From IMG/VR virus record IMGVR_UViG_3300009093_000036, positions 32,001 through 96,000 of that record: a stretch of 64,000 bases of DNA; one strand, written 5' to 3'. Each line of letters starts with the position of its first letter. The first letter of the stretch is position 1. Made by a program: the position numbers and the translations under genes. The notes below the pieces were generated by a model. The model was not told where the DNA came from. It did no database searches and was given only the letters and a program-made list of their open reading frames with translations. This DNA comes from a virus. Positions 1 to 64,000 of the stretch are shown here, piece after piece.

Positions 1-119
1 GTTCCGGACGTGATCAGCGTCGTGCCCGTGACGTCGTAGACCCGAACCAGCACACCTGCTGTTGCCGGATTCGGAACGAGAGCGCTCCGGACCAAGACAT
101 CGACGACTTCGACTGCCAT
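1..119 (-). CDS. 5' part of a probable virion protein (runs off window edge; MAVEVVDVLVRS...)
   Basis: ATG at 119 preceded by TAGCCT-N6; open to position 1; follows the virion operon. Confidence 0.55.
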   Translation of the reverse strand, partial: MAVEVVDVLVRSALVPNPATAGVLVRVYDVTGTTLITSG

Positions 120-131
120 GGCCGGAGGCTA

Positions 132-1631
132 TCACACAGCCGTCATCAAGTCGCTGTACGCCACCACTGCATCAGCGAGGCCAGCGTTCTTCGAGTGCTG
201 CTCGGTCGTCGTCTTCAGGATGTCGCGCACCTGCTGGTTGAGCTCGTCCTTCTGCGAAGAGAGCGTACGCAGGTACTCGTCGATGCTGCCCGGACGCTTC
301 GCTCCGAAGGCTCGACGGATGATGTTCGGCTTCGGGAGTTGCGAGACGTAGTGCTCGACAGCGACGTTCCGCTGGTCTTCTGGGAGATGCTCGTGGCTGC
401 CGTAGCGGATGCCGCGAGCAATCACCTGCTCCAGCTTCTCCTTGTTGAAATGGGGCTCCAGCACCTGGATCTGCCGTGTCCCCTTCAGGTCGAGACCTTC
501 ACCGCCGGCGCTCGACAGCAGCAAGGCCTTCAGCTTCCCCTCGTTGTAGTCCTTGACCATCTGGTCGCGTTCGCTCTTCGAGAGCTCGCCGGTGAACTTG
601 CCGTACGGGACCTTGCCCTGCTGGAGCATCGTCTCGTACGGATGGAGCCCGGACTCCAAGAAGTTCGAGTACACGAGAGCTCGATGCTGTGGGTTCTTCT
701 CGATCTGACCTGAGAGCCGCTGGTAGGCGGTCTGAAGCTTCGGGCTCATCGCTGCGGCCTGGTCAGGAGTCACCCCCTCCTGGAAGCCTGCCGGGCTCAA
801 CGAGACCTGGCGAACTCCGCTGGAGAACGCGTTGAGGTCCTTCGACTCCTGCTTGTTCGGTGGAAGTCCGTGTTGGACCTTGTACTTGATCCACGCAGGA
901 GCCTCTCCCATCAGGGAGTTGTAGACGTTCTGCTGCTCCTTCCCGAGCGTGGTGTTCACGACCTCGTCGTGCCGTGCCGGGAAGTTGTCGGTCGTGTTCT
1001 CGTGGAAGTCGACCCACTGCCCGAGGATCTTCGAGAGCTCGTCCTTGCGCTTGAGCTCGGCCACGGACCCCGGCTTCACACCACGGAACGTTCGAGCAAT
1101 CCAGCCTGGATCAACCTTCCGTTCCCCGATGTAGCGCTTCTCGAAGTCGGCCTGCGCTGGTGGCAGGACGTTCTCGCCGGCGGCGACGTTGACCAACGAC
1201 GCGAGGTCGTAGGGGCGGTTGTAGAGCGGTGTGCCGGTCAGCAGCATCCGCTTCTTCGCCTCGGCTCCACGCACCACCTTCCTCGACATCGAGGAGGGGT
1301 CACGAATCCGATGCGCTTCATCGACGATCAGGTTGTCCGTGGGCTCGATGCTCCCGTGGAGGGCCTGACGCTGGAGGCTCTGGATGTCGTACTTGGAGTT
1401 CGGAGTCCCCTTGAGGTGCTTGTCGAGCTCCTTCTGGTAGTTGCTCTGAAGAGCCGCAGGCACGACCGCTGTCGTGTTCCCGCCAAGACGTTCAGCCGCC
1501 GCGATCGAGGTGAGGGTCTTGCCCGAGCCCATGCCGTGGGCGACGACGAGGCCCGGCTGTTTCTGGATGCGGTCCACCACACGCTGTTGGTGCGGCTTCA
1601 GCTCCGAGATGATCTCCGAGAGCTTCTTCAT
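132..1631 (-). CDS. SNF2-family (SF2) helicase/ATPase, 499 aa
   Basis: HGMGSGKT Walker A, IVDEAH, LTGTP, GGEGLDL, QVIARGIR motifs; start MKKLSE directly after upstream stop at 1634. Confidence 0.9.
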   Translation of the reverse strand: MKKLSEIISELKPHQQRVVDRIQKQPGLVVAHGMGSGKTLTSIAAAERLGGNTTAVVPAALQSNYQKELDKHLKGTPNSKYDIQSLQRQALHGSIEPTDNLIVDEAHRIRDPSSMSRKVVRGAEAKKRMLLTGTPLYNRPYDLASLVNVAAGENVLPPAQADFEKRYIGERKVDPGWIARTFRGVKPGSVAELKRKDELSKILGQWVDFHENTTDNFPARHDEVVNTTLGKEQQNVYNSLMGEAPAWIKYKVQHGLPPNKQESKDLNAFSSGVRQVSLSPAGFQEGVTPDQAAAMSPKLQTAYQRLSGQIEKNPQHRALVYSNFLESGLHPYETMLQQGKVPYGKFTGELSKSERDQMVKDYNEGKLKALLLSSAGGEGLDLKGTRQIQVLEPHFNKEKLEQVIARGIRYGSHEHLPEDQRNVAVEHYVSQLPKPNIIRRAFGAKRPGSIDEYLRTLSSQKDELNQQVRDILKTTTEQHSKNAGLADAVVAYSDLMTAV

Positions 1632-1633
1632 GT

Positions 1634-2596
1634 TCAGCTCAGACGGATCGCGAAGTCGATGTCCGGCTGCTGGATGCCGAACTCGTCCTCGTCGCTCAGC
1701 GACGGGTCGAAGAGGTTGATGAGGTCGGTGGGGTCTCCGACCGCAGGGAGCTTCACGCGCCGAGTGAAGTTGGTTCCTTCGACGTGCACATCGAGGACAG
1801 ACCCACGGATGAGACGAACGACTGCGTAGCCGGTCTCGTCGGTCTCGATGTCTTCGTAGTGCCGGAAGATGTTGTAGGAGCCGACGGTGTTGGGGAGGAA
1901 CACGTTCGCGATGACGACGCTGCGCCCCTCGATGGGGCGGCCTCGCATGTCGGTGATCTTCACGTACGCCGAGATCATCAGGTCGTACGCAAGGACCGGA
2001 ACCTCGACGCCTGGCAGCGGGACGCTCTGCGGAGCCACGGCCATCGTCGTGTGGTGCAGGAGCTGCGTCTTGTACCAGTAGGACGTCGCTGCGTTGCTGT
2101 CGGTGAAGAAGTACTCGTGCACCGTGCTGCTGAGAGTGCTGTCGACCCCCTTGCCGATGGCGAAGTCCCCGGTCTGGAAGCCGAGAGCGAGAGCTCCATC
2201 CGACTCCATGATCTCGATCGATGCCCCGGTGCCGGTCAGCGCCGTCGTCAGAACGAGATGCGAAAGGCCGTCCGCGGAGGCAACTACAAGTGCCGTCGCC
2301 CCGTTGATGTCCGAAATCGCCGAGGACGTGCTGTACGGGTCTGATCCCGAGAACGTGACGTCGACCTGCGTCGCACCGTTCACCTTGAACGACAGCGTCT
2401 TGCCGTTGAGGGCGTGGGGCTCGCGGAACGTTCCAGTGAGCACCGCCGGCTGAGCGGTATGCGCCGAGATCTCCTCGTACACGCCGTTCGGACCCGTGAT
2501 GGAGCGGAACCATCGAATCGAGTCGTACGTCGTGAGCGCGGTGACCGGGTCCACGACCACCTGAGCGAGCGTCAACTGCATGTTCGTGATCGGCAT
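1634..2596 (-). CDS. putative virion structural protein, 320 aa
   Basis: beta-rich Thr/Ser/Ala composition, virion operon context. Confidence 0.6.
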   Translation of the reverse strand: MPITNMQLTLAQVVVDPVTALTTYDSIRWFRSITGPNGVYEEISAHTAQPAVLTGTFREPHALNGKTLSFKVNGATQVDVTFSGSDPYSTSSAISDINGATALVVASADGLSHLVLTTALTGTGASIEIMESDGALALGFQTGDFAIGKGVDSTLSSTVHEYFFTDSNAATSYWYKTQLLHHTTMAVAPQSVPLPGVEVPVLAYDLMISAYVKITDMRGRPIEGRSVVIANVFLPNTVGSYNIFRHYEDIETDETGYAVVRLIRGSVLDVHVEGTNFTRRVKLPAVGDPTDLINLFDPSLSDEDEFGIQQPDIDFAIRLS

Positions 2597-2597
2597 G

Positions 2598-2819
2598 TCA
2601 CCCCGCGAGGAAGCTCTCGATGTCGTTGGTCACGAGCACTTCTGCCTCCGCCGTGTTCTGGCGAGACAAGCGCTCGGAGCCGGTGCGGCCGCGCAAAACC
2701 GACTTCAGGTACGTGGCCTCGTCCGTGAGCCGTGCATGCTCATGGTCGTAGAACTCGTTGAACGCAGACTGGAGGCGGTCCAGTTTCGCGTTGCGGTCGG
2801 TGGTGCGGTCGTCGGGCAC
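2598..2819 (-). CDS. hypothetical protein, 73 aa
   Basis: GTG start with TAGACT-N6 upstream; stop abuts next start. Confidence 0.65.
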   Translation of the reverse strand: MPDDRTTDRNAKLDRLQSAFNEFYDHEHARLTDEATYLKSVLRGRTGSERLSRQNTAEAEVLVTNDIESFLAG

Positions 2820-2849
2820 CGCTGAAGTCTACGCTGAGATGGGCAAAGG

Positions 2850-2870
2850 AAAAAGGCGGCCGTAGCCGCC
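2850..2870 (-). terminator. intrinsic terminator after sigma gene
   Basis: GGCGGC-TACG-GCCGCC followed by TTTTT on minus strand; C(UACG)G tetraloop. Confidence 0.8.
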
Positions 2871-2874
2871 CCCT

Positions 2875-3663
2875 TCACACGCCGCCGAGATGCGGCTTCA
2901 CCTTCTTGTAGATGGCTCCACGAAGCCGGTAGACCTGGTTCTGGTTCATCCCCGTCTTCTTCGCGATCTGCATGATGCTCGGGGGATCGCCGACCGTCGG
3001 AAAGAGCTGGTCGAAGACCTTCTGCTCTTCGCTCGTCAGCAGCGCCGGCATCAGCGAGATGATGCTCCGGACCTGGCTCGGGGCATGACCCAAGCTGCCG
3101 TCCTCGGCGTCCGGGTTCGGATTGCCTCCGATGAAGTGCTCGGTACGGAACTCCGACATCATCGGCCGCAAGTCGCTGGCCGGGATGTCGGGAAGCAGCT
3201 TCTTCATGTCTTCGTACATGGGCTCGTGCCCGTGCTGCTCCATGAACTCGTGTCGAGCGTTCATGAACTTCTGGAACTTCTCGACACGCGGCTTCGGGAC
3301 GTACGCGAAGTTGCGGTTGCCTCCGACGAAGTCGGTGATGCGCTGGAAGTTCGTGATGACGTGCGTGCGGATCTTCGTCCCCTTCGTCGGGTCGTAGGAC
3401 TCCAGCCCCTTCTTCGCCGCGACTCGGAGCTGCTGCTCCAAGGCCGAGTAGGGGATCGAGCCACCGAGACCGTTCAGCTTGCGCTTCGCGAACGACTGGA
3501 TGGTCGGTTCGAGAGCATCGAGAAGCGGTTCGAGATGCTTCGCCTTCTTCCCGCTGTCGTTCCAAGCCTTCCAGAGCGCGTAGTGCGGGTCGGAGACTCC
3601 TCCGCCCGTGATCTTCCGCGCATCCTGGTTGAACTTGTCGAACGGGCTTCGCGTCTTGGTCAT
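2875..3663 (-). CDS. phage sigma70-family (group 3/FliA-like) sigma factor, 262 aa
   Basis: region 2-like GLESYDPTKGTKIRTHV, region 3-like HGHEPMYEDMKKLL, region 4 HTH LTSEEQKVF...SIMQIAKKTGMNQNQVYRL. Confidence 0.8.
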   Translation of the reverse strand: MTKTRSPFDKFNQDARKITGGGVSDPHYALWKAWNDSGKKAKHLEPLLDALEPTIQSFAKRKLNGLGGSIPYSALEQQLRVAAKKGLESYDPTKGTKIRTHVITNFQRITDFVGGNRNFAYVPKPRVEKFQKFMNARHEFMEQHGHEPMYEDMKKLLPDIPASDLRPMMSEFRTEHFIGGNPNPDAEDGSLGHAPSQVRSIISLMPALLTSEEQKVFDQLFPTVGDPPSIMQIAKKTGMNQNQVYRLRGAIYKKVKPHLGGV

Positions 3664-3992
3664 GCCGAGCGATGACGCGTCAGCGCCTGCGACGCCGCAG
3701 TCGAGCCCGAGATCTCGTCGATCTTCGCGTGCATGAGCCCTCCGATGGAGGCACGGAAGTCGTTGACGCTCGGGATGTAGTTGTCGAAGGCACGGGCGAG
3801 CTCGCCCTGCATCGTGTCGCGATGACGCTCGACCGTGAGGTCGGTCATCGGGCCCTGCACGTCGGCCTTCAGCCCGATCGACGGCGACATCGGATCCGAG
3901 GGCCGGATGTCGTTCGGGCCGGAGATGAGCGGGCTGTCACCACCACGAGCGGTGACGTCCCCTGCGAGTTCGAGAGCGAGCTTCCTGATCAT
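3660..3992 (-). CDS. hypothetical protein, 110 aa
   Basis: GAGGA SD, ATGA overlap with sigma gene. Confidence 0.7.
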   Translation of the reverse strand: MIRKLALELAGDVTARGGDSPLISGPNDIRPSDPMSPSIGLKADVQGPMTDLTVERHRDTMQGELARAFDNYIPSVNDFRASIGGLMHAKIDEISGSTAASQALTRHRSA

Positions 3993-4007
3993 GTTGTCCT
4001 CATCGAT

Positions 4008-4015
4008 CTGATAGG
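4008..4015 (-). promoter_or_regulatory. CCTATCAG promoter-like motif
   Basis: recurring motif oriented toward the 3992 start. Confidence 0.55.
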
Positions 4016-4019
4016 GGAT

Positions 4020-4703
4020 TCAGGCCTTATACGCCTGCATTGCGTCGCTCAGACTGCGGCGCGGATTCATCGGGTCACTGCTGGCCGAGCGGGTCACGCC
4101 CGACTTCGCTGCGATCGGCGTGTTGCCGACCCGCTGCGACTTGTTCGAGCTGCCACGTAGCACGCCGAGCGTAGGCGCAGAAGGCACCGTAACCTTCGGG
4201 GTACCCGGCCCCGAAGGAGGACCTCCGAAGAGGCTGCTCAGCTTGTTCTCGGCCAAGTAGCTGTGGATGGCCTTGCGGGCGTGATGGAGCTCGATGCCTT
4301 CCTTCGCCGCGGCGAGCACGCCTCCACCGAGACCCGAGGTCAGGGCCTTGGCGGCGAGGTCTCCGCCGGTCTGCTGTGCGAGCTCCTTGGTGCCGCCGGC
4401 GAGTCGCGAAGAGAGGCCACCCTTGGCGTTCACGAAGCCCTTGGTGAAACGACCTGCGGTGTCGATCGCCGGCGCCGCAACGGAGGCGAGGCCAGCGGTC
4501 TGCCCGATGATCTTCCAGGGCTTCGGCTTCTGGAGCTTCGCTGCGGCCTGCTCGACTTCGTGTTCGTCGACCGACAGCTTCTGGACCTCGTCGACGAAGG
4601 CCGCCATCTGGGCTTCCTTCATCAGCGTCTGGACGTTCGTGGGGATGGAGCCCTTCCGGGACTTCAGCCGCTTGTCGTCGATGTCGAGGCCGTGCTGTTC
4701 CAC
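4020..4703 (-). CDS. Gly/Ala-rich hypothetical (possible virion) protein, 227 aa
   Basis: GTG start, in frame with upstream TAG at 4713. Confidence 0.7.
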   Translation of the reverse strand: MEQHGLDIDDKRLKSRKGSIPTNVQTLMKEAQMAAFVDEVQKLSVDEHEVEQAAAKLQKPKPWKIIGQTAGLASVAAPAIDTAGRFTKGFVNAKGGLSSRLAGGTKELAQQTGGDLAAKALTSGLGGGVLAAAKEGIELHHARKAIHSYLAENKLSSLFGGPPSGPGTPKVTVPSAPTLGVLRGSSNKSQRVGNTPIAAKSGVTRSASSDPMNPRRSLSDAMQAYKA

Positions 4704-4712
4704 CCCACAAGA

Positions 4713-7700
4713 CTATCCGAGGATGCCCCGCGTAGCCAAGACAGCTTGCACGTAGAGGAACACCGACAGGCGCTTCTCTTTCCGGGTGTCGAGACGGGCT
4801 GCCCGAGCAGTGTCCCGAGACGAGCGCTGGGCCGCCGCCGGATCGTCGGTTTCATTCGCATCCGTGGTCGTTAGGCCCAAGATGGTGTCGACACGATCGC
4901 CCTCAACGTTCGTCGTGAGCTGACGAAGGTCGTCGAAGTCTCCGAAGGCGCGAGAGTGGAAGCCCTCAACGCCTCGGGTGACAGACCCATCGTCGTCGAT
5001 CTCCAAGTTCGCGGTCCCGAACATGTCGACCATCGAAGCAATGGGACGCCACGTGTACGACTTCAAGAAGTCGTCGACGTCGAAGCGATTGCGGCGGATC
5101 ATCGAGTAGCCGTCGACCAGAGACGAGACCGCCTCCTCGATCGTTCCTCGTGCCGAGATCTCCGACAGCGTCGCCGGCGCTCCGATCTCAGAGGGTGTTC
5201 CAGCGGGGCCCGTGATCTCCGACGGATTGCTGTCGAGGGTCTCCGGAGGCTGCTCGGGCAGCGTGACCGGGGTGCTTGCTCCCAAAGTGACCGGAGAGTC
5301 GGGAGTCACCGAGCTCGCCCCAGAGGGATCACCACCGTCAGCCGATCGAGTCGACCGTCCTGTGGGATCGACGATCACGGTGGGGTCGACGATGCTGCCG
5401 GTTCCGAAGAAGTACGAGTAGAGGGACCCGATGTTCTGGCTGCGGTAGTTCTCGCCGTACCACGGCGGGAACGTGAGGTCCTCCGCCGGCAGATCGACGG
5501 TCGTGCGCTGATAGACGCCCAGCGTCTCAGTGATCTGGTATGCGCGGAACGTCACCGAGACCTCGCGCAACGCCGCATCGTCGCCGGCGTTGCCGGTACC
5601 TGAAGTTGCAACGAAGGACGACTGCGTGTCGCCCACGCTTCCAGCAAGAGCTGCGACCTCGGGAACCGACGATGCAGGCACCGCTGTGCCGACGACGACG
5701 CGAGTTCCTCGAATGCGCCCGGCACCTCCTCCAGGAACGAAGAGAGGCAGCGTCGTGCTTGATGTGTAGCGCTGCGAGCCTGTGGCGGAGGTAGAACGAC
5801 GACCTCGAACTGGACGCACCCGCTCGGAGCGAGCGTACTGATCGGTGACGTCCGTGACCGCTGTGATCTCCCCACCACGGGGTCCCGTAGTTCCAGTTGC
5901 AGGGGTATCCAGCATCGCCACGACGCTGCGCACCGAGGTGTTGCGTGTCCGCCGATAGCGACGAGGAGCTGCACGGTCATCGCCGAGGAACTCGGTCCTC
6001 TCATCCGTGACGCGGCCGTACATCATCTGGATCATGGTCTGGCCGCCGGTCTCGGCCGAGATGCTGTGCGTGATGGATGCCGGAGTCCCCAGGTAGTGAC
6101 TGTTCGGCTGCTGTGCCGTGAGGGCCTGCACGAGGTCTGCCGTGCGCTCGTCCGCCATCTCGCGCTGACGATTCTGCTCCTCCGCCGGCAAGTCAGATTG
6201 GACACCCACACCTTCGCCCTGCGATGCAGCTTCGGCGATCCGACGTGCGATCTCCTGGTTGACCTCCGTATCCGCGGAGTTGATGTCGTCGGCCTTGTAC
6301 TTGTCGATGACGAGCGCCGGGAAGCCGAGCACGACGAAGGGGTTGAACTTGCCCTGCACCTGGAGCTGCCGAGAGCGGAAGCGGTACTGGAAGAAGATGT
6401 GGTTCGCAGCAAGCTGAGCGTAGCCGACTCGCACACCGTCGATCATCACACTGCCACCACGCAGTGCATGCAAGTTCAAGTCGCTCATGCGCTCGAACTT
6501 CGGGATGATGCCCGTGTAGAGCTCGTGGTCCATGAGGTCCCGGATGAACCACGCCGGTGCATCTGCGAGGTCAGGAGGCTCGACTCCAGTACGACCGCGA
6601 CCGATGCTGGCCCCCGACCGCGATCCCAAGATCCTCGATGGCGCCATGTAGTAGCCATCGAACAAGAAGTCGGAGCCGAAGAACGCCGACGACGTGCGGA
6701 GCATGAGCCGCGAGACCTCGTCCATGAAGGTCCGGCCGTAGCTGAAGCTGCTGTAGAGCTCGGGGAAGAGAACGTTGCAACGTGGAGGAGCAACCATCCA
6801 GACGTCCGGCCGGTAGATCTGCGTGATGAGACGTGCCGGAGGATCGGGCTGCCGGTTGCCGGTCGCGACACGGCGCTGAAGCTGCGCGTTGACGATCGTC
6901 TCCATGTCGGCTGCGATCTGATCGCAGTACGAGGTGACCTGCTGCCCTTCAGAAGAGTCCGGAGCTCCGAAGGTGTTGTGAGAGGAGGGCCTTCGCGTGA
7001 GCTGTTCGATGCGCTGGAAGCGGACTGCGTTGACCACCAAGATCTGATGGACCTCCAAGTCACCCACGAACCGAGAGCGCTGGCTCACGGCAAGACGACG
7101 AGCGACACCAGCGGCCGTTCCACAGAGCGAGGCCAAGCGCGGAAGTTCAACTTGAAGGCCTCCGTTCTCCGAAGATAGACGGCTTGCCTCATCGGGCGTC
7201 GTCGACCGTGACTGACGGTCCTTCAGGTCGAGAGCTCGCTGCTTCAAGCGACGAGCTGCATTCACGACCGGCGTGTACGAGTCATTCGTCGTGATCGACA
7301 CCGTCTCGTACTGCGGTCGGTTCGGGTCGACCAGCGCCGGGATGTAGTGCGGCGACGTGATCGGGATGACCTCGTGGAAGATGTAGCGCTGAAGGGCGCT
7401 CAGGACGGCTCGAATGGAGACCTGCCGACCAAGACCTGAAAGAGCTCGGCGGAACAAGCTCCCGAAGCCGTTCGCCGACATCAGGCGGACCTCGTTCTGC
7501 TGCTCGAACGGATTCGCTCCGAGCATCTGCGTGATCTTCAGCCGGAGCTCCGCGATGCTGAAGAAGTCGTTCACGCCTCGGATGGCTCGGGTCCCGAAGT
7601 TCACACCTCCGATGGCTTCGATGATGTGGGTGATCGCTCCGAGCAGCGTGCCTCGCAGGTTCGGGTAGTTGCGAGGTGCTGTGTTCATCAGCCCGACGAT

Positions 7701-8261
7701 GATGTCGCCGTTGCCCTCCAAGAAGGAGTTGAAGACGGTCGTGGCGGCTCCAGTGAACGCAGCGCTGATGCCGCCGCCGTCGAGAGAGAAGCCCTGCACC
7801 TGGTACTGGAACGCGTAGTCCCAGTACATCGACCAGTCCATGCACTGGAGCACGATGCTCCGTGAGCTCCCGGTCTTGTCGACGGTGAAGCCGACGAGTT
7901 CGCCTCCGAAGAGGAGACGGTAGTTCTCGTTCTCCAGATCGGTGTCTTCCTGGGCGTCGGTCTGCTCCAGCCTCTCGGGCGGGATGATGCCGTCGAGGTC
8001 GGGATCACGGTCCTGGTTCTGGATGGCGATGTTGTCGCCGGCGACCCATGCCCGATCCGATGCAGGAGCTCCGCGATAGAAGTCGTAGAAGAAGAGATGG
8101 ACGAGCGTGCGAGGGCGAAGCTGAAGAGCGAGGTCGTTCGCCGGGATCTGAATCGAGCACACCGCGGGCTGGTTGGGCTGCGACTGCACCACCGCCGAGA
8201 TCACGGGAACCTCCACCCCTTCCAGGAAAAGGCGGATGTGGAGCTTCTGGGCGATCGTCAT
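4713..8261 (-). CDS. large virion protein, probable baseplate hub, 1182 aa
   Basis: N-terminal LFLEGVEVPVISAVVQSQ...CSIQIP resembles hub/late-control-D beta barrels; size and context; ends in TAG. Confidence 0.55.
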   Translation of the reverse strand: MTIAQKLHIRLFLEGVEVPVISAVVQSQPNQPAVCSIQIPANDLALQLRPRTLVHLFFYDFYRGAPASDRAWVAGDNIAIQNQDRDPDLDGIIPPERLEQTDAQEDTDLENENYRLLFGGELVGFTVDKTGSSRSIVLQCMDWSMYWDYAFQYQVQGFSLDGGGISAAFTGAATTVFNSFLEGNGDIIVGLMNTAPRNYPNLRGTLLGAITHIIEAIGGVNFGTRAIRGVNDFFSIAELRLKITQMLGANPFEQQNEVRLMSANGFGSLFRRALSGLGRQVSIRAVLSALQRYIFHEVIPITSPHYIPALVDPNRPQYETVSITTNDSYTPVVNAARRLKQRALDLKDRQSRSTTPDEASRLSSENGGLQVELPRLASLCGTAAGVARRLAVSQRSRFVGDLEVHQILVVNAVRFQRIEQLTRRPSSHNTFGAPDSSEGQQVTSYCDQIAADMETIVNAQLQRRVATGNRQPDPPARLITQIYRPDVWMVAPPRCNVLFPELYSSFSYGRTFMDEVSRLMLRTSSAFFGSDFLFDGYYMAPSRILGSRSGASIGRGRTGVEPPDLADAPAWFIRDLMDHELYTGIIPKFERMSDLNLHALRGGSVMIDGVRVGYAQLAANHIFFQYRFRSRQLQVQGKFNPFVVLGFPALVIDKYKADDINSADTEVNQEIARRIAEAASQGEGVGVQSDLPAEEQNRQREMADERTADLVQALTAQQPNSHYLGTPASITHSISAETGGQTMIQMMYGRVTDERTEFLGDDRAAPRRYRRTRNTSVRSVVAMLDTPATGTTGPRGGEITAVTDVTDQYARSERVRPVRGRRSTSATGSQRYTSSTTLPLFVPGGGAGRIRGTRVVVGTAVPASSVPEVAALAGSVGDTQSSFVATSGTGNAGDDAALREVSVTFRAYQITETLGVYQRTTVDLPAEDLTFPPWYGENYRSQNIGSLYSYFFGTGSIVDPTVIVDPTGRSTRSADGGDPSGASSVTPDSPVTLGASTPVTLPEQPPETLDSNPSEITGPAGTPSEIGAPATLSEISARGTIEEAVSSLVDGYSMIRRNRFDVDDFLKSYTWRPIASMVDMFGTANLEIDDDGSVTRGVEGFHSRAFGDFDDLRQLTTNVEGDRVDTILGLTTTDANETDDPAAAQRSSRDTARAARLDTRKEKRLSVFLYVQAVLATRGILG

Positions 8262-8298
8262 CGGGGCTTGATCCTACGCGAATCGAGTACGTGAAGCA

Positions 8299-8306
8299 CC
8301 TATCAG
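8299..8306 (+). promoter_or_regulatory. CCTATCAG promoter-like motif
   Basis: intergenic, upstream of 8345 start. Confidence 0.55.
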
Positions 8307-8344
8307 CAAGATGAAGGGCACGGTGCCCTGAAGGAGCGAAGAAC

Positions 8345-8809
8345 ATGGACCCCGACGATGTGCAGAACAAGAACCTGATGACCCCGGGCGATGCGATGGC
8401 CGAGCTGGAGCGCACGCTCCCGAAGCTCGATGTCACGCCGAAGACCCTCTTCCCGACGAAGCCCAGTTTGCTGGCGCCCGGCCACCGCGTCATCGCGGTG
8501 TCGAGCAAGGTGATCGGCGACAACTCGTTCGTGAACCGCTTCGAGAACTACCGGCCGGTCGTCGAGGTGTGGGATCTCCCGGAGAACGGCGACATGGCCG
8601 AGGCCAAGCTGTTCGGTGTCTTCCGGCACGTCGAGGTGCTCGGCGCGTCGTGGATCCATCACGACCCCGAGAACGGGCTCCAGTACCAGGCGCGTCGTGG
8701 TTCCGTGCTCGTCACGAAGAGCGCGCTGCGCGTCTACGAGGACACGCCGGAGAACGTGGCCCGCATCGCCGAGTCCGAGAAGGCGGTGCCGAAGCGCTTC
8801 GGCTGCTGA
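8345..8809 (+). CDS. hypothetical protein, 154 aa
   Basis: SD, own promoter motif and terminator. Confidence 0.75.
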   Translation: MDPDDVQNKNLMTPGDAMAELERTLPKLDVTPKTLFPTKPSLLAPGHRVIAVSSKVIGDNSFVNRFENYRPVVEVWDLPENGDMAEAKLFGVFRHVEVLGASWIHHDPENGLQYQARRGSVLVTKSALRVYEDTPENVARIAESEKAVPKRFGC

Positions 8810-8834
8810 GCTCGACGAAGTTCCGGTTCGTGTG

Positions 8835-8864
8835 GAAGAACGGGCGTGTGCTCGTTCTTCTTTT
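8835..8864 (+). terminator. intrinsic terminator between convergent genes
   Basis: GAAGAACGGGC-GTGT-GCTCGTTCTTC-TTTT. Confidence 0.8.
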
Positions 8865-8866
8865 GC

Positions 8867-10093
8867 TTACAGGTTCAGGCCCGGGACGCCGGCGGCGAGA
8901 TTGAGGGCTCCATCCGCCTGTCGAATGCCGAAGCTTCCGAAGAGCTGAATGCCGGCGAAGGCGGCTCGACCCAGCAACAGGTAGTTGGCACTTGGACGAC
9001 CGACGTTGACCCCTAGCTTCGCGAGCTGGCCACGGGCCTGGTTGTCGAGCTCCTCGGGGCTGTTCAGACGAAGGAGCTCCTGGACGCGGTTGAGCTCCTC
9101 CTGGTCGTACTGCGGCTGTGTGGTGTCGTGGACGAACGCTGTGTACTCGTCCTTCTGCTGCCAGATCGGGACACGCTCACCGTTCGACCCAGGAGCGGAC
9201 GGGAAGCTCGCCTGGTTCTCGATCGGCGGGACGTAGAGCTGGTTGCCGATGCCCTTGTTCGGGAAGGCGAGGCTGCGGCCGTAGAGCGTGTTCTTCGCCT
9301 GCTCGATCGCACGCTGGATCGTGAACGTCGCATCGTTCGCGAACCGCTGAGCGTCGGCGAGGAAGCCGGTGAGGCTGTCCTGATTGCCCAAGGACGACTG
9401 GACATCCGCGGTCGCTGCCGGGTCGTCCGGAGGAACGGTCGTGGGCGTCGGTCCGGGCGTCCGATCCGCCATCTCGTCGTTGTAGATGGGCGAGAAGATG
9501 CTGCCGACGTCGCCGATGATCGAGTAGTTCGTGCAGAACACCTGGAACGTCAGCGGGAGCTTGTACGGGTCCTCGACTGTCTGCACCGCCTGCGCCTGGA
9601 GCATGTAGCCCTCGATGACGACGTCATCGAAGTACAAGTACATCCGGGCGTTGCGTTCGAGCAGCTTCGTTCCTCGCAACGTGTCGTTGTAGTTCTTCCA
9701 CCACTCCGACTTCCAGTTGAAGTTCCGTGCGTTCAGGATGACAGCGTTGAAGGTGTAGATGCGGGGGCGCTCTCCGAAGAAGAAGATGTAGTCCTCTCCG
9801 AAGGTCTCCACGATCTGCTGCTTCTCGACGCGCTGCTCCTGAACGGACTGAAGGATGAAGTTCGAGTACTCGATGCTCTGACCGATGCCGTTGACATCAG
9901 TGGCGCTGCTGCTGTCGACGAGCGGGATGGGGCGACCGACGGCGTCGATGACCTTGATCGTGGCGTAGGTGTCCTTCTTCACCTCGATGCCACGCGTCGG
10001 TCGCCGCACGTTCTGTGAGGTACGGGTCTCCTGCGCGGCGTCGTTGAAGACGTCCTCGAAGGGAGAGGTCGTAACGCTGATGAAGACCGCCAC
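8867..10093 (-). CDS. putative tail-tube-fold baseplate/tail protein, 408 aa
   Basis: EKQQIVETFGEDYIFFFGERPRIYTF segment resembles tube-fold baseplate proteins; lies between hub and tape measure. Confidence 0.5.
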   Translation of the reverse strand: MAVFISVTTSPFEDVFNDAAQETRTSQNVRRPTRGIEVKKDTYATIKVIDAVGRPIPLVDSSSATDVNGIGQSIEYSNFILQSVQEQRVEKQQIVETFGEDYIFFFGERPRIYTFNAVILNARNFNWKSEWWKNYNDTLRGTKLLERNARMYLYFDDVVIEGYMLQAQAVQTVEDPYKLPLTFQVFCTNYSIIGDVGSIFSPIYNDEMADRTPGPTPTTVPPDDPAATADVQSSLGNQDSLTGFLADAQRFANDATFTIQRAIEQAKNTLYGRSLAFPNKGIGNQLYVPPIENQASFPSAPGSNGERVPIWQQKDEYTAFVHDTTQPQYDQEELNRVQELLRLNSPEELDNQARGQLAKLGVNVGRPSANYLLLGRAAFAGIQLFGSFGIRQADGALNLAAGVPGLNL

Positions 10094-10101
10094 GCCGGAA
10101 T

Positions 10102-10109
10102 CCTATCAG
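10102..10109 (+). promoter_or_regulatory. CCTATCAG motif overlapping a divergent TAGGAT -10 box
   Basis: 34-bp divergent intergenic region between 10093 and 10128. Confidence 0.55.
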
Positions 10110-10127
10110 GAAGCTGAGGAAGCATCC

Positions 10128-11123
10128 ATGCCGCGCGCAGAACGACCGGAGCGAGCCTTCAAGGCTTGGTCCGACGTCGAAGTCGACAAGCTCAGCTTCT
10201 GGTGGGGCGTCTTCTCCATCCAGACGATCGCAAAGCGCCTCGGCAGAACCCCGGCCGGCGTATCAGAGAAAGCTCGCAAGACGAAGTTGGGGGCCTTCGC
10301 CCAAGACACCATCTCGATGAGAGAGTTCGTACGCTTGAGCGGGTACGAGGACTCTCGCATCCTCGCCAGCGCAGAGGCCATCGGTATCAAGCTCCAGCGC
10401 ATCGGCGTCGGGAACCCGAAGCGTCCGAAGGCGAAGAGGGCCTACGCAATCACCGAGGAGCAGCAAGAGAAGCTGCTCGCACACTTCGCAGAGCATCCGA
10501 ACACCTTCTATCCGAACAAGCCCGGCTCCGGTAAGACGACCCAGGGCGTCTGGGGCATCGGCCGGAAGCCTCCGCAGTGCCTCGACTGCAAGAGAAACGA
10601 CAGACCTCACTACTCCAAGGGCTTGTGCGATGGCTGCTACCAGAAGGTCATGCGCAGCAACCGAAAGAAGAACATGAACAACCCGCCGATTACCCACTTC
10701 CAGGGGAGCTACCGCTTCCTGTCGAACTTCTTTCCCGCCACCATCACGTTCGGAGGACTGAAGTACTACAGCGTCGAGCACGCCTTCCAAGCCGCCAAGA
10801 CGTTGGACCCTGTGAAGAGGGCCCCGCTCACCTTCGCACATGGCACCGAGCTGAGCTGGAATCCCGGCAAGGCGAAGGTGTACGGGCGCAGTCTCGAACT
10901 TCGTCCTGATTGGGAGGACGTCAAGTTCAAGGTGATGGGGCAGCTCCTTCGCGAGAAGTTCACGGAGCACGCCGATCTCGGGAAGAAGCTGATCGCCACT
11001 GGAACCCGCGAGCTCATCGAAGGCAACTACTGGGGCGACCGCATCTGGGGTGTCTGCGACGGCGAGGGGGAGAACCGCCTCGGCAAGTTGCTGATGGAGA
11101 TTCGAGAGGAACTACAGAAATGA
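10128..11123 (+). CDS. HTH-like/Zn-ribbon - NADAR (YbiA/DUF1768) fusion, 331 aa
   Basis: C-terminal FLSNFF, SVEHAFQAAK, DWEDVK..VM, EGNYWGDRIWG, NRLGKLLM; central CxxC...CxxC. Confidence 0.85.
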   Translation: MPRAERPERAFKAWSDVEVDKLSFWWGVFSIQTIAKRLGRTPAGVSEKARKTKLGAFAQDTISMREFVRLSGYEDSRILASAEAIGIKLQRIGVGNPKRPKAKRAYAITEEQQEKLLAHFAEHPNTFYPNKPGSGKTTQGVWGIGRKPPQCLDCKRNDRPHYSKGLCDGCYQKVMRSNRKKNMNNPPITHFQGSYRFLSNFFPATITFGGLKYYSVEHAFQAAKTLDPVKRAPLTFAHGTELSWNPGKAKVYGRSLELRPDWEDVKFKVMGQLLREKFTEHADLGKKLIATGTRELIEGNYWGDRIWGVCDGEGENRLGKLLMEIREELQK

Positions 11124-11668
11124 CTACGCCCGAAGAGAAGATCAAGAAGCTCGACTTCACGAAGGTAACGCGGGACGCCGACAAGACGCGCACCAGGATT
11201 CTCATCAAGCCCCGCTACGGGATGCAGAGCTTGGAGATCGTGTGTGGTCGCACCAACCTGAACCGCAACCGAGACCGTACGCCTTCATACGAACGGCTCA
11301 CGGCCCGGGCTTCATACGGTGTCATCGACTTCGAGCACGACAGCGCGTACATCTTCCAGATCCCGCTCGTCGGTGTAGCACTCGACTTTGTCGAAAACTC
11401 GACCGTCTACTACAGCGGGATCCTGTTGGGACGCGACCCCGAAGACCTCCGCATCTCGTTGGACACCGACTACGATCCGACGAAGCTGAAGGGCGCCTAC
11501 AAGTGCAACGGGAAGGAGTGTCGCTCAGGCAAGTCGCACATGATCGTTCCCGAAGGGTACTGGGCGGGCCCGGAGATGAAGGTCCAGACCCTCTACTTGC
11601 AGCTCGTTGGTGCCGAGGTTTCCGTGATCTTGAGCACGCCAAGCAAGGAGGACCCTGACCACGGCTGA
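11120..11668 (+). CDS. hypothetical protein, 182 aa
   Basis: ATGA overlap with NADAR gene. Confidence 0.7.
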   Translation: MTTPEEKIKKLDFTKVTRDADKTRTRILIKPRYGMQSLEIVCGRTNLNRNRDRTPSYERLTARASYGVIDFEHDSAYIFQIPLVGVALDFVENSTVYYSGILLGRDPEDLRISLDTDYDPTKLKGAYKCNGKECRSGKSHMIVPEGYWAGPEMKVQTLYLQLVGAEVSVILSTPSKEDPDHG

Positions 11669-11675
11669 GACGCCT

Positions 11676-11746
11676 GCCCCCGTAGCTGAGCGGGAAAGCA
11701 GCGGATTCTAAATCCGTGGTCGTGGGTTCGATCCCCACCGGGGGCG
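11676..11746 (+). tRNA. tRNA with CUA anticodon (amber suppressor-type)
   Basis: acceptor GCCCCCG/CGGGGGC, D-arm with GG, anticodon stem GCGGA/TCCGT with loop TT-CTA-AA, 4-nt variable loop, T-arm GTGGG-TTCGATC-CCCAC, G73, no encoded CCA. Confidence 0.9.
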
Positions 11747-11768
11747 AGCAGAAGCAATCACGTTTCTT

Positions 11769-11776
11769 CCTATAAA
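11769..11776 (+). promoter_or_regulatory. CCTATAAA promoter-like motif variant
   Basis: upstream of 11816 start, just after the tRNA. Confidence 0.45.
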
Positions 11777-11815
11777 ACAGATAGAAGAGACAACCTCTTC
11801 CGGAGAAACACGAAC

Positions 11816-12241
11816 ATGAACCAGAACATTCAGAAGGTCCTTCAGCTCGGCGCCCTCATCGATCGCAACAACGAGACGGTTCGCCGACTTCAAGAAGAGA
11901 ACAAGCAACACATGGAGGTCATCGAGTCCCTCGTGGTCCACAAGAGGGACAACCAGCGTCCCTCGAAGAAGATCGAGGACCGTCTCGTCAAGCAGATCAA
12001 GCGCGCCTTCTTCCGTTCGGAGGAGGAGTACGAGAAGACGATCGTCCAAGCGCTCAAGGGCGGGCCTCCCCTCTGCCGTGCGGACTTGGTGCGAAAGACT
12101 CACATCTCGATGAAGACGCTGGCCAAGCTGATGCCACGGCTGGCCGAACGAAACGTGGTGAGGCCCGTGTCAGCCCTCAAGAAGCTGAGTGACGGGCGTG
12201 AGATCAAGGTGCAGGGATGGTCCGCCGGAAAAGCGGCCTGA
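11816..12241 (+). CDS. coiled-coil plus winged-HTH protein, 141 aa
   Basis: C-terminal CRADLVRKTHISMKTLAKLMPRLAERNVV resembles MarR-type wHTH. Confidence 0.6.
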   Translation: MNQNIQKVLQLGALIDRNNETVRRLQEENKQHMEVIESLVVHKRDNQRPSKKIEDRLVKQIKRAFFRSEEEYEKTIVQALKGGPPLCRADLVRKTHISMKTLAKLMPRLAERNVVRPVSALKKLSDGREIKVQGWSAGKAA

Positions 12242-12888
12242 ACTACCCCGGAGACAACCCGCAGAAGGCCGACTCCCGCAACCTGCTCTACCGGACCGTG
12301 ATGTCTTACTGGAAGGCCGCCAAGCCTTCTGGAGACATCATCGTCTTGGCAGGGCATGAAGCGAAGGACGTCGGCCCTCTGCGAGATTATCTTCGGTGGC
12401 CGGCATCTCGCGTCCTTTTCGTGGACATCGACGAACGAGGACTGACCCAAGCTCAGAAAGACTGGCCAGGCGTACGTGTTCATCACGGCGACCTCAGCGA
12501 AGCCGTCAAGCAGGTCAAGCAGATCGCATTGCTGAACTTGGACTTCATGGGCAGCTTCAACGATGACGTGGAGGCTGCCCTGACTGCGGCTGAGGGAAAA
12601 GTCAGTCCACATGGGGTGGTCGCGTACACGTTCTACCGAGGAAGAGAGCACCGATCTCAGCATTCCTTGCAGAAGAACTTGTTCGCAGCTCGCCGTCACA
12701 TCGACCTGAAGAGCTCCGACTACGAGACGATGCGCTGGGTGGCAGCAGGGGCACGACTACAGCGTGGTCTCGTGTTCGAGAACCCTGAGCTCCTGTTGAC
12801 CCATCGCTATCGTTCATCGAGTGCAGCCATGGGCATGCTGGCCATCGCCAACGAGCCGAAGGCCAAGGGGAGTCGACGCAGCAGGTGA
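12217..12888 (+). CDS. putative class I SAM-dependent methyltransferase-fold protein, 223 aa
   Basis: spacing of IIVLAGHE, VLFVDID, HHGDL, LLNLDF fits Rossmann MTase motifs I-IV. Confidence 0.45.
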   Translation: MVRRKSGLNYPGDNPQKADSRNLLYRTVMSYWKAAKPSGDIIVLAGHEAKDVGPLRDYLRWPASRVLFVDIDERGLTQAQKDWPGVRVHHGDLSEAVKQVKQIALLNLDFMGSFNDDVEAALTAAEGKVSPHGVVAYTFYRGREHRSQHSLQKNLFAARRHIDLKSSDYETMRWVAAGARLQRGLVFENPELLLTHRYRSSSAAMGMLAIANEPKAKGSRRSR

Positions 12889-13163
12889 CGTCCCTGCGGA
12901 GACACAGCGATCGCAGTGAGGGCGTTTCCGAGATCGGGTTCCAAGAACTCGGACACGGGAACGCCCTCTGCGCGCGCAGACGAAACGACTCGGCGAAGTT
13001 CTTCTTCGTTTGCCGTCTCCAGAAGCACGAGCGTGTTGGATGTCGTGAACCACTCCCGGTCCACGGCAGGATGCTCCTCCGTGAACGCGCGGATGGCGTG
13101 ACAGAGCTGCGCCGCTCGGAGTCCCGGAGCGAGGTCCTGTCGCGAGACCAGGAAGAGCTTCAT
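12807..13163 (-). CDS. peptidyl-tRNA hydrolase Pth2-like protein, 118 aa
   Basis: KLFLVSRQDL..GLRAAQLCHA, NTLVLL, EPDLGNALTAIAV. Confidence 0.7.
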   Translation of the reverse strand: MKLFLVSRQDLAPGLRAAQLCHAIRAFTEEHPAVDREWFTTSNTLVLLETANEEELRRVVSSARAEGVPVSEFLEPDLGNALTAIAVSPQGRHLLRRLPLAFGSLAMASMPMAALDER

Positions 13164-13588
13164 GCGGCCCTCCGGGGACGCCCAGAGGCCTTCATCTCGC
13201 GAGCTCTTTCCTTTGCCTGCCGGAGATGCTCGGCGTACGACGCGAGCTCCTCGTCGCTGGGCTTGGCCTCCAGCCACGCCTTCACCGCACCCTCGTCGAC
13301 GTCAGCCCCCGCCCAGTAGGCGACGCTGCTCGCGCTGGGCGGCTCCTTCGTGAAGCGCTCGACCTCCCAGTACCTGCGCCCGCGCACGAAGGCGTACGCG
13401 AGCCCCGTGTACCGAATCTGCGAGCGCAGATCGGAGCCATGGCCCCAACACATGAGCATGGTGCTGTGCTGCTGTGCCGTGCGCTCCGCGAACGGGATGC
13501 GCTTGAGCGAGAGGCGCTCCTGAGTGTTGGCGACCTTCGACTTCACGAGCTCACCGAGCTCGAACTTCAGAACCATCTTCTCTTTCAT
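13160..13588 (-). CDS. hypothetical protein, 142 aa
   Basis: AGGAG SD, ATGA overlap with Pth2-like gene. Confidence 0.7.
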   Translation of the reverse strand: MKEKMVLKFELGELVKSKVANTQERLSLKRIPFAERTAQQHSTMLMCWGHGSDLRSQIRYTGLAYAFVRGRRYWEVERFTKEPPSASSVAYWAGADVDEGAVKAWLEAKPSDEELASYAEHLRQAKERAREMKASGRPRRAA

Positions 13589-13655
13589 CGTGAATCTCCT
13601 GCATCTGGTTGCTGTTCGGGTGAGGGAACAGCCCAGCAGGAGGGCCACGGGGAAG

Positions 13656-13751
13656 GTGGAGCTACGTCCAGGTCATGTGCGCATCATCGCCATCGTCCAG
13701 CGCGACGTCAAGCCCGACAACGTGCTCTTCACACGAACAGGTTCGACTTGA
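13656..13751 (+). pseudogene. 31-codon ORF resembling a Ser/Thr kinase catalytic-loop fragment
   Basis: IVQRDVKPDNVLFTRTG vs Hanks subdomain VIb consensus IVHRDxKPxNxL; AGGAGG 12 nt upstream of GTG. Confidence 0.5.
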
Positions 13752-13932
13752 TGATCCAGTCCTTGACCTCACGAGGAACCGGCTCAGCCAGGTTCTCCCC
13801 GGTTGCGATGCGGTGGACCGCCGCCCGCACCAAGACGTCGTAGCAGTCCTCGACCCCGACGCTGTCGAGCGCGGTGACGGTGACTCGTCGCTTGCCGACG
13901 AGATAGTTCATGACGGCTTTCTGACGAGCCAC
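13729..13932 (-). CDS. hypothetical protein, 67 aa
   Basis: GTG start 8 nt after tape measure stop. Confidence 0.55.
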   Translation of the reverse strand: MARQKAVMNYLVGKRRVTVTALDSVGVEDCYDVLVRAAVHRIATGENLAEPVPREVKDWIIKSNLFV

Positions 13933-13940
13933 GGTTCACC

Positions 13941-16900
13941 TCATGCGGCAGGAGTTGCAGTCGGAGGCGTACCACCACCCGCAGGCGCCGGCAGGCGCTC
14001 GCTGAGTGTGGTGCTGATGGTACGGAGGGTCGCGAGGGATTCACGCCCGATCGGGTCACGAGCCTCGGCCTGAGACAGCGAGGCCGCCTGCTGTCGCTGC
14101 TGAGCTCCCTGGATTGCTTGCTGGATGTCTTCACGGCCCGTGAACTGACGGATCGCATCGCGATCGGCAGCGGCGAAGCCACCACGCGAATCGCGACGAG
14201 AGAGCGCTCCACGAAGAAGGTCTCGGGCTTGGGTCGCCTGCTCGGTGCTGAACCCGAGGCCTTCGGGATCGGAAAGCTGGTGCTCGAACTGCCCCATGAT
14301 GTCGAGACGTCGAGAACGGCTCATCCCACCGCCACCCGACAGCGCCTGCTCGAACATCCGCTGAGCTCGGGTGCCGCTGACGCTGCGCCCTCCGATCGAG
14401 AGCTCCATGCTCCCCATACCGAAGCCCGTCACCTGACCGAAGGCAGCATCAACGGCTCCACGGCCACGACGGCGCCCCTGTCCACTGAGCTCGCGCTCCG
14501 TCGAGCGCATCTGGCTGAGACCCGTGAAGAAGGCTCGGCCTGCTTCATCGATCTCACCAGTCTCCGAGCGCATCGCCCGAGACGAGTACTGCCGGAACTC
14601 GGAGTCGGACATCGCCATGAAGCGGCTCTGCATCTCGCTCTGAGCTCGCATCGCGGTGTCGGTGTCACCGGAGGCGAGGGCGGCACTGTAAGCACGCACA
14701 GCACGGCTTCCTGCGCCACGTCCACCACGGCGAGCGATGTCGGCGAGATCGGCCTGGTACTGCTGGAACTGAGCTCCGGCTGCACGCATCGAGGGATCGT
14801 TCTGGACGAACGAAGCGAACTCGGAGCCGAGAGCTCCACCGTTCGTCGCCATGCTCTGCTGCATCTGCATGAGCATCGAGCGAGCTGCGATACCTTCGCG
14901 GGACGCCGGGTCCATGCCGCCGATCGTGGCGCGAAGATGTGCCATCGCGGACTGACGTTCGGCATCGCTACCTGCACCGACCGCAGTACGAACTCGGCGC
15001 ATGAAGTCGGAGTTGCCCTGCAACGACTCGATGTCCTCACGGCTGACACCCGAAATCGCAGCCTGCGTCGCTCGCTGAGCCTCGGTCATGTGGACCTGGC
15101 CGCCGCCGAAGTACGCCGAGGTGCTGAGGCGATCGAGGCGCTCTCGAACGTGGCCGCCGCGAGCGATGAACGAGGTCGCATCAGCACCCGGCTGACGCAG
15201 CGCTTCCATGACTTCGGAACGCATCCCACCGATGCCGAAGGCCATGCCGCCGATGCCCGCCGCAAGACCAACTGCGGCTCCGAGCGGACCGCCGACTGCG
15301 GCGCCCATCATGGTGGCACCTCCGAGAGTCGCGAGGTCTCGTCCGATGCCGCCCATCGTGAGGCGGCCTCCACCACGACCCAGAAGCTGCCCCTCTCCAG
15401 GAGCAGTCGCCGCGTTCGTGATGCCATGCTGGCGCATGAAAGCCGACGTCGCGTTTCCGTTTCCGCCCATGAAGCGGTAGACGTCGTCTGCATTGCCGCT
15501 ACCTGCGGCGGCGAGCTGCGCTTCGAGGATCCGACTGGTTGTTCCCTCCGCGTCACCACGAAGGCCACGTAGAGCACGGATGTCCGCCCCTTGCGTGAGG
15601 ACACCAGCATCAGCAGCACGAGCAATCTGGAGAGCACGAGACGCCCCAGAGAACGTGTTGATCCCCTCGGTCGACATGCCGCGAGCGCGCAGACGAGAGC
15701 CCACGGAAGGTCCCACCTCGAACATGCCCTGCTGGTCGATGTTGAAGGCAGCCTGCGGAGCCGAGAAGCCACCACGCCCGAAGCCCATCGACTCGAAGTC
15801 CTGGCGGGTTGCGCGGCTCTGTCGAAGGTGCCGCATCGCGGTCTGACCTTCCGTAGACATCGAGTCGGAACTGATGCCGAGGACGTCGTTCATGACGCGC
15901 TCCGCCAAGCTCGACACCCTCGTCACGAACGAACGACCTGCATCACGAGCCGCGTTCATGCCCGTCGCATCCTGAACATGATGTTCCAGGTTCCGCATGA
16001 AGGCGTCGACCGAACGACGTTCCGTGATGTCGGAGCGCAGAGCTCCTTCGCGACGAGAGCCCACGGAGTCCGCAGCCTCACGGCTCGCGATCTCTCCCTG
16101 GTTGCGCATCATCGACATCATCACTTCGGACTGCGGGCGGCTCATGTGGAAGCGGCGCTGCAAGACCAGGGAGCCCAGGTCATCTCCCTGGTCCATGGCG
16201 CGTTCGCCCAACATCATCCTCATCATGCCGAGCTGGCCGGCGATGCCACCCTCCTCCATGAGAGAACCGCGGAGAAGACCTTCTCGGTTGATCGCCCGAG
16301 CTCGGCCCATGCCTCCGACAGCAGTGTGAGCTCGCCGGCTCAGATCACCAACGCTCATGCTGCCGGTCGTGAAGTCCATCATGGCGCCAGCATCGAGCCC
16401 GGTGCCTTCACGATTCGACAACCCGAAGATGCTGTAGCGACCTGCGGCGGTGCGGCTGAAGCGGCCCGTCTGCGCCATCATGTCGGTAACGAATGCCTGC
16501 ATTGCGTCGGTGCCCGTACGACCGCCGGTGGCTTCCGAGAGCAGGCCCTCGTTGATCATACCGCCCTGCATCATCGTGGAGACCTGCGAGATGCCTCGCA
16601 GAGCTCCTTGAGCTCCTTGCTGGCCGCGACCACCGAACGATCGAGCGATCTGAGCTCCGTTCGACGCGAGCTGGAGGAGCTGCCCCTGATCCATGCCGGT
16701 CGAGGCGGAGGTCTGCCGGATCGTTGCGGCGAACCGAGTCGCCTGCGTCGAGCCGAAGACTCCGGCCTGGCGGCTCTGGTTCACGAACTCCTGGGCCTCC
16801 TGAAGCGATCCGCCGAGCTCGCGCTGAACGGTGCGCAGGGTCGTGATCATCTCGCGGAAGCGGGTGCGGAAGCCCTCGACATCACGGATGCCCGTGAAGG

Positions 16901-17624
16901 TCCCCATCTCGGCTCCGCCGGCGATGAGCTGGTTGAGCTCCCCCATCGACGTGAACGGGTTCTGGCGGGCCGTCTGAGCGACGGTACTGCCGATCTGACC
17001 CATCTGCTGCTGGTTGAACCCGCGACCGAAGGCGCCCTGGCCTCCCATGAAGTTGAAGTTCTGCCGCAAGTTGGAGTTCAGGGCCATCTGGTCCTGCATG
17101 CCTCCGTAGAAGTTGCGACCCAGAGCTCCGGCGTACTGAGCTCCGGCGTACATCGGAAGAGCAACTGCACCAGCAGCAAGACCGCCGGCGGCGAGCCCAC
17201 CCATGCCTCCGCCGGCCATCCCGAAGGCGCCCATGCCGGCACGCATCGCGAGACCCATCGGGTCCGCCATCGCACCGAGAGCTCCGAGCGGACCACCGAC
17301 AAGACCGAGGCTGCCCGCCATGCCCAGGCCGGCCATCCCGACCCCGGCCATGCTCATCCCCATGTGCCCGGCGTTCGCAAGACGACCCGCCATCACCTCG
17401 CCGTACGCACCTGCCGTCGGTCCGCCGGCGTAGCCGCCATAGCCCCGCATCACACCCATCGCAGAGGGTGGAGGCGGAGGGGGCATCTGCGGCATCATCT
17501 GCGGCGGAGGCCCGCTCATCATGCCGGCTCCGTAGGATGCCTGCTGGGCGTAAGCCTGCATGCCCTGGAACATGGAGTTCTGGGCCATCACCGACTGCGA
17601 GATCCAGGAGGACGAGAACACCAT
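13941..17624 (-). CDS. tail tape measure protein, 1227 aa
   Basis: long Gly/Ala/Met-rich helical protein with hydrophobic GA-rich segments, among tail genes. Confidence 0.8.
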   Translation of the reverse strand: MVFSSSWISQSVMAQNSMFQGMQAYAQQASYGAGMMSGPPPQMMPQMPPPPPPSAMGVMRGYGGYAGGPTAGAYGEVMAGRLANAGHMGMSMAGVGMAGLGMAGSLGLVGGPLGALGAMADPMGLAMRAGMGAFGMAGGGMGGLAAGGLAAGAVALPMYAGAQYAGALGRNFYGGMQDQMALNSNLRQNFNFMGGQGAFGRGFNQQQMGQIGSTVAQTARQNPFTSMGELNQLIAGGAEMGTFTGIRDVEGFRTRFREMITTLRTVQRELGGSLQEAQEFVNQSRQAGVFGSTQATRFAATIRQTSASTGMDQGQLLQLASNGAQIARSFGGRGQQGAQGALRGISQVSTMMQGGMINEGLLSEATGGRTGTDAMQAFVTDMMAQTGRFSRTAAGRYSIFGLSNREGTGLDAGAMMDFTTGSMSVGDLSRRAHTAVGGMGRARAINREGLLRGSLMEEGGIAGQLGMMRMMLGERAMDQGDDLGSLVLQRRFHMSRPQSEVMMSMMRNQGEIASREAADSVGSRREGALRSDITERRSVDAFMRNLEHHVQDATGMNAARDAGRSFVTRVSSLAERVMNDVLGISSDSMSTEGQTAMRHLRQSRATRQDFESMGFGRGGFSAPQAAFNIDQQGMFEVGPSVGSRLRARGMSTEGINTFSGASRALQIARAADAGVLTQGADIRALRGLRGDAEGTTSRILEAQLAAAGSGNADDVYRFMGGNGNATSAFMRQHGITNAATAPGEGQLLGRGGGRLTMGGIGRDLATLGGATMMGAAVGGPLGAAVGLAAGIGGMAFGIGGMRSEVMEALRQPGADATSFIARGGHVRERLDRLSTSAYFGGGQVHMTEAQRATQAAISGVSREDIESLQGNSDFMRRVRTAVGAGSDAERQSAMAHLRATIGGMDPASREGIAARSMLMQMQQSMATNGGALGSEFASFVQNDPSMRAAGAQFQQYQADLADIARRGGRGAGSRAVRAYSAALASGDTDTAMRAQSEMQSRFMAMSDSEFRQYSSRAMRSETGEIDEAGRAFFTGLSQMRSTERELSGQGRRRGRGAVDAAFGQVTGFGMGSMELSIGGRSVSGTRAQRMFEQALSGGGGMSRSRRLDIMGQFEHQLSDPEGLGFSTEQATQARDLLRGALSRRDSRGGFAAADRDAIRQFTGREDIQQAIQGAQQRQQAASLSQAEARDPIGRESLATLRTISTTLSERLPAPAGGGTPPTATPAA

Positions 17625-17647
17625 CGAGCCGGAGTCTAGCGCATCCT

Positions 17648-17655
17648 CCTATCAG
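17648..17655 (+). promoter_or_regulatory. CCTATCAG promoter-like motif
   Basis: upstream of 17695 start, divergent from tape measure. Confidence 0.55.
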
Positions 17656-17694
17656 AAGCGTGGGGATGCAGATGCCCCTATCCAAGGAGATCCT

Positions 17695-18015
17695 GTGACC
17701 GACGAAAAGACGCCCCCTGCCCCGACGACCGATCCGACGAAGTCGGTGACGCCGACGTCCATCATGACCGCCGGACCTCTGAACCTCATCATCGTCCGAC
17801 GCGATACCACGGACTCGAAGCCCGAGTTCTTCATCAGCATCAAGCGCATCCCGACGGCCCCGGGCGACGACCCTGGCCTGATTCCGTTGATCGAGGTGCC
17901 TGCCCTTCAGCGCATGCTGGAGGAGGCCTTCACCCCCGCACTCGGCCTCCGCTCTCTTCTTCCCCAGCCCACGCCTCCCGTCCAGCAGAAGACGAAAAAG
18001 CGAGGACGCAAGTGA
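17695..18015 (+). CDS. hypothetical protein, 106 aa
   Basis: AAGGAG SD plus GTG; GTGA overlap with next gene. Confidence 0.65.
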   Translation: MTDEKTPPAPTTDPTKSVTPTSIMTAGPLNLIIVRRDTTDSKPEFFISIKRIPTAPGDDPGLIPLIEVPALQRMLEEAFTPALGLRSLLPQPTPPVQQKTKKRGRK

Positions 18016-18680
18016 AGACCATCATCGCGATGTGCGGGCTCGCGGGCAGTGGCAAGGACACCGCCTGCGACTACCTCGTCAAGAACTACGGCTTCATGAA
18101 GACGTCGTTCGCAGCCCCGATGAAGGAGATGGTGAAGATCGCCTTCGGCTTCACGGACGAGCAGCTCTACGGGTCGAGCTCGAAGCGCGAAGAGGAGGAC
18201 AAGCGCTACCCGTTCAGTGGCATTTGCACGCACTGCGGGCAGTCCTGCAACGACTGGAGCGATGTCCTGCCCGAGGAGCGTGACATCCCGGAGGGGTTCC
18301 GCTGGAGCTGCGTGAACTGCGAGATCAACTTCAAGGAGTTCGTCACGCCCCGCCTCGCTCTTCAGACCCTCGGCACGGAGTGGGGTCGTCGTCTGAACGA
18401 CGGTCTCTGGGCGAAGGCGACCCTCAACCTCATCATGAGCTCGACCCACGACAAGTGGTGCATCAGCGACCTGCGCTTCCGCAACGAGCTCGACACCATC
18501 CTCGATGCTGGAGGCAGGGTCATCCGCCTCACTCGCGGGAAGCCCAAGCACAACCATGCGAGCGAGACCGACCTCCTTCGGATCCCGCTCAGCCACTTCA
18601 GCACCGTCATCGAGAACGAAGGCACCGTCGCCGAGCTCGAACGAGAGCTGGATCAGATCTACAGGAACTCGATCCGATGA
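18012..18680 (+). CDS. deoxynucleoside monophosphate kinase with CxxC...CxxC insert, 222 aa
   Basis: GLAGSGKDT P-loop, SFAAPMK, TPRLALQTLGTEWGR, ISDLRFRNE, HASE. Confidence 0.9.
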   Translation: MKTIIAMCGLAGSGKDTACDYLVKNYGFMKTSFAAPMKEMVKIAFGFTDEQLYGSSSKREEEDKRYPFSGICTHCGQSCNDWSDVLPEERDIPEGFRWSCVNCEINFKEFVTPRLALQTLGTEWGRRLNDGLWAKATLNLIMSSTHDKWCISDLRFRNELDTILDAGGRVIRLTRGKPKHNHASETDLLRIPLSHFSTVIENEGTVAELERELDQIYRNSIR

Positions 18681-18716
18681 GCGACACGAAGGTCCTCAGC
18701 TTCACGACCCCCGAAG

Positions 18717-19082
18717 GTGAGGTTGGTGCTCATCGAGAGCCCACTCGCTGCGAGCGCGACGCACACCATGGAGCAGCACAAGGAGTACGCGAAGGCGTGC
18801 ATGCGCGACAGCATCTGGCGAGGGGAAGCTCCGTACGCTTCGCACCTCCTCTACGCGCAGCCTGGCATCCTCGACGACCTCATCCCGGCGGAGAGGGAGT
18901 ACGGGATCGAGGCCGGCCTGGCGTGGGGTGACAGGGCGGACCTGACCGCGGTCTACACGGACCTCGGCATCTCCGGAGGCATGCAGCGTGGTATCGAGCG
19001 CGCCCAGAAGGCTGGCAGGCCCATCGAGATGCGTCAGGTGGACCCGTCGCACCTCCGCGTTCACTGGAAGTTCCACTTCTAA
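18717..19082 (+). CDS. conserved phage protein (deoxyribosyltransferase-like fold family), 121 aa; start possibly 18677 via a +1 shift
   Basis: RLVLIESP, GEAPYASHLLY, GIEAGLAW, VYTDLGISGGM. Confidence 0.7.
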   Translation: MRLVLIESPLAASATHTMEQHKEYAKACMRDSIWRGEAPYASHLLYAQPGILDDLIPAEREYGIEAGLAWGDRADLTAVYTDLGISGGMQRGIERAQKAGRPIEMRQVDPSHLRVHWKFHF

Positions 19083-19098
19083 CAGGCGTTCTTTTTCG

Positions 19099-19106
19099 CC
19101 TATAAG
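19099..19106 (+). promoter_or_regulatory. CCTATAAG promoter-like motif
   Basis: upstream of 19141 start. Confidence 0.55.
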
Positions 19107-19140
19107 TAAGGTGAAGGGACTTCCTCTTCACCAGGAGAAC

Positions 19141-20031
19141 ATGAACATGACCAACAAGAAGATCTACGCGAAGGGCGACTACCTGGAGCTCAGCCGCGAC
19201 GAGATGTACGGCGCGCTGCGGGACATCGACCCGACGCGTGCGAAGGGGAAGTCGCGCGCCAAGAAGGAAGAGCTCGTCGACCTCTACAGCGCGGCGCTCC
19301 AGGAGCACGCGAAGGTCCACTTCCAGACCGAAGAGGACCGAACCAAGGGCTCGGACTTCGAGGAGAGTGCCGAGCTCGTGCAGGACCCGACCCCCATCGT
19401 CGAGATGGATACGATCCTGAAGAAGGGCGACCACCAGGTCGTCGTGGTGGGAGACGGCTCTCACGGCGAATCTCTTCGTCAGGCAGCACTCGACCGTGGC
19501 CACTCCGTGGTGATGGTGCCCGAGGATCACGGACATCACGTCCACGGCCCCAACTGCGTCCATCTCCATGGCAGTGCGCTCCCCCTGCTCGCCGGAACCG
19601 AGGAGTTCGAGCGCGTCAACCCGGAGATGCCGGGACTCATCGGTGATGGAGGCATCCTCCACGTCCCATCGGAAGAGGACCGTCTCTTCACCTTCAAGAA
19701 CGGCGATCGCGAGCTCACCGAGAAGGAGAAGTTCATCATCGACCGCCTCTCCAAGAACTTCGACGCGTTCTGTGCGAACCCCGCGAACAACGAGGCGAAG
19801 CGTGATGTCCTGGCCGACATCTACTCGCTGAAGGTCAGCGGCATCATCGCCAACCCGAAGTTCGCCGAGACCCTGAAGAAGGGGCGTACCGACGTACGCG
19901 ACTTCCGGCGCCAACAGAAGATGGGCATCACGGGCGACCTGCTGAAGCAGGCGATGGCCGACGTGAAGCGCGACCAGGCCGCGACACAGCTCGAAGGAGC
20001 GGTGTCCGCCGAGCAGCAGGCGGGGGCCTGA
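19141..20031 (+). CDS. hypothetical protein with HGHHVHGPNCVH metal-binding-like motif, 296 aa
   Basis: AGGAG SD; His/Cys cluster. Confidence 0.75.
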   Translation: MNMTNKKIYAKGDYLELSRDEMYGALRDIDPTRAKGKSRAKKEELVDLYSAALQEHAKVHFQTEEDRTKGSDFEESAELVQDPTPIVEMDTILKKGDHQVVVVGDGSHGESLRQAALDRGHSVVMVPEDHGHHVHGPNCVHLHGSALPLLAGTEEFERVNPEMPGLIGDGGILHVPSEEDRLFTFKNGDRELTEKEKFIIDRLSKNFDAFCANPANNEAKRDVLADIYSLKVSGIIANPKFAETLKKGRTDVRDFRRQQKMGITGDLLKQAMADVKRDQAATQLEGAVSAEQQAGA

Positions 20032-20032
20032 C

Positions 20033-20248
20033 ATGGGCAACGGCCGAACCTGTGATAGCTGCGGCTGCTCGCGCCACGAGTGCGAGTGCTGCAACGGCTG
20101 TCATCGCCTTCGCTGCATCTGCGAGGAGCGGCCGGGAGATGTCAGGACTGCTGCGGACCTCACCCGTCTCGGGACGGAGCAGGAGCTGCTGCAAGACCTG
20201 ACGTCCAGAGGGTCTCTGAGCATCGACGACGACATCGCGATGTTCTGA
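20033..20248 (+). CDS. small Cys-rich protein, 71 aa
   Basis: 9 Cys in the first 30 residues. Confidence 0.65.
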   Translation: MGNGRTCDSCGCSRHECECCNGCHRLRCICEERPGDVRTAADLTRLGTEQELLQDLTSRGSLSIDDDIAMF

Positions 20249-20257
20249 CGAGGGAGG

Positions 20258-20289
20258 GAGGCGTGCCACATGGCACGCCTTCTTCTTTT
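20258..20289 (+). terminator. intrinsic terminator
   Basis: AGGCGTGCC-ACAT-GGCACGCCT followed by TCTTCTTTT. Confidence 0.8.
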
Positions 20290-20310
20290 GCCACTATTGG
20301 GCTGCTTTTA

Positions 20311-20327
20311 CCTATCAGAGAGATAGG
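20311..20327 (+). promoter_or_regulatory. CCTATCAG motif inside a CCTATC-N5-GATAGG inverted repeat
   Basis: overlaps the SD of the 20340 gene. Confidence 0.55.
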
Positions 20328-20339
20328 AGGAGCCCCAAC

Positions 20340-20810
20340 ATGAACACGAACAAGCGTCTCGACCCCAGCGGCACCAACCCCGTCAACAGCATCCCCGATC
20401 CCCTCAAGAATGACATCCTCTGGGACAAGTTCCTCTTGTCCGTGGGCACCGAAGCTCGTCGTATGTACGAGGAGAAGGGCATCACGTCCTTGCAGTTGGC
20501 GGGAAGCATCAGGCAGATCGCCCTCAGCACGGGGAAGCACGCCCCCTTCGTCTACGACCATCAGGGGGCCGTGGTCTTCACTGCCTTCGCGTACCACCTC
20601 CACATGCACGAGATTCTCATCCGGGAGTTCGCGACGGCAGCAGTTGCGTTGCACCATCCCCGCAAAGAGATCTTCGTGCTCGTGCTCTACAGCAAGTTCG
20701 GGCTTACTCCGGCCGATCTCGATCCGCACTTCTCCATGGTGGAGGGGTGGTTCAACGATTGGCTGGGTACGTTCGGACCGGACATCCTGCGTCCGGAGAA
20801 AGAAGAGTGA
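20340..20810 (+). CDS. hypothetical protein, 156 aa
   Basis: GGAGG SD. Confidence 0.75.
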   Translation: MNTNKRLDPSGTNPVNSIPDPLKNDILWDKFLLSVGTEARRMYEEKGITSLQLAGSIRQIALSTGKHAPFVYDHQGAVVFTAFAYHLHMHEILIREFATAAVALHHPRKEIFVLVLYSKFGLTPADLDPHFSMVEGWFNDWLGTFGPDILRPEKEE

Positions 20811-20811
20811 G

Positions 20812-21210
20812 ATGATCAAGAGCATCGGGGAAGAAGAGCTGTCCGAGCACGACGACGCGAACATCACCTGCAACGTCTTCATCACGAAGATCAGCGAGAA
20901 TGATCACGAGGAGCTCGACGAAGATTGGGACGAAGAGGAGGGGGAGCCGCCCAGCAAGTGGGCGAAGTTCCAGCTCACGGCGGACGTCTTCATGCCTCGC
21001 AAGGGCCTGCACGACGGCGCCTACAAGTACATCGCAAGCACGCGGGCGGAGCTCCAGGAGCTCGTTCGCGAGAAGATCCTTCCCAGCTACGAGATCGGCC
21101 TCCAGGCCGTGAAGGACCTCGCGGACGGGAAGCGCACGGGCTTCTACTACTGGACCCCGACGACGCCGGAGGACCATCCGGACATCGCGGATGCGGAGGA
21201 TTCGGACTGA
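20812..21210 (+). CDS. hypothetical acidic protein, 132 aa
   Basis: ATG 1 nt after upstream stop. Confidence 0.7.
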   Translation: MIKSIGEEELSEHDDANITCNVFITKISENDHEELDEDWDEEEGEPPSKWAKFQLTADVFMPRKGLHDGAYKYIASTRAELQELVREKILPSYEIGLQAVKDLADGKRTGFYYWTPTTPEDHPDIADAEDSD

Positions 21211-21214
21211 GCGC

Positions 21215-21250
21215 GAAGAGGGACTGGCTGATGCCGGTCCCTCTTCTTTT
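21215..21250. terminator. terminator between convergent genes
   Basis: GAAGAGGGACTGGC-TGAT-GCCGGTCCCTCTTC-TTTT. Confidence 0.8.
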
Positions 21251-21255
21251 GCTGC

Positions 21256-21519
21256 TCAGCCTCGCGTCGAGCTCTTCTTCTCGCGCTTCTTCGAGATCTC
21301 CGCGATCGCCTTCGAGACCTGCTGCTCACACGGGTCACAGAGGTTCGTGTACGCCACGACCACCTTCCCGTTGCTGCTGATCTGATACCGCGGCGGAGCG
21401 TCCGCCTTCGGCGGCGCGTACTTGTTGTTCTTGATGTCCTCGGCGGTCACCGGGATCTCCTTCACCGCCGGGCACCGCTCGCACTGTCGCTTCATCACCA
21501 TCACGTCGCTCATGATCAA
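21256..21519 (-). CDS. small Zn-finger-like protein, 87 aa
   Basis: CERC ... CDPC. Confidence 0.65.
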   Translation of the reverse strand: MIMSDVMVMKRQCERCPAVKEIPVTAEDIKNNKYAPPKADAPPRYQISSNGKVVVAYTNLCDPCEQQVSKAIAEISKKREKKSSTRG

Positions 21520-21731
21520 CCTTTCGTCTTCGCGTAGATGAGAAAGGCCTTCAGGATGCCGCGCTCGGGGGTCATCAGGCGGTCGTTCCCGCTGAGGCCC
21601 TGCTCACGCTGCTTCTGCTGAAGGTACTTCTCGAACTCCGAGATCTCACCGTCCATCAGCCGATCGATGTTGGCTCGATCGAGCTCGGGGGGATCAACTC
21701 GGACGACCACCTTGAGGGCGGGACTTCCCAC
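21516..21731 (-). CDS. hypothetical protein, 71 aa
   Basis: GTG start after AAAGGA; stop overlaps next start. Confidence 0.6.
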   Translation of the reverse strand: MGSPALKVVVRVDPPELDRANIDRLMDGEISEFEKYLQQKQREQGLSGNDRLMTPERGILKAFLIYAKTKG

Positions 21732-22119
21732 TGGGATTTCCTTTCTGTTCTGCTGCCGTCTTCTTCGCCGCGTCGGCGATGGCAGCGTCTTCGGCAACCT
21801 TGGCTGCCGGCTGCTCGCCGGCGGTGTTCGGCTGCTCAGCCGCGGGAGGCGTTCCTCCGCCCACGGGCTGATTCTGGAGCTCTTCGAGCTCGGCATCGAT
21901 CTCGTCGATGCGCTGCTCCATCTCGATGAGGGAGAGCTCGATGTGCTCCTCGGGAACGGAACCCATGTCCTCGCGTTGCATCACGAGTTCGGCGGGACCC
22001 GCGTCGGTCTTGCGGTAGAACGCACGCAGGTGGGAGATCGAGACGCCGTACACGGCCTTCCTCGACTTCAACTTGGAGATGAGCTCCAAGACCTCGGCGA
22101 TCGTCTTCGGTGTGGTCAT
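21694..22119 (-). CDS. coiled-coil hypothetical protein, 141 aa
   Basis: heptad-like C-terminal segment, operon context. Confidence 0.7.
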   Translation of the reverse strand: MTTPKTIAEVLELISKLKSRKAVYGVSISHLRAFYRKTDAGPAELVMQREDMGSVPEEHIELSLIEMEQRIDEIDAELEELQNQPVGGGTPPAAEQPNTAGEQPAAKVAEDAAIADAAKKTAAEQKGNPSGKSRPQGGRPS

Positions 22120-22124
22120 CTTGT

Positions 22125-22838
22125 TCACGCGCGCAGGAAGGCGTTGAGTCGAGATTCCAGTGTAGCACCGGAAGCTCCATCCCTGATGAGATCCTTCAGG
22201 TTGTAGCGGACCCACTCGCGACTGGAACGCACGAGCTCCAGCTTCTCACCACGGTGTTCGCGCTCCTGCTCCTGCTGCGTCGTCTTCATCAGATCGCCGC
22301 GCATGATGCCGATGCGGATGTCCGCATTGCATTCGAGCCTGAAGAAGTAGCGCTCGATGACCGGCGCCCAGTTCTCCATGGGCAGCTTGAAGAAGACTTC
22401 GCCGACGAGGTCGCGGTCGCGGCTGGGAGTCCGGCATGACAGGCAGATCCCCATCCTGTGCTTGATGAGCGCCGGAGGCATCGGAGCCGCACACCGCCGG
22501 CGCTGACCGTCGACCTCGATGACGTTCGGACAGAAGTAGACCTTCTCGTCCCCTCCGCCGTGCGCGAAGCCACCATTCGTCCAGGCCATGAGGAAGCCGC
22601 TGAACGGGCGGAACTTCGAGCGTTCCTCGTTGAAGTAGACCTCCAAGAGGAACTTCGAGGTGTGATTCTCGGTCTTCAGAGCCCCCATGAGGCGCTGAAC
22701 CTGCTCTTCGACCTCGGGGGTGACCTTCAGCTTCTCCCCGACCGCGACCATGTCGTAGATCGAGGCGTCCCCGGTGAGCTCGCCGATGCCGGACGTGCCG
22801 TCCGCCTTGACCGAGCCCTTCACGTTCGTCGATTCCAT
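22125..22838 (-). CDS. hypothetical Cys-containing protein, 237 aa
   Basis: GAGGAG SD; CP...C...CxxC. Confidence 0.75.
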   Translation of the reverse strand: MESTNVKGSVKADGTSGIGELTGDASIYDMVAVGEKLKVTPEVEEQVQRLMGALKTENHTSKFLLEVYFNEERSKFRPFSGFLMAWTNGGFAHGGGDEKVYFCPNVIEVDGQRRRCAAPMPPALIKHRMGICLSCRTPSRDRDLVGEVFFKLPMENWAPVIERYFFRLECNADIRIGIMRGDLMKTTQQEQEREHRGEKLELVRSSREWVRYNLKDLIRDGASGATLESRLNAFLRA

Positions 22839-22852
22839 GTTCGTGTTTCTCC

Positions 22853-23302
22853 TCAACCTGCGATGAAGGCGCTGGCGACTGCCTGCGACCCACGGTCCTC
22901 ATCGTCGCGCGGGTAGGCGCCCTTGAACTTGCCGTTCTTCGGGTCGGGCACGAGATTCGACTGACCCACGAGAGGGACCTCGTTGACCTCGTTGCCGATG
23001 CGCAGGGTGTTGATGGTCGCCTGCGTCAGCGAGATCTGACAGTCCTTCAGGTTGCCGCGCATGATGATGCGCCACATCCAACGGACGCTCCCGCGCTGCG
23101 CATAGAAGCGCTTGCTGATGTCGATGCTCCAGGTCTTCGCCTCCTCCGCGGTGATGAGGATGTGGTCGACCAGCGCCCGCCAACGAGCGGGGACCAGAGG
23201 GTTCTCCGGCCTCACACGAACGGAGATGACGATCTCCTTGCCGTCGGCCTTCGCATCGACGATCTCGAAGCCAGCCTTCGCGAACGCTTGATCGACACGC
23301 AT
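22853..23302 (-). CDS. hypothetical protein, 149 aa
   Basis: ATG 1 nt after upstream stop. Confidence 0.7.
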   Translation of the reverse strand: MRVDQAFAKAGFEIVDAKADGKEIVISVRVRPENPLVPARWRALVDHILITAEEAKTWSIDISKRFYAQRGSVRWMWRIIMRGNLKDCQISLTQATINTLRIGNEVNEVPLVGQSNLVPDPKNGKFKGAYPRDDEDRGSQAVASAFIAG

Positions 23303-23303
23303 C

Positions 23304-23813
23304 TCAGACTCCGAGGTCGATCGCCAGCCCGAAGGTGACGTCGGTGAGGAAGAGGGAAGAGGGTGGAGCTCCCAAGACAATGACGCGCTCGTTCGTGACG
23401 AGAGGAGACACGTACGCCGTCTTGATGCCGAAGACGTGGGTTGGTGGCTGCTGCGTCTCTTCGACGCCGAGCCATGCCGCGAAGAGAGGCCATCCCGGGA
23501 CCACGAGCTCGAACGTGAGGAGCTTCTTCTCCGACATCTTCTGCGTCGCCCCGTAGAGCGTGTAGATGCCGTGCTCCTTCGGATTGAACGGGTACTGCTC
23601 GATCTCCAGGTGGTTGAGCAGGAAGGTGTGGTCGACCTCGTTCTGTCCCTCGGGAACGACGGGGGTCTGCTCGTCCGCCATCTCACGCGAAACGAGGATC
23701 CCCTTCTCGGTGATCACGACCTCGTGGACCTTCGGCTGCGAGACGGCACGCTTCACGTACTGAAGCAACGCCGACATCGTGTTCGGCAGCGGCTCGGTGT
23801 GGAGACGCTTCAT
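23304..23813 (-). CDS. hypothetical protein, 169 aa
   Basis: ATGA overlap with RHH gene. Confidence 0.7.
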   Translation of the reverse strand: MKRLHTEPLPNTMSALLQYVKRAVSQPKVHEVVITEKGILVSREMADEQTPVVPEGQNEVDHTFLLNHLEIEQYPFNPKEHGIYTLYGATQKMSEKKLLTFELVVPGWPLFAAWLGVEETQQPPTHVFGIKTAYVSPLVTNERVIVLGAPPSSLFLTDVTFGLAIDLGV

Positions 23814-24043
23814 CGGATGGCCTCCAGGACGATCTGGCGTTCCCGGTCCTTGTGGGCGCGGTAGAACTTGACGGCGTCCCGCATCACCCCCGTGAACCCC
23901 TTCGGGTGGTTCTCGGCCTTCGCGAGGGACTCCAGCCACTGCTCGTCATCGCGAGGAAGACGGATCGTCCGTGGGCTGGACATCGTGTCGAGAGGCTCTG
24001 TCTTCTCAGGAGCCTTCTTTTTGGGCTTGGGCTTGGGAGCCAT
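23810..24043 (-). CDS. ribbon-helix-helix DNA-binding protein, 77 aa
   Basis: RTIRLP strand, RDDEQWLESLAKAE helix, FTGVMRDAVKFY helix. Confidence 0.7.
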   Translation of the reverse strand: MAPKPKPKKKAPEKTEPLDTMSSPRTIRLPRDDEQWLESLAKAENHPKGFTGVMRDAVKFYRAHKDRERQIVLEAIR

Positions 24044-24080
24044 GGCCCAGAGCATACGAGAGCATACAGCGCCTCGTCAA
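24044..24080 (-). promoter_or_regulatory. sigma70-type promoter, leaderless, with tandem GTATGCTCT repeats
   Basis: TTGACG-N18-TATGCT-N7-ATG. Confidence 0.7.
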
Positions 24081-24337
24081 GCGAGTTCGAGCGCGTGCAT
24101 CCCGTTCAGGTAGCTGTCGAGGCCCTTCACCTCGGGGAACATCTCCTGAAGACGACGCACTACATGCTCGTGGATGGCGTCGAGATCGGCAGCGGTGTCG
24201 GTGACGCCATTCATCGCGATGATCGTCTTGAGCTCGTTCTCCAGCGACGACTTCAAGAGCGGGTTCGTCGCGAGCCAGAGAGGCAGCCACGTCCAGCGGA
24301 TCTCGAACGCCCCGTCGATCAGCTCCACGATCCTCAT
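24077..24337 (-). CDS. hypothetical protein, 86 aa
   Basis: ORF between virion gene and RHH promoter. Confidence 0.7.
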   Translation of the reverse strand: MRIVELIDGAFEIRWTWLPLWLATNPLLKSSLENELKTIIAMNGVTDTAADLDAIHEHVVRRLQEMFPEVKGLDSYLNGMHALELA

Positions 24338-24347
24338 GCGGCCCTCT

Positions 24348-26000
24348 TCATGACGAGCGGACGGTAGCAGCGATCAGATGCGCCGTACCAGGCATCGTGT
24401 CGTTGATGTTCTCCCAAGCCCGCTCCACCGAGAACCAGAAGGGGGCGTTCGCAACCAGCCCACTGAGCTGGAAGGGAACCTCGACGATGACGTTCTTCGC
24501 GGAGAAGTTCGCTGTCGCCTCGACGATCGTCGCCGACCCCAAGTTGTACGGGTTCGTGCCCGGGCCCAGGGAACCGTAGCGGACACGGAAACGAACGGTC
24601 GTGCCCGGGCCAGCATCAGCGTCGCCCGAGAACGAGAGACGAAGCACGGGGGCGGCAGCAGACGCGTAGCTGCGGAAGAACGCCCGCACGAACCGCCCGC
24701 CGATGCTCGCGACGATGTTGCGCAGGTACGACTGAAGCGTCGAGCCCTCGAAATCTCCGAAGGCCATGCGGAACGTCGGGCTCGCTCCGCCAGGTTCTCC
24801 AGAACCCCAGTTCGACGGAGCAACAGGGCCCGTCAGGATCGGGATAGCAAGCACACCCTCCGAGGCCCCGATCTTGAGGCCCGCGTAGAAGGTCACCCAC
24901 GCCGAAGGCGGTGGAGAAGTGACGTCGTGAAGTGTGCTTCCGGTGAGAGTCTGCATGTTGAGCAGCCCCGCACGAGAGCGCATCTTTATGCCGTGGTAGT
25001 TCGCGGATGCCCCAGGAGCACCATCTGCAAGCAGACCGAACCCCTTCTCATCCGAGACCACCGAGGAAGAATCGGTACGGACCTGCGCATACAGGTGGAT
25101 CTCGGTGAAGGCAGAGCCGAGCGTGACTTCCTTCAGGAATGCATCAGCGACCGTGGTGGTGATGGAGAGGACGCCACCGTCGATCAGCGTGTACACACCT
25201 CCGCTTCCGAACCCCGTGAACCCCGCCGCCAGAGGCAACTGCCCGAAGCGAGCGTCGTACTCGATGACGACGTCGCACTTGTCGAACGGGATCGTGGAGA
25301 TCGCGCTCGTGCCGGGCTGCGAGACCGGGTTCGCAGCGCGCAGGTTCTCCTCGACGACGATCGGAGGAAGGCCGTTGAGATCTGCTTCGTGGGGGTAGTG
25401 AATCTGCACGGCGGACTCCAAGAGGATGTTGGCGAGCGGGGAGGACGTCCCCGAGCACACGTCGACCAAGGAGACCACGAAGGTGCCGTCGTAGTCCACA
25501 TCGGGCAGGAGAGCTCGCAGGATCCCGGCCACGGGAGTTCCCGGGCTCTCCGCGGTGACGTCCGGGGTCGGAGCTGCGAGAGGAAGGGGGTCGCCACTGT
25601 AGATCGTGGGGCTGACGTCCACACGAATCCCCAAGGTAGCGTTCTCGAAGCGGATGCGGACGCACCCCAGCAGTGTCGTGTCGGTCACCAACACGAAGAT
25701 GCTGTCACCGAGGACGTAGCTGCCGAAGAAGCCGATGCCGCTCAGGACGACGTCGCTTCGCACCCTCGAACAGCTCTCGCAGACGATCTGCTTGTGGGTC
25801 CGTGCAACATCGACCTCGAACTGCCCCCAGGTGCCGGAAGCTCCCGAACCGAAGTAGGTGCCGTACGGCGTCGACCCGAAACCACCGTAGGCGCCGTTGT
25901 CGAAGAGCACCCACTGCGTCGCCGGCTCGATGAGCGTGATTCGTTGGTCCCGGAACTTCCGGTACCCACACACGCACTTCATGTTCGGATCGGCGGTCAT
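24348..26000 (-). CDS. putative virion/tail protein, 550 aa
   Basis: beta-rich with lectin-like C-terminal half; N-terminal CxC...CxxC; TGATG overlap. Confidence 0.55.
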   Translation of the reverse strand: MTADPNMKCVCGYRKFRDQRITLIEPATQWVLFDNGAYGGFGSTPYGTYFGSGASGTWGQFEVDVARTHKQIVCESCSRVRSDVVLSGIGFFGSYVLGDSIFVLVTDTTLLGCVRIRFENATLGIRVDVSPTIYSGDPLPLAAPTPDVTAESPGTPVAGILRALLPDVDYDGTFVVSLVDVCSGTSSPLANILLESAVQIHYPHEADLNGLPPIVVEENLRAANPVSQPGTSAISTIPFDKCDVVIEYDARFGQLPLAAGFTGFGSGGVYTLIDGGVLSITTTVADAFLKEVTLGSAFTEIHLYAQVRTDSSSVVSDEKGFGLLADGAPGASANYHGIKMRSRAGLLNMQTLTGSTLHDVTSPPPSAWVTFYAGLKIGASEGVLAIPILTGPVAPSNWGSGEPGGASPTFRMAFGDFEGSTLQSYLRNIVASIGGRFVRAFFRSYASAAAPVLRLSFSGDADAGPGTTVRFRVRYGSLGPGTNPYNLGSATIVEATANFSAKNVIVEVPFQLSGLVANAPFWFSVERAWENINDTMPGTAHLIAATVRSS

Positions 26001-26410
26001 CAGTGCCCAAGGATGGACTGAAGCAGGGCCACGATGCCAGTGATCAGTCCGAAAATGCCCGTGACGACCGCGATGATGATCGGGGCGGTGGTCTTCCACC
26101 ACTCCAGGCCGATCTTCTTCTCCTCGTGGTGCTGCGTACGCACCTCTTTGACCTCGGCGAGCGTGCGTGCCGTGTCCTCTCGTCCATCCCGAACACCCTC
26201 CTGGTGCCCTTCGAGCTTGGCGAGACGAACAGCGATCGCACTGACGTCCTTCTCGATGTCGTCGGCCTTCTTGGTGAAATCCTTCTGCGAGCTCTCGACG
26301 TGCTCGACGCGGGTCGTCAGCCCAGTGAGCATGAAGTTGAAGCCCGAGAAGCCGCGGCGCACCCGCTGCTCCAGTTCACGAAGCTTGGTGATGAAGTCTT
26401 CACCCGACAC
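26000..26410 (-). CDS. holin-like protein (coiled coil plus single C-terminal TM), 136 aa
   Basis: APIIIAVVTGIFGLITGIVALL TM after a long coiled coil (XhlA-like architecture). Confidence 0.5.
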   Translation of the reverse strand: MSGEDFITKLRELEQRVRRGFSGFNFMLTGLTTRVEHVESSQKDFTKKADDIEKDVSAIAVRLAKLEGHQEGVRDGREDTARTLAEVKEVRTQHHEEKKIGLEWWKTTAPIIIAVVTGIFGLITGIVALLQSILGH

Positions 26411-27221
26411 GGTCGGCCTCCTCCTCGCTGATCATGTCTAGCACCGCGGCGCGAGCTTCCGAGAGGTTCGTGGGCATCGGCATGCCCGGAGGAACCGAAG
26501 CCTCCCGTACCGCCTTCAGCGCCGCCTCCGAAATCGGTTTCGTTCGGGGCGGAGACTCGTCGTCGAGCTGGAGGTAGCTGCGGATCTCCCGCAACGCGAT
26601 GTACGCCCCGTCGTTCGTGAGGATGTCCTGAACCGCCTCCGCCTGCGATGGAGCGTTCTTCATGAGATGCAGCCGCACCTTCGCGATCGCCTCCTCGATC
26701 GTCGAGATGTGCCGAGACAGGATCCCCGTGTCGACCGGCGGCGGTGTCGAAGACCGTCCGGGGCGCTCTTCGATGGTCCGAAGACTCGCCATGGAGGCTC
26801 GCGTGAGCTTCTTGGCGGTGAGGTCGTTGATCTTCCGCTCTCGGGCGTAGAAGATCTCGCGTTCGAGCTGCTCGGGGGTCAGGCCCGGCTTCTTCACGAG
26901 GTAGCTCTGAGCTCCGGCACGAACTGCCAGAATCGCCGTCTCCATGTCCTCGCGGCCCGAGAGCACGATGACCGGAACGTTCGGCGACACCTTCAACACC
27001 TCGACGAGGGTGTCGATGCCCTGGCTGTCCGGAAGTCCGAGATCGAGCAGCACGACGTCGAACTTCTTGTTCGACAGGAGCATGGTGGCCGTCTTCAGCC
27101 AGGTCGCAACCTCGACTCCGACCCGCAGCAACGTGGCCTGAAGGAGCCTCGACTCGATGAAGGCGGCGTCGGGAGCACTGTCCTCGACGAGAAGCACGTG
27201 GATGGGGATGGCCATGTTCAC
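26400..27221 (-). CDS. response regulator, REC plus unknown C-terminal domain, 273 aa
   Basis: VLLVED, DVVLLDLGLPD, VIVLS, YLVK. Confidence 0.9.
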   Translation of the reverse strand: MNMAIPIHVLLVEDSAPDAAFIESRLLQATLLRVGVEVATWLKTATMLLSNKKFDVVLLDLGLPDSQGIDTLVEVLKVSPNVPVIVLSGREDMETAILAVRAGAQSYLVKKPGLTPEQLEREIFYARERKINDLTAKKLTRASMASLRTIEERPGRSSTPPPVDTGILSRHISTIEEAIAKVRLHLMKNAPSQAEAVQDILTNDGAYIALREIRSYLQLDDESPPRTKPISEAALKAVREASVPPGMPMPTNLSEARAAVLDMISEEEADRVG

Positions 27222-27625
27222 CTCGCCGGTAGCTTCGAGACCTGGAACCAGTACGCGCCCAGGATAGCTACCATGTCCCGAAAAGTCGTGAGCGACATCG
27301 GCTTGATGAGGTAACCCGAAGCTCCAGCTCGATACGCTCGTTCGATGTCATCGAGTGACGACGAGCTCGTGATGACGACCACGGGGATCGACTTCGTGAG
27401 CTCCTCGACCTTCAACTTCGCGAGGAGCTCGAAGCCGCTGATCTTCGGCAAGTTCAAGTCGAGCAAGATGAGGTCGACGAGCTCGTGCTCCAGCATCTTG
27501 CTGGCTTCGTCGGCTGTCACCGCTACACGCATCTCTACGCGATCGAGCGCCGAGAACGCCTTCCTGGCGAGGACGACGTCGGGAGCGTTGTCCTCGACCA
27601 GTAGAACGCGGTGCTGCACGGTCAT
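27218..27625 (-). CDS. single-domain response regulator (Rcp1-like), 135 aa
   Basis: VLLVEDN, LILLDLNLP, IPVVVITSS, DIERAYRAGASGYLIKP. Confidence 0.92.
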   Translation of the reverse strand: MTVQHRVLLVEDNAPDVVLARKAFSALDRVEMRVAVTADEASKMLEHELVDLILLDLNLPKISGFELLAKLKVEELTKSIPVVVITSSSSLDDIERAYRAGASGYLIKPMSLTTFRDMVAILGAYWFQVSKLPAR

Positions 27626-29085
27626 GCCTTGGGGAGGGTAAAAGAAAGGGTCGTTCCGTGGCCCTTGCCTCCCGATTCCGCCCAGATGTCACCGCCGTGA
27701 GCTCGGACGATTCTCTGGCACAGCGAGAGCCCGATGCCGGTCCCATCATACTCCGCCGTCGTGTAGAGGCGGTAGAAGGGAGTGAAGATCTTCGTGAGGA
27801 AGGCGGGCTCGATCCCGAGTCCTCGGTCTGTAACCTTGATCAACCACATGCGACCCGCGTCGCTCGCCGTCACACGGATGTGCGGAGGCGCCTCACTGTC
27901 ACCCTTAGGGGTGAACTTCACGGCGTTGCTGAGCAGGTTCTGGAAGACCTGCACCATCATGCCGGCATCGCATGTCACCGAGGGAAGGTTCTCCGTCGTG
28001 ATCTCCGCCTTCGACTCGTTGATCGAGACGCGAAGGTTCTCCTTCGCGATCTGAACGAGCCGCTCCAGCGACACGTTCTCCTGCGGGTTCATGTTGTTGC
28101 CGGCCCGGCTGAACCGAAGAAGGTCGTCGACGAGGTCCATCGCCCTCTTCGAGGCTGTCTCGATGAAGCCTCGATACTGCTGGGCCTCCGGAACGTTCTC
28201 GAAGAGGTGCCCGTACTCCTCGAAGAGGAGCTGCGTGTAGTTGCTGATGACTCGCAGGGGCTCGCGCAGGTCGTGCGAAGCGACGTGGGCGAAGTTCTTC
28301 AAGTCGGAGTTCGACTGCTGAAGCTTCTTGGTGAGCTGGACCTTGTCGTCGATGTCGATGAGGACGTGCATCATCTGCACGAGCTTCCCACCCTCGCGAT
28401 AGATCTGTGCTCGATCGATCACGGCCACCACACGGCCATCCGGCTTCACCAGCGAGAACTCCAACTCGACGTTGGAGACCTCCGGGTTCGCGAGGGCACG
28501 TTCCATGAGCGCACGAACGTCCGTTACGTCCGCCGGTGAGATCTTCGAGTAGAAGAGGTCGAGCGACGTTCCCAGAGACGTGGATGCAGCTCCGAGGTCG
28601 AGCATCTGTCCGACGCCAGCGTCCCAGCTCTGCATGTTCATGACGTAGTCGAACCACCACATCCCAGCCTTGGCAGATTCCAACGCCAGCGAGAGGCGGC
28701 GGTTGGTGTCGTGGACCTCCGTGATGTCCTCGAACATCGACGCAGCGACGCGAGTCCCCATCGGCAGAAAGTACATGCGGTACGTCCTTCCGAAGATCGT
28801 CCCGAGCTCCACCTGCTTCGGGTTCTGTGACTGAGCGGTCTCGTAGAGCGTCTGAACGAAGTCGGCGTTCGGCTCCTTGCCCTGCTCGGCCGTGATCTCG
28901 CGGAAGGTCTTCCCTTCCACGTGCTCGCGAGCCATGCCGTATCCCGAGACGATGCTCTTGACGCCCCACTCGTTCATGAAGACCAACTTCATATCTTGCG
29001 GGGAGGTTGCGCCTTCGGCATCCCAGACACCGATCGCGATCGGCACCTGGTGAAGCAGGGCATGGGCGAGTACTTCGTTCATCAC
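27622..29085 (-). CDS. cytoplasmic PAS-PAS sensor histidine kinase, 487 aa
   Basis: H-box ASHDLREPL, N-box QNLLSNAVKF, DRGLGI, IFTPF, GTGIGL; two PAS-like N-terminal domains; no TM. Confidence 0.93.
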   Translation of the reverse strand: MMNEVLAHALLHQVPIAIGVWDAEGATSPQDMKLVFMNEWGVKSIVSGYGMAREHVEGKTFREITAEQGKEPNADFVQTLYETAQSQNPKQVELGTIFGRTYRMYFLPMGTRVAASMFEDITEVHDTNRRLSLALESAKAGMWWFDYVMNMQSWDAGVGQMLDLGAASTSLGTSLDLFYSKISPADVTDVRALMERALANPEVSNVELEFSLVKPDGRVVAVIDRAQIYREGGKLVQMMHVLIDIDDKVQLTKKLQQSNSDLKNFAHVASHDLREPLRVISNYTQLLFEEYGHLFENVPEAQQYRGFIETASKRAMDLVDDLLRFSRAGNNMNPQENVSLERLVQIAKENLRVSINESKAEITTENLPSVTCDAGMMVQVFQNLLSNAVKFTPKGDSEAPPHIRVTASDAGRMWLIKVTDRGLGIEPAFLTKIFTPFYRLYTTAEYDGTGIGLSLCQRIVRAHGGDIWAESGGKGHGTTLSFTLPKA

Positions 29086-29089
29086 AGCC

Positions 29090-29374
29090 TCACGACCGGA
29101 AGATCTTGGAGATGCAGTAGTCCGACGTCGTCACGCCGAACACACCGGGCCCAGGGTAGCTCTTGCCTGTGGTGTCGGGATAGAGCGTGGTCCACGACAC
29201 CAACTTGGTGGCCACGGAGTCGTAGACGCGATTCTCCACAGCGAAGACGGAAGGGTTCCTCCAGAACTCGCGAGGAGCCCACCTTACCGACAACGAGAAG
29301 GCCGGCTCTTGGTTCGCGCGAAGCGTCCAGAACTCCAGCGGGGCCCACCGAACTGAAAGCGTCGTCAGAGCCAT
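29090..29374 (-). CDS. small protein with a duplicated LSVRWAPxEFW motif, 94 aa
   Basis: internal repeat visible in translation. Confidence 0.65.
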   Translation of the reverse strand: MALTTLSVRWAPLEFWTLRANQEPAFSLSVRWAPREFWRNPSVFAVENRVYDSVATKLVSWTTLYPDTTGKSYPGPGVFGVTTSDYCISKIFRS

Positions 29375-29377
29375 GGC

Positions 29378-30427
29378 TCACCCGAGGCTGGGAAGGGTGT
29401 TGGCGAGCCAGGGGACCAAGAGGCAATCGACGAAGACACGGGCCTCCGTGGCGTTCGTCGGGTCGTGACGAGCCGGCCACGAGCGGAAGGCGACGCCACT
29501 TCCCCGAAGTCGAAGAGAGGTCCCCTTCGTTCCCTGGCGAGCGGCATAGCTCGATGCGGGACGAACCCACGCGAGCTCGATGCTTGGCTCTGCCAGATCG
29601 TTGGGATCCGGCCCTACCCCCGTCAGCGTGTTCAAGCCCGAAGCCGGAACGTACGTCGAAGAGGAGTTCGTTCCTTGCGCCACCAACACCCACTCGTCGA
29701 AGCTCTCCGACGTGAGGTTCATCTTGTACCAGCCGAACCAGGTCGTGCTGTTGAAGAGAGAGGTTGCGCTCAGCGGACCACCACTGGCCGGGAACCAGGT
29801 CATGATGATGGGGTCGGCATCGAGGGCGTTGAACGAGCGGAGGGTCTCGAACATGACGACCATAGAGATCGAAGAGTTCGATGGGCCCGTGGCCCATGCG
29901 TAGAACGTGTAGCAGTCCGTGTTCGCGGCATCGGAGTATGCGAGACAGTGGAAACGCGTACCCGAAGTGGTGGACGGGTTGGTGACGCTGGTGAACGCGT
30001 TCGCAGCGCCGAGAACCTGACCCTGATCAGTGGCACTGGGAGGCACGGTCGCGCTGATCGCACCGAACCCAGTGCCGATGAACGTATCGAGGGCGGAGTA
30101 GTAGATACGCCACTGCGTGTTGCTCGTGCCGCGCTGGATGAGGATCTGCCGCTTGTTCGCCGGACAGCGCAGAACGATCCATGCGTTGTTCCGATCGAAA
30201 CCTCCTGTGCCCGTTCCCGTCCCCGTGATCTGGTTGTTCACGTTGCCAGGCGTCGTAGAGAACGTTCCGCCGGTACCTGTTCCCGAGGCGAAGTGAGTCC
30301 AGCCCGCGGTGAGAAGCGTCTGGATGATGTTCCACAGGAACTCGACGACACCGGAGCCCGAAGGCTGCGGGTTCGGAAAGTTGATGGAGCTCGCACTGTC
30401 GATGGAGCGTGTCGTGATCTTCGCCAC
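29378..30427 (-). CDS. putative tail fibre/receptor-binding protein A, 349 aa
   Basis: G/T/S-rich beta protein, paralogous to 30438..31430. Confidence 0.6.
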   Translation of the reverse strand: MAKITTRSIDSASSINFPNPQPSGSGVVEFLWNIIQTLLTAGWTHFASGTGTGGTFSTTPGNVNNQITGTGTGTGGFDRNNAWIVLRCPANKRQILIQRGTSNTQWRIYYSALDTFIGTGFGAISATVPPSATDQGQVLGAANAFTSVTNPSTTSGTRFHCLAYSDAANTDCYTFYAWATGPSNSSISMVVMFETLRSFNALDADPIIMTWFPASGGPLSATSLFNSTTWFGWYKMNLTSESFDEWVLVAQGTNSSSTYVPASGLNTLTGVGPDPNDLAEPSIELAWVRPASSYAARQGTKGTSLRLRGSGVAFRSWPARHDPTNATEARVFVDCLLVPWLANTLPSLG

Positions 30428-30437
30428 TTCGTCCTCC

Positions 30438-31430
30438 TCACGGGCTCGGCGTCGTGCCCTTGGGCCACGGGATGGCGAAACCGTTGTAGTAGACCCATGC
30501 GAGGTCGCTCGACGGGTGCTGCACGACGTCCGGGTAGTTACGAGCGATGATCGTCTTCTCGGACAGGTGATGCGAGAGCCCGAAGAAGAGCCCCGGGTTG
30601 CCGCTGCCCTGATTCAGGAAGCGCATGTACCTCACAGCGATGATGTCGTCACCACCGTCGTAGTCGTTCGCCCCCATACCTCCGGCGCTGATGCCGCTCG
30701 CATCGCTGATCGTGTTGCCGGAGCCGTTGTTGGTCCCGAACCGAGCGCAGATGATGGGGATGAGCGTGCGAGTGCTCAGGGTGGGCGAGTAGAGAAGCTG
30801 CATCGTGACCGAGAGCGAAGAGCTCGACCCCGCGGGAGAAGCCGTGCCCTGGAAGGCATGCCAGACGCACGGGTCGATCACACTCCCCAAGCTCGCGTAG
30901 CGGCTCTCGTCGGTTCGTGAAGAGAGCGGATCGCAGCAGATGAAGTCAGCGCGAGTGCTCGTGCTCTGGATGGTCCGGATGAGCCAGAAGCCCCACACAC
31001 CGTTGATGGCGGTGTCTTCGACGACGGCATGCGTGTAGATCAACGCGCTGGTGTTGAAGTTGCCCGAGCTGATGATGGTGACCTCATCCGTTGCCGTCGG
31101 ACGAGCGGAGGCTCCTGGAGAGCCACCCGTGAAGCGAGCCGAGTAGCTGTAGTAGAGGCTCCAGACTGACGCCGAGCTCTCGCGCTTGATGATGATCTCG
31201 CGGTTCCCGCTCGGGTCACGTAGACGCACCCAGCGGTTCGTGCCGTCGAGTCCTCCGGTACCCGTGCCACCGGAAACCACAGGCCCAGCCGCGCTGTTCG
31301 AGAACGTTGTGCCGTCCCCTGAGCCCTGCTGCGTCCAGCCCACGGAGAGAAGCGCGGTGACGAGGGTGTACCAAGACACGCCCATGGTGGCCGCCACCTG
31401 ATTCACGAGCGAATGTGTCGAGACCGTCAT
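30438..31430 (-). CDS. putative tail fibre/receptor-binding protein B, 330 aa
   Basis: shares LLxxGWT..SG.G, TGTGG.D..N.W..LR.P...R.I.I.R, W..YYS with protein A. Confidence 0.6.
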   Translation of the reverse strand: MTVSTHSLVNQVAATMGVSWYTLVTALLSVGWTQQGSGDGTTFSNSAAGPVVSGGTGTGGLDGTNRWVRLRDPSGNREIIIKRESSASVWSLYYSYSARFTGGSPGASARPTATDEVTIISSGNFNTSALIYTHAVVEDTAINGVWGFWLIRTIQSTSTRADFICCDPLSSRTDESRYASLGSVIDPCVWHAFQGTASPAGSSSSLSVTMQLLYSPTLSTRTLIPIICARFGTNNGSGNTISDASGISAGGMGANDYDGGDDIIAVRYMRFLNQGSGNPGLFFGLSHHLSEKTIIARNYPDVVQHPSSDLAWVYYNGFAIPWPKGTTPSP

Positions 31431-32026
31431 CAGCTCACCTCGATGCCTGCCCAGTGGATCTTGACGAGATCACCGAGGGTGGCGGCATCCAAAATAGCAC
31501 GGAGCTCGTATACCCGAGCGGTGTTGAAGATGGTGTTGGTGTTGACACCCGGAGACGCCGTCTTGGTGAGACCCTGCTGACGGTCGAGGATGTTCGAGCC
31601 CGCCGAGAAGTTGATGGAGAGCGTCGACCGAAGGACCGGCGTGATGGCGGCTCCACCCACGGGCCCTGTGTCGTAGAGGCGAACACGAGCATCGCCCGAG
31701 GTCGCAGGACTGAAGCGGCCGAACATGTGGAAGACGCTCGTCTGCTTCGTACTGCCGTCGAAGATGAAGCCTCCGATGACGACCTCGACGTTGATGAGCG
31801 AGATGTCCTGATTCAGCGCCCCGACGAAGGTGCCCTTCGCTGCGGTGCCGACATCCGACCACGTCGCCGGGTACGTCGCGCTGTCGCACTTGCGGTAGAG
31901 CAAGCTCGTCGTGTTGTAGTAGATGTCGCCCTGTCGCAGAAGTGGTTCAGCCGCAGCCGTACCGTAGTCCGTGGTGGAGGGCGGCCAGAAGCGGTTCTGC
32001 TGGGCCGGGAGGGACTTGGCCGTCAT
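31430..32026 (-). CDS. putative tail fibre-associated protein, 198 aa
   Basis: GDIYYNTT..LY..C...W motif typical of fibre segments. Confidence 0.55.
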   Translation of the reverse strand: MTAKSLPAQQNRFWPPSTTDYGTAAAEPLLRQGDIYYNTTSLLYRKCDSATYPATWSDVGTAAKGTFVGALNQDISLINVEVVIGGFIFDGSTKQTSVFHMFGRFSPATSGDARVRLYDTGPVGGAAITPVLRSTLSINFSAGSNILDRQQGLTKTASPGVNTNTIFNTARVYELRAILDAATLGDLVKIHWAGIEVS

Positions 32027-33840
32027 GCTCCACCACCCGTGTCGTTGATGTTGTTGTCGAACACGGTGTTGGTATCCGTACCGTCTGTGTCGAAGGGGGT
32101 AGTGACACCCTTGAAGGTGCAGAACTGGATGTCGTTCGAGTCGATGGTGCCCAACCCACCGCTCGCAACTAGCACTGCCTTCGAGAAGTTCCTGATGCTC
32201 AGCCCGTGGATCTTGTTCCGATTCAGGTTGCCCCCGGAATCGGTGGCGAAGAGCACTGCCCCCGTGCCGAGCGAGGACATCCCGTCGACGTAGCCACCCC
32301 GCACGCTGCAATCGATGACTCGGTCGGAAGGGTCACCATCGCCGAAAGAGAAGGCAGCTCGACCGAAGGCATCAGTGGCCGTCCACACCACCGTCGGAGA
32401 GATGATCTGCACTCCCTGCGCCTGTCGGTAGAGGAGGAAGCCCGTCTCCAGTGCATCCGTCGGTGCACACTCCACGAAGTAGCCCGGGCCGTAGTCGGAA
32501 GAGAAGCCGATGTCTCCTCCGCGCGTGATGTCGAAGGTGCTGGTACGGCAGCGGATGACGTAGAACGGGTCGAATCCCGAAGTTCCTGTTCCGTAGAAGC
32601 AGGTGAGGACGCCGCTACCCGAAGTGATGAAGCTGGGCGGCCCGTAGATCACGACGTCTTCGAGAATCGCCCCTCCCGCGAACTGAACGACGCTGTGGAT
32701 GTTGCCGAAGTTCACCGAAGCTCCGGTCAGGATCGTCCCCATGTAGATGTCGATGTTCTTGATCCGGCTGACGCTGCTCACATCGACGAACGTGGTTTCA
32801 GAGCCTCCGTTCATGGAGCCTGGGGCGTCGATGAAGATCGTGAGGTTCTCGACGGACCCGCCCTGGATGTTGAAGATCGACATCGACTGGCCGACCCCCG
32901 GGGTCATCCGGGCAGTGAGGGTGCAGCTTGCCTTACTGGCGAAGATCAGGCGGGCATTGTTGATGACGAGCGGCGTGGAAGCACTGTCACTTGCGTTCAA
33001 CGTGTAGTTGCCTGGGCGAACGAAAACGTCACCACCCTGGCCACCGAGAGAAGCGAGTGCGGCGACGATGCCGAGGCAGTTCCCGTTGTCGAGGAAGTCG
33101 CAGTCAGCAGCCGTGTCTCCTTGACCCGAGCAGCCCACCACGACCTTGTTGTACTTCTTGCCGCTGACCTGGACGGGCTTGTAGTTGGTGCCGTCGTACT
33201 TCAGCACTGAGCCCGTCGCCGGCGACGCCGCTGAAGGGTCGATCGCGATGCCGTAGAGCTTGGCGACCCGCGGGTTCGGGTACGTCAGGGCGAGGTCACC
33301 ACCAGCCGGACCGGATGGAGGGCCCGAGGAGCCGATCGAGCTCTCGACAGCCTGCACGATCTCCCACGCCCACTCCGACCAGCCCGCCCAGTTCTGCTCG
33401 GAGACGCCGAGGCCTGAGCGGTTCGGGTAGAGAGCGTTGTCGGTGGCGAGGTCAGCATCGTGGACGCTGAGCTTGTTCGCCTCCGGAGCGGTCTCGACGT
33501 AGACCGGAACACGAAGTTGAGCGTTCAACGTGCGCACCGAGGCGATGCGACGAGACTTCGTGATGACGCCGTTGTCGTTGACGGTGAGCTCGATCAAGAA
33601 CGAGCTCGGGCGCACGATCAGCCCAGCGATGCCGATCGTGACCGTCTGCCCGGTGCTGCTCGACAGCACTGCGGAGGAGCCGCGCTTGTCGATGATCTCC
33701 CACGTGTACGTGACACCAGCTCCCGGAGCCGGACTCGTCGCGTTGAGCGTGATGATCTCGCCGGGGATGAGATCGTGGCGCGAGCGTCCCGCTACCCCTG
33801 CGCCGGGGGTGACCTGGTCGATGCGGAACTGTGCCGGCAT
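32023..33840 (-). CDS. tailspike-like protein (N-terminal Ig/PKD-like, C-terminal beta-helix), 605 aa
   Basis: TYTWEI...LSSSTGQTVTI PKD-like segment; DVFVRPGNYTLN start of a pectin-lyase-like helix; TATCCT-N6-ATG. Confidence 0.65.
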   Translation of the reverse strand: MPAQFRIDQVTPGAGVAGRSRHDLIPGEIITLNATSPAPGAGVTYTWEIIDKRGSSAVLSSSTGQTVTIGIAGLIVRPSSFLIELTVNDNGVITKSRRIASVRTLNAQLRVPVYVETAPEANKLSVHDADLATDNALYPNRSGLGVSEQNWAGWSEWAWEIVQAVESSIGSSGPPSGPAGGDLALTYPNPRVAKLYGIAIDPSAASPATGSVLKYDGTNYKPVQVSGKKYNKVVVGCSGQGDTAADCDFLDNGNCLGIVAALASLGGQGGDVFVRPGNYTLNASDSASTPLVINNARLIFASKASCTLTARMTPGVGQSMSIFNIQGGSVENLTIFIDAPGSMNGGSETTFVDVSSVSRIKNIDIYMGTILTGASVNFGNIHSVVQFAGGAILEDVVIYGPPSFITSGSGVLTCFYGTGTSGFDPFYVIRCRTSTFDITRGGDIGFSSDYGPGYFVECAPTDALETGFLLYRQAQGVQIISPTVVWTATDAFGRAAFSFGDGDPSDRVIDCSVRGGYVDGMSSLGTGAVLFATDSGGNLNRNKIHGLSIRNFSKAVLVASGGLGTIDSNDIQFCTFKGVTTPFDTDGTDTNTVFDNNINDTGGGA

Positions 33841-33944
33841 GCCGGCAGGATAGCCCGACACACCCCGAAAGACGAAGCCCCCACGTCGCGCCTGACGTGA
33901 GGGCTTCTACCCTAGCGAGCCAAGTGCTCCTGGGGCGTGAGGAT

Positions 33945-34406
33945 TCAGCGTACGCCGGGCAGCGAGCTCAGGTCCAGCGGGATCCGCTCGGTGGCGAAGG
34001 AGAGATCCTGGTTCCACTGCCGAGTCGTGCTGCCGACCAGCCCGTACCAGATCTCTCGAAGCTCGTCCTTCCAGTAGCTGTTGCGATAGAGCCCGAACAC
34101 CGCCGGCTTGGCGTCCTCGGCTCGAACGACACCACCATCGCGACGCCTGATGCTCGCGCCGTAGATCCAGCCGCCTCCGAGAGCGTCGCTCACACGTCGA
34201 AGGTCAGCGGTCACACGAAGACCGAAGCCGGCGTAGGGCAAGACGAACACGGGACCTGGCGAGCTAGGCCAGAGGTCTTCTCGAAGACCATCGAGCGGGA
34301 ACTTGACGGGCCCTTCTCGACGAACGATGCGTCCGCCCGTGAGGGCCGACCAGCCCGAGGGAAGAGCCCTCGGGCTGTACGCGAGCATCGCCTGCTCAGG
34401 GCTCAC
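33945..34406 (-). CDS. hypothetical protein, 153 aa
   Basis: GTGA overlap. Confidence 0.65.
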   Translation of the reverse strand: MSPEQAMLAYSPRALPSGWSALTGGRIVRREGPVKFPLDGLREDLWPSSPGPVFVLPYAGFGLRVTADLRRVSDALGGGWIYGASIRRRDGGVVRAEDAKPAVFGLYRNSYWKDELREIWYGLVGSTTRQWNQDLSFATERIPLDLSSLPGVR

Positions 34407-35113
34407 GTCCGCTCGACCTTGTCGGGCTCGATCACCTGCGCCGGGACGTTGCTGTCGTCGAAGGTGATCTGGACGCGGCCGTCCTCGGCGGTGCCCGTGA
34501 CCTTGCCTTCCTGGCCAGCGACCTTCACGCGCTCGCCGGGGCTGAAGGTCGGGGTGTTGTCGGCGTTCTTCTTCATCATGCGGGGCCTGCCTCTCCACTT
34601 CACGCCCTTGTCGTCTCGTTCGAGGATGACGCCGGCGTGGTCGTGCATCACCTTCGCGATCGCGGCGAAAGCTTCGTCGTCGATCCCTTCATCGTTCGTG
34701 TGAACGGTGTAGAACTTGATGAAGGGCTTGTAGCCCTTGCCCATGAGCGGGATCTGAACCCCGTTCTCGGTGCGCGACCCGTGCTTGAACTCCACGTCGG
34801 GCTTGAGCGTGATCTGCGTGTCGACGTAGATCTTGTGCGGGAAGCCGTACTTCATGTCGGCGAGCTCCATGTGGGGCTTGCCGGTCTTGAACTCGTACGA
34901 CTCGAAGGTGTCGCAGAACGGGATCGTCTTCGCGAGCTCGACGAGATCCTCCGGATGGATACTCCCGCAGTAGCTGCACGTCCTCCACGGGAAGATCCGC
35001 GGGTAGCCGTCCTGGCCGATCTCGTCGGTGGGCGGACGCCACACCACCTCCTCGCTGGGAAGCTTGAAGACGCTGTGCGTGTGATGTGCCGTCGGCTTGT
35101 CAGCCCACTTCAT
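34403..35113 (-). CDS. hypothetical protein with CxxC and a C-terminal KOW/SH3-like domain, 236 aa
   Basis: RTCSYCGSIHP; FSPGERVKV...GKVTG...VQITFD. Confidence 0.7.
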   Translation of the reverse strand: MKWADKPTAHHTHSVFKLPSEEVVWRPPTDEIGQDGYPRIFPWRTCSYCGSIHPEDLVELAKTIPFCDTFESYEFKTGKPHMELADMKYGFPHKIYVDTQITLKPDVEFKHGSRTENGVQIPLMGKGYKPFIKFYTVHTNDEGIDDEAFAAIAKVMHDHAGVILERDDKGVKWRGRPRMMKKNADNTPTFSPGERVKVAGQEGKVTGTAEDGRVQITFDDSNVPAQVIEPDKVERT

Positions 35114-35336
35114 GTTCGCCCCCTTCGGTCTTGGGCGGAATGGCGACCAGCATGGCGCTGTGGAAATCCGCACTGCGGAGCTCCCCGTACGCCGCGCCGA
35201 GCGTGAACATGTCCACGCCACCTGGCTTCGTCTCGAACCACGTGCAGGTGATCATGTCGGCCTCGACACGACGAACCGTCATCCGCGGCCCGCCGCTCTT
35301 GAGGATCGCCATGTCACCCTTCGTGAACGTGTTCAT
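35100..35336 (-). CDS. YodC/DUF2158-family protein, 78 aa
   Basis: FTKGDMAILKSGGPRMTV...CTWF. Confidence 0.8.
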   Translation of the reverse strand: MNTFTKGDMAILKSGGPRMTVRRVEADMITCTWFETKPGGVDMFTLGAAYGELRSADFHSAMLVAIPPKTEGGEHEVG

Positions 35337-35338
35337 GT

Positions 35339-36100
35339 TCACTCCACGGTGCGGACGGTCCAGAAGTCGTCCGCGAGGTTCGGGTTGGTGAGATACCCGT
35401 ACGGGATCGTGAAGTAGCCGGCCTGGCCCCACGCCGAGCCCCACGAGTTGCGGACGATGAAGCGCTCGGTGCTGTCGTCGTAGCCGACACACAGGACGGC
35501 ATGACCGCCCAGCATCTGCTCGCCGACCGCCGGAAGGTTGAGCACGCCGGTCTTGGCGACCTCGGCGCTCTCGAAGCTCTCGTAGACGGAGAAGCCGAAG
35601 ACGAACGGGAAGCCCGCCGCGAGGCAGCTCTTCATCGCGCTGAGGCTGGTGCTGACGATGCGCTTGTATGAGAGCGCCTGATGGAGGGCGGCTTCCTTGT
35701 ACGCCTTCGCCGTGGGCTTCAGCTTGAACTTCGTGATGCGGTACGGCCACGTCGTCTCCGCGCACGCCCCGAGCTTCACGACGCTCTTGATGCCGTCCCG
35801 GATCTGAGCGCCAGCGTCGGAGGCGACCGTGCCCTCCATGCTGCGCTCGTTGTAGTAGATGAAGAGCCGCGACGGTGTGAAGAAGAGCCCGAGGTGCTCC
35901 TTGTGGTCGGCGAACGCGAGGGCCGCCGCGATCGCGTTGCCGGTGCAGCTTCCGAGCTGTCCCTGGTCGTAGACCGGCGGGCACTCGCTGCGGAGGTCGA
36001 CCGCCGGGGGCAGTGCGACCGCGCCGTCGATGAAGTACTGATCCCGGTGATCGGGGACGTCGGGGCGCCAGGTGTACTTGCGATGGATGCTCTTGCTCAC
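35339..36100 (-). CDS. papain-like C1A cysteine peptidase, 253 aa
   Basis: VDLR, DQGQLGSCTGNA (Cys), GGHAVLCVGYD (His), VRNSWG (Asn). Confidence 0.93.
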   Translation of the reverse strand: MSKSIHRKYTWRPDVPDHRDQYFIDGAVALPPAVDLRSECPPVYDQGQLGSCTGNAIAAALAFADHKEHLGLFFTPSRLFIYYNERSMEGTVASDAGAQIRDGIKSVVKLGACAETTWPYRITKFKLKPTAKAYKEAALHQALSYKRIVSTSLSAMKSCLAAGFPFVFGFSVYESFESAEVAKTGVLNLPAVGEQMLGGHAVLCVGYDDSTERFIVRNSWGSAWGQAGYFTIPYGYLTNPNLADDFWTVRTVE

Positions 36101-36110
36101 GGGATCCTCC

Positions 36111-36491
36111 TTACAGCCAGCGAAGGGCTGCGTAGTTGATGGCGAGGTGTAGCGCGTTGTCGGCGATGATGAAAAGCCACGTGCTCATCCACGTCGGCTT
36201 CTCTTCATCGTACCCGGTCGCGTTCGTCTTCGCCCACACCGGCCACGCACTCGGAGGGGCCAGGAAGTTCTTCGCGAAGCAGACGTAGCGAGCCACCGCG
36301 AGATGGTCGATCAGAGCGTGCGTCTGCATGATGACGAACCATGCGACGAACGACGGGTGCAGCAGCACGAAGGGCAGCGAGTACGTGACGGCGTGGATGA
36401 ACGCGACCATGTACGACTTGCGTTTGTTCAGCGCCATCCAGTCGCTCTGGAGGATGTAGTCGCCGAACACGTGAGCGAGAAGCTGTTCCAT
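36111..36491 (-). CDS. DUF3307-like membrane protein, 126 aa
   Basis: LLAHVFGDYILQSDWMA..K, H..ID, ADNALH. Confidence 0.8.
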   Translation of the reverse strand: MEQLLAHVFGDYILQSDWMALNKRKSYMVAFIHAVTYSLPFVLLHPSFVAWFVIMQTHALIDHLAVARYVCFAKNFLAPPSAWPVWAKTNATGYDEEKPTWMSTWLFIIADNALHLAINYAALRWL

Positions 36492-36793
36492 CAGTCCTTC
36501 GTAGCCTCGTTCATCCGCGCCAGGAAGCTGTCGGCCATCTCGCGCCCGAGAGCACGAGCCTCCTCCACCGCCCCAGCCGGGTTCATCTTGGTGAGCGCCC
36601 CGACCGCAGCACTGGCCGCGACGCACCACGCACCTTCGACACGGACGCCGACGTCCTCGAACTTCGGCATCGGATGCCCGCTGACGGCCTTCCAGTCGAC
36701 GCTGTCGCCGTAGGCTTCATACATCGTCTTGGCGAGCTCACGCCACGACGCACGGAAGTCATCACTGAGCTGCTCTGCTTTCGTCATGTTCAT
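36491..36793 (-). CDS. hypothetical protein, 100 aa
   Basis: TGATG overlap. Confidence 0.7.
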   Translation of the reverse strand: MNMTKAEQLSDDFRASWRELAKTMYEAYGDSVDWKAVSGHPMPKFEDVGVRVEGAWCVAASAAVGALTKMNPAGAVEEARALGREMADSFLARMNEATKD

Positions 36794-36811
36794 GTTCCTT
36801 GGGGCAAAGAA

Positions 36812-37042
36812 TCAGCGAGCCACCGTGGTGGCCCCGAAGAAGGAGATCCCCTTGTCGGAGAGGTCCTTGATGGGCATGTCGATGTGCACGGTGTGCATGC
36901 TCTTGTCGACGTCGTGGATGCGGAACTCCTTCGCCCGCCCGATGACCGAGTAGAGCTTCTTCAGCCACTCGTTCCCCTTGGCGTGATCCTCGAAGACGAT
37001 GTCCTTGGTGACGCGAGGCGTCACGATGCGAAAGGTGATCAT
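36812..37042 (-). CDS. hypothetical protein, 76 aa
   Basis: ATGA overlap. Confidence 0.65.
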   Translation of the reverse strand: MITFRIVTPRVTKDIVFEDHAKGNEWLKKLYSVIGRAKEFRIHDVDKSMHTVHIDMPIKDLSDKGISFFGATTVAR

Positions 37043-37341
37043 GAGTCCATGTCCTCTCCCGGGCCACGCCGGCGAGGCGGACCACCGAGAGGACCTCCCG
37101 GACCCATCATTGGGCTCGGGAGATTCCCCATCGTGCGCATGTGCTCGCGGCGCATCGTGATCATGTCCTTGTGTTGCTGCTCCGCGAAGTCGTGCTGCTT
37201 CCGCGCGAACTGAAGCCGCTCGAAGTTGAAGTCGACGGTCCTGCTCTTCACCCTGATGGCGGAGAGGCGCACGTGCATCCACGCACCGACGGCGGCGAGA
37301 AGCACGAGAGCTGAGAGGTAGGCGACGATGTTCAAGTCCAT
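37039..37341 (-). CDS. small membrane protein, 100 aa
   Basis: N-terminal TM, GGAG SD. Confidence 0.7.
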   Translation of the reverse strand: MDLNIVAYLSALVLLAAVGAWMHVRLSAIRVKSRTVDFNFERLQFARKQHDFAEQQHKDMITMRREHMRTMGNLPSPMMGPGGPLGGPPRRRGPGEDMDS

Positions 37342-37368
37342 GGCGGCTCCAGTCCTAGCGTAGCAGGG

Positions 37369-37761
37369 TCAGGCGCCCATCGAGCAGATGCCCGAGACGT
37401 CGTGCTCTTCGTTGCCCGGCCAGACGAAGGAGATGTCCTCCCACTTCAGGACGATGAGGCTCTGGCCGAGCCGCTCCTGGATCTGGAGGTTCGTGTGCCG
37501 CTCCGCGTAGAACCAGAGGAAGGCGCACTTCATCCCCGGCTCCAGACCGAAGAGGGGCATGCGCTGGGGACCATCGCCAGGCTTCACGACTGCGAGCGTA
37601 CCCACCGCCCGGATGATGCCGATCGCGGTGGCGTCCTCCTTCTGACGGTCGATGATGATCTTGGTGTTCTTGTAGGTCTCGGGGAGCTTGACCCGCTCGA
37701 CCAGGATGTTGTTGCCGATGACGCGCACCGTGCGGCCATCGTGGAGCTGGAACGTGTTCAT
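37369..37761 (-). CDS. GroES/cpn10-like co-chaperonin, 130 aa
   Basis: RVIGNNILVERV, IIID, GIIRAVG, EPG, LIVLKWEDI. Confidence 0.75.
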   Translation of the reverse strand: MNTFQLHDGRTVRVIGNNILVERVKLPETYKNTKIIIDRQKEDATAIGIIRAVGTLAVVKPGDGPQRMPLFGLEPGMKCAFLWFYAERHTNLQIQERLGQSLIVLKWEDISFVWPGNEEHDVSGICSMGA

Positions 37762-37773
37762 GTTGTGTACCCG

Positions 37774-38427
37774 TCAGTGGTAGATGCTGAGCAGAAGGCT
37801 CCGGTCGGAGTCCGTGATGTGTGGAGGGAACCCGCCTCCCGTAGGATGCAGGTCCGGTGACATGATGCTGACGTCGTTGACGTCGGTCTCGTCCGCCAAG
37901 CCGAGGCAGTGCCCGAGCTCGTGCTGAAGAGCGAGGTCCAACATCTCTGTCGTCCCCGTGTTGGCGGTCTCGATGCAGCAGGAGTCGTGGCAGCGCCAGG
38001 CCCGTCCTCCCGGCTCGTGGCGCCAGCTCGGATCGAGAGGGACACCGACGATGATGTGGATCGAACACTGGTCGCCAGCACGCAGCACCTGACGGCCGAG
38101 GCGTTGGTTGATGGTGTTGACGGCATCCGCGACGGCCTGGGCATCCTCGTGCGTCGCGTTGGTCCAGGCGTTCTCGTCTTCCCCGATCCCGGCCACATGC
38201 TGAAGCACCTCGGCGATGTGTAGATCGGTCGTGTACGTGTTCGCGCAGACCCCAACCGGCACAGTGAGCCGACCAGCCGTCACGTCATCCGGAATCAGGT
38301 TGAAGTGCGGGTCGAGACCAGCCTCCGTGTGCGTCGTGACGCCGTAGACGATGAGACCGATCACGACGGCGGTGAAGATGCCGATGATGATGGCCATGAA
38401 CTTCCAGCTCTTGATGAAATCCCACAT
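37774..38427 (-). CDS. membrane-anchored metzincin-like zinc metalloprotease, 217 aa
   Basis: N-terminal TM; HELGHCLGLAD zinc motif and SIMSP Met-turn. Confidence 0.8.
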   Translation of the reverse strand: MWDFIKSWKFMAIIIGIFTAVVIGLIVYGVTTHTEAGLDPHFNLIPDDVTAGRLTVPVGVCANTYTTDLHIAEVLQHVAGIGEDENAWTNATHEDAQAVADAVNTINQRLGRQVLRAGDQCSIHIIVGVPLDPSWRHEPGGRAWRCHDSCCIETANTGTTEMLDLALQHELGHCLGLADETDVNDVSIMSPDLHPTGGGFPPHITDSDRSLLLSIYH

Positions 38428-38447
38428 GATGTTGTCTCCTCGTCTTC

Positions 38448-38455
38448 CTGATAGG
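38448..38455 (-). promoter_or_regulatory. CCTATCAG promoter-like motif
   Basis: upstream of 38427 start. Confidence 0.55.
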
Positions 38456-38478
38456 AGCTTCCACGACCCGCGTCGAGG

Positions 38479-39501
38479 TCACTTCTTCTTTTTGCCCTTG
38501 GGCTTCTCGGGCTCCGACTTCCGTTCGAGACTGAGGAGGGCCTCACGGAGGCGCTGCTTGTCAGCTTCTTCCTTCTCCTTGATCACCTCGACGAGATCCG
38601 GGTCGATGATCTCCCTCAGCTCGGTCTCGATGATCTCGCGAAGCACTCGCGGCGGGAGAGCATCCACCTCCCACGAGTTCTCGCCATGCATCGCGATGTA
38701 CTTCTCGGCACGGCTGTCTGTGATCTTCGCAGGGTTCGGCGGAGGGTCGTACTCCTCGACCTGCTCGGGAGTGAGAGCGACCTTCTTCACTTCGAGGCCG
38801 AGTATCGGCATGCGCTCGCGCTGAGCGACAGGCTCTTCGACCGTGACTTCTCCACCACGATACGGACGGCCAGCCGAGTACGTGATGTCCAGACCATGGT
38901 TCATGAACTGCGAGAGGCGATCGTCGATGTCTCGAACCATGTCCTCGCCCGAGGGGTCGAGGTCGCCGAGATAGAGGATGACCGCCTCTGTCGCACCGAT
39001 CTTGTCGCACTCGGAGCGAACACGAAGCCCGGACTCGCGCATCGCCGACGTCGAGCTGTACCCGCGGTTGACCATCAGCGTGACGTGGTACTCGTCCGCG
39101 ATCGGGGCGAGAACGCCGGCGAGGGCATCCTTCTCCACCCAGAGCTCGACGTAGCGCTCCTGCCCCATCAGCCGTGGCAGCCGGAAGCTGCTGAAGGCGG
39201 CATTCACGAGGCTGTCGAGCGACCTGAACTCGGGAGGCTTCTCGGGGACACGGATGCGGTCCTCGATCGACGACCAGTCCATCAGCCCACCGAGGCGAGC
39301 ACGCGACACCAGGTTGCCGATGCGGTCGTACTCCTCCTTCTTGTTGGCGATGAGGTCCTTCGAGACGAGCTGGTAGTAGAGCTGACGGAGCGTGAGCTTG
39401 AAGCCCTGGCGCTGGTAATCCAGGACGATCGTGATGATCGTGTCCAGCAGATTCCGCGCGTCGGGCTTGGGCTTGTACCCGTCGTAGTACGTGTAGTTCA
39501 T
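38479..39501 (-). CDS. TopoVI-A/Spo11-like (CAP-TOPRIM) protein, 340 aa
   Basis: LTLRQLYYQL, ELWVEKDAL, NRGYSS, LYLGDLDPSG, EVDALPP. Confidence 0.8.
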   Translation of the reverse strand: MNYTYYDGYKPKPDARNLLDTIITIVLDYQRQGFKLTLRQLYYQLVSKDLIANKKEEYDRIGNLVSRARLGGLMDWSSIEDRIRVPEKPPEFRSLDSLVNAAFSSFRLPRLMGQERYVELWVEKDALAGVLAPIADEYHVTLMVNRGYSSTSAMRESGLRVRSECDKIGATEAVILYLGDLDPSGEDMVRDIDDRLSQFMNHGLDITYSAGRPYRGGEVTVEEPVAQRERMPILGLEVKKVALTPEQVEEYDPPPNPAKITDSRAEKYIAMHGENSWEVDALPPRVLREIIETELREIIDPDLVEVIKEKEEADKQRLREALLSLERKSEPEKPKGKKKK

Positions 39502-39577
39502 GTTCGTGTCCTTGTTGAGGTCCCACACCTACGTAGGCATGGGACCTGGCGAAGTTGCACGAGGACCGTGCAGAAGC

Positions 39578-39991
39578 TCACCCCTTCTTGTCGGCCTTCT
39601 CCTCCTCACCGTCGAGCTTGAAGACGTCGCTGACGTCCGGAAGCTGCGGGAGAGCCGCCGGAGTCGATCCGGCGAGCTTGCCGTCGACGATGAGGCCCTT
39701 CTCCTCCATCGCCGCGATGATCGACTTCGCGTGATCGATCGGGGCGAGACGGAGCTGTGCGCCGAGCTGCTGCTCGTTGGCGAGGATGAAGATGCCGGGG
39801 AGCACCGGGCCTCCCTGCCCGCCCTTGCCGTAGTTGGCCTCACCGAAGGCCATGATCAACGCCATCGTCTCCTTCCCGTCCGGGTTGACGTAGCGGACCA
39901 TGACGTGCTGCGCGGGCGTGATGGAGATGATGCGGTTGGGCCGACCTTCGGGGTAGTGACCGACACGCGTGGGATCCTGAACCTGGGCCAT
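39578..39991 (-). CDS. hypothetical protein, 137 aa
   Basis: ORF in operon. Confidence 0.7.
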   Translation of the reverse strand: MAQVQDPTRVGHYPEGRPNRIISITPAQHVMVRYVNPDGKETMALIMAFGEANYGKGGQGGPVLPGIFILANEQQLGAQLRLAPIDHAKSIIAAMEEKGLIVDGKLAGSTPAALPQLPDVSDVFKLDGEEEKADKKG

Positions 39992-40010
39992 GGGCTTCTC
40001 TCTTTCTTTG

Positions 40011-40361
40011 CTAGCCGAGCGTGAGACTGTCGGCGTCGAACGTACCGTTGATGATGTTGGCGACCACCGAGGGGTGGATCGGGATGTCCTTGATGTGGCC
40101 GGTCGAGTACTTCCCCGTCCGGATCACGACCGTCTTGGGCTTCACATCACGGATGACGCTGACGTGGTGCTTGACCATTTCGGCGCGATCGATGCGGTTC
40201 CAGACGTTGTAGGGCTCGTACTTCCCAGCCTCGACGCGTCGGTGGTAGCCCGCGATGTAGCCGTCGTCGTAGAGGTCGATCTCGATGATGAGATCGGCCT
40301 CCAGCTCCTTCGGGTCCGTGTCCTCCGGCTTCTTCCGGAGGTCGATCGTGATGTGGCGCAT
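40011..40361 (-). CDS. hypothetical protein, 116 aa
   Basis: ORF in operon; TAG stop. Confidence 0.7.
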   Translation of the reverse strand: MRHITIDLRKKPEDTDPKELEADLIIEIDLYDDGYIAGYHRRVEAGKYEPYNVWNRIDRAEMVKHHVSVIRDVKPKTVVIRTGKYSTGHIKDIPIHPSVVANIINGTFDADSLTLG

Positions 40362-40363
40362 GT

Positions 40364-40927
40364 TCAGCCCGGCGGGAAGTCTTCGTCACCGAAGCCCGGG
40401 AGCTGCGGCATGTTGCTCTTCTGCTGAACCGGCGGAGGCTCCGCCGGCGAACCGTTGATGAGCGGGTTGCCAGCTTCATCTTGCGTGATGGTGCGCGTCG
40501 GACGGCTCCGAGCTCGAAGAGTGCGGACCTTCTCCTCCTCGTCGCCGAAGACTCCTTCGAGGCCTCCCGGTGTCGAGCCCTCGCTGTCCGGCGGAGCTTC
40601 GCTGAGCGACGCCATGACGGGGCCCGCAGAGCCGACGAGGCTGAAGGGCCGCTCCTCCGCCTCCTCCTGAGCTCCAAGCGACGGGGGCGCACCATCGAGA
40701 CCGACCCGAGCATCCTCGAAGGTGGTCGTGGCGGTGTGCAGAACCGGCTCGGTGGGGCCCGAGGTCTTCTCCCGCACCGCGCTGAGGGTGAGCTCCTCCA
40801 TCTGCTCCTCGGTGATCGGGATGCGCATGGTCTGCCCGAAGAGCTCGAAGACGAGCAGGCACGTCTGCTCCATCGTGTCGAAGTTGAGGGCCTGCTCGAC
40901 ACCGAGAACGTTCGCCGTGATCTTCAT
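40364..40927 (-). CDS. hypothetical protein, 187 aa
   Basis: ATGA overlap. Confidence 0.7.
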   Translation of the reverse strand: MKITANVLGVEQALNFDTMEQTCLLVFELFGQTMRIPITEEQMEELTLSAVREKTSGPTEPVLHTATTTFEDARVGLDGAPPSLGAQEEAEERPFSLVGSAGPVMASLSEAPPDSEGSTPGGLEGVFGDEEEKVRTLRARSRPTRTITQDEAGNPLINGSPAEPPPVQQKSNMPQLPGFGDEDFPPG

Positions 40928-41271
40928 GTTGGCTTCTTTCCTCCCCGGGGATCGGGGACCGGCGCCTTGCCGGCACTGACGCGAGTGGCGTCTGCTCTCT
41001 GCTTACGCAAAAGAGAGACGGCTGAGAGCACGCCGTCCATCTTCGCGCCGATGTCCAGCACCGAAGCGAGGATGAGACAACAGTCCGCACCCTCACCCGG
41101 CTTGGAGTCGATGTTGTAGGCCCGGCAGTCCGAAGCGCACATGCGCTCCTGGTTCATGAAGCAGGTCGTGCCGTCCGAGATCGGGAGCTCGTCCGGCTTG
41201 TGGAGATGCGGCGTGGGCTTGCCACGCAGTTCCTTTTCGAGCTGCTCCAGCTCTTGATCGCGGTCCATCAC
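40924..41271 (-). CDS. Cys-containing hypothetical protein, 115 aa
   Basis: C..C..C..CC cluster. Confidence 0.7.
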   Translation of the reverse strand: MMDRDQELEQLEKELRGKPTPHLHKPDELPISDGTTCFMNQERMCASDCRAYNIDSKPGEGADCCLILASVLDIGAKMDGVLSAVSLLRKQRADATRVSAGKAPVPDPRGGKKPT

Positions 41272-41546
41272 TCTGGCTCCAAGTCAGAGGTCGGAGGGCC
41301 CTTCCGCTGCCACGCCTCGTCATAGACGACGCGGATGACACCGTGGACCTCCTCGGTGTGAAATCCCATGAGGCCTCGCTCGTCCGGCTTCGTCTCGGGC
41401 ACGAGACGAGTGAGCGTCCCCAGCTTGGTGTCGAGCTTCGTGACGTAGCTCTGGAGCTTGCCATCGAGGTAGACCCGCACGCTGTCGGAGACGATGAACT
41501 TCATCTCCGACTTGGGGATTCCGTGGGACGTGGGCGGGAAGTCCAT
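41268..41546 (-). CDS. hypothetical protein, 92 aa
   Basis: in frame with upstream TAG at 41550. Confidence 0.65.
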   Translation of the reverse strand: MDFPPTSHGIPKSEMKFIVSDSVRVYLDGKLQSYVTKLDTKLGTLTRLVPETKPDERGLMGFHTEEVHGVIRVVYDEAWQRKGPPTSDLEPE

Positions 41547-41549
41547 GAG

Positions 41550-41747
41550 CTACTCCTTCCGGGCGTTCTTGTGGGGGCGCTTCGAGTAGAAGTCCGTGGT
41601 GAACTTCTGCATCGCTTCGAGGGCAGTCGTGTCCGCCGAGTTGGTGAACACGTACTTCTTGCCCGGCAAGGGCTCCTTGCCGAACTTGATCTCCGTGATC
41701 TCCTCGACCACGAAGCCGTTCTCGACTTCCTCGATGAGGAGCTTCAC
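41550..41747 (-). CDS. hypothetical protein, 65 aa
   Basis: GTGA overlap; TAG stop. Confidence 0.6.
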   Translation of the reverse strand: MKLLIEEVENGFVVEEITEIKFGKEPLPGKKYVFTNSADTTALEAMQKFTTDFYSKRPHKNARKE

Positions 41748-42775
41748 GTCGAGCTCCTGGTGGCGATCCTGAAGTCTCCTCCGAGATCGATGATGATCTT
41801 GTGCCCGAGCATCGTGGCGTCCTCCCCGTACACCTCCGTCCACGTCCGGAAGATGAACTCGGGCACGAGGATGCCGGCGATCTCCTGTCCCTCGGTCTTC
41901 TCGGCCTCGAAGAAGCGAGGCAGGAGACGGGGAGCGATGTAGAACTCCCACAGCCGGTTCATCGCCCTCTTCGCGACCGGCACCTTCGCGTTCTCACGCT
42001 TCAGCCAGTCCGGGTCGTACTCGCCGGTGTAGATGTTGAAGAGCTCGGCGTTCTCCGCCGTCATCTCGGGCGGGAACGGAACGGTCTCCTTGCCGGCGTT
42101 CAGCCCATCGACGTCGATGCCCATGTCTCTCGCCGTGTCCTGGGCCATGAGGATCGGGCCGGTGATGGGGGCGTCGAGCAGCTTCATGAGCTGCTTGAGG
42201 TCCTTGGGAGGGATGTCGGGGAGATCGAGCGCAGCCCCCGAGTCGCGGTTCTTCACCTGCTCCTGGATGTCGGAGCGAGGGTCGTCACCACCGAGGATCT
42301 CCAGCTTGTGGATCGCGTTGGTGTTGATGATGCCCATCGACTCGCCGGCGACGACTTCCGAGCCCGGAGGAGCATCGATCTTGCCGACGGGCTTCTCCTC
42401 CCCGATGTTGCCCTTCTTCGCTGCGTGCTCGGCAGCCGCCATGAAGGCCTTCTCGATGATGCCCTCGGTGGCGGCACGCATCACGGAGTCGATGCCCTCC
42501 TGGTCGCCCTTCTCGATGAGGCCGATGAAGACGAGCGCCTGCGCGATCGGGCCGGCGGCGTGCTTCGTCGTCACGAACAGGAGGAGGTTCAGCACCGCCT
42601 TCACGTCGAAGATCTTCTCGGTGGTGAGGATGCCCGTCGTCTCCGACAGAGTGCCCTCCCACTTGCAGTTCGGGCAGCGGACCTTCTTCTGATCCGCGCT
42701 CACGATGATGCTCGACTTGGACATCTCCAGGTCGGGGCAGCCACACTTCGAGCAGATGTAGACCTGCTGATCCAT
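41744..42775 (-). CDS. Zn-ribbon-containing hypothetical protein, 343 aa
   Basis: CSKCG...CPNC; TGATG overlap. Confidence 0.75.
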   Translation of the reverse strand: MDQQVYICSKCGCPDLEMSKSSIIVSADQKKVRCPNCKWEGTLSETTGILTTEKIFDVKAVLNLLLFVTTKHAAGPIAQALVFIGLIEKGDQEGIDSVMRAATEGIIEKAFMAAAEHAAKKGNIGEEKPVGKIDAPPGSEVVAGESMGIINTNAIHKLEILGGDDPRSDIQEQVKNRDSGAALDLPDIPPKDLKQLMKLLDAPITGPILMAQDTARDMGIDVDGLNAGKETVPFPPEMTAENAELFNIYTGEYDPDWLKRENAKVPVAKRAMNRLWEFYIAPRLLPRFFEAEKTEGQEIAGILVPEFIFRTWTEVYGEDATMLGHKIIIDLGGDFRIATRSST

Positions 42776-43272
42776 CACACACCCCGCTTCTCGGCTTCGA
42801 GCCGTGCACGAAACGCCTTCCAGCGCGCATCGAGTTCTTCCTTCGTCGGGGCCGGCTGACCCAGACGCTGCCTTCGGCTGGCTTCGAGCAAGATGTCGGG
42901 GATCGAGTACTGGTACGTGGTGTCGAAGAAGCCGAGTCCGGCCATCTCCGCCGAAGAGATGTACATGTCCATCGCCACGGCGCTGTAGTACTCCTGGTCC
43001 TCCGCCGTCCACCCTGCATTGGTCGAGAGCTCCGGCGGAGAGTGCAGAGCCTCACCGAGAGCGAAGTGCTTGCCGTCGCTCGCCAAAACGAGAGGAACCA
43101 CCGGCACCGAGTCGGTGTTGGCGGCCTGCTTGTAGAGGTCGATGAGCTCGACGTCGTCGGCATCCTTGCCGTACTCCGCGAGCGTCGGCGACACGTAGTG
43201 GAGAGCAGCGCGCTTCTCACTGGTGGAGAGCTTCGCGAAGGCCTCGTGCGTGTAGAGCTGCTGGTTGTCCAT
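42775..43272 (-). CDS. hypothetical protein, 165 aa
   Basis: SD, operon context. Confidence 0.7.
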   Translation of the reverse strand: MDNQQLYTHEAFAKLSTSEKRAALHYVSPTLAEYGKDADDVELIDLYKQAANTDSVPVVPLVLASDGKHFALGEALHSPPELSTNAGWTAEDQEYYSAVAMDMYISSAEMAGLGFFDTTYQYSIPDILLEASRRQRLGQPAPTKEELDARWKAFRARLEAEKRGV

Positions 43273-43274
43273 GT

Positions 43275-43613
43275 TCACTGCCTCCCGTTGGTGCGCTCGA
43301 CGAGCTTGATGAACTCGTTCCACGCGATGAGACGGTCGTGAGACTCCGGCCCGCTGAAGGACTGGAACTGAGAGCCCCGCGCCTTCTTCGCCCGCACCTG
43401 GTACTTGCCGTTGAGCAAGACCACGATGCGGACCTGATCGGACTTCGAGACGGCCTTCGCCTGGAGTGCGAGCTTGTCGTACTCCTCCCAGTAGCCCGCG
43501 GGCCACTTGAACTCGAAGTCGATCGTCGGGATGAACTCCGGCTCGAAGGCCCTCTCGTAGAAGTCCTGGAAGCCGCCATCCATCCGGTCACCGTAGATGT
43601 TGATCTCGCGCAC
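43275..43613 (-). CDS. hypothetical protein, 112 aa
   Basis: GAGG SD plus GTG. Confidence 0.7.
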   Translation of the reverse strand: MREINIYGDRMDGGFQDFYERAFEPEFIPTIDFEFKWPAGYWEEYDKLALQAKAVSKSDQVRIVVLLNGKYQVRAKKARGSQFQSFSGPESHDRLIAWNEFIKLVERTNGRQ

Positions 43614-43622
43614 GTTGTTTCC

Positions 43623-44039
43623 TCAGAGGCCCGGCATGCGGGGCTGGAGCTTGAACTTGTCGGGTGGCTTCGATGCTCCCTTACGGAGCAGGGCAGCCTT
43701 CTTCTTGTAGAGCTCGGTCTTGTTGATCCGCGCCTTGATCTTCGTGAAGCGAAGCAGGGCTTCCTTCTCGGCCTGCTGATCGAGGTTCTGGGCGTTGGCC
43801 AAGAACGGGAGGGTCTTGTCGGCGTACTCCTGGAACGCCTTGACGATGGGTTCGACCTGCGACTCCGACGTGATGCCTGCGTGAACGAGAGCTCGGGTCG
43901 AGAGAAGTTCCGCTTCCATCCGCCGAAGAGCGATGAGCATGAAGAGCGACTCCTGTGGGGAGTTCGGCGGGGGAAGGCCCGGGTACTTGTCGTACATGAC
44001 GTTCCCGAGAGCCCACCCCACAGAAGTCGCTAGCCATTT
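43623..44039 (-). CDS. -1-frame extension of tail-chaperone-like gene (GT-like)
   Basis: open frame entered by a -1 slip at A-AAA-AAT (44042-44036). Confidence 0.65.
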   Translation of the reverse strand, partial: KWLATSVGWALGNVMYDKYPGLPPPNSPQESLFMLIALRRMEAELLSTRALVHAGITSESQVEPIVKAFQEYADKTLPFLANAQNLDQQAEKEALLRFTKIKARINKTELYKKKAALLRKGASKPPDKFKLQPRMPGL

Positions 44040-45034
44040 TTTAGCGAGGTCGAGCTGAAGAGCTTGCGCACCCGCAGGTCGAACCAGTACGCGTGGGTGG
44101 AGAGCGAGTGGATGAACGGGCTCGGGTAGCCCATGAAGAGCTGCACCTTCTTGGTGAACACGTCCCACTTGAAGACGCGCATGCCCTTCTCGACACCGAT
44201 GTGCTTCGGCATCTCCTGGCCGTTGATGGAGTGCACCGCCGCGACGGTCTGCATGAAGCCGTAGCGCTCGCTGAGCACCGAGGAGTTCGCGAGCTTCTCG
44301 TCTTCGAGCTGCTGCTCCAGCAGCTTCTGACGGATCTCCTCGTTCTCCAGCGGCGAGATCGAGCGGAACACGACCTCCAGCGCACCCGGCTTGATCGGAA
44401 CGTGCTGCCTGAACTCACCGCTGGCGAGACCGTCGGCGAGGTTCATCTCCTTCACACGACTCTCGACCGCCTTGCGCTCCTCCTCGTTGTTGAGGACGTC
44501 GTTGCGCAGACGCTGCATCATCAGGTCGAAGTCGATGTCCGACGTCTCCGTGAGACGCTGAGCTTCGTCGTCCGAGAGCTTGGTGACGCTCTTCTTCGCT
44601 TCGGCGGGCTTCGCCTCCGCTGCGGCGGTGTCCTGCGGCACCGGCTGTTGCGGAGGAGGCGGCGCAGGCGGCTTCTGCTGAGCGGCCGTCTGCTGGTGGA
44701 GGGCGGACAACCCCGCGATGGTCTCGGGGCTGAGGGAGGGCTTGCGGTCGTTCTCGTCCATGTTCCTGATGTTCTCCTGGGCTACGGCGATGCTCGACAG
44801 CGTCATCGGCCCGTCCTTCTCCGGACGGTACTCCGCATGAGCCGCCGCGAGGTTCGGGATCGGCACCTTCTGCTCTTGGCCGAGGCCCTTGGCGCGCTCC
44901 GCGAGACCCTTCGTGTAGTCCCGCACGTGCGGGTTCGTGGGTCGCGGCGGAACGTTCGGGCGAGAGCCCACGGCAGCAGCTAGGCGGCCAACAGGACCGG
45001 GGCTGGGAGTTCCAGGCCTTCGCGGAGGTGTCAT
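44030..45034 (-). CDS. putative tail assembly chaperone (G-like), 334 aa
   Basis: LEVVFRSISPLE segment; slippery heptamer just before the stop. Confidence 0.6.
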   Translation of the reverse strand: MTPPRRPGTPSPGPVGRLAAAVGSRPNVPPRPTNPHVRDYTKGLAERAKGLGQEQKVPIPNLAAAHAEYRPEKDGPMTLSSIAVAQENIRNMDENDRKPSLSPETIAGLSALHQQTAAQQKPPAPPPPQQPVPQDTAAAEAKPAEAKKSVTKLSDDEAQRLTETSDIDFDLMMQRLRNDVLNNEEERKAVESRVKEMNLADGLASGEFRQHVPIKPGALEVVFRSISPLENEEIRQKLLEQQLEDEKLANSSVLSERYGFMQTVAAVHSINGQEMPKHIGVEKGMRVFKWDVFTKKVQLFMGYPSPFIHSLSTHAYWFDLRVRKLFSSTSLKNG

Positions 45035-45070
45035 GCGAAGGAGAATACAGAGAGCATACAGCCCGGTCAA
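45035..45070 (-). promoter_or_regulatory. sigma70-type promoter, leaderless, sharing a 13-bp site with the RHH promoter
   Basis: TTGACC-N17-TATTCT-N7-ATG. Confidence 0.75.
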
Positions 45071-45084
45071 GGGCCTTCGTCAGC

Positions 45085-45468
45085 TCACCGCAACATGATG
45101 CTCAGGCCACGAACGGCGCGCTCGATGTTGAAGTTCTGTGTGCCCAGCACGAAGCCGCTCTTCGCGAGGTCGGGCATGCTCCGACGCCAGAGCTGCCAGG
45201 AACCGCCGACGAAGCCAGCTTCCTCTTCCCACTCCGCGGTCTTGAGCGTGCAGTCCTTGAAGATCTGCGAGAGCCCCGTCCCCGTGATGATGCGGAGAGA
45301 GGCTTGCTGCTCGACACGGAGCTGCGGGATCGCGACGAGACGCTGACCTTCGTGCTCCTGCACGAGCCACGTCGTCGCCTTCGCGATCTGACCGTGCTCA
45401 GGGCTCAGTACGACCAGGGCTCCGGGGCCTTGGGCGGAGGAGTCGGGGGAGCCGTTGTCACCACGCAT
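45085..45468 (-). CDS. hypothetical protein, 127 aa
   Basis: ORF; start uncertain. Confidence 0.55.
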   Translation of the reverse strand: MRGDNGSPDSSAQGPGALVVLSPEHGQIAKATTWLVQEHEGQRLVAIPQLRVEQQASLRIITGTGLSQIFKDCTLKTAEWEEEAGFVGGSWQLWRRSMPDLAKSGFVLGTQNFNIERAVRGLSIMLR

Positions 45469-45683
45469 CGATCGCTCTTTCCGCAACGACGGCAGATGCC
45501 GAAGTCACTCGAACCAGGGGGCGCCTCGATCTTCATGCCGAGGGCAAAAGAAGAGGAGGTCGGCCAGATGTAGCCGTTGCGAGCTCCGCAGAACTCGCAC
45601 GTGAGCTGCAAACGGTAGTAGCCCGGCGGAGGATCGCCGAGCTTCCAACCGACTGTGGGGGCGCCTTCCCTGGTTTCAGCCAT
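45405..45683 (-). CDS. small Zn-finger protein, 92 aa
   Basis: CEFCG ... CRRCG. Confidence 0.65.
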   Translation of the reverse strand: MAETREGAPTVGWKLGDPPPGYYRLQLTCEFCGARNGYIWPTSSSFALGMKIEAPPGSSDFGICRRCGKSDRCVVTTAPPTPPPKAPEPWSY

Positions 45684-45692
45684 GCATGGAGG

Positions 45693-45881
45693 CTACCACA
45701 GCCGCGGGTTCAGCACCGCGCTGTGCCCGGTGATGGCCGAGAGCAGCCACAACACGAGGAAGACGACAGCGATCACGTAGATGACCTTCTTGATGTTGGC
45801 GTCGATCCACGGGAGCATCGAGATCGCCCACAGAAGGACACCGAAGCCGAGAAGAATCGCGATGAGGGTGAGGAGGGTCAT
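45693..45881 (-). CDS. small two-TM membrane protein (Thivi_2564-like), 62 aa
   Basis: LIAILLGFGVLLWAI..LPWIDANIKKVI.VIAVV..VLWLL; GGAGG SD. Confidence 0.75.
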   Translation of the reverse strand: MTLLTLIAILLGFGVLLWAISMLPWIDANIKKVIYVIAVVFLVLWLLSAITGHSAVLNPRLW

Positions 45882-45968
45882 GCCTCCCGCAACGCACAGA
45901 GCGGGCCGGCGAATCACAGCGTTCCCGGGTCGCAGGCGTGACAGCCACGCCCCACCTGCGACCCACCG

Positions 45969-46265
45969 TCACGGAACGCCGAGGAACGACTTCAGGCCCG
46001 TCAGCGTCTCCTGCATCCGGGACGTGATGTCCCCGAGCACAGCGTTCCGCGTGTGTCCGCGGACCTTGATGTGGAGCTCGGGCTTGAAGTCGTAGTCGGG
46101 AAGCCGATTTCGGCCGAGAGCCATCGGGAGCTTCAACACCAAGTTCACGATGGCGTCATCCTCGAAGGTGACGACCTCGTACCGCAACTCCTGGTGTTGG
46201 AGCCGGCAGTGCTCGACGGCGGCATCGAGCATGTGCTTCAGCTTCTTGAGCTCCTCGTCATTCAT
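45969..46265 (-). CDS. hypothetical protein, 98 aa
   Basis: ATGA overlap. Confidence 0.7.
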   Translation of the reverse strand: MNDEELKKLKHMLDAAVEHCRLQHQELRYEVVTFEDDAIVNLVLKLPMALGRNRLPDYDFKPELHIKVRGHTRNAVLGDITSRMQETLTGLKSFLGVP

Positions 46266-46759
46266 GACTTCGTGGCCTCCACCATGAACTTGTCCAGCGA
46301 CTGTCGGAACACCCGAACGATGGTCTTCTTGTCCGCCGAAGACAAGAACTCGCTGCCGAAGTGCAGCTTGTTCAGTCGTCGGAGCTCCTTGACGGTGAGG
46401 GCGGGAGCCTCCTCGTGCAAGCGCATCGCCTCGTTCTTGGTGAGGGTCTTGTTGGCCTTCTTCACGGAGTCCCTTTCCAGCTCGTACAGACGCTCGTACT
46501 CCTTGTTGACCGCCTTCTCGCCGACCGCCAGCACCTCGCAGCCGAAAGACCGCCACCGGGCTTCGGTGGGAGCACTCTGAGAAACGGCGAGGAACTTCAC
46601 GAGGTGATCCATTCGCGACCGTGGCCCACCACCCATCTGGGCGCGCTCCAGCTTCCGTGAGTCCTCCTCGGTCGCCGGGAAGCACATGTCGTAGCGCATC
46701 ATGTCGATCACGGAACTGATGGTTCCGATCTTGATGAGGAGCTTGATGGGCTGCTTCAC
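46262..46759 (-). CDS. hypothetical protein, 165 aa
   Basis: GTGA overlap. Confidence 0.7.
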   Translation of the reverse strand: MKQPIKLLIKIGTISSVIDMMRYDMCFPATEEDSRKLERAQMGGGPRSRMDHLVKFLAVSQSAPTEARWRSFGCEVLAVGEKAVNKEYERLYELERDSVKKANKTLTKNEAMRLHEEAPALTVKELRRLNKLHFGSEFLSSADKKTIVRVFRQSLDKFMVEATKS

Positions 46760-46980
46760 GTCCGCCTCGGGAGCATCTCCATCAGCCAGCGATCGACGCC
46801 CTCGGGCAGGGCTTCTCCGTTGTCCAGCCGATCGGCGAGCGTACGGAGAGCCACCGCCCGCGTGTGAACGACCGCCTGCTCCTGGCTGTCTCCGTAGGCC
46901 ATGGCACCGGGAAGGGCATCCACCTCCCCGATCCAGCGCCCATCTTCCTCTTGCTCGATCTCGATCTTCAAGTTGCTCAT
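46756..46980 (-). CDS. hicB: HicB-family antitoxin-like protein, 74 aa
   Basis: IEQEEDGRWIGEVDALPGAMAYGDSQEQA...LDNGEALP. Confidence 0.85.
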   Translation of the reverse strand: MSNLKIEIEQEEDGRWIGEVDALPGAMAYGDSQEQAVVHTRAVALRTLADRLDNGEALPEGVDRWLMEMLPRRT

Positions 46981-46982
46981 GT

Positions 46983-47189
46983 TCAATCCCTGTCTTCCAT
47001 CCGGCAGGTCCAGTCCTCGGTAGGCCGCCCCTGCTCATCCAGAACCTGCTCGACGTACCCACCATCCCGGACGCACTTCTGGCGTTCATGGTCGTCGTGG
47101 TAGCGGGCGTAGCCGATGAAGGCCATCGCCATGAGCAGGAACACGATGATGAGGTAGGCCTTCTCTTGGTCGTACTGCTCTTCGGTCAC
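46983..47189 (-). CDS. small membrane protein, 68 aa
   Basis: GGAG SD plus GTG; one TM. Confidence 0.65.
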   Translation of the reverse strand: MTEEQYDQEKAYLIIVFLLMAMAFIGYARYHDDHERQKCVRDGGYVEQVLDEQGRPTEDWTCRMEDRD

Positions 47190-47228
47190 ATCTACTCCGT
47201 CAACATCAAGTTGTTTGGGACGAGGCAC

Positions 47229-47795
47229 CTACCCGCGGATCAACCGTCCGTTGATGGGGTCGGTCGTTGGGTTCTCCGAGCGGTACTCGGTTCGGATCTT
47301 CTGCATGAGCTCGGCGTGGTTGGCCTGAAGGACACTGAGCTCGGTGTCCATCCTTCTGAGCTCGGCGTTCTTCGAGACAGCCATGCCCTCGCCCTTGCGG
47401 ATCTTCTCGTTGCGCTCGACCAGCTTCTTGAGCTTCGGAAGATGCTTGAGGTAGACGTACGCCGATTTCCTGTACGTGCTGTCGTACTTCCCGCTCCCAC
47501 CGCTGGAGCTGTGGATCTCGAAGTCGGAGTAGCCGTGCCACCTCCCGAGCCGAGAGTTCCCCGGGAACTCGTAGTAGTGAGTCCCCGTCACCAGCTCCAG
47601 CCAGTCGATGTGCCGGTGCCGCTCCTTGCTGGAGATGTAGTCGGCATCGATGGTGAAGACCAAGCGATCGGTGTCCATCCAGACCTGGCTGACCTTCCAG
47701 TACCTGAACTTCTTGCCGCGGATCCTCTCGGCCTCCTTGCGAAGCATCGAGAGGAACTCGTCAGCCGTTGCTGCGCTCTTGAACGGGTTCTTCAT
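47229..47795 (-). CDS. hypothetical protein, 188 aa
   Basis: ORF; TAG stop. Confidence 0.7.
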   Translation of the reverse strand: MKNPFKSAATADEFLSMLRKEAERIRGKKFRYWKVSQVWMDTDRLVFTIDADYISSKERHRHIDWLELVTGTHYYEFPGNSRLGRWHGYSDFEIHSSSGGSGKYDSTYRKSAYVYLKHLPKLKKLVERNEKIRKGEGMAVSKNAELRRMDTELSVLQANHAELMQKIRTEYRSENPTTDPINGRLIRG

Positions 47796-47889
47796 GTCGT
47801 GGTTCCTGGTCGAAGTGGTGGAAGGCGGCGGCGAGCATCAGGATGAAGCCCAGGGTCACCAGCCCGCCGAAGACGAGACGTGCGGTCAT
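47761..47889 (-). CDS. small membrane peptide, 42 aa
   Basis: MTARLVFGGLVTLGFILMLAAAF; ATGA overlap. Confidence 0.5.
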   Translation of the reverse strand: MTARLVFGGLVTLGFILMLAAAFHHFDQEPRHEEPVQERSNG

Positions 47890-48323
47890 GATGTTCCTCT
47901 CGCACGAAGCGCCTCTTCAGCCTTGCTGGCACGCTCCTCCATCGCTTCGAGAGCATCGGCAGCCTGGGACCACGCCTGCGCCTCTCCGGCACTGATGTGG
48001 TCCAGGTCCGCCCTCTCCCGTAGATCGGCCACGCTGACGTAGCCGAAGCCATGTTGAGGCGTGGGGTGCTTCTTCGTCATCCGCGCATGGAACTCCCGCA
48101 ACTTCTTCAACTCCTTCAGAAGCTCGGGAACGTTGTTCCGCAGCGCCACGATGAGCTTGGCGTCCCGCTCGAAGCTGACATCGAACGAGTAGTGGTTGCT
48201 GGTGTAGACCCGCGTCCACGACTCAGTGCGGTGCCCGCTCTCGTGAATGTCGACGTGCTCCCAGGGCTCTTCCGTGGGCTGCTGCTCGAAGAGCTCTTCG
48301 AGCTCCTGAAGAGCATCAGCCAC
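47886..48323 (-). CDS. hypothetical protein, 145 aa
   Basis: ORF in operon. Confidence 0.7.
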   Translation of the reverse strand: MADALQELEELFEQQPTEEPWEHVDIHESGHRTESWTRVYTSNHYSFDVSFERDAKLIVALRNNVPELLKELKKLREFHARMTKKHPTPQHGFGYVSVADLRERADLDHISAGEAQAWSQAADALEAMEERASKAEEALRARGTS

Positions 48324-48624
48324 GGTAGTTCGCCTTCGTCAGGAGATTGAGGCGGTTGAAGATCCGTGGTGGGAGCGCCGCCTTGTCGAGGAAGGCGCGG
48401 AGCTTGGCCTTGCCGGCTTGCTCCGCCTCCTTGGTGAACGACCACACGTTGCCGCCAGGGGTCTGAACGATGGCGAGATACGTCCGGCCCTCGTCGTTGG
48501 TGGTGATCGACAGCGCCATCCCCAGCGGATGCAGGATCAGCTTGTTGATGGCGTAGACGATCCCGGTGTCGAGCAACTTCTTCTCGACCTGCTCCATCGT
48601 GAGCTCGATGACTTTCTCGGTCAT
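48316..48624 (-). CDS. hypothetical protein, 102 aa
   Basis: ATGA overlap. Confidence 0.7.
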   Translation of the reverse strand: MTEKVIELTMEQVEKKLLDTGIVYAINKLILHPLGMALSITTNDEGRTYLAIVQTPGGNVWSFTKEAEQAGKAKLRAFLDKAALPPRIFNRLNLLTKANYRG

Positions 48625-49178
48625 GCTGTCTCCTTCTTCTTCACGGGCTCACGGTAGGACTTGTCGTGCCAAGGCGGGAACTCCAAGTTCTCACCCATCA
48701 GGTCGAGCATCTCCTTTTCGATGGCGTCCTTGCCACCGAGCGCCTTCACCAGATCGCCCATGCTCGGAGGGACGAGCTTGCCCTTGTCGAGCAGCTCGGC
48801 GACGCGATCGGCGAAGATGGTGAGGCTCTGGACGTTCAGCCCGAGCAAGCCGGTGTCGATGTACGGCATGAGGGCCTTGATGCCGACGTATGTGTGCTGC
48901 ATCGCGATCGCTTCCACGGTGCTGTTCATCCGCAGCTTGGCCCGCATCGTCTCCCGCATCAGAAGCATGCCGGCGAGAACGTACTGATTCATCTCCTCGC
49001 GCTGGTCGCGCAACATCTCCTCGAAGCGCAGCTTGGCGGTGCCATGGTCAGCGATCATTGAGACCTTCTCGCGCTCCAGCTCCCGGATGCGCTCGTGCAG
49101 CGTGTTCCGCTCTGCCTTCGTTGCCTTCTCCAGCTCCTCGATCTTGATTTCGAGCTTGCTCTTCCTCGGCATGTTCAT
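48621..49178 (-). CDS. coiled-coil hypothetical protein, 185 aa
   Basis: ATGA overlap. Confidence 0.7.
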   Translation of the reverse strand: MNMPRKSKLEIKIEELEKATKAERNTLHERIRELEREKVSMIADHGTAKLRFEEMLRDQREEMNQYVLAGMLLMRETMRAKLRMNSTVEAIAMQHTYVGIKALMPYIDTGLLGLNVQSLTIFADRVAELLDKGKLVPPSMGDLVKALGGKDAIEKEMLDLMGENLEFPPWHDKSYREPVKKKETA

Positions 49179-49372
49179 CCTACCTTCGGGGCGATGGAGC
49201 CATCGGCACGCATCCGGTCGAACACGGTGTCCGTATCGAAGTAGTCGGTGCTGTCCGCGTTCTTGTGGTTGGTGTGTTCGACTTCCTCGCCGCACCAGCG
49301 ACAGAGGCGGTCCTCGGGGCCGATGTGATCAGCCATCGTGGCACCGCCCTCGAACTCGTGAGGGATGGGCAT
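49175..49372 (-). CDS. small hypothetical protein, 65 aa
   Basis: CRWC; TGATG overlap. Confidence 0.55.
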   Translation of the reverse strand: MPIPHEFEGGATMADHIGPEDRLCRWCGEEVEHTNHKNADSTDYFDTDTVFDRMRADGSIAPKVG

Positions 49373-50301
49373 CAGCCTGCCGCCGTCGAAGGACCGCACT
49401 TCGGGCACTCGGGATCCGGCCCCGTCTCTTCGGTGCATCCGATGCACTCGGGAGGCGGCCGCTTGTTCCACGGCTTGAACGAGAGCAGCCAGTCGACGTT
49501 CGGGAACTTGCCCTCGAAGCAGAAGGCACGATCGTCGATCATCATGTTGGAGGCGGGCTTCTGGGTCGGGAACTCCAGAGCGTCGATGACGAACTGAGAG
49601 GCCGGTGCAAGCTCCTCCAGGTCGAGTCCGCCGACTTCCTTCTCGTAGAAGACGATGAGGTGCTTGAGCAACCACGCCTTCATCGCCTCGATGCCGCCGG
49701 CGTCCTTGCTTCGGCTGCTGTAGACGCAGACCTGGAAGCGATCGTCGTGCGCCATCTGGGCGAGCCACGCCATCGCTCCCGGAACCGGGTCATCCACGAT
49801 GATGTGGGCGCCGCCCATCCAGCCCGACGTGTAGGAGTGCAGGACCCCATCGAAGTCGCAGCAGATGATGCTGACGCGCTTGCTCGGCAGAAGCTTGCCG
49901 GTGTTGGGCTCGTCCACTGGCACCTTCAGCCATCGCTCCGGCACCGCCTTCGAGATCGTGGACTGGTCGGCGTAGAGCTCGGCGAGGACCTTGTCGAGGA
50001 GGTTCGAGGCGCACTCCTTCCGCTGCTCCTTCGACATCTCGTACATGAACGTGTGCAGGTTCACGTAGTACTTCAGGATGACGTCGACGGGGATGTCCCG
50101 GATGTGCGTGGAACGCACGGGGTGCTCTCGGTCGAAGTAGTTGTTGGTGACGGCGCGGTGCAGCATCTCTGCGTACACCTCACGCAGGAGCATGCCCTGC
50201 GCGACTTCTTTGTTCGTGGGACCCATGGTTGCGTTCCTGTACCAGTTGGCGAGGTTGTTGACCCAGTCGGGCCAGACGTTGCTGATTCCGTAGCCCATCA
50301 C
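49372..50301 (-). CDS. protein with C-terminal HAD-family phosphatase domain, 309 aa
   Basis: DFDGVL, YSSR, KP...IDDRA. Confidence 0.8.
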   Translation of the reverse strand: MMGYGISNVWPDWVNNLANWYRNATMGPTNKEVAQGMLLREVYAEMLHRAVTNNYFDREHPVRSTHIRDIPVDVILKYYVNLHTFMYEMSKEQRKECASNLLDKVLAELYADQSTISKAVPERWLKVPVDEPNTGKLLPSKRVSIICCDFDGVLHSYTSGWMGGAHIIVDDPVPGAMAWLAQMAHDDRFQVCVYSSRSKDAGGIEAMKAWLLKHLIVFYEKEVGGLDLEELAPASQFVIDALEFPTQKPASNMMIDDRAFCFEGKFPNVDWLLSFKPWNKRPPPECIGCTEETGPDPECPKCGPSTAAG

Positions 50302-50831
50302 TTCTTCTTGTGGGATCGCTTGGGCTTCGCGGGCGCCGGGACCATCACCGCGATCTTCATCACCGCGATCTTCTCGCCGGCGTGCTTCTCACGCTGCTCG
50401 ACGTAGTCCATGTAGAGCTTGCTGCCCATTTCGTTGACGTCGACCGACACCAAGCGAAGAGCCTCCGCTTCGGGAAGAGCACCCTCGGTGAACTTGGCGA
50501 TCGCCTTGTTCAGGACGTACTGAGCAGCGCTGGTCCACCCTGACGCGATGCCAGCTTCGTGAATGAGGTCCTTCTGCGTCTCGTCGGCCTCGTTGAGGGT
50601 GGCCTTCTTCGCTGCACGGCGGAGACGCTCCACCATCTTGTTGTCGTCGAGCTCGTGGAACGGCGGGCTGACGTACTGCTTGCCCTGACTGATCGCCTCC
50701 TGGTGCTTGCGCTGCTCCTCGGGCGTCCAGGTGTACTCCTCGATGGCAGCGTGCAGCCGCATGATGCGGATCATGAGATCCGAGGTCTGGTAGCGCGGTT
50801 CCTTCGAGGCGGGCGTGATCTTCTTGGTCAT
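50298..50831 (-). CDS. hypothetical protein, 177 aa
   Basis: overlapping stop/start. Confidence 0.7.
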   Translation of the reverse strand: MTKKITPASKEPRYQTSDLMIRIMRLHAAIEEYTWTPEEQRKHQEAISQGKQYVSPPFHELDDNKMVERLRRAAKKATLNEADETQKDLIHEAGIASGWTSAAQYVLNKAIAKFTEGALPEAEALRLVSVDVNEMGSKLYMDYVEQREKHAGEKIAVMKIAVMVPAPAKPKRSHKKK

Positions 50832-51475
50832 GTTCGTTTCTTTCGTTTCGTTGTTGGAGCAGGAAGCGCGAGCAACGAGCCACCCGTGAGTAGCCCGGCG
50901 ATCGCTTTGTTGATGTTGTCTTGGGACAGCAGGTCCATCACGCGGGACGAGAGTGTCTCCATTCCCGCCTGGAGCTTCTTCAGCGCCTCACGCGCTTCTG
51001 GCGTGTCTCGAATGATCGCGACGCTGTAGTACTCGGTGCCTCCATGCATGCCGGAGTGCTGGCTGTACACCTTCCGCGACTTCGGCTCCTTCTTCCCCTT
51101 CATGAACTTCGTCGAGCCAGGGTGGCGGTAGTAGTGCTCACCGTTGCGAACCGCTGTCTCGAAGCGTTCGACCTCGATGGAGAGCTGCATCTTGTCGCCG
51201 TTCGCCAAGAACATGTCCTTCTCGTTCTTGAAGTCGTTGACTTGAACTTCCAGCCACGGCTCCCACTTGAAGGAGACCTTCTCGTCGATCGCCTTCAGCA
51301 TCTTGGTCCGAAGCTCACGGATGTCGGTGCTCGTGTGCTGGATCTCAAACTCGGGGCAGTAGGCGGTGAGGGTGTTTCCATCGAAGAAGATGGCGAAGGG
51401 GACCTGAGCCTCTCCTCCGCCAAACTCCTCCGCGATGTTGCGACCGTAGACCCCGTGCGGTCTCTTGATGGACAT
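50828..51475 (-). CDS. hypothetical protein, 215 aa
   Basis: ATG immediately after upstream TAG. Confidence 0.7.
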   Translation of the reverse strand: MSIKRPHGVYGRNIAEEFGGGEAQVPFAIFFDGNTLTAYCPEFEIQHTSTDIRELRTKMLKAIDEKVSFKWEPWLEVQVNDFKNEKDMFLANGDKMQLSIEVERFETAVRNGEHYYRHPGSTKFMKGKKEPKSRKVYSQHSGMHGGTEYYSVAIIRDTPEAREALKKLQAGMETLSSRVMDLLSQDNINKAIAGLLTGGSLLALPAPTTKRKKRT

Positions 51476-51829
51476 CTACTTGTTCCCGAAGAAGGACAGC
51501 GCGTAGCCCAGGATGCGGTCCCGGGACTCCTTGCCGACATCGATGAGCATCCCCATCACGGACTTGAGGACCTGAAGCTCTCGCATGATCTTGTCTTCGT
51601 GAACCCCGACGCTGACAGTGCATCGCTGAACCCACACACCGTTGCCGACGTGGAGCTTCCCGATGACGTGGTTCGTCACTTCCTCGGTGAGCTTCTTCAT
51701 GAGCTCGTCGGTGTTGAAGGGCTTGTCCCCGTAGAACTCGATGTCGCTGATCCTGATGTAGAGCTCGGCCACTTTCGTGGGATCGCTCTTTCTGACCTCG
51801 AAGGAGGTCGGCGGCATGGAAGGCATCAC
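51476..51829 (-). CDS. hypothetical protein, 117 aa
   Basis: TAG stop directly fused to next ATG. Confidence 0.7.
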   Translation of the reverse strand: MMPSMPPTSFEVRKSDPTKVAELYIRISDIEFYGDKPFNTDELMKKLTEEVTNHVIGKLHVGNGVWVQRCTVSVGVHEDKIMRELQVLKSVMGMLIDVGKESRDRILGYALSFFGNK

Positions 51830-52269
51830 ATCCCCTTTCTGGCACGCTCGACGAGGTCGAGGGCGTTGACTTCGACGTCGTAGGTGTCGTCCGGGAAAGA
51901 CTCCTTCACGGCGAGCCGAAGAGCAGCCAGAAGCTCCTCCTTCGACATGTCGTCGAGGGTTTTCTTCACCGGCGTTCGCTTCCGTGTTGTCCGCTTGGGT
52001 GGCGGCGTCAGCGGCTTCAGCTCGACCGAGGCCACACCGGCGGCATAGCCGGCGACGAACCCATCGCCATGGATCTCGGCGTGCGGGCCCTCGTAGGCGT
52101 GGATGCGACGCTTGTGGGCTCCATCCTCGATCTCGACATCACAGCGTTCCGTCGTTCCGTTGACGAAGGTGCGCACCCGCATGTTGAAGTTGTCGAGCCT
52201 CTTCACTCCCTTGACTGACCACGACTTCGGGTTGCCCCGAGGTGCGAGGCGTTCTCCGGGAAACGGCAT
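51826..52269 (-). CDS. hypothetical protein, 147 aa
   Basis: GAGGAG SD. Confidence 0.7.
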   Translation of the reverse strand: MPFPGERLAPRGNPKSWSVKGVKRLDNFNMRVRTFVNGTTERCDVEIEDGAHKRRIHAYEGPHAEIHGDGFVAGYAAGVASVELKPLTPPPKRTTRKRTPVKKTLDDMSKEELLAALRLAVKESFPDDTYDVEVNALDLVERARKGM

Positions 52270-52271
52270 AC

Positions 52272-52652
52272 TTACTCCTCTACGCTTTCGTGTTTTCGGG
52301 CGTACTTCAGCCTGCCGCGAACACGGTGAACAAGAACATCGGGCCGTAGCTCGGGCGTGAGCTCGCAGCCCTTGAACGTACACGGCCTGTTGTAGGGGTG
52401 GTCACGACACATGTCCGGCCGCTGCTCGTAGATCGTGCAGTCGCGAGTCTCTCTGTCGAAGTACCGGCACGTGTAGTGGTGGGCTTCTGGCTCGCCAGGG
52501 AAGTTGGAGTTTGGCGCACGGTACTTGCCCTTGTACAACACCATCCTCGCGATGAGGGCGTCATCCTTGTGGCTCGTCAGCGTGTGAAGCTCTGAAGGTG
52601 AGTACATCAAGATGAAGTCCTCGCAGCAGTGCCCGGTGCACCGCTCAGCCAT
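52272..52652 (-). CDS. YkgJ-family cysteine-cluster protein, 126 aa
   Basis: CTGHCC ... CRYFD...CTIYEQRPDMCR. Confidence 0.85.
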   Translation of the reverse strand: MAERCTGHCCEDFILMYSPSELHTLTSHKDDALIARMVLYKGKYRAPNSNFPGEPEAHHYTCRYFDRETRDCTIYEQRPDMCRDHPYNRPCTFKGCELTPELRPDVLVHRVRGRLKYARKHESVEE

Positions 52653-52762
52653 CAGTGCACCACGCCGATGGCGAGCAGGATCTGCATGGTGTAGCTGCCG
52701 ACGAGCATACCGGCGATGAAGGAGCCCGCGATGAGGGCGAGCAAGTCGCTGTCGTTGCCCAT
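52652..52762 (-). CDS. small membrane peptide, 36 aa
   Basis: hydrophobic ORF bridging two genes with tight junctions. Confidence 0.5.
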   Translation of the reverse strand: MGNDSDLLALIAGSFIAGMLVGSYTMQILLAIGVVH

Positions 52763-52763
52763 C

Positions 52764-53360
52764 TCAGACCTCCAACTTCGGATTCTTCGTGAAGTACGGC
52801 TCACGACCATGAACGCCCGCACCCACGATGCGCAGGAACTGGCGGTCGAAGCTCGTCTTCACCGGCAGGCTCTCGTGCGGCGTGAAGATGCCGATGTTGT
52901 GGACGTCGCCGGCGCGCATCAGCGTTGCCGCATCGTACGGGTACTGCTCGGCGAGATGGCCGATGTCGCCATCCTCTGAGGTGTCGAAGTGTTCGGCGTC
53001 CCAGAGCGCACAGCTCTTGTCCAAGTTGTTGGCGAGCAGGATGCGAACGTCGCGTTCGAGCGTGACATGGTGTCGACGGCCCCAACCCGGAGGTGACCCC
53101 CAACCAGCAGTGCCCGGGATGATGCCAGCTTCGGTATGCAGAGCACGGCCGTGCTTGGCGCGAGCTCCGCGGTGTGCTGCACCAGCTTCCACCCGCGACT
53201 CGTCGATGGTGAGATAGCCAACGGAGTCGCGACTCACGAACACCATCGAGATGATGTCGCGGTAGGCGCCGTATTCGTCCGGCACGGAATCGGGGTTGCC
53301 CTGGATGTAGGGCATCATCAGGCAGCGCAGTCCAGAGAACTGCGGGAACTCGATGTTCAT
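52764..53360 (-). CDS. putative 2OG-Fe(II) oxygenase-like protein, 198 aa
   Basis: HTE ... HESL....RQFLR fits HxE...H metal triad plus an Arg. Confidence 0.5.
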   Translation of the reverse strand: MNIEFPQFSGLRCLMMPYIQGNPDSVPDEYGAYRDIISMVFVSRDSVGYLTIDESRVEAGAAHRGARAKHGRALHTEAGIIPGTAGWGSPPGWGRRHHVTLERDVRILLANNLDKSCALWDAEHFDTSEDGDIGHLAEQYPYDAATLMRAGDVHNIGIFTPHESLPVKTSFDRQFLRIVGAGVHGREPYFTKNPKLEV

Positions 53361-54064
53361 CCTTCGTCTTCTTCCTCTGCGTCCTCGCAAGGGTGATCGT
53401 CCACCGCGATGCAACAGGGACCGAGGTCCTCCATGCCGCACGTCATGCAGGTGAGGGTCTTGCCCTCCACCAGCGCCAAGCAGTTCGCACACTGCGTGGT
53501 CTCGGCCTTCTCTTCCACCGGCTTTTTCGTGACCATCACTTCCTCCATCAGCTTGTCGAGGTCCTTGATCACAGCTCCCAAGATGAGCTTGTCTGCTGCG
53601 TCTTCTCTCGCCTTCGTCCAGGCATCCCAGGCTCCGTCGTTGAAGTCAGCCAGCTCATCCTCGATGATGTAGTCGATCTTCCGACCACGGATGAGGTCGT
53701 CGACAAGGCTCTCTCCTACCTCTCTGATAGTCGATTTCGCGCGGACATGTGCGATCTGTAGGTGTGCCCGCGAGAATGACATCAAGATGTTCTTCAACCC
53801 GTAGCGAGCCAGCACTGCATCGAAGCTCTCGACCTCCTTGTTCTGGAAGCGAGTGATCTCCTCGATGAGCTTGCCCTCTTCGTTGATGCCAGTGACGACG
53901 ATGGAGCCATCTACTCCGATCATGAGGCCGGTGAGGCTCTTGTAGAGACCGTTCAGCTCCATCGCAACAGGAACTTGGTCGTACGGCCTCCATCCCGAGT
54001 TCCATCTCTTCTTCAACATGCGCCGGCGTTGGTTGTTCGCCCTGCGCTTGACGTATCCGCTCAC
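53357..54064 (-). CDS. hypothetical protein with C-terminal Cys cluster, 235 aa
   Basis: CANC..CMTC..CC. Confidence 0.7.
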   Translation of the reverse strand: MSGYVKRRANNQRRRMLKKRWNSGWRPYDQVPVAMELNGLYKSLTGLMIGVDGSIVVTGINEEGKLIEEITRFQNKEVESFDAVLARYGLKNILMSFSRAHLQIAHVRAKSTIREVGESLVDDLIRGRKIDYIIEDELADFNDGAWDAWTKAREDAADKLILGAVIKDLDKLMEEVMVTKKPVEEKAETTQCANCLALVEGKTLTCMTCGMEDLGPCCIAVDDHPCEDAEEEDEG

Positions 54065-54300
54065 CCCGTACCTTCGACGTCGTGGGACATGAGGAACTCC
54101 TGGATCAAGTTGTCGAGCTTTTCCTTGGGCATCGTGTGGATCATCATCGCGATGACCTGGCCGCGCGACATGACGTCGTCCCCACCATCATCGAAGATGC
54201 CCTCGACCATCGTGCCGTTCTCGTCGACGATGATCGCTGCATAGCCCGCGGGCAGCTTCGTCACGTACTGGCTGAGGGCCTCGTCTTCGTCAGACATCAC
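54061..54300 (-). CDS. hypothetical protein, 79 aa
   Basis: overlapping junctions. Confidence 0.65.
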   Translation of the reverse strand: MMSDEDEALSQYVTKLPAGYAAIIVDENGTMVEGIFDDGGDDVMSRGQVIAMMIHTMPKEKLDNLIQEFLMSHDVEGTG

Positions 54301-54854
54301 AGCAATGCGCCGTGCAGAAGCTCTTGGTAGGAGAACTCCTTCCCCAAGCAGTCCTCAACACCAACCTTCGGCAGTGCTGGACGTCCCACGATCTCGCCGT
54401 TGTAGAACACGAGGTACTTGGGCAACGAGACCTTCCTCTCGATGAAGAGTTTGCCCTTCGCTGTGAGGCAGTACATACCCATGGCGTTCTCATCCGCCGT
54501 CCGCACGTTCTTCACGCGAGTGAGACCATGTCCGAGCGTCAGTTTGGAGAAGTCGCCGCCCGCGTTGGAGTGAAGGTCGTTCTGCACATGGAAGTAGATC
54601 CCGGGACGGCCCTTGCTGAGACGGTAGAGACGAATCAACGCCTTCACAACCGACACGTACATGGTTCGCGGCCACGGCGCAGCCCCTTGTTGACAACACG
54701 GACATGAGACTGTGTCTCCATCCTCTACGGCACGAAGCACTTCTTCACGTGCATCCGCCACGAGCATGGTGTCGTACTCGGGGAACTTGCCACGCGGGAT
54801 CTTGACGACTCCCTTCAGCAGCTCCTTACGCGACTTCTTTCGTGCCACCGGCAA
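54297..54854 (-). CDS. hypothetical, possible winged-helix protein, 185 aa
   Basis: CPCC; YCLTAKG wing motif. Confidence 0.65.
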   Translation of the reverse strand: MPVARKKSRKELLKGVVKIPRGKFPEYDTMLVADAREEVLRAVEDGDTVSCPCCQQGAAPWPRTMYVSVVKALIRLYRLSKGRPGIYFHVQNDLHSNAGGDFSKLTLGHGLTRVKNVRTADENAMGMYCLTAKGKLFIERKVSLPKYLVFYNGEIVGRPALPKVGVEDCLGKEFSYQELLHGALL

Positions 54855-55212
54855 CCTCCTTCACCCCGACCGTTGCCGTCTCCTTGGGACGCCACTTCGT
54901 GCCGCATCCTTCACAGAGGTGGGTCTTGTGGGCCTTGGTCGCCCACTCGCCCTTGTCGATGTGCTGGAGACCGCACTTCGGGCAGTTCGTGATGATGGGC
55001 TCGATCTCACCGATAGTCGTCCGCATCAGCCCGCCCTTCAGGATGTGCTGCTGGAACGTGTTCTTCGCCAACACCAAGGCGCGAGCCGTCTCCAGCTCCA
55101 GCTCCTTGATCCCCTTCTCCGCCATCGCGGCGCACCCAGGGCAAAGAGCGATCGACAACACCAACTTGGCATCTGTCGATCGCACCTCATTCTGACAGCT
55201 CAGGCAGCGCAT
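54826..55212 (-). CDS. double Zn-finger-like protein, 128 aa
   Basis: CLSC, CPGC, CPKC, CEGC. Confidence 0.7.
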   Translation of the reverse strand: MRCLSCQNEVRSTDAKLVLSIALCPGCAAMAEKGIKELELETARALVLAKNTFQQHILKGGLMRTTIGEIEPIITNCPKCGLQHIDKGEWATKAHKTHLCEGCGTKWRPKETATVGVKEVAGGTKEVA

Positions 55213-55580
55213 CAGTAGTCCCGGATCTCGGTCCGCACCGAGAAGCCCGCCGCCTCCAACGCCGGGATCGCGGCGCTGTTGAAGCAGTCGTAGCAGCAGT
55301 CGATGATCTTGTGCTCGACGTGGCCGCCATCGCCCCCGTAGGAGTCGCCCTCCTTGCCGGAGATCTTGATGCGATGGGCGTGGTGGAGGCTCAAGACGAC
55401 GCCTTCTCCCGCCACGAGCTTGGCACGGTGCGTCGGCGAGAGAACGATCTCCGCTTCCTTCACCTGGTAGGCGCCATCGAGCTCTTCGTCGTCTCCGCAC
55501 GGCTTGCCGCACAGGCTGCACGTCGTCTTCTCGACGGTGCGCTCACCTGCCGGAACCTGCACTGTCGTCGTGGTCTTCAT
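55212..55580 (-). CDS. Zn-finger-like protein, 122 aa
   Basis: CSLC ... CYDC. Confidence 0.7.
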   Translation of the reverse strand: MKTTTTVQVPAGERTVEKTTCSLCGKPCGDDEELDGAYQVKEAEIVLSPTHRAKLVAGEGVVLSLHHAHRIKISGKEGDSYGGDGGHVEHKIIDCCYDCFNSAAIPALEAAGFSVRTEIRDY

Positions 55581-55843
55581 ACGGCCTCCAGGGTCTGAAG
55601 AGTGGTCTTCAAGGTGGACTCGTAGTACGCGATGTTCTTGATGTCGAGCCTTTCCTCGGGGATCACCGTCACGGCTTCGTGCCCCGAGAGTGTGGAGATG
55701 CCGAACGTCCACCAGGCGAGGTCTTGGATGCGCTTCACGGTGAAGACGAAGCGATCGTCCTTCTTCGCTGCCCCGATGTTGTTCTCGATGACAGTGGCGT
55801 AGCCGGCTTCACGAAGAGCCTGCAACACCTGCTGCATCTTCAC
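55577..55843 (-). CDS. hypothetical protein, 88 aa
   Basis: GTGA overlap. Confidence 0.65.
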   Translation of the reverse strand: MKMQQVLQALREAGYATVIENNIGAAKKDDRFVFTVKRIQDLAWWTFGISTLSGHEAVTVIPEERLDIKNIAYYESTLKTTLQTLEAV

Positions 55844-56202
55844 TTGTTCACCGTGCTGCGCTTCTTGTAGCGCGGATCCACGTGAAGCCGTATGCCGACC
55901 GGCATCGTGCCGCCGAACGACTTCATGATGCGAAGCAGGACGTCCATCTGCTCGTTGCACATCTCGACTCGCGTCACGTACACCGACAGCTCGTTGGCGT
56001 AGCGCGCGATGCTGTTGGCGTGGTCGGGGAGCGGGTACTGCGTGAAGTCCCGCAGCCGATCCGTCATCCGCTTGTAGGACGTCTCGGCCTTGTCGACCCA
56101 CATCTTGCGCGTCGACTGGAGGATCTCCATGTCGCGGCGGACACGCTCCTTCGGGCTCATCTCATTCTTGTCGTCAGATGCAACCTTCATGTTGTTCTCC
56201 AT
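55840..56202 (-). CDS. helical hypothetical protein, 120 aa
   Basis: downstream of a CCTATAAG motif. Confidence 0.7.
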   Translation of the reverse strand: MENNMKVASDDKNEMSPKERVRRDMEILQSTRKMWVDKAETSYKRMTDRLRDFTQYPLPDHANSIARYANELSVYVTRVEMCNEQMDVLLRIMKSFGGTMPVGIRLHVDPRYKKRSTVNK

Positions 56203-56206
56203 CTTC

Positions 56207-56214
56207 CTTATAGG
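56207..56214 (-). promoter_or_regulatory. CCTATAAG promoter-like motif
   Basis: intergenic, oriented toward the 56202/56190 start. Confidence 0.55.
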
Positions 56215-56215
56215 G

Positions 56216-56761
56216 CTAAACGCGCTCAGGAACGTGAGTCACCACGCGCAGCAAGGCGTCCTTGGCGTTCGAGTAGTCGAGGATGATCTTGGTGAGGCGC
56301 CTGACTTCATCTGCGAACTGCTTCGACCTCTCCTGCTCGTCCTTGCGGTCCTGGATCAAGAACTTGAGAGCGACCACCGCGTCCTTGTCGGGGACCTCCA
56401 GGCCCAAGATGGCCCTGAGACCTACCTCCAGCGAGTTGTCGGGCAGGTACTCGCCCATCACAGACGTGTAATGAGTCAGCAACCCATGGTCAGACATCGC
56501 CTGCGGATCGAATCGCCGGGCGTGGTTGATGAGGCCCATCAGCCACTTGTACTTGTCCGTATCCTTGGTGACATCGACCCCACTAACAGGTGGAGGGCCG
56601 ATCTCTTTGATGGCGTCCTCCACCATCACGGGCATCGGAACCCCACTCACCATCAACTCCCGCATCATGCGAGAACCCACCCTGCGGATGAGCTTGTCAC
56701 CCCACTCGACGAGCACCATCGGAGGGAAGTACTGAGCCTTGGTCTTGTCGTTCATGTTCAC
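56216..56761 (-). CDS. hypothetical protein, 181 aa
   Basis: ORF; TAG stop. Confidence 0.7.
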   Translation of the reverse strand: MNMNDKTKAQYFPPMVLVEWGDKLIRRVGSRMMRELMVSGVPMPVMVEDAIKEIGPPPVSGVDVTKDTDKYKWLMGLINHARRFDPQAMSDHGLLTHYTSVMGEYLPDNSLEVGLRAILGLEVPDKDAVVALKFLIQDRKDEQERSKQFADEVRRLTKIILDYSNAKDALLRVVTHVPERV

Positions 56762-57105
56762 ACCAACAGCAAGTTGTCTCGCAGCGCTTGGATGATCTCC
56801 TGCGCCGCCTTCTCATCTACATCCTGTTGAACCACCAGCGTGATGCTGGTGTGCGTCGCCAGGACCTGGAGCATCTCGACGGGGTACTCCGGCTGCAATG
56901 CAGCTTCTTCGCTTCGATACACGAAGAGGGTGCACGGGAGCGCCCACAGATCCGTCAGTTCGTTCAGCTTCCACGGCCCCGACATCGGGCAGTCGTCGTA
57001 GACGATGCCGTCCGGCCACAGCCGCATCAGCCGCAGGCGCACGATGATGAGGGCTTCCGGGAAGAGAGCACCCTCACCAACGACCTCAGTCCCCTCGATC
57101 TTCAT
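56758..57105 (-). CDS. hypothetical protein, 115 aa
   Basis: ATGA overlap. Confidence 0.65.
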   Translation of the reverse strand: MKIEGTEVVGEGALFPEALIIVRLRLMRLWPDGIVYDDCPMSGPWKLNELTDLWALPCTLFVYRSEEAALQPEYPVEMLQVLATHTSITLVVQQDVDEKAAQEIIQALRDNLLLV

Positions 57106-57257
57106 ACCCGGATCGTGAGGTTGATGTACTTGATCTCGACGGGCTGGTAGACGAGCATCTGGATGCGGCCGCACTTCTTGCACGTCGCGCACCTGTACGA
57201 GCACTTCGTCTCGTCGCACGTCCGTTGTTCTCCGAACACCAAGTCATCAGCATCCAT
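57102..57257 (-). CDS. small Cys-rich protein, 51 aa (MDADDLVFGEQRTCDETKC...)
   Basis: fills the gap; 5 Cys; below ORF-track cutoff. Confidence 0.55.
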   Translation of the reverse strand: MDADDLVFGEQRTCDETKCSYRCATCKKCGRIQMLVYQPVEIKYINLTIRV

Positions 57258-57612
57258 ACAGTCGATGTTCGAGCACTTCATGTAGGTCCTTCCAAGCCGA
57301 GATCCACTTCCTCAGCTTCTTCACCGAGGCATTCCTCGCCGGTCCAAACAGGACCCAGATCCGACCTTCCTCTGACTCAAGCCACGCCCTGAACACCGCC
57401 TCGGGCTGTGCACCCTTCATCTTGTTGCAAGGTTCGCAGGCTAACACGCGGTTCCTCCGAGCATTGCGCCCACCATTCGCACGAGCCTTCACATGATCGG
57501 TCGTCAGCAGTTGTTGTGGAAACCGATCACGGCAGTACGCGCAAGAGGCGAGCCCATCCTCTCCTTGCTCTACCTTGAACAGTCGCGCCAGAGGCGACTC
57601 CGACTTGGTCAT
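57247..57612 (-). CDS. HNH endonuclease, 121 aa
   Basis: CAYC, TTDHV, GG.N...N.VLACEPCN..KG. Confidence 0.9.
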   Translation of the reverse strand: MTKSESPLARLFKVEQGEDGLASCAYCRDRFPQQLLTTDHVKARANGGRNARRNRVLACEPCNKMKGAQPEAVFRAWLESEEGRIWVLFGPARNASVKKLRKWISAWKDLHEVLEHRLYGC

Positions 57613-58115
57613 CCAACTTCCAGCTCCCGCAGCAGCTTCGCGAACTCGTTCGCCATGAGCTCGGAGGTGCTGGTGTGCACGATCGTGTCGGAGATCCCAG
57701 GCTTGTTCTTGACGTAGACGTGCCAGTAGTCGGTGCCCCAGCCCCAGCCATCGTCCCCGTTCGGGATGCGCTGCTTCACGAAGACGCGGGTGTTGATCTT
57801 CTTCGCATCGGCGAGGTTCTTGATGATGCCTCGCAGCGATTGGTCGCACCGCTTAACAGCAAGTTCGAGACCGACGTACTTGTTCTCGTCGTCGAGGGTG
57901 TCGAAGTCATCGACCTGGCGGTGAGCAGTCTCGATGCCCCACTGCCAGTACCCATAGTGCACCGCCGGCTTGCCGGGGGCTGCCATGCGGTTGAAGTAGA
58001 CGCGGCCGAGCGGCGTCTCGCAGAACGCCATGCTCTCGAAGTCGCCATCGTTGGTGGTGATGGGGATGTCCAGCACTTTCAAGTTGGGATGAACGATGTC
58101 TTCGGGGTGCTTCAT
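57609..58115 (-). CDS. hypothetical protein, 168 aa
   Basis: GGAG SD. Confidence 0.7.
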   Translation of the reverse strand: MKHPEDIVHPNLKVLDIPITTNDGDFESMAFCETPLGRVYFNRMAAPGKPAVHYGYWQWGIETAHRQVDDFDTLDDENKYVGLELAVKRCDQSLRGIIKNLADAKKINTRVFVKQRIPNGDDGWGWGTDYWHVYVKNKPGISDTIVHTSTSELMANEFAKLLRELEVG

Positions 58116-58609
58116 GTTGTGCTCCGTGGAGTTCGAGCCGTGACGGCGGTTCCGACCGGCCAGCCGTTGACGTTCAGGACGATGGGCTGACCAGGGTCCA
58201 GATCCGACTCATCGGAATCACTACCCGGGCCACCCTTCCAGTACAGCTCGTCGGTGTCCTCATTCTTGGTGAGGATGTAGTGCTCTTCGAGAGCACCCAG
58301 CATCGACTTGATGCTGGCAGCCACCGCGATCGAAATCGAGGAGGCTTCGTCGGTCGTGGGTGTCACCCGGTACTTCTCCGGGATCATCAGGAGTGTCGCT
58401 GTGTCCGCGGCCTTCTTGCCGCGAACGAAGTCTTCGTTGCTCATGTTCTTCTCATCGGCGCGACGTTGCGCACCCTCGAATGTTCTGAATGTGATGGGCC
58501 GGCCTCGCTTGTCGCAGATCTGGAAGAGGTAGCCCTTCTTGTTGTGGCGACACACCCTCCAGCCGCTGCCGCAGTCGGCGGGCCTGGAGAAGTAGACCGG
58601 CTCGCTCAT
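58112..58609 (-). CDS. hypothetical protein, 165 aa
   Basis: ATGA overlap. Confidence 0.65.
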   Translation of the reverse strand: MSEPVYFSRPADCGSGWRVCRHNKKGYLFQICDKRGRPITFRTFEGAQRRADEKNMSNEDFVRGKKAADTATLLMIPEKYRVTPTTDEASSISIAVAASIKSMLGALEEHYILTKNEDTDELYWKGGPGSDSDESDLDPGQPIVLNVNGWPVGTAVTARTPRSTT

Positions 58610-58830
58610 GATGTTCCTGTTGGTGGCTTCCACCCCATCATCCGGGCGTGAGCGACATGCGCCCGGCGTTCACTTGGATCGTCCCATTCAGGATCCTCCG
58701 GAGGGCTATGGGTGCCGTACTCGACGTCCAGCCACGCCAGAGCGCTGAGGAAGTCGGGTTCCCGTGTCTTGTCGTCCATGTGTTGCTCCGTTCCAGCTCC
58801 CTCACGGGCGCGAGAGGCAGGGGAAGGCAT
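58606..58830 (-). CDS. hypothetical protein, 74 aa
   Basis: GGAGG SD, downstream of CTATAAG motif. Confidence 0.55.
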   Translation of the reverse strand: MPSPASRAREGAGTEQHMDDKTREPDFLSALAWLDVEYGTHSPPEDPEWDDPSERRAHVAHARMMGWKPPTGTS

Positions 58831-58867
58831 GGCATGTCCTCCAGCTCCCCCTGCCCACGTACGTCCC

Positions 58868-58874
58868 CTTATAG
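58868..58874 (-). promoter_or_regulatory. CTATAAG promoter-like motif
   Basis: variant of the recurring motif. Confidence 0.45.
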
Positions 58875-58897
58875 AGCCTCACCGGTCCCAGCACATA

Positions 58898-59010
58898 CTG
58901 CCGTCATTACGGCAGATACAGGCGGGTGTATCCACACAGCGGTGCCGGGGTTCACACTCAGCAATCAACATCAAGTTGATTAGGACGAGGCAGATGAAGG
59001 CATACTTCAT
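58898..59010. other. non-coding stretch with four consecutive perfect hairpins
   Basis: CTGCCGT/ACGGCAG, GATACA/TGTATC, AATCAAC/GTTGATT, ATGAAG/CTTCAT. Confidence 0.6.
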
Positions 59011-59354
59011 GTTCGACGTACCGTGATGTGCCCCTGGCTCTTGTGGAGGGTGAGGGCAAAGAGTTTGGTGGGGGCCAACACAACGATCTCGCCTCCCTCC
59101 TGGACCAATGCGATCAGCACCTCCCGCATCGCCTGGTTCTCATGCTCCAGATGCTGGAGGCGGGCTTCCATGTTCTCGCGGACCACAGAGCCGAGGACAT
59201 GATCGACCCCACCCCGGATCAAGCGATCGATGCCGCTGATCGCCTTCACCGCCTTCCCGCCGACACGCAGGAAGTGCTGCACATCTTCCTCAATCTCCGA
59301 GTACGTCTTCCCCATCCTTCGGGGCTTCGAGGACGCCTTCTTCTTTTTCTTCAT
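59007..59354 (-). CDS. hypothetical protein, 115 aa
   Basis: GGAGG SD. Confidence 0.65.
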   Translation of the reverse strand: MKKKKKASSKPRRMGKTYSEIEEDVQHFLRVGGKAVKAISGIDRLIRGGVDHVLGSVVRENMEARLQHLEHENQAMREVLIALVQEGGEIVVLAPTKLFALTLHKSQGHITVRRT

Positions 59355-60144
59355 GTCCCTCCAGTTGCTTGCGAAGGTCTGGGTGTCGTCTATCTGGGCG
59401 CTCGTTGCTGTCGGGGTTGAGGATGTAGATCTGTGCCCTCCCCGATTTTTCGTTCTTCTCGACCACCCAGCCCGCATCCCGCCACGTCTTGAGCGTCATG
59501 CGGGCCTTGGCGAAATCCTTGTAGGTCATGCCGCCCGCACGATCGAGCGCGATGCAGAACTTGACCGCATTGATCTTCCAGGTGCTCACCGAGCTCGGCG
59601 ATGCGATGCCAGGTTCCACCCAGAAGTGGACCTCCGGCAGCTTCAGTTGCTTCTTGAACTTGGTCCGCTCCCCGAAGCCGAGCATGTGATCGAGGTTGTT
59701 GCGCTTCTTGTTCCACTGCGCGTCATGCCCATCAAAGTGGTCGTAGATGTAGAAGAAGCCGTACCCCAGCTTCTTGATCATCTCCTCCAGCGTCCGTTCA
59801 CTATCCGTACGCGACTTCCCCGGCACCAGCGCGACGACGTAGTCGGGGCCGGGGTAGTGGGTGTGGCGTGTGGACTGCAAGAGCTGACCACACACCTCGA
59901 CGTTCAGCTTCATCTTGGCCTGAACCCCGATCTGGGTACCGGAGGCCACCCCCGAGGTCGAGCACCCCTCCTCAGCGACGAGCAGCATGTCGAAACGCGA
60001 GTTTGGGTACTCCGGGATCACCTTCCACCCCGCGGCGATCGCTTGCTCGATGAACTCGTAGCAGAGGGCCTGCTCCGGAGCGCAGTGAGCAAGCTCCGGA
60101 GGAGGGGGTTGATAGAAGTCAGGACGCTTCTTCGGCTTCGACAT
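59290..60144 (-). CDS. putative PD-(D/E)XK nuclease-fold protein, 284 aa
   Basis: E..L..E, PEY...FDMLLV, IGVQAK. Confidence 0.6.
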   Translation of the reverse strand: MSKPKKRPDFYQPPPPELAHCAPEQALCYEFIEQAIAAGWKVIPEYPNSRFDMLLVAEEGCSTSGVASGTQIGVQAKMKLNVEVCGQLLQSTRHTHYPGPDYVVALVPGKSRTDSERTLEEMIKKLGYGFFYIYDHFDGHDAQWNKKRNNLDHMLGFGERTKFKKQLKLPEVHFWVEPGIASPSSVSTWKINAVKFCIALDRAGGMTYKDFAKARMTLKTWRDAGWVVEKNEKSGRAQIYILNPDSNERPDRRHPDLRKQLEGHEEKEEGVLEAPKDGEDVLGD

Positions 60145-60694
60145 ACTTCATCTTGAGCAGACGGCATGCGATCTGTCGAGCGATTCGTTGCACCATCTGG
60201 TCTCCTCTCCACATCTTGACGGCCAGATAGACAACCCTGGCCGTGATGTACTCACGACGAAGATTCTGTGAGGTGCTCAAGATCAGCTTGAAGACGTCGT
60301 AGTGAAGACCGAGGTACTCCAACACCAACATCGTGACGGCCGCGGCTTGGTGCTCCTGGGTGTTCGAGACGACCGTCCCCAGCTTCTTCGTCTTGACGCT
60401 GATGACGGTAGCCAGGTACTTGGTTTCCCACGGCACACCTAGCAGGCTGGCGTGTGCAAGCTCGTGGCTGATCATCTCCGTGTAGTACGGATAGTCCGAT
60501 CCCGCAGTCTGCGAGCCCTGGAGCTTCCCGCACCTCAAATACTTCAGCAGCCTCTTCGAGCGCAGCTCCAACTTCTTGACACTCAGCCCTGGAAGCAGAC
60601 GACCTTGGGTCAGAAGAACAAGGTCTAGCCGCCCTACTCCATCATCAACGTGAGGAAGTACTGCCGGCAAGACCAGCGCCGAGTTGAAGTCCAT
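60119..60694 (-). CDS. hypothetical protein with HExxH motif (start uncertain)
   Basis: ISHELAH. Confidence 0.5.
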   Translation of the reverse strand: MDFNSALVLPAVLPHVDDGVGRLDLVLLTQGRLLPGLSVKKLELRSKRLLKYLRCGKLQGSQTAGSDYPYYTEMISHELAHASLLGVPWETKYLATVISVKTKKLGTVVSNTQEHQAAAVTMLVLEYLGLHYDVFKLILSTSQNLRREYITARVVYLAVKMWRGDQMVQRIARQIACRLLKMKYVEAEEAS

Positions 60695-61013
60695 CGACGA
60701 TTCCTTGGGCGAAGCCTTCCGCCTTTTCGAGCGGACCGCTGTAGACGACCTGGCTCTGGTTGTCGGCGAGCTTCATGAAGAGCTCTTCTTCGTTCTCGTC
60801 ACCCGTGATCTGGTTCGCTTCGGTGATCAGCGTGACCTCGACCAGCCCGAGCTCGCCCATGAGGTTGGAGCCGTTGCGGTGGAGCGACACCACCATGTAC
60901 GGCGTCTTGTCCCCGGTGCGGATGGACTGGTAGTTCATCTCCTTGTGGAAGAAGAAGTCCTTGAAGGAGGTGTCCCAGGTCACCTTGCCGCGAGTCCAGA
61001 TGCTTTCCGTCAT
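60645..61013 (-). CDS. hypothetical protein, 122 aa
   Basis: ATGA overlap. Confidence 0.7.
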   Translation of the reverse strand: MTESIWTRGKVTWDTSFKDFFFHKEMNYQSIRTGDKTPYMVVSLHRNGSNLMGELGLVEVTLITEANQITGDENEEELFMKLADNQSQVVYSGPLEKAEGFAQGIVDGLQLGAGLAGSTSSR

Positions 61014-61231
61014 GCGCTCGCCCTCCACTCCGTGGGGTCTTCCCCGTTGCGCCACGCCTTGCGCTCGTTGCGAAAGTGCCTGGCGTATCCGCGCATCCCG
61101 TGATGGGTACGGTGGATGATGTTGGTGTTGGCACCGAGACCGATGCCCCGCGTCGGAGGCTCTTCGATCGCAGCGGCGTACGCCCACTCGCTCCAGGTCA
61201 GCCCTTCCTTGTTCATTTGCTCGGAGTTCAT
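61010..61231 (-). CDS. hypothetical protein, 73 aa
   Basis: GGAGG SD. Confidence 0.7.
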   Translation of the reverse strand: MNSEQMNKEGLTWSEWAYAAAIEEPPTRGIGLGANTNIIHRTHHGMRGYARHFRNERKAWRNGEDPTEWRASA

Positions 61232-61536
61232 GTTGCCTCCACGAACGCTTCGTTGACCTCAACGAGGGCGCTCTGTCCTTCCGACCACTTGTTGCGGCAC
61301 CACACTTCCTTCATGCCGCGTGGTGTCTCCTCTTGCGGGCTGCCCTGCAAGAACCACGGCAAGAACATGTCGAGGCCCCACAGCAAGAAGGGACCATCCT
61401 TCACCTTGTAGGAGTAGCGACCCTTCTGGATGATGCGCATGTGGCACACCTCGCCGCCCTTGATGCCGATCTCAAGGACAGTGAAGTCGTCATCACCAAG
61501 TACATCATCAGAGAACCTGATGCGTAGCGTCTTCAT
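61228..61536 (-). CDS. hypothetical protein, 102 aa
   Basis: GGAG SD. Confidence 0.65.
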   Translation of the reverse strand: MKTLRIRFSDDVLGDDDFTVLEIGIKGGEVCHMRIIQKGRYSYKVKDGPFLLWGLDMFLPWFLQGSPQEETPRGMKEVWCRNKWSEGQSALVEVNEAFVEAT

Positions 61537-61622
61537 GTTGCTCCACGAACCCCCGGTACGAAGCCGGGCTGCATCGATGCCGGCCCACGTACTGGGATCC
61601 ATCGCTCCAAGTTCATCCACGA

Positions 61623-61805
61623 CTAGCCTTCGGTGCTCCACGAGCACTTCTGTTGGAGGACCTGGGCGCGCTGGTCACCACCCTCGGGCTCGAAGCCGCC
61701 CTTGTTCCTCCACGCCCAGTAGTCGACGTACGCCTCCTGCGCTTCGTCCTCATCCCCTGCCTCGATTGCAGACTCCATGCGGTCCAGGCATGCCTTCGGA
61801 TCCAT
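61623..61805 (-). CDS. hypothetical protein, 60 aa (90 aa to 61533 if TAG is read through)
   Basis: GGAG SD; TAG stop. Confidence 0.65.
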   Translation of the reverse strand: MDPKACLDRMESAIEAGDEDEAQEAYVDYWAWRNKGGFEPEGGDQRAQVLQQKCSWSTEG

Positions 61806-61809
61806 CTCT

Positions 61810-62025
61810 CTACTCCTGGAGCAGGTATCGCCGCCCCTTGTCGTCTTCCCCGATGATCGCCGTGGGTGGCCAGTCCTTGCTCGTCGCAAGAACTACTTGA
61901 ATGCCAGCGCCTGCATAGAAAGCGAGGTCTTCGGAGAACTCCACTTCGCCATCAGGCAGCTCCTTGGCGAAGCGTCCCCAGATCCCGCCGCCTACAAGGA
62001 GCTTGACCAGCCTCGGCAAGTTCAT
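61810..62025 (-). CDS. hypothetical protein, 71 aa
   Basis: TGATG overlap. Confidence 0.65.
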   Translation of the reverse strand: MNLPRLVKLLVGGGIWGRFAKELPDGEVEFSEDLAFYAGAGIQVVLATSKDWPPTAIIGEDDKGRRYLLQE

Positions 62026-62588
62026 CACGCCTCCGCGATCTTGATGTCGGCCATCGGCTCGAAGCCATTGATGTCGACGGTGATGGTGTCGGGGAAGTGG
62101 CTCATCACGAACTCGATGGTGTCCGCCCGAGCCGCCTGCACCATGTCGTCGGTGATGTTCCTGAAGTTGTGCGGGTTCGTGTAGGGCTTCGGCTCGAACT
62201 TGCCAGCCTTCACGAACTCCTCCTGCCTGAGCTCGCAGCTCCCCTCGAAGAACACCGACAGAGCAGCAACGGGCCATCCATCATTCAGAAGAGCGAGCGC
62301 CATCCCGACGAGCTGCTCTTCCTTCGGCCCCTCATCCTCCTCATCAAAGAAGTCGGGAGTGCTGTAGGTGCCCGCGGTGGCCGTCTTCGCGACCTCGCAG
62401 ACGATGTTGGCGAAAGAACGATCGCTGTCCTCGGACAGCACAGTCGCAAGGACACAGCCCACGGCGCATCGGGGACAAGTCTCGGGGTTGGAGCTGATGG
62501 GCGTCATCCACTCACCCGGCCTCAACCGGAAGAGAGGTTCCTTCGCCAACGCCTCGGCGACTTGCTGCTTCGTGATGATGACCTTCAT
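62025..62588 (-). CDS. hypothetical protein, 187 aa
   Basis: ATGA overlap; CPRCAVGC. Confidence 0.7.
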   Translation of the reverse strand: MKVIITKQQVAEALAKEPLFRLRPGEWMTPISSNPETCPRCAVGCVLATVLSEDSDRSFANIVCEVAKTATAGTYSTPDFFDEEDEGPKEEQLVGMALALLNDGWPVAALSVFFEGSCELRQEEFVKAGKFEPKPYTNPHNFRNITDDMVQAARADTIEFVMSHFPDTITVDINGFEPMADIKIAEA

Positions 62589-63253
62589 GCTGCCTCGACT
62601 TCGTTGCCCCAGCTCGTCCAGCCGGGAAGCTCTCGACGTGCGAACATCTCCAAGTACGGGCCTTTCGACCGCGCCTCGATGAGCTCGTACGTCGCATCTG
62701 GTTTTCGGGAATGGATCCGCTTGTTGTTCGCATCCCTCGGCACTGGTGCGAAGAACACCGAGGGGATGTCGCGCCTGCCACTGTAGACGCTGGGATCGAG
62801 GCCCTTGCCTCGAACACCGAACAGCATCATCTCGTGGGCACCACGTGCGTACTGGCCGATGCCGTAGCGCAGCTCGATGTCAGCTCCGCAGTCGCAGGCC
62901 AGGTTCACCTTGCTCGCACAGTGCGGAGGATGCTCCAGCTCCACTGCGAGGCCGGTCTCGAAGTCCAACTTCTTGGGCTTCCCCTTCACCTTCGTCCACT
63001 GGAAGGTGCGGATGAACTCGAAGCCCAAGTTCTCCATCAACCAGAAGCCCTGCTTCATGAAGTTGTCGGTGACCCACATGAACATGTGGGCGTTGTCCTC
63101 GAACTGGAAGTAGGGGCACTCGCTCACCACCTCCAAGATCTTGGGGGTCGGCAAAAGAGGATAGTGGCGCTGGGCACCACGCACGCTCTTCCCGCCACCT
63201 CGCTCCATCCATGGCGGATCGAGCTGCACGGTTCTGAACTTCTCATTTCTCAC
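62585..63253 (-). CDS. MT-A70-family N6-adenine methyltransferase, 222 aa
   Basis: LDPPW, HY, MFMWVT, HEMMLFG, HSRKP, LEMFAR, GWTSWGNE. Confidence 0.92.
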   Translation of the reverse strand: MRNEKFRTVQLDPPWMERGGGKSVRGAQRHYPLLPTPKILEVVSECPYFQFEDNAHMFMWVTDNFMKQGFWLMENLGFEFIRTFQWTKVKGKPKKLDFETGLAVELEHPPHCASKVNLACDCGADIELRYGIGQYARGAHEMMLFGVRGKGLDPSVYSGRRDIPSVFFAPVPRDANNKRIHSRKPDATYELIEARSKGPYLEMFARRELPGWTSWGNEVEAA

Positions 63254-63410
63254 GTTCGACCCACTTCCGGAAGGTTCGATCGTTGTGGCTCTTCCGGGCC
63301 GCACGATCGATCCGCTCCCTACGCTGTCTGTCTGCTTCGTTCTTGGGAGGGGTCTTGCGCTCCCTCGTCTTAGGAGGATCGAGTTCGTGATCGTTGTGTC
63401 CCATGATCAT
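63243..63410 (-). CDS. small basic protein, 55 aa
   Basis: GAGG SD, ATGA overlap. Confidence 0.55.
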   Translation of the reverse strand: MIMGHNDHELDPPKTRERKTPPKNEADRQRRERIDRAARKSHNDRTFRKWVEREK

Positions 63411-63700
63411 GTTTCCTCTGGAACGCACTTGCAGTCCTCGGGGTGCTTGCCGCACCCGCGGCAGGACACGCGAGCGACGCATGTACCACAGATGTAGTGG
63501 CCATCACTCTCACAGCCGTGAGGCCCACCGTTCGGCTTTCCGTTGATGTAGTACTCGCAGGGGAACTGCGGGTCGCGGATGCCATCGACGTAGTAGCCCT
63601 CGCCGCTGATGGTGGCGAGGCGGAGCTTCTTCTTGCTGAGCTCAGCCTCGCCTTCAGCGATCTCTTTCTTCAGCTTCTCTATTTCGGTGGGGTCAGCCAT
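63407..63700 (-). CDS. Cys-rich protein, 97 aa
   Basis: coiled coil followed by 8 Cys. Confidence 0.65.
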   Translation of the reverse strand: MADPTEIEKLKKEIAEGEAELSKKKLRLATISGEGYYVDGIRDPQFPCEYYINGKPNGGPHGCESDGHYICGTCVARVSCRGCGKHPEDCKCVPEET

Positions 63701-64000
63701 CCCGGCAACCTCTGGTCGTGCTTGCCGAGCTCGGCCACCATCTCTTCGATGTCGTTCAAGCTCAGGCTCAGCGCTCTGAGCCAACTACGAAAGTAGCCCT
63801 CCAAGACATCCTGCTCGCTTCGCGAGATGTGCTGATAGAGGTGGAGCTTGGCGTCTCGGAAGTTCTGGACCTTGTCGACACCCAACATCAGGTTCACCTC
63901 GGGCACCGGGCTCAAGATGGGATGCCGGTCGATGTACATGGCGTCCTTCGTGAGGTACGAGTTCGCCGAGGCCCTGTACTCCATGGCCAGTGCGACCACC
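63679..64000 (-). CDS. 3' part of a hypothetical protein (enters from window edge)
   Basis: open to the window end; TAG stop. Confidence 0.6.
   Translation of the reverse strand, partial: VVALAMEYRASANSYLTKDAMYIDRHPILSPVPEVNLMLGVDKVQNFRDAKLHLYQHISRSEQDVLEGYFRSWLRALSLSLNDIEEMVAELGKHDQRLPGWLTPPK

What the first reader, a model, noticed from the sequence alone, without database searches (positions are those of the whole stretch)
11676..11746. Amber-suppressor tRNA (anticodon CUA) in a genome that still uses TAG as stop
Seen: a full cloverleaf whose only pairable anticodon stem (GCGGA/TCCGT) leaves the loop TT-CTA-AA, with G73 and a short variable loop. Standard-code ORFs already tile the window, and by my manual count about 12 of ~115 genes end in TAG. 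Known: suppressor tRNAs are described mainly in low-GC gut phages that fully recode TAG; G73 and U35 are GlnRS identity elements in E. coli. Inference: partial, timed amber readthrough to make extended phage proteins or to disrupt host TAG-terminated genes, rather than a full code change.
Basis: partly seen in the sequence, partly recalled or inferred. Interest (0 to 1): 0.82.

Follow-up and report, generated by a model that had tools for sequence, protein, structure and literature searches.

The report
Phage amber-suppressor tRNA, standard code
A 195-kb soil phage that uses the normal genetic code carries, as its only tRNA, a well-conserved tRNA that reads the UAG stop codon; such tRNAs are already known from other large phages, their purpose is still unknown, and here it sits in a small accessory gene island rather than rewriting the phage's code.

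Summary
Window 11676-11746 (+) is a canonical tRNA with anticodon CUA (ARAGORN; Rfam 66.7 bits), and it is the only tRNA in a complete 195-kb, 62.5% GC phage genome. The genome reads in the standard code: 95% coding, with stops TGA 213, TAG 32 and TAA 11, and reading TAG as sense gains nothing. A sister phage (core proteins 93-97% identical) has a CUA tRNA at the same place that is only about 80% identical. All nine stem substitutions keep pairing (four compensatory double changes), and the anticodon loop and G73 are unchanged. The gene is therefore under selection and is not a sequencing error. It lies in a 3.5-kb accessory island (NADAR, two unknowns, a methyltransferase-fold protein, PTH2) that a more distant relative lacks. 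The body resembles phage tRNA-Lys(CUU). I found no release factor, synthetase or CCA enzyme, no coding signal behind TAG stops, and no amber-gated neighbour gene of the kind this scan reported beside CUA tRNAs on other DNA. Published precedents exist (XacN1, Atu_ph07, phiKp24), so this is a new member of a known kind whose function is unresolved. New lead: a CUA tRNA directly behind a NADAR gene recurs in two or three other standard-code phage lineages.

The parts
11676..11746 (+). tRNA with anticodon CUA (amber suppressor type), G73, no encoded CCA; the only tRNA of the 195-kb genome
   Evidence: ARAGORN; Rfam RF00005 66.7 bits; syntenic diverged copy with compensatory changes in G001
10080..11123 (+). 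g44: protein with a C-terminal NADAR domain (ADP-ribose N-glycosidase family); first gene of the same-strand run g44-g45-tRNA
   Evidence: Pfam PF08719, E 1.5e-24; 82% identical homologue directly upstream of the tRNA in G001
11120..11668 (+). g45: 182-aa protein of unknown function; its stop lies 7 nt before the tRNA; absent from G001
   Evidence: gene call; no Pfam or PHROG hit; no tblastn match in G001
11747..11815 (+). spacer after the tRNA holding a repeated phage motif (CTATAAAACAGATAGAAGAG...), probably the start of the next transcription unit
   Evidence: sequence; window 11761-11800 matches two places in G001 at 86-93%; related to the promoter motif noted by e1-5817135, which was not tested here
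11816..12241 (+). g46: 141-aa protein of unknown function (51% identical in G001)
   Evidence: only sub-threshold family hits
12217..12888 (+). 223-aa protein with a class I SAM-methyltransferase fold, substrate unknown; missed by my gene caller because it overlaps PTH2 tail to tail by 82 nt
   Evidence: sequence; 6-member family without Pfam; AlphaFold pLDDT 80; Foldseek probability 1.0 to many methyltransferases, tRNA methyltransferases among them
12807..13163 (-). g47: PTH2-type peptidyl-tRNA hydrolase (TAG stop here, TAA in G001)
   Evidence: Pfam PF01981, E 4.2e-8, above the cut-off; present only in the two suppressor-bearing genomes out of four complete relatives
13160..13588 (-). g48: 142-aa protein of unknown function, overlapping the PTH2 start by ATGA
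   Evidence: gene call; no family
10080..13588 (.). accessory island as a whole: in relative G006 the flanking core genes g43 and g49 are adjacent
   Evidence: tblastn synteny map

Best explanation
This is a working amber-suppressor tRNA gene kept by selection in a phage that otherwise uses the standard code. SHOWN: it is a canonical tRNA with a CUA anticodon. It is conserved with pair-preserving changes in a sister phage. It is the sole tRNA of the genome. It lies at the 3' end of a same-strand gene run (NADAR-g45-tRNA) inside a 3.5-kb accessory island that also holds a methyltransferase-fold protein and a PTH2 peptidyl-tRNA hydrolase. The phage encodes no release factor, no Glu/Gln-, Phe/Pyl-type synthetase and no CCA-adding enzyme. 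INFERRED: the precursor is cut out of the operon transcript by host RNase P and 3' nucleases and gets CCA from the host enzyme. A host synthetase that keys on U35 then charges it; lysyl-tRNA synthetase is most likely, because the body is tRNA-Lys(CUU)-like with A31-U39, and glutaminyl-tRNA synthetase is the alternative (G73, C34, U35, A37). It then competes with RF1 at UAG codons and causes partial readthrough in the infected cell. Neither the phage's own TAG stops nor its gene starts show any adaptation to it, and it travels with counter-defence-type accessory genes. I therefore favour a trans-acting accessory role, meaning either host- or defence-directed readthrough or buffering of amber mutations, over a role in building phage proteins. 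Its target is unknown.
For: It is a tRNA with anticodon CUA. It is the sole tRNA in G000 and in G001. Selection is visible in G000 vs G001: 2-71 C-G to G-C, 3-70 C-G to U-A, 30-40 G-C to A-U, 31-39 A-U to U-A and 27-43 G-U to G-C, with no stem-breaking change, an invariant UUCUAAA loop and G73, while core proteins are 93-97% identical. Across 13 phage CUA tRNAs, 14 of 18 pairs show compensatory changes. The code is standard. The island structure is shown, and NADAR and PTH2. PTH2 co-occurs with the suppressor. No RF-1 domain, Glu/Gln-tRNA synthetase, CCA enzyme or PylRS/PheRS-type domain was found, and the controls ring. The body is Lys-like: 81% to Atuin tRNA-Lys(CUU), and family member L232 is 87% identical to Streptomyces phage tRNA-Lys(CUU). 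LysRS and GlnRS both key on U35 and compete for amber suppressors, and A31-U39 favours Lys (PMC1483225). There is no adaptation of the phage's own TAGs.
Against: There are no expression, charging or suppression data. G73 replaces the A73 of all Lys tRNAs and of most CUA family members, so the amino acid is uncertain. The host is unknown and may lack GlnRS. 32 phage genes end in TAG, including the terminase, a topoisomerase subunit and PTH2 itself, so efficient suppression should cost the phage something. No tandem back-up stops are seen (median extension 53 codons). The 'accessory or counter-defence' reading rests on gene neighbourhood only.
Confidence: 0.6

Rival explanations
1. Programmed readthrough of phage genes: the tRNA makes C-terminally extended or fused phage proteins, or opens a gene that carries an early in-frame UAG, as proposed for other orphan CUA tRNAs in this scan.
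For: 11 of 23 TAG-ended genes with a same-strand downstream neighbour run in frame and open into that neighbour, against 22 of 97 for TGA (Fisher p=0.017). The g163/g162 pair is split by TAG here and joined by CAG in G001. An in-frame ATG-CGC-TAG lies four codons before the ATG of the 722-aa InPase-domain gene g208 in G000 and G001 but not in suppressor-less G006.
Against: Against the proper 1/3 null the in-frame excess is not significant (p=0.11), because TGA is forced out of frame by ATGA/GTGA overlaps. Most in-frame neighbours have their own SD and ATG, with TAG embedded in GGAG-TAG or TAG-GAG contexts. Extensions that do not enter a neighbour have negative coding scores. TAG and TAA interchange (8 cases), and stop-to-sense switches are no commoner at TAG (1/27) than at TGA (6/175). 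No early-UAG gene lies near the tRNA in this or the other NADAR-linked loci. About one ATG-N-TAG leader is expected by chance among 256 gene starts.
Confidence: 0.15
2. Evolutionary way-station to or from TAG recoding (the Borges et al. model: stop-codon depletion, then suppressor acquisition, then in-frame stops).
For: Suppressor tRNAs do occur in standard-code relatives of recoded phages (10.1101/2021.08.26.457843).
Against: The preconditions of that model are absent: GC is 62.5%, TAG is not depleted (12.5% of stops, commoner than TAA), and no gene is interrupted by TAG. The state is stable across two diverged genomes. No RF2 gene is present.
Confidence: 0.07
3. Non-decoding role: the tRNA acts as a decoy or inhibitor for a host tRNA-targeting defence nuclease or modifying toxin, or as an RNA processing or stability element for the NADAR transcript, and CUA is merely tolerated.
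For: Each complete relative keeps exactly one tRNA but of a different kind (CUA, CUA, Asn-GUU, Val-UAC). This looks like a host-specific accessory slot, as described for counter-defence tRNAs. The body is Lys-like, and tRNA-Lys is a classic anticodon-nuclease target (my own knowledge). It is linked with NADAR, PTH2 and a methyltransferase-fold protein.
Against: The anticodon loop YUCUAAA is invariant across lineages with 33-62% GC, while stems co-vary. This argues that decoding of UAG itself is what is selected. A CUA tRNA cannot replace a depleted sense tRNA.
Confidence: 0.1
4. Neutral passenger, pseudogene or assembly artefact.
For: It sits in a mosaic, fast-changing region (g45 absent and g46 only 51% identical in G001). 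No function is demonstrable in silico.
Against: The tRNA score is high, all nine stem substitutions preserve pairing, the anticodon is the same in an independent assembly, and related CUA tRNAs occur in many phages.
Confidence: 0.03

Closest known systems
Suppressor tRNAs of cultured standard-code jumbo phages: Xanthomonas phage XacN1 (two CUA genes per terminal repeat; PMC5852040), Agrobacterium phage Atu_ph07 (UCA; PMC6102473), Klebsiella phage phiKp24 (UUA; PMC8386662), Sinorhizobium phage Phosso (annotated tRNA-Pyl(cta))
   Same: A phage-encoded stop-reading tRNA in a genome that still uses that stop codon, with hosts of ordinary code. For XacN1, in-silico readthrough also found no target. 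The XacN1 and Phosso tRNAs align with this one, with the same T arm and the loop CUCUAAA.
   Different: Those phages carry 26-56 other tRNAs, and the suppressor sits in a tRNA array. Here it is the only tRNA, lies in a small accessory island with NADAR and PTH2, and its conservation with compensatory changes is documented.
Suppressor tRNA(CUA) of TAG-recoded ('code 15') phages: crAss-like, Lak and others (10.1101/2021.08.26.457843; PMC9523058)
   Same: The same kind of molecule, and the same presumed dependence on host synthetases that recognise U35.
   Different: Those genomes are low-GC, have few TAG stops and have in-frame TAGs in late and lysis genes; some encode RF2. None of this holds here.
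Laboratory amber suppressors derived from tRNA-Lys or tRNA-Gln (supE-type; E. coli identity rules as summarised in PMC1483225)
   Same: A single anticodon change away from a sense tRNA (CUU to CUA for Lys, CUG to CUA for Gln). U35 is shared as the key identity element.
   Different: This is a natural, phage-borne, long-conserved gene rather than a recent mutant. Its identity set is mixed (A31-U39 and a Lys-like body, but G73; G2-C71 only in G001).
Orphan phage CUA tRNAs paired with an 'amber-gated' neighbour gene, as reported by earlier follow-ups of this scan (e1-125904, e1-5370691, e1-5813026, e1-5813320 and others)
   Same: A standard-code large phage with a lone CUA tRNA. One of those reports also has a tRNA-hydrolase-like gene beside the tRNA, as PTH2 is here.
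   Different: The defining early in-frame UAG in an adjacent conserved gene was looked for here and not found. PTH2 here starts normally, with the Pfam match beginning at residue 1.

Membership tests
Canonical elongator tRNA (Rfam RF00005) | Cloverleaf with a 7-bp acceptor, D arm with G18 G19, 5-bp anticodon stem, 7-nt loop with U33 and a purine at 37, T arm with the UUCGA loop | tested here: met
   Full-length match 1-71/71 at 66.7 bits against a gathering score of 29; ARAGORN; sequence
Amber suppressor tRNA (functional class) | Anticodon CUA at positions 34-36 in the only canonical register | tested here: met
   the loop UU-CUA-AA is conserved in G001
Amber suppressor tRNA (functional class) | Is expressed, matured, aminoacylated and inserts an amino acid at UAG in vivo | not testable with these tools
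   Indirect support only: pair-preserving evolution
tRNA-Pyl / pyrrolysine system (ARAGORN's label) | Atypical tRNA (6-bp anticodon stem, 3-nt variable loop, short D loop without G18 G19, one base between the acceptor and D stems) plus a pylS synthetase | tested here: not met
   The sequence shows U8 A9, G18 G19, a 5-bp anticodon stem and a standard T loop (the Pyl features are from my own knowledge). No PF01409 synthetase core in G000 or G001, and the controls ring
TAG-recoded (code 15) phage system | Low coding density and fragmented genes under code 11, repaired by reading TAG as sense | tested here: not met
   95.1% coding under code 11 against 94.3% with TAG as sense
TAG-recoded (code 15) phage system | TAG rare or absent as a true stop; RF2 often encoded | tested here: not met
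   32 of 256 genes end in TAG; no RF-1/PCRF-type domain
tRNA-Lys(CUU)-derived suppressor | Body closest to tRNA-Lys(CUU), differing in the anticodon by U36A | tested here: inconclusive
   The best full-length database matches are phage tRNA-Lys(CUU) at 75-81%, and family member L232 is 87% identical to Streptomyces phage tRNA-Lys(CUU). Bacterial tRNA-Arg(CCU) reaches the same 81%
tRNA-Lys(CUU)-derived suppressor | Discriminator A73 (a Lys identity element; PMC1483225) | tested here: not met
   G73 in the window and G001; A73 in L039, L232, Phosso and all the Lys(CUU) tRNAs compared
tRNA-Gln-type suppressor (supE-like) | E. coli GlnRS set: U1-A72, G2-C71, G3-C70, G10, Y34, U35, A37, U38, G73 (PMC1483225) | tested here: inconclusive
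   Met: G10, C34, U35, A37, G73. Not met: G1-C72, C2-G71, C3-G70, A38. G001 has G2-C71. One TAG/CAG orthologous exchange proves nothing on its own
Amber-gated gene + suppressor tRNA cassette (earlier findings of this scan) | An adjacent conserved gene with an in-frame UAG within its first few codons | tested here: not met
   Genome-wide and island scans in G000, G001, L039, L232, L233, G007 and G008 found only one distant, weak candidate, g208

The most novel reading that the evidence does not exclude
NADAR followed directly by tRNA(CUA) is a recurrent, possibly mobile two-part phage module, extended here by a methyltransferase-fold protein and PTH2. In it, UAG readthrough works together with ADP-ribose removal and peptidyl-tRNA recycling to neutralise a host abortive-infection system that attacks translation, for example a toxin acting at stop codons or on tRNA/RNA. 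The same adjacency (same strand, less than 60 nt apart) occurs in standard-code phage contigs of 33%, 42% and 45% GC that are otherwise unrelated to this one.
Probability: 0.12. Interest if true: 0.8.

Novelty: new member of a known kind. Interest (0 to 1): 0.5.

Why it matters
Stop-reading tRNAs in phages that have not changed their genetic code have been noted for years (XacN1 in 2018, Atu_ph07 in 2018), and nobody knows what they are for. This case strips the problem down. There is one tRNA in 195 kb, it is demonstrably under selection, there is no code change, no helper synthetase or release factor, and no obvious phage target. The tRNA sits in a swappable accessory island next to genes of counter-defence flavour. 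That argues that such tRNAs are accessory weapons or insurance rather than parts of the phage's own decoding. The relatives give natural controls, because the same backbone carries Asn, Val or no suppressor. If the NADAR linkage holds up in a systematic survey, it would give the first contextual clue to their function.

Tried and rejected
(1) Megablast and tblastn of the window against the cultured-phage collection found no close relative.

(2) An exact anticodon-arm pattern in IMG/VR found nothing.

(3) A strict 5'-half pattern with a free anticodon found no match in 185,579 prokaryote species genomes. The relaxed pattern found only Arg(CCU) and Thr(CGU), at 81% identity or less. By my own slip it required A39, which the window tRNA lacks, so neither host nor origin could be read from cellular tRNAs. 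There was no E. coli match.

(4) Programmed fusions are not significant against the 1/3 null.

(5) TAG stops are not avoided in codon-adapted genes (p=0.6).

(6) The tmRNA is not a partner of the suppressor, since it is also present in G006, which has no suppressor.

(7) An amber-gated neighbour gene was not found.

(8) Phosso's gene upstream of its CUA tRNA is not a NADAR, and no cultured phage showed NADAR plus tRNA in one match.

(9) The NADAR tree is too poorly resolved to tell one origin of the NADAR-tRNA pair from several (the careful search did not finish, so the quick tree was used).

(11) The fold of the 223-aa protein is a generic methyltransferase fold and names no substrate.

Full report
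WHAT IS THERE.
ARAGORN finds exactly one tRNA in the 64-kb window, at 11675-11747 (+) with anticodon cta. Rfam's tRNA model matches 11676-11746 over its full length at 66.7 bits, against a gathering score of 29. The sequence folds as a textbook class I cloverleaf:
- acceptor GCCCCCG/CGGGGGC, U8 A9, D stem GCUG/AAGC with G18 G19;
- anticodon stem GCGGA/UCCGU, loop UU-CUA-AA, a 4-nt variable loop;
- T arm GUGGG/CCCAC with UUCGAUC, discriminator G73, and no encoded CCA.
ARAGORN's label 'tRNA-Pyl' only translates the anticodon. The molecule has none of the oddities of tRNA-Pyl, and neither genome has a PylRS-type catalytic domain.

THE GENOME.
The window belongs to a single 195,355-bp contig, 62.5% GC, rated complete. 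It encodes a terminase, major head protein, tail sheath, DNA polymerase, helicase, UvsX-like recombinase and topoisomerase II, so it is a large contractile-tailed phage. Earlier notes of this scan call it an uncultured soil phage. In the whole genome there is only this one tRNA, plus a tmRNA (Rfam 154 bits).

High GC makes raw ORF lists useless, so I trained a codon log-odds model on the long ORFs and called genes with it. Under the standard code this gives 256 genes and 95.1% coding density, with stops TGA 213, TAG 32 and TAA 11. Reading TAG as sense gives 241 genes and 94.3%. Reading TGA as sense collapses the annotation. The phage therefore uses the standard code, and TAG is a working stop in one gene in eight, including the terminase, a topoisomerase subunit and the PTH2 gene next to the tRNA.

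IS THE tRNA UNDER SELECTION?
A second complete phage genome, IMGVR_UViG_3300049792_000048 (G001; 195,774 bp with terminal repeats), has core proteins 93-97% identical to this one. It too has one tRNA, anticodon CUA, plus a tmRNA. Its tRNA lies at the syntenic place, directly behind the NADAR gene.

The two tRNA genes are only about 80% identical, much less than the backbone. Every stem difference preserves pairing:
- 2-71 C-G to G-C;
- 3-70 C-G to U-A;
- 30-40 G-C to A-U;
- 31-39 A-U to U-A;
- 27-43 G-U to G-C.
The T stem, the loop UUCUAAA and G73 are unchanged. That amounts to nine stem substitutions, none disruptive, with the anticodon held. This is the signature of a functional tRNA whose anticodon matters, and it rules out a sequencing error. 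An alignment of 13 phage CUA tRNAs gathered here shows compensatory changes at 14 of 18 predicted pairs.

WHERE IT SITS.
The stop of g45 lies 7 nt before the tRNA, and g44 (C-terminal NADAR domain, Pfam E 1.5e-24) precedes g45 on the same strand. The tRNA is thus the last element of a g44-g45-tRNA run. The spacer behind it carries a repeated phage motif and probably starts the next unit.

Downstream lie four genes:
- g46, function unknown;
- a 223-aa ORF that my caller had missed (12217-12888), which folds as a class I SAM-methyltransferase;
- a PTH2-type peptidyl-tRNA hydrolase, convergent with it (12807-13163);
- g48, function unknown.

In a more distant complete relative (G006; terminase 77% identical) the core genes g43 and g49 are adjacent. 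Window 10080-13588 is therefore a 3.5-kb accessory island. The region is mosaic even between the two sister phages: g45 is absent from G001, and g46 is only 51% identical.

Among the four complete genomes of the group:
- PTH2 occurs only in the two that have the suppressor;
- the tmRNA occurs in three, including the suppressor-less G006, so it is not tied to the tRNA;
- NADAR occurs in three.

Each of the four genomes has exactly one tRNA, but of different identity: CUA, CUA, Asn-GUU (G006, one gene slot away, between g41 and g43) and Val-UAC (G005, elsewhere).

WHAT IT DEPENDS ON.
Neither G000 nor G001 encodes an RF-1-type release-factor domain, a Glu/Gln-tRNA synthetase core, a class II Phe/Pyl-type core or a CCA-adding enzyme. 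The same searches ring in the control genomes. Maturation, CCA addition and charging must therefore come from the host.

WHICH AMINO ACID?
The short variable arm excludes Ser, Leu and bacterial Tyr. The best full-length database matches are phage tRNA-Lys(CUU) genes (Atuin 81%, Jace 77.5%, Microbacterium phages 74-77%) and a Caulobacter-phage tRNA-Arg. A family member found independently of its tRNA sequence (L232) is 87% identical to the tRNA-Lys(CUU) of Streptomyces phages, differing in the anticodon by U36A. The family thus looks Lys(CUU)-derived.

All those Lys tRNAs and most CUA members have A73, whereas the window and G001 have G73. By the E. coli rules summarised in PMC1483225, LysRS (U34, U35, U36, A73; favoured by A31-U39) and GlnRS (U35, Y34, A37, G10, G73, G2-C71, G3-C70, U1-A72, U38) both key on U35 and compete for amber suppressors. 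The window tRNA has a mixed set. My estimate is Lys 50%, Gln 35%, other 15%.

Cellular genomes gave no help. No genome of 185,579 species matches the 5' half with any anticodon. A relaxed pattern found only Arg(CCU) and Thr(CGU), at 81% identity or less. Arg is unlikely because both A20 and C35 are missing (the Arg identity elements are from my own knowledge).

DOES THE PHAGE USE IT ON ITS OWN GENES?
I tested four ideas.

(i) Extended proteins. For the TAG-ended genes whose readthrough does not enter the next gene, the extension has negative coding scores. There is no enrichment of nearby back-up stops.

(ii) Fusions. 11 of 23 TAG-ended genes with a same-strand neighbour downstream are in frame and open into it, against 22 of 97 for TGA (p=0.017). 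TGA is pushed out of frame by ATGA/GTGA overlaps, however, and against the natural 1/3 expectation the excess is not significant (p=0.11). Most of these neighbours have their own SD and ATG, with the TAG embedded in GGAG-TAG or TAG-GAG.

(iii) Conservation. Between G000 and G001, TGA is kept at 157 of 175 alignable stops and TAG at 17 of 27. There are five TAG-to-TAA and three TAA-to-TAG exchanges, and one TAG/CAG exchange (the g163/g162 pair, which is one open frame in G001). No outgroup has this gene, so the direction of that change is unknown. Stop-to-sense switches are as common at TGA.

(iv) Amber-gated genes. Earlier follow-ups of this scan report, in other phages, a conserved gene with UAG among its first codons next to an orphan CUA tRNA. 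I searched both genomes and all the NADAR-linked loci for a start codon, a TAG within 12-15 codons, and then a long coding frame. Nothing convincing lies near the tRNA. The only conserved hit is an in-frame ATG-CGC-TAG four codons before the ATG of g208 (722 aa, InPase domain), 98 kb away. It is present in G000 and G001 and absent from G006. Its TAG doubles as the AGGA of the real start, readthrough would add only six residues, and about one such motif is expected by chance.

In addition, TAG stops are not avoided in the best-adapted genes. A head/tail block has 0 of 27 TAG stops against 16 of 78 in a block of small genes, but that contrast was chosen after seeing the data (p=0.01).

In sum, I see no sign that the phage's own coding is built around this tRNA.

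WHAT IS KNOWN.
Borges et al. (10.1101/2021.08.26.457843) treat suppressor tRNAs in standard-code phages as a step towards recoding in low-GC gut phages whose TAG or TGA stops are already rare. That does not fit here. Cultured standard-code phages with suppressor tRNAs are on record:
- XacN1 has CUA genes and 18 amber stops, and in-silico readthrough found no target (PMC5852040).
- Atu_ph07 has a UCA suppressor (PMC6102473).
- phiKp24 has a UUA suppressor (PMC8386662).
- Phosso carries an annotated 'tRNA-Pyl(cta)'.
The kind is therefore known, and its function is open. This case adds three things: the suppressor as the sole tRNA, direct evidence of selection, and the island context.

A NEW LEAD: NADAR.
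An unrelated 8-kb contig of 42% GC (L039), found through the tRNA's T arm, has a stand-alone NADAR gene ending 18 nt (ORF coordinates) before its own CUA tRNA. I then collected 80 phage NADAR loci without reference to tRNAs. Twelve have tRNAs within 1.5 kb. Of the three with a tRNA directly downstream on the same strand, two are CUA (L232, 45% GC, where it is the only tRNA in a 69-kb contig; L233, 33% GC) and one is Pro-UGG. These contigs read as standard code.

L039 and L232 share wider synteny (a RecA-like gene, a 154-aa ORF, NADAR, then the tRNA) and may be one lineage. That leaves three or four lineages in all. The link is not universal: Phosso's upstream gene is not a NADAR, and XacN1's suppressors sit in a tRNA array. 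The NADAR tree cannot tell one origin from several. The Aravind-group survey notes that phage NADAR genes lie in early host-manipulation and RNA-repair regions, but it does not mention suppressor tRNAs (PMC9503650). My rough odds that the adjacency is chance are between 1 in 100 and 1 in 1000, but the test was framed after the fact, so I give it as a lead and not a result.

VERDICT.
This is a genuine amber-suppressor-type tRNA, maintained by selection, in a standard-code, high-GC phage. It is carried in an accessory island with NADAR, a methyltransferase-fold protein and PTH2, and it depends wholly on host enzymes. It most likely inserts Lys or Gln at a fraction of UAG codons during infection. 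Its target is unknown. The evidence speaks against genome recoding, against programmed extension of phage proteins, and against the gated-neighbour arrangement seen elsewhere. I lean towards a trans-acting accessory role. It is a new member of a known kind, and of moderate interest.

Noticed in passing
G000 genome 129510-129899 (-), outside the window (L004:13510-13899); also G001:139307-139692 and G006:66988-67385: The phage encodes a full-length tmRNA (Rfam RF00023, 154 bits; ARAGORN tag ANDSSYAQPVLANAA). It is present in three of the four complete relatives, including one without the suppressor, so it is a lineage trait that is independent of the CUA tRNA.
   Followed up: partly
L172:1500-1574 (G006) and L171:1501-1575 (G005): Every complete genome of this phage group has exactly one tRNA, but of a different identity: CUA (G000, G001), Asn-GUU (G006, between the g41 and g43 homologues, next to the island slot) and Val-UAC (G005, elsewhere). 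A single, swappable tRNA per genome looks like a host-specific accessory, not codon-usage tuning.
   Followed up: partly
L039:6913-7450; L232:1489-2040; L233:1498-1985; L009:5830-7132: A CUA tRNA lies directly behind a NADAR gene (same strand, 0-54 nt apart) in standard-code phage contigs of 33-60% GC. Of the three tRNAs found directly downstream of 80 NADAR genes, two are CUA.
   Followed up: partly
window 12217-12888 (+): A 223-aa ORF with strong codon bias and no Pfam or PHROG hit folds as a class I SAM-methyltransferase but lacks an obvious GxGxG motif. It overlaps the convergent PTH2 gene by 82 nt. There are five homologues in public data: the G001 copy plus four others (P0004-P0007), three on short contigs and one on a 30-kb contig.
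   Followed up: partly
G000 genome 142061-142078 (-) (L005:6061-6078), upstream of g208: A two-codon mini-ORF, ATG-CGC-TAG, lies in frame four codons before the start of a 722-aa InPase-domain protein. The motif ATG CGC TAG GAT CGC G is the same in G001 and absent from G006, which has a plain GGAG site. It could be chance, a lambda-bar-like minigene, or a weak amber-gated alternative start.
   Followed up: partly
G000 genome 111548-111904 (-) (L003:15548-15904): Genes g163 (49 aa) and g162 (65 aa) are separated by one TAG here, but form a single 118-codon open frame with CAG at that position in G001. The gene is absent from G005 and G006, so the direction of change is unknown.
   Followed up: yes
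G000 genes g209-g235 (genome about 142-166 kb): The head/tail block has no TAG stop in 27 genes, against 16 of 78 in the block of small non-structural genes (72-112 kb). The contrast was chosen after seeing the data (p=0.01). TAG use shows no relation to codon adaptation.
   Followed up: partly
The first lies just before g42 (8345). A looser variant follows the tRNA at about 11770-11790.
   Followed up: no
G000 genome about 110286 (stop of g158) and about 135309 (stop of g200): Two TAG stops sit inside hairpins. At g158 the TAG lies in a terminator-like stem followed by a T run. At g200 the TAG is in the loop of CGGAGT-AG-ACTCCG.
   Followed up: no

Follow-up and report, generated by a model that had tools for sequence, protein, structure and literature searches.

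Why does a phage encode a sensor kinase with its own receivers, and why next to tailspike-like genes? Bacteria do most of their sensing with two-component systems, and such parts in phages have so far been noted only as stray single genes which are assumed to feed host pathways. The genes described here come from a large uncultured soil phage, represented by the IMG/VR virus record IMGVR_UViG_3300009093_000036 (G000; CheckV completeness 100%), of which positions 32,001 to 96,000 were analysed. This stretch of 64,000 nucleotides is referred to as the window. We hold it to be slightly better than an even bet that four co-inherited genes, encoding a sensor kinase (HK), an Rcp-like receiver (REC), a receiver with an additional domain (REC-X) and a tail-anchored protein (TA), constitute a self-contained cassette owned by the phage, which acts via TA at the membrane. 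That they form a functional, phage-specific two-component system is very likely, while the chance that the output goes through TA is about even.

The four genes are part of a coding chain which runs on the minus strand from 33861 to 24077 and in which the starts overlap or the spacers are at most 10 nt long. Its members are:

32023..33861, minus strand: tailspike-like protein of 612 aa, recognised by structure look-alikes; first gene of the close-packed string
31430..32029, minus strand: ORF of about 198 aa, read from the sequence, whose ATG at 32029 overlaps the stop of the spike gene
30438..31430, minus strand: Ser/Gly/Thr-rich protein of 330 aa, paralogue of 29378..30427 and candidate receptor-binding or fibre protein
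29378..30427, minus strand: Thr/Ser-rich protein of 349 aa, paralogue of 30438..31430
29090..29374, minus strand: 94-aa ORF directly upstream of the kinase
27622..29085, minus strand: HK, 487 aa, PAS-PAS-DHp(HisKA)-CA(HATPase_c) according to Pfam and AF2, the first PAS being putative; likely start ATG 29082
27218..27625, minus strand: REC, 135 aa, Response_reg (Pfam, 77.7 bits) of the phytochrome-associated (Rcp1/RcpA/BphR-like) kind
26400..27221, minus strand: REC-X, 273 aa, Response_reg at residues 9-111 (Pfam, 60.5 bits)
26403..26849, minus strand: X domain, residues 125-273 of REC-X, about 150 aa, delimited by profile search and family alignment
26000..26410, minus strand: TA, 136 aa, coiled-coil membrane protein and fourth cassette gene, from hydropathy and alignment
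24348..26000, minus strand: protein of about 550 aa, Cys-rich near its N-terminus (CxC...CxxC) and beta-rich in its body, placed by synteny
24077..24337, minus strand: conserved protein of 86 aa, kept in synteny; last gene of the close-packed string

The stop/start overlaps that had been said to chain the kinase and the two receivers were found again, as ATGA between HK and REC and as GTGA between REC and REC-X (or an ATG 6 nt later). They continue beyond the receivers, since REC-X and TA overlap by 11 nt and TA and the next gene share TGATG. No copy of the promoter-like motif of this phage, CTAT[C/A]AG, is present between 20318 and 38448. The GC content of the cassette (0.61-0.62) and its GC by codon position are the same as in the adjoining genes.

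The neighbours had been described as tail fibre genes. It is correct that the cassette lies in one string with tailspike-like genes; the label itself derives from a beta-helix look-alike and from variability, and neither Pfam nor PHROG contains a family matching the proteins of 32023-33861, 29378-30427 or 24348-26000. The C-terminal part of the 612-aa protein is a putative right-handed beta-helix, and residues 196-609 resemble phage beta-helix/tailspike clusters of the ESM Atlas (TM 0.69 by target, to be read as a lead only). Its N-terminal 220 aa or so are kept in relatives and its C-terminus is variable; the first 165-220 aa are 47-66% identical to the N-termini of proteins of 708-1444 aa which occupy the same position in relatives. 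The two paralogues share 27% identity over the full length of the 330-aa protein (E 3e-15) and are both missing from the closest relative, L001, though the kinase of L001 is 87% identical. The 330-aa protein thus appears to be hypervariable, which would be in line with a host-range gene. On the other side of the cassette the 550-aa protein, a putative virion protein in the original description, is found in the same position in L001, L003, L004, L012, L020 and L023 (29-77% identity), its place after TA being conserved in the large-phage clade alone, and the 86-aa protein gives a weak hint of HTH_70 (E 0.018) and nothing else. Almost all of about 30 neighbouring genes remained blank in PHROGs and Pfam, and megablast of positions 24000-34000 against GenBank phages returned no match.

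The kinase was expected to be soluble and to possess intact H, N, G1, F and G2 boxes, and this is confirmed by Pfam, by the alignment of orthologues and by hydropathy. Pfam assigns HisKA with 46.9 bits (cut-off 26.9) and HATPase_c with 92.3 bits. Six orthologues all preserve His271 of the H box (S-H271-D-L-R-E-P-L) as well as N383/N387, D420-x-G-x-G424, F434/F437 and G448-x-G-x-G452 of the N, G1, F and G2 boxes, and the protein is soluble, as hydropathy reveals no TM segment. Two PAS copies had also been proposed. The AF2 model (pLDDT 68, moderate) predicts both folds, at residues 13-119 and 140-244, each with the PAS order beta-beta-alpha(n)-beta-beta-beta and a pLDDT of about 70-88, followed by DHp and CA. 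Pfam supports the second copy barely (PAS_3, 25.8 bits against a cut-off of 25.6); the first one stays below the Pfam threshold (PAS_7, E 0.0019) and has no match among the PDB sequences.

The adjacent REC is, in agreement with the original prediction, a single-domain receiver of the Rcp1 type. Its best PDB matches, over residues 3-134, are 6xvu, 8avv, 5te9, 1k68, 1k66 and 1jlk/1i3c, and RcpA, RcpB and Rcp1 are among the solved relatives which match over the full length; besides such phytochrome-associated receivers the best solved relatives include PleD/DivK. E11/D12, the phospho-acceptor D56, T86 and K108 are all in place. By sequence REC belongs to the Rcp group, yet it is not part of a phytochrome system, because Pfam finds no GAF, PHY or PAS_2 match in the partner kinase.

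REC-X consists of a receiver, a long alpha5 helix (residues 116-151), a flexible linker and the helical X domain. The receiver part is modelled by AF2 with a pLDDT above 90 (m1b06cb2186dc), and E13/D14, D60, S88 and K110 are invariant across 16 family members. The catalytic Asp/Lys pair is intact in both receivers (D56/K108 and D60/K110), as had been claimed. The tail of about 150 aa proved as unfamiliar as it had been described, for Pfam reports nothing beyond the receiver. It is predicted to form a bundle of three helices (164-216), with two weaker ones in addition, in a model of moderate quality (pLDDT about 85 for 164-216 and lower beyond), and it shares the conserved motif L-x-K-N-A-P ... 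E-x-R. No relative of the X domain was found in Pfam, PDB sequences, the ESM Atlas or Foldseek; a Foldseek/PDB search with REC-X gave matches to the receiver alone, and the X profile has nothing below E 0.1 in the PDB. Among 1.84 billion protein cluster representatives the profile search detects 51 clusters. All full-length hits are proteins of 234-318 aa in which X stands behind a receiver, and four shorter hits are fragments. The best structural match of REC-X in BFVD, UniProt A0A8S5LY51, extends over nearly the whole length (292 columns, E 2.7e-9). This protein of 298 aa from the uncultured Myoviridae sp. ctrnx29, whose name 'Response regulator protein' is an automatic one, is 17% identical to REC-X and probably a member of the REC-X family.

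The genes had been announced as a complete phosphorelay. Pfam and PHROG find no HPt family in the four proteins and the genome has only two REC domains; without HPt the arrangement is a branched two-component pathway and not a phosphorelay. The X domain was considered as an HPt carrier and rejected, its conserved H171 being Q or Y in orthologues of 65-66% identity. The statement that neither receiver has a DNA-binding domain stands, as none is detectable. DNA binding by X is disfavoured too: the domain has a pI of 4.8-7.2, is acidic in most members (pI 4.8-6.2) and lacks an HTH match.

TA comprises a cytoplasmic coiled coil (residues 1 to about 105), one TM helix (111-129) and only seven residues thereafter. 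The C-terminal TM is conserved in an alignment over ten loci, and an ORF with a C-terminal TM follows directly 3' of REC-X at every locus whose DNA or gene calls could be read beyond that gene. TA matches phrog_5225, a PHROG without assigned function, and its 16 clusters lie inside the module in all cases with inspected contigs; against the PDB its profile finds generic coiled coils only. This gene had been called holin-like. Holins are small membrane proteins which have at least one TM, end in a charged hydrophilic tail and have their genes next to that of the endolysin. TA carries its TM at the extreme C-terminus, has no charged tail and matches no holin PHROG or Pfam family, and is therefore better described as a tail-anchored coiled-coil protein. 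A role as u-spanin or i-spanin was rejected as well, as there is no N-terminal signal, lipobox or TM; with its large cytoplasmic N-terminal coiled coil and extreme C-terminal TM, and without signal peptide or lipobox, the topology is opposite to that of known holins and i-spanins. No endolysin family match was found beside TA in this window, and neither Amidase_2 nor Baseplate_J in the whole genome. A better holin candidate is located elsewhere in the window, a two-TM protein of 74 aa at 45693-45917.

The original prediction suggested a search for the synteny in related phages, and it is present in close as well as distant ones. The order HK-REC-REC-X-TA recurs at no fewer than 16 distinct loci of uncultured phages with genomes of 37-196 kb (L001, L003, L004-7, L010, L012, L015, L016, L018-23, L055, L135 and L136), and three more loci (L008/9 and two JGI contigs) contain REC-X-TA without a kinase. 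While the output genes are constant, the sensor domains are swapped: PAS-PAS, PAS, REC-PAS, an ETR1_N membrane domain or none. Full-length REC-X is encoded by one contig among the cellular genomes of 185,579 species and by none of 50,697 GenBank phage records. Judged by these searches the cassette is common to about twenty other uncultured phage lineages and to essentially no bacteria. The dN/dS values (HK 0.115 versus L001, REC 0.108, REC-X 0.086, TA 0.149) indicate purifying selection on all four genes, spanning 0.09-0.15 at a dS of 0.6-0.77. Phage kinase cores cluster among themselves and join no host lineage. A tree constrained to keep all 17 phage cores in one group exceeds the free tree by 8.7 lnL (AU p 0.69), where the cellular kinases are the best hits of the window kinase and a single phage origin is neither rejected nor proven.

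These data bear on the suspicion that the genes are passive cargo or an artefact, either a recently captured host operon or chimeric host DNA without a role for the phage. Two-component genes are typically cellular and the genome is a metagenomic assembly, which would suit such an origin. However, the same genes and flanks were assembled independently from other, different samples (IMG/VR 3300049792, SRR15882510 and others), the base composition fits that of the neighbours, orthologues within the phage clade diverge down to 55% identity, REC-X is essentially absent from cellular genomes, and dN/dS is about 0.1. Absence from related phages together with near-identity to one host locus, or a chimeric assembly, had been named as findings that would speak against a phage circuit. 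Neither was encountered, because the cassette is kept in relatives and no cellular kinase comes closer to HK than 39% identity over 63% of the query. Passive cargo is contradicted and extremely improbable; to all appearance in these comparisons the cassette is old, selected and phage-resident, not a recent host capture or chimera.

It had further been proposed that the circuit gates lysis. In L008, the only locus where TA borders a lysis cassette, the genes for REC-X and TA are followed by those for a holin-like protein (69 aa, two TMs), for a lipoprotein and for an Amidase_2 endolysin. A 24-kb myophage contig has baseplate and fibre genes, then REC-X and TA, then SLT, and in L016 the gene before the kinase is holin-like with two TMs. 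Of about 20 contexts, two or three thus have lysis genes adjoining the module. The other contexts are mixed and TA lacks holin topology. Among 95 neighbouring ORFs of the smaller phages Pfam identifies Thy1, DUF3310, HTH, HNH, DUF932 and integrase, and phages of 37-60 kb with an integrase also carry the module. With such heterogeneous flanks the cassette behaves like a mobile unit rather than like a part of a lysis module, and lysis gating is a weakly supported idea. A literature search for phosphorylation-controlled lysis or holins gave no specific paper, and we know of no phosphorylation-controlled holin system.

For the favoured pathway through TA the following course can be envisaged. The cassette would be transcribed together with the tailspike-like genes, and we infer that this happens late. 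The soluble kinase would read a cytoplasmic cue via PAS, other phages using a different sensor module, and autophosphorylate at His271. The phosphoryl group may then be passed on to D60 of REC-X and to D56 of REC, the latter probably serving as competing sink or threshold setter. Phosphorylation of a REC-X dimer would shift the long alpha5 coiled coil and reposition the X domain, which, on the inner side of the membrane, would engage TA at its cytoplasmic coiled coil. A complex prediction for X and the cytoplasmic part of TA gave a score of 0.01, and the method provides no verdict either way. TA might thereby tune a membrane-linked step of infection. Lysis timing is the leading candidate for it, albeit a doubtful one, and superinfection exclusion or another envelope process would be the alternative. 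About as doubtful is the extended version of a decision circuit with interchangeable sensors, in which the state of the cell is read and phosphorylated REC-X, acting on TA, sets the time at which the envelope is breached. If true, it would mean signal-dependent lysis timing by phosphorylation, and both the output domain of the response regulator and the kind of holin regulator would be new.

Instead of serving a circuit of its own the cassette could interfere with host signalling: HK would phosphorylate host regulators, or the receivers would drain host kinases, for example so that a stress, developmental or abortive response is blocked, and TA would do no more than localise the parts. Receivers of the single-domain Rcp/DivK-like type are well known as sinks and connectors, and REC resembles them by its PDB relatives. 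At the three loci which have REC-X and TA and no phage kinase, REC-X must get its phosphate from host kinases or small donors. A similar role was proposed for the phage AgrC and the phage 'phoR' (PMC3901668, PMC10987575). We nevertheless regard interference, including the block of such a response, as unlikely, given that at least 16 loci keep kinase, both receivers and TA under purifying selection, the pattern of a closed cognate circuit, that the phage kinase cores cluster with no host lineage, and that the hosts are probably diverse, which speaks against a single target in the host. Less likely again is a control of gene expression, with X binding DNA, RNA, sigma or RNA polymerase, REC-X regulating late genes and TA sequestering it. 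The core of X is a small three-helix bundle, a shape common to many HTH and sigma-binding modules, small anchored partners that sequester a regulator at the membrane are known from anti-sigma factors, and the phage has its own promoter-like motif. Against this, the X domain has no match among HTH or other nucleic-acid-binding families, nor in the PDB or the Atlas, most of its members are acidic, and the fetched stretches of the 37-60-kb integrase-bearing phages contain no polymerase gene.

The favoured cassette, with its output through TA, can be compared to several known systems. Caulobacter DivJ/PleC-DivK-PleD, LovK-LovR and cyanobacterial Cph1-Rcp1 likewise combine a HisKA kinase with a stand-alone CheY-like receiver and an output receiver. 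Unlike these bacterial pathways the cassette is encoded by a phage, lacks a phytochrome/GAF module, has the X domain as output in place of GGDEF or a DNA-binding domain, and includes TA as obligatory fourth partner. The alpha5 coiled coil of REC-X has counterparts in the dimeric REC-output proteins DgcR and WspR and in a dual-sensor kinase. As proposed for TA, the lysis clocks of lambda (S105/S107) and T4 (T/RI) are small phage membrane proteins set by a regulator. Viral HisKA/HATPase_c kinases or receivers have been reported before: an AgrC-like kinase without response regulator in the C. difficile phage phiCDHM1 (PMC3901668), 'phoR' and 'phoB' as auxiliary genes in soil phage contigs (PMC10987575), and the hybrid kinases of phaeovirus and giant viruses which are among our BFVD matches. 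Those cases concern individual genes believed to connect to pathways of the host, whereas here a closed cassette with a phage-only output domain is present and conserved in many phage lineages. In the accessible portion of a jumbo-phage survey, receivers are named only as a non-canonical cREC domain (PMC7824862), and a literature search for a phage-encoded kinase plus regulator yielded nothing specific.

Phages therefore appear to keep a private signalling circuit. Since the cassette travels under purifying selection, with its sensors swapped and its output kept, it points to a regulated, signal-dependent infection decision that has not been described before. If the output is lysis timing or exclusion, this would be a new mechanism linking host physiology to the control of phage life history, and a new class of response-regulator output would be added. 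Being compact and soluble except for a single TM helix, the cassette is directly testable in vitro.

The span 26000-29374 originally assigned to the signalling genes also takes in the 94-aa ORF at 29090-29374. This ORF is unrelated to the cassette and has weak relatives in L003 and L007 at the same position.

The genes listed below very probably make up a functional, phage-specific two-component cassette, in which a sensor kinase (HK), a single-domain receiver (REC) and a receiver with a C-terminal X domain (REC-X) are followed by a tail-anchored membrane protein (TA).

27622-29085, minus strand: HK, 487 aa, PAS_3, HisKA and HATPase_c (Pfam)
27218-27625, minus strand: REC, 135 aa (Pfam)
26400-27221, minus strand: REC-X, 273 aa, receiver at residues 9-111, no Pfam match beyond
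26000-26410, minus strand: TA, 136 aa, the ORF previously called holin-like

An alignment of six kinase orthologues shows no variation at the H-box His271 or at the residues of the N, G1, F and G2 boxes. No transmembrane helix was found in the kinase, and its AF2 model, which is of moderate confidence, shows two domains of PAS topology followed by DHp and CA. As the first PAS scores below the Pfam threshold, the PAS-PAS architecture rests partly on this model. Both receivers retain the acidic pair, the Thr/Ser, the Lys and the phospho-accepting Asp (D56 in REC, D60 in REC-X). The best solved relatives of REC match over its full length and are phytochrome-associated single-domain regulators (6xvu, 8avv, RcpA, RcpB and Rcp1), which bears out at the sequence level the Rcp1-like receiver of the original prediction; despite this likeness the kinase contains no phytochrome module. 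REC and REC-X are the only two receiver domains of the genome, and an HPt is not present. What had been described as a phosphorelay is therefore a branched two-component pathway, rather than a His-Asp-His-Asp relay.

In the AF2 model of REC-X, a receiver predicted with confidence (pLDDT above 90) is followed by a long alpha5 helix (116-151) resembling the dimeric coiled-coil-linked regulators among the top PDB matches, a disordered linker, and a three-helix bundle (164-216, pLDDT about 85) with two weaker helices. The X domain is characterized by the conserved motif L-x-K-N-A-P ... E-x-R and is acidic in most members; no relatives were found in Pfam, PDB, Atlas or Foldseek. A phosphotransfer domain is ruled out because the conserved His of X is not invariant.

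TA is composed of a coiled-coil N-terminus of about 105 aa and a single transmembrane helix (111-129) with only seven residues behind it, and is therefore tail-anchored; the topology of a holin is not seen. It does not fit an i-spanin or u-spanin either. The start of TA overlaps the stop of REC-X by 11 nt, and its own stop overlaps the ATG of the next gene as TGATG.

A profile limited to the X domain, compared with 1.84 billion cluster representatives, matched 51 clusters. All full-length matches are proteins of 234-318 aa which carry X behind a receiver, and four shorter matches look truncated. The TA profile matched 16 clusters, and all those whose contig was examined sit in the module. Among the genomes of 185,579 species full-length REC-X occurs only in L055, the remaining matches ending at the receiver. 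None of the 50,697 GenBank phage records covers REC-X, and BFVD holds one probable member, a 'response regulator' of an uncultured Myoviridae.

Full-length orthologues of the kinase are 87, 68, 67, 57 and 55% identical and their contigs reach 196 kb; below these, identity drops sharply to 39% over 63% of the query, where generic cellular PAS kinases are found. Full-length relatives of REC-X reach down to about 30% identity. The order HK-REC-REC-X-TA is preserved in at least 16 distinct loci:

195-kb clade: the window, L001 (the closest relative), L003
114-186-kb group: L004-7, L012, L018, L020, L023
33-63-kb contigs: L010/11, L015, L016, L019, L021, L022
shorter contigs: L135 (15.8 kb), L136 (11.5 kb)
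5.8-kb contig binned into a Mycobacterium MAG: L055

In the public annotations of L004, L007 and L012 the small receiver is missed or cut short, but its ORF is intact. The kinase frame of these loci does not terminate where the catalytic domain ends and remains open through the receiver gene for about 100 codons rich in Pro, Gly and Arg (L004:9564-10016, L007:9583-9999, L012:9570-10004); the GC-rich DNA may merely leave a shadow frame open here, or there may be a genuine gene overlap or frameshift site. REC-X and TA without a kinase are found in three loci (L008/9 and two JGI contigs). The sensor part of the kinase varies as follows:

PAS-PAS: window clade
one PAS: several loci
REC-PAS: L136
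ETR1_N-type (ethylene-receptor-like) membrane domain in place of PAS, which is unusual for a phage: L010:2024-3121
single transmembrane helix: L016
none: L018, L019

That REC, REC-X and TA are constant while the sensors vary suggests a single conserved output process, which would be fed by lineage-specific signals.

In comparison to L001 the dN/dS values are 0.115, 0.108, 0.086 and 0.149 for HK, REC, REC-X and TA, at dS of 0.6-0.77. The 17 phage sequences in the kinase-core tree require two label changes; when a single phage-kinase clade is forced, the likelihood is better by +8.7 lnL and the clade is not rejected (AU p 0.69). Since the cellular sample in this tree consists of the best hits of the window kinase, one old acquisition of the kinase with later spread among phages is compatible with the tree but not proven. 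Recent capture from a host and a chimeric segment of host DNA are both contradicted.

Several two-component parts are already known from viruses. An AgrC-like kinase without a regulator was described for a phage (PMC3901668), soil phage contigs carry 'phoR'/'phoB' auxiliary genes (PMC10987575), and BFVD matches include hybrid kinases from giant viruses and phaeoviruses. The accessible text of a jumbo-phage survey discusses only a non-canonical cREC domain (PMC7824862). Literature searches revealed no description of this cassette or of phosphorylation-controlled lysis. While the chemistry is the ordinary one of known two-component systems, the cassette differs by its phage-only package, and its novelty lies in the output domain X and the partner TA.

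The source is a single contig of 195,355 bp and 62.5% GC (window: bases 32001-96000), for which the IMG/VR virus record gives a CheckV completeness of 100%. According to a gene call by codon-position GC, the cassette region is a near-continuous minus-strand gene run. From 33861 to 24077, eleven consecutive genes either overlap or are no more than 10 nt apart, in the order spike-like 612 aa, about 198 aa, 330 aa, 349 aa, 94 aa, HK, REC, REC-X, TA, about 550 aa and 86 aa. The promoter-like motif CTAT[C/A]AG, which recurs in this phage, has no copy between 20318 and 38448. Due to this absence and the close packing, co-transcription of the cassette with the spike-like genes is likely. GC and codon-position GC of the cassette agree with those of its flanks.

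The spike-like protein ends in a right-handed beta-helix; phage tailspike clusters are the look-alikes of this helix in the Atlas, which is no more than a lead. Roughly the first 200 aa of the protein are conserved in relatives, where they begin proteins of much greater or smaller length, which fits the usual pattern of an anchor plus variable tip. Two Ser/Thr/Gly-rich genes at 29378-31430 are paralogues and are absent in the closest relative, although the adjoining kinase is 87% identical there. The assignment of the upstream genes as a tail fibre or spike region is thus reasonable, but no family match proves it. The downstream gene of about 550 aa is conserved within the large-phage clade; it belongs to no recognisable family, and calling it a virion gene is unsupported.

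The strict co-occurrence of REC-X and TA together with their translational coupling suggests that TA is most likely the direct target of REC-X, and we give about even chances to an output via TA at the membrane. That this output sets the timing of lysis, as originally proposed, is a possible but rather doubtful extension. The REC-X/TA pair does lie beside lysis genes in three contexts: L008 (REC-X, TA, a 69-aa two-TM holin-like protein, a lipoprotein and Amidase_2), a 24-kb myophage contig (baseplate and fibre genes, then REC-X and TA, with SLT a few genes further) and L016, where a two-TM holin-like gene precedes the kinase. Against this count the mixed flanks in nine smaller-phage loci (95 ORFs, Pfam: ThyX, DUF3310, HTH, HNH, DUF932, a capsid, a tube and one amidase), the fact that no endolysin turned up near the cassette in the window, and the distance of 19 kb to the most holin-like window ORF (45693-45917, minus strand; 74 aa, two strong TM helices, no PHROG match). 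Pfam Baseplate_J and Amidase_2 gave nothing in the whole 195-kb genome even at permissive thresholds, so that a 'baseplate J' label and the location of the endolysin are unconfirmed by family models; in this group of phages the genes for virion and lysis proteins have diverged strongly. Interference with host signalling, the other role originally suggested, seems unlikely, and control of gene expression by the cassette more unlikely still.

Some further elements are worth mentioning. At 21215-21246 a strong GC-rich hairpin of 14 bp, which has a T run, separates convergent genes and is likely the end of the long minus-strand unit containing the cassette. Just upstream of the GTG start of the spike-like gene, a hairpin-like sequence (33870-33946, minus strand; GAAGCCC...GGGGCTTC then GTCTTTC) may be a terminator or attenuator which splits the spike-kinase string from the upstream genes. 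The minus-strand run of the cassette also encodes a papain-family cysteine protease (35339-36100; Peptidase_C1, E 1.8e-16; phrog_16701 'peptidase'), which adjoins a DUF3307 membrane protein (36111-36629); the latter has a counterpart of 75% identity in L003. Directly behind the promoter-like site CCTATCAG at 38448-38454 follows a gene (37774-38427, minus strand) whose 217-aa product has a TM anchor at the N-terminus, an HExxH metallopeptidase motif and a weak Peptidase_M10 match. In L015 (11184-11762) TA is followed by a 192-aa N-TM protein with HExxH, and both are possibly signal-anchored envelope hydrolases. ARAGORN predicts at 11675-11747 (plus strand) a tRNA, labelled Pyl, whose CUA anticodon would make it an amber suppressor; the genome otherwise reads in the standard code.
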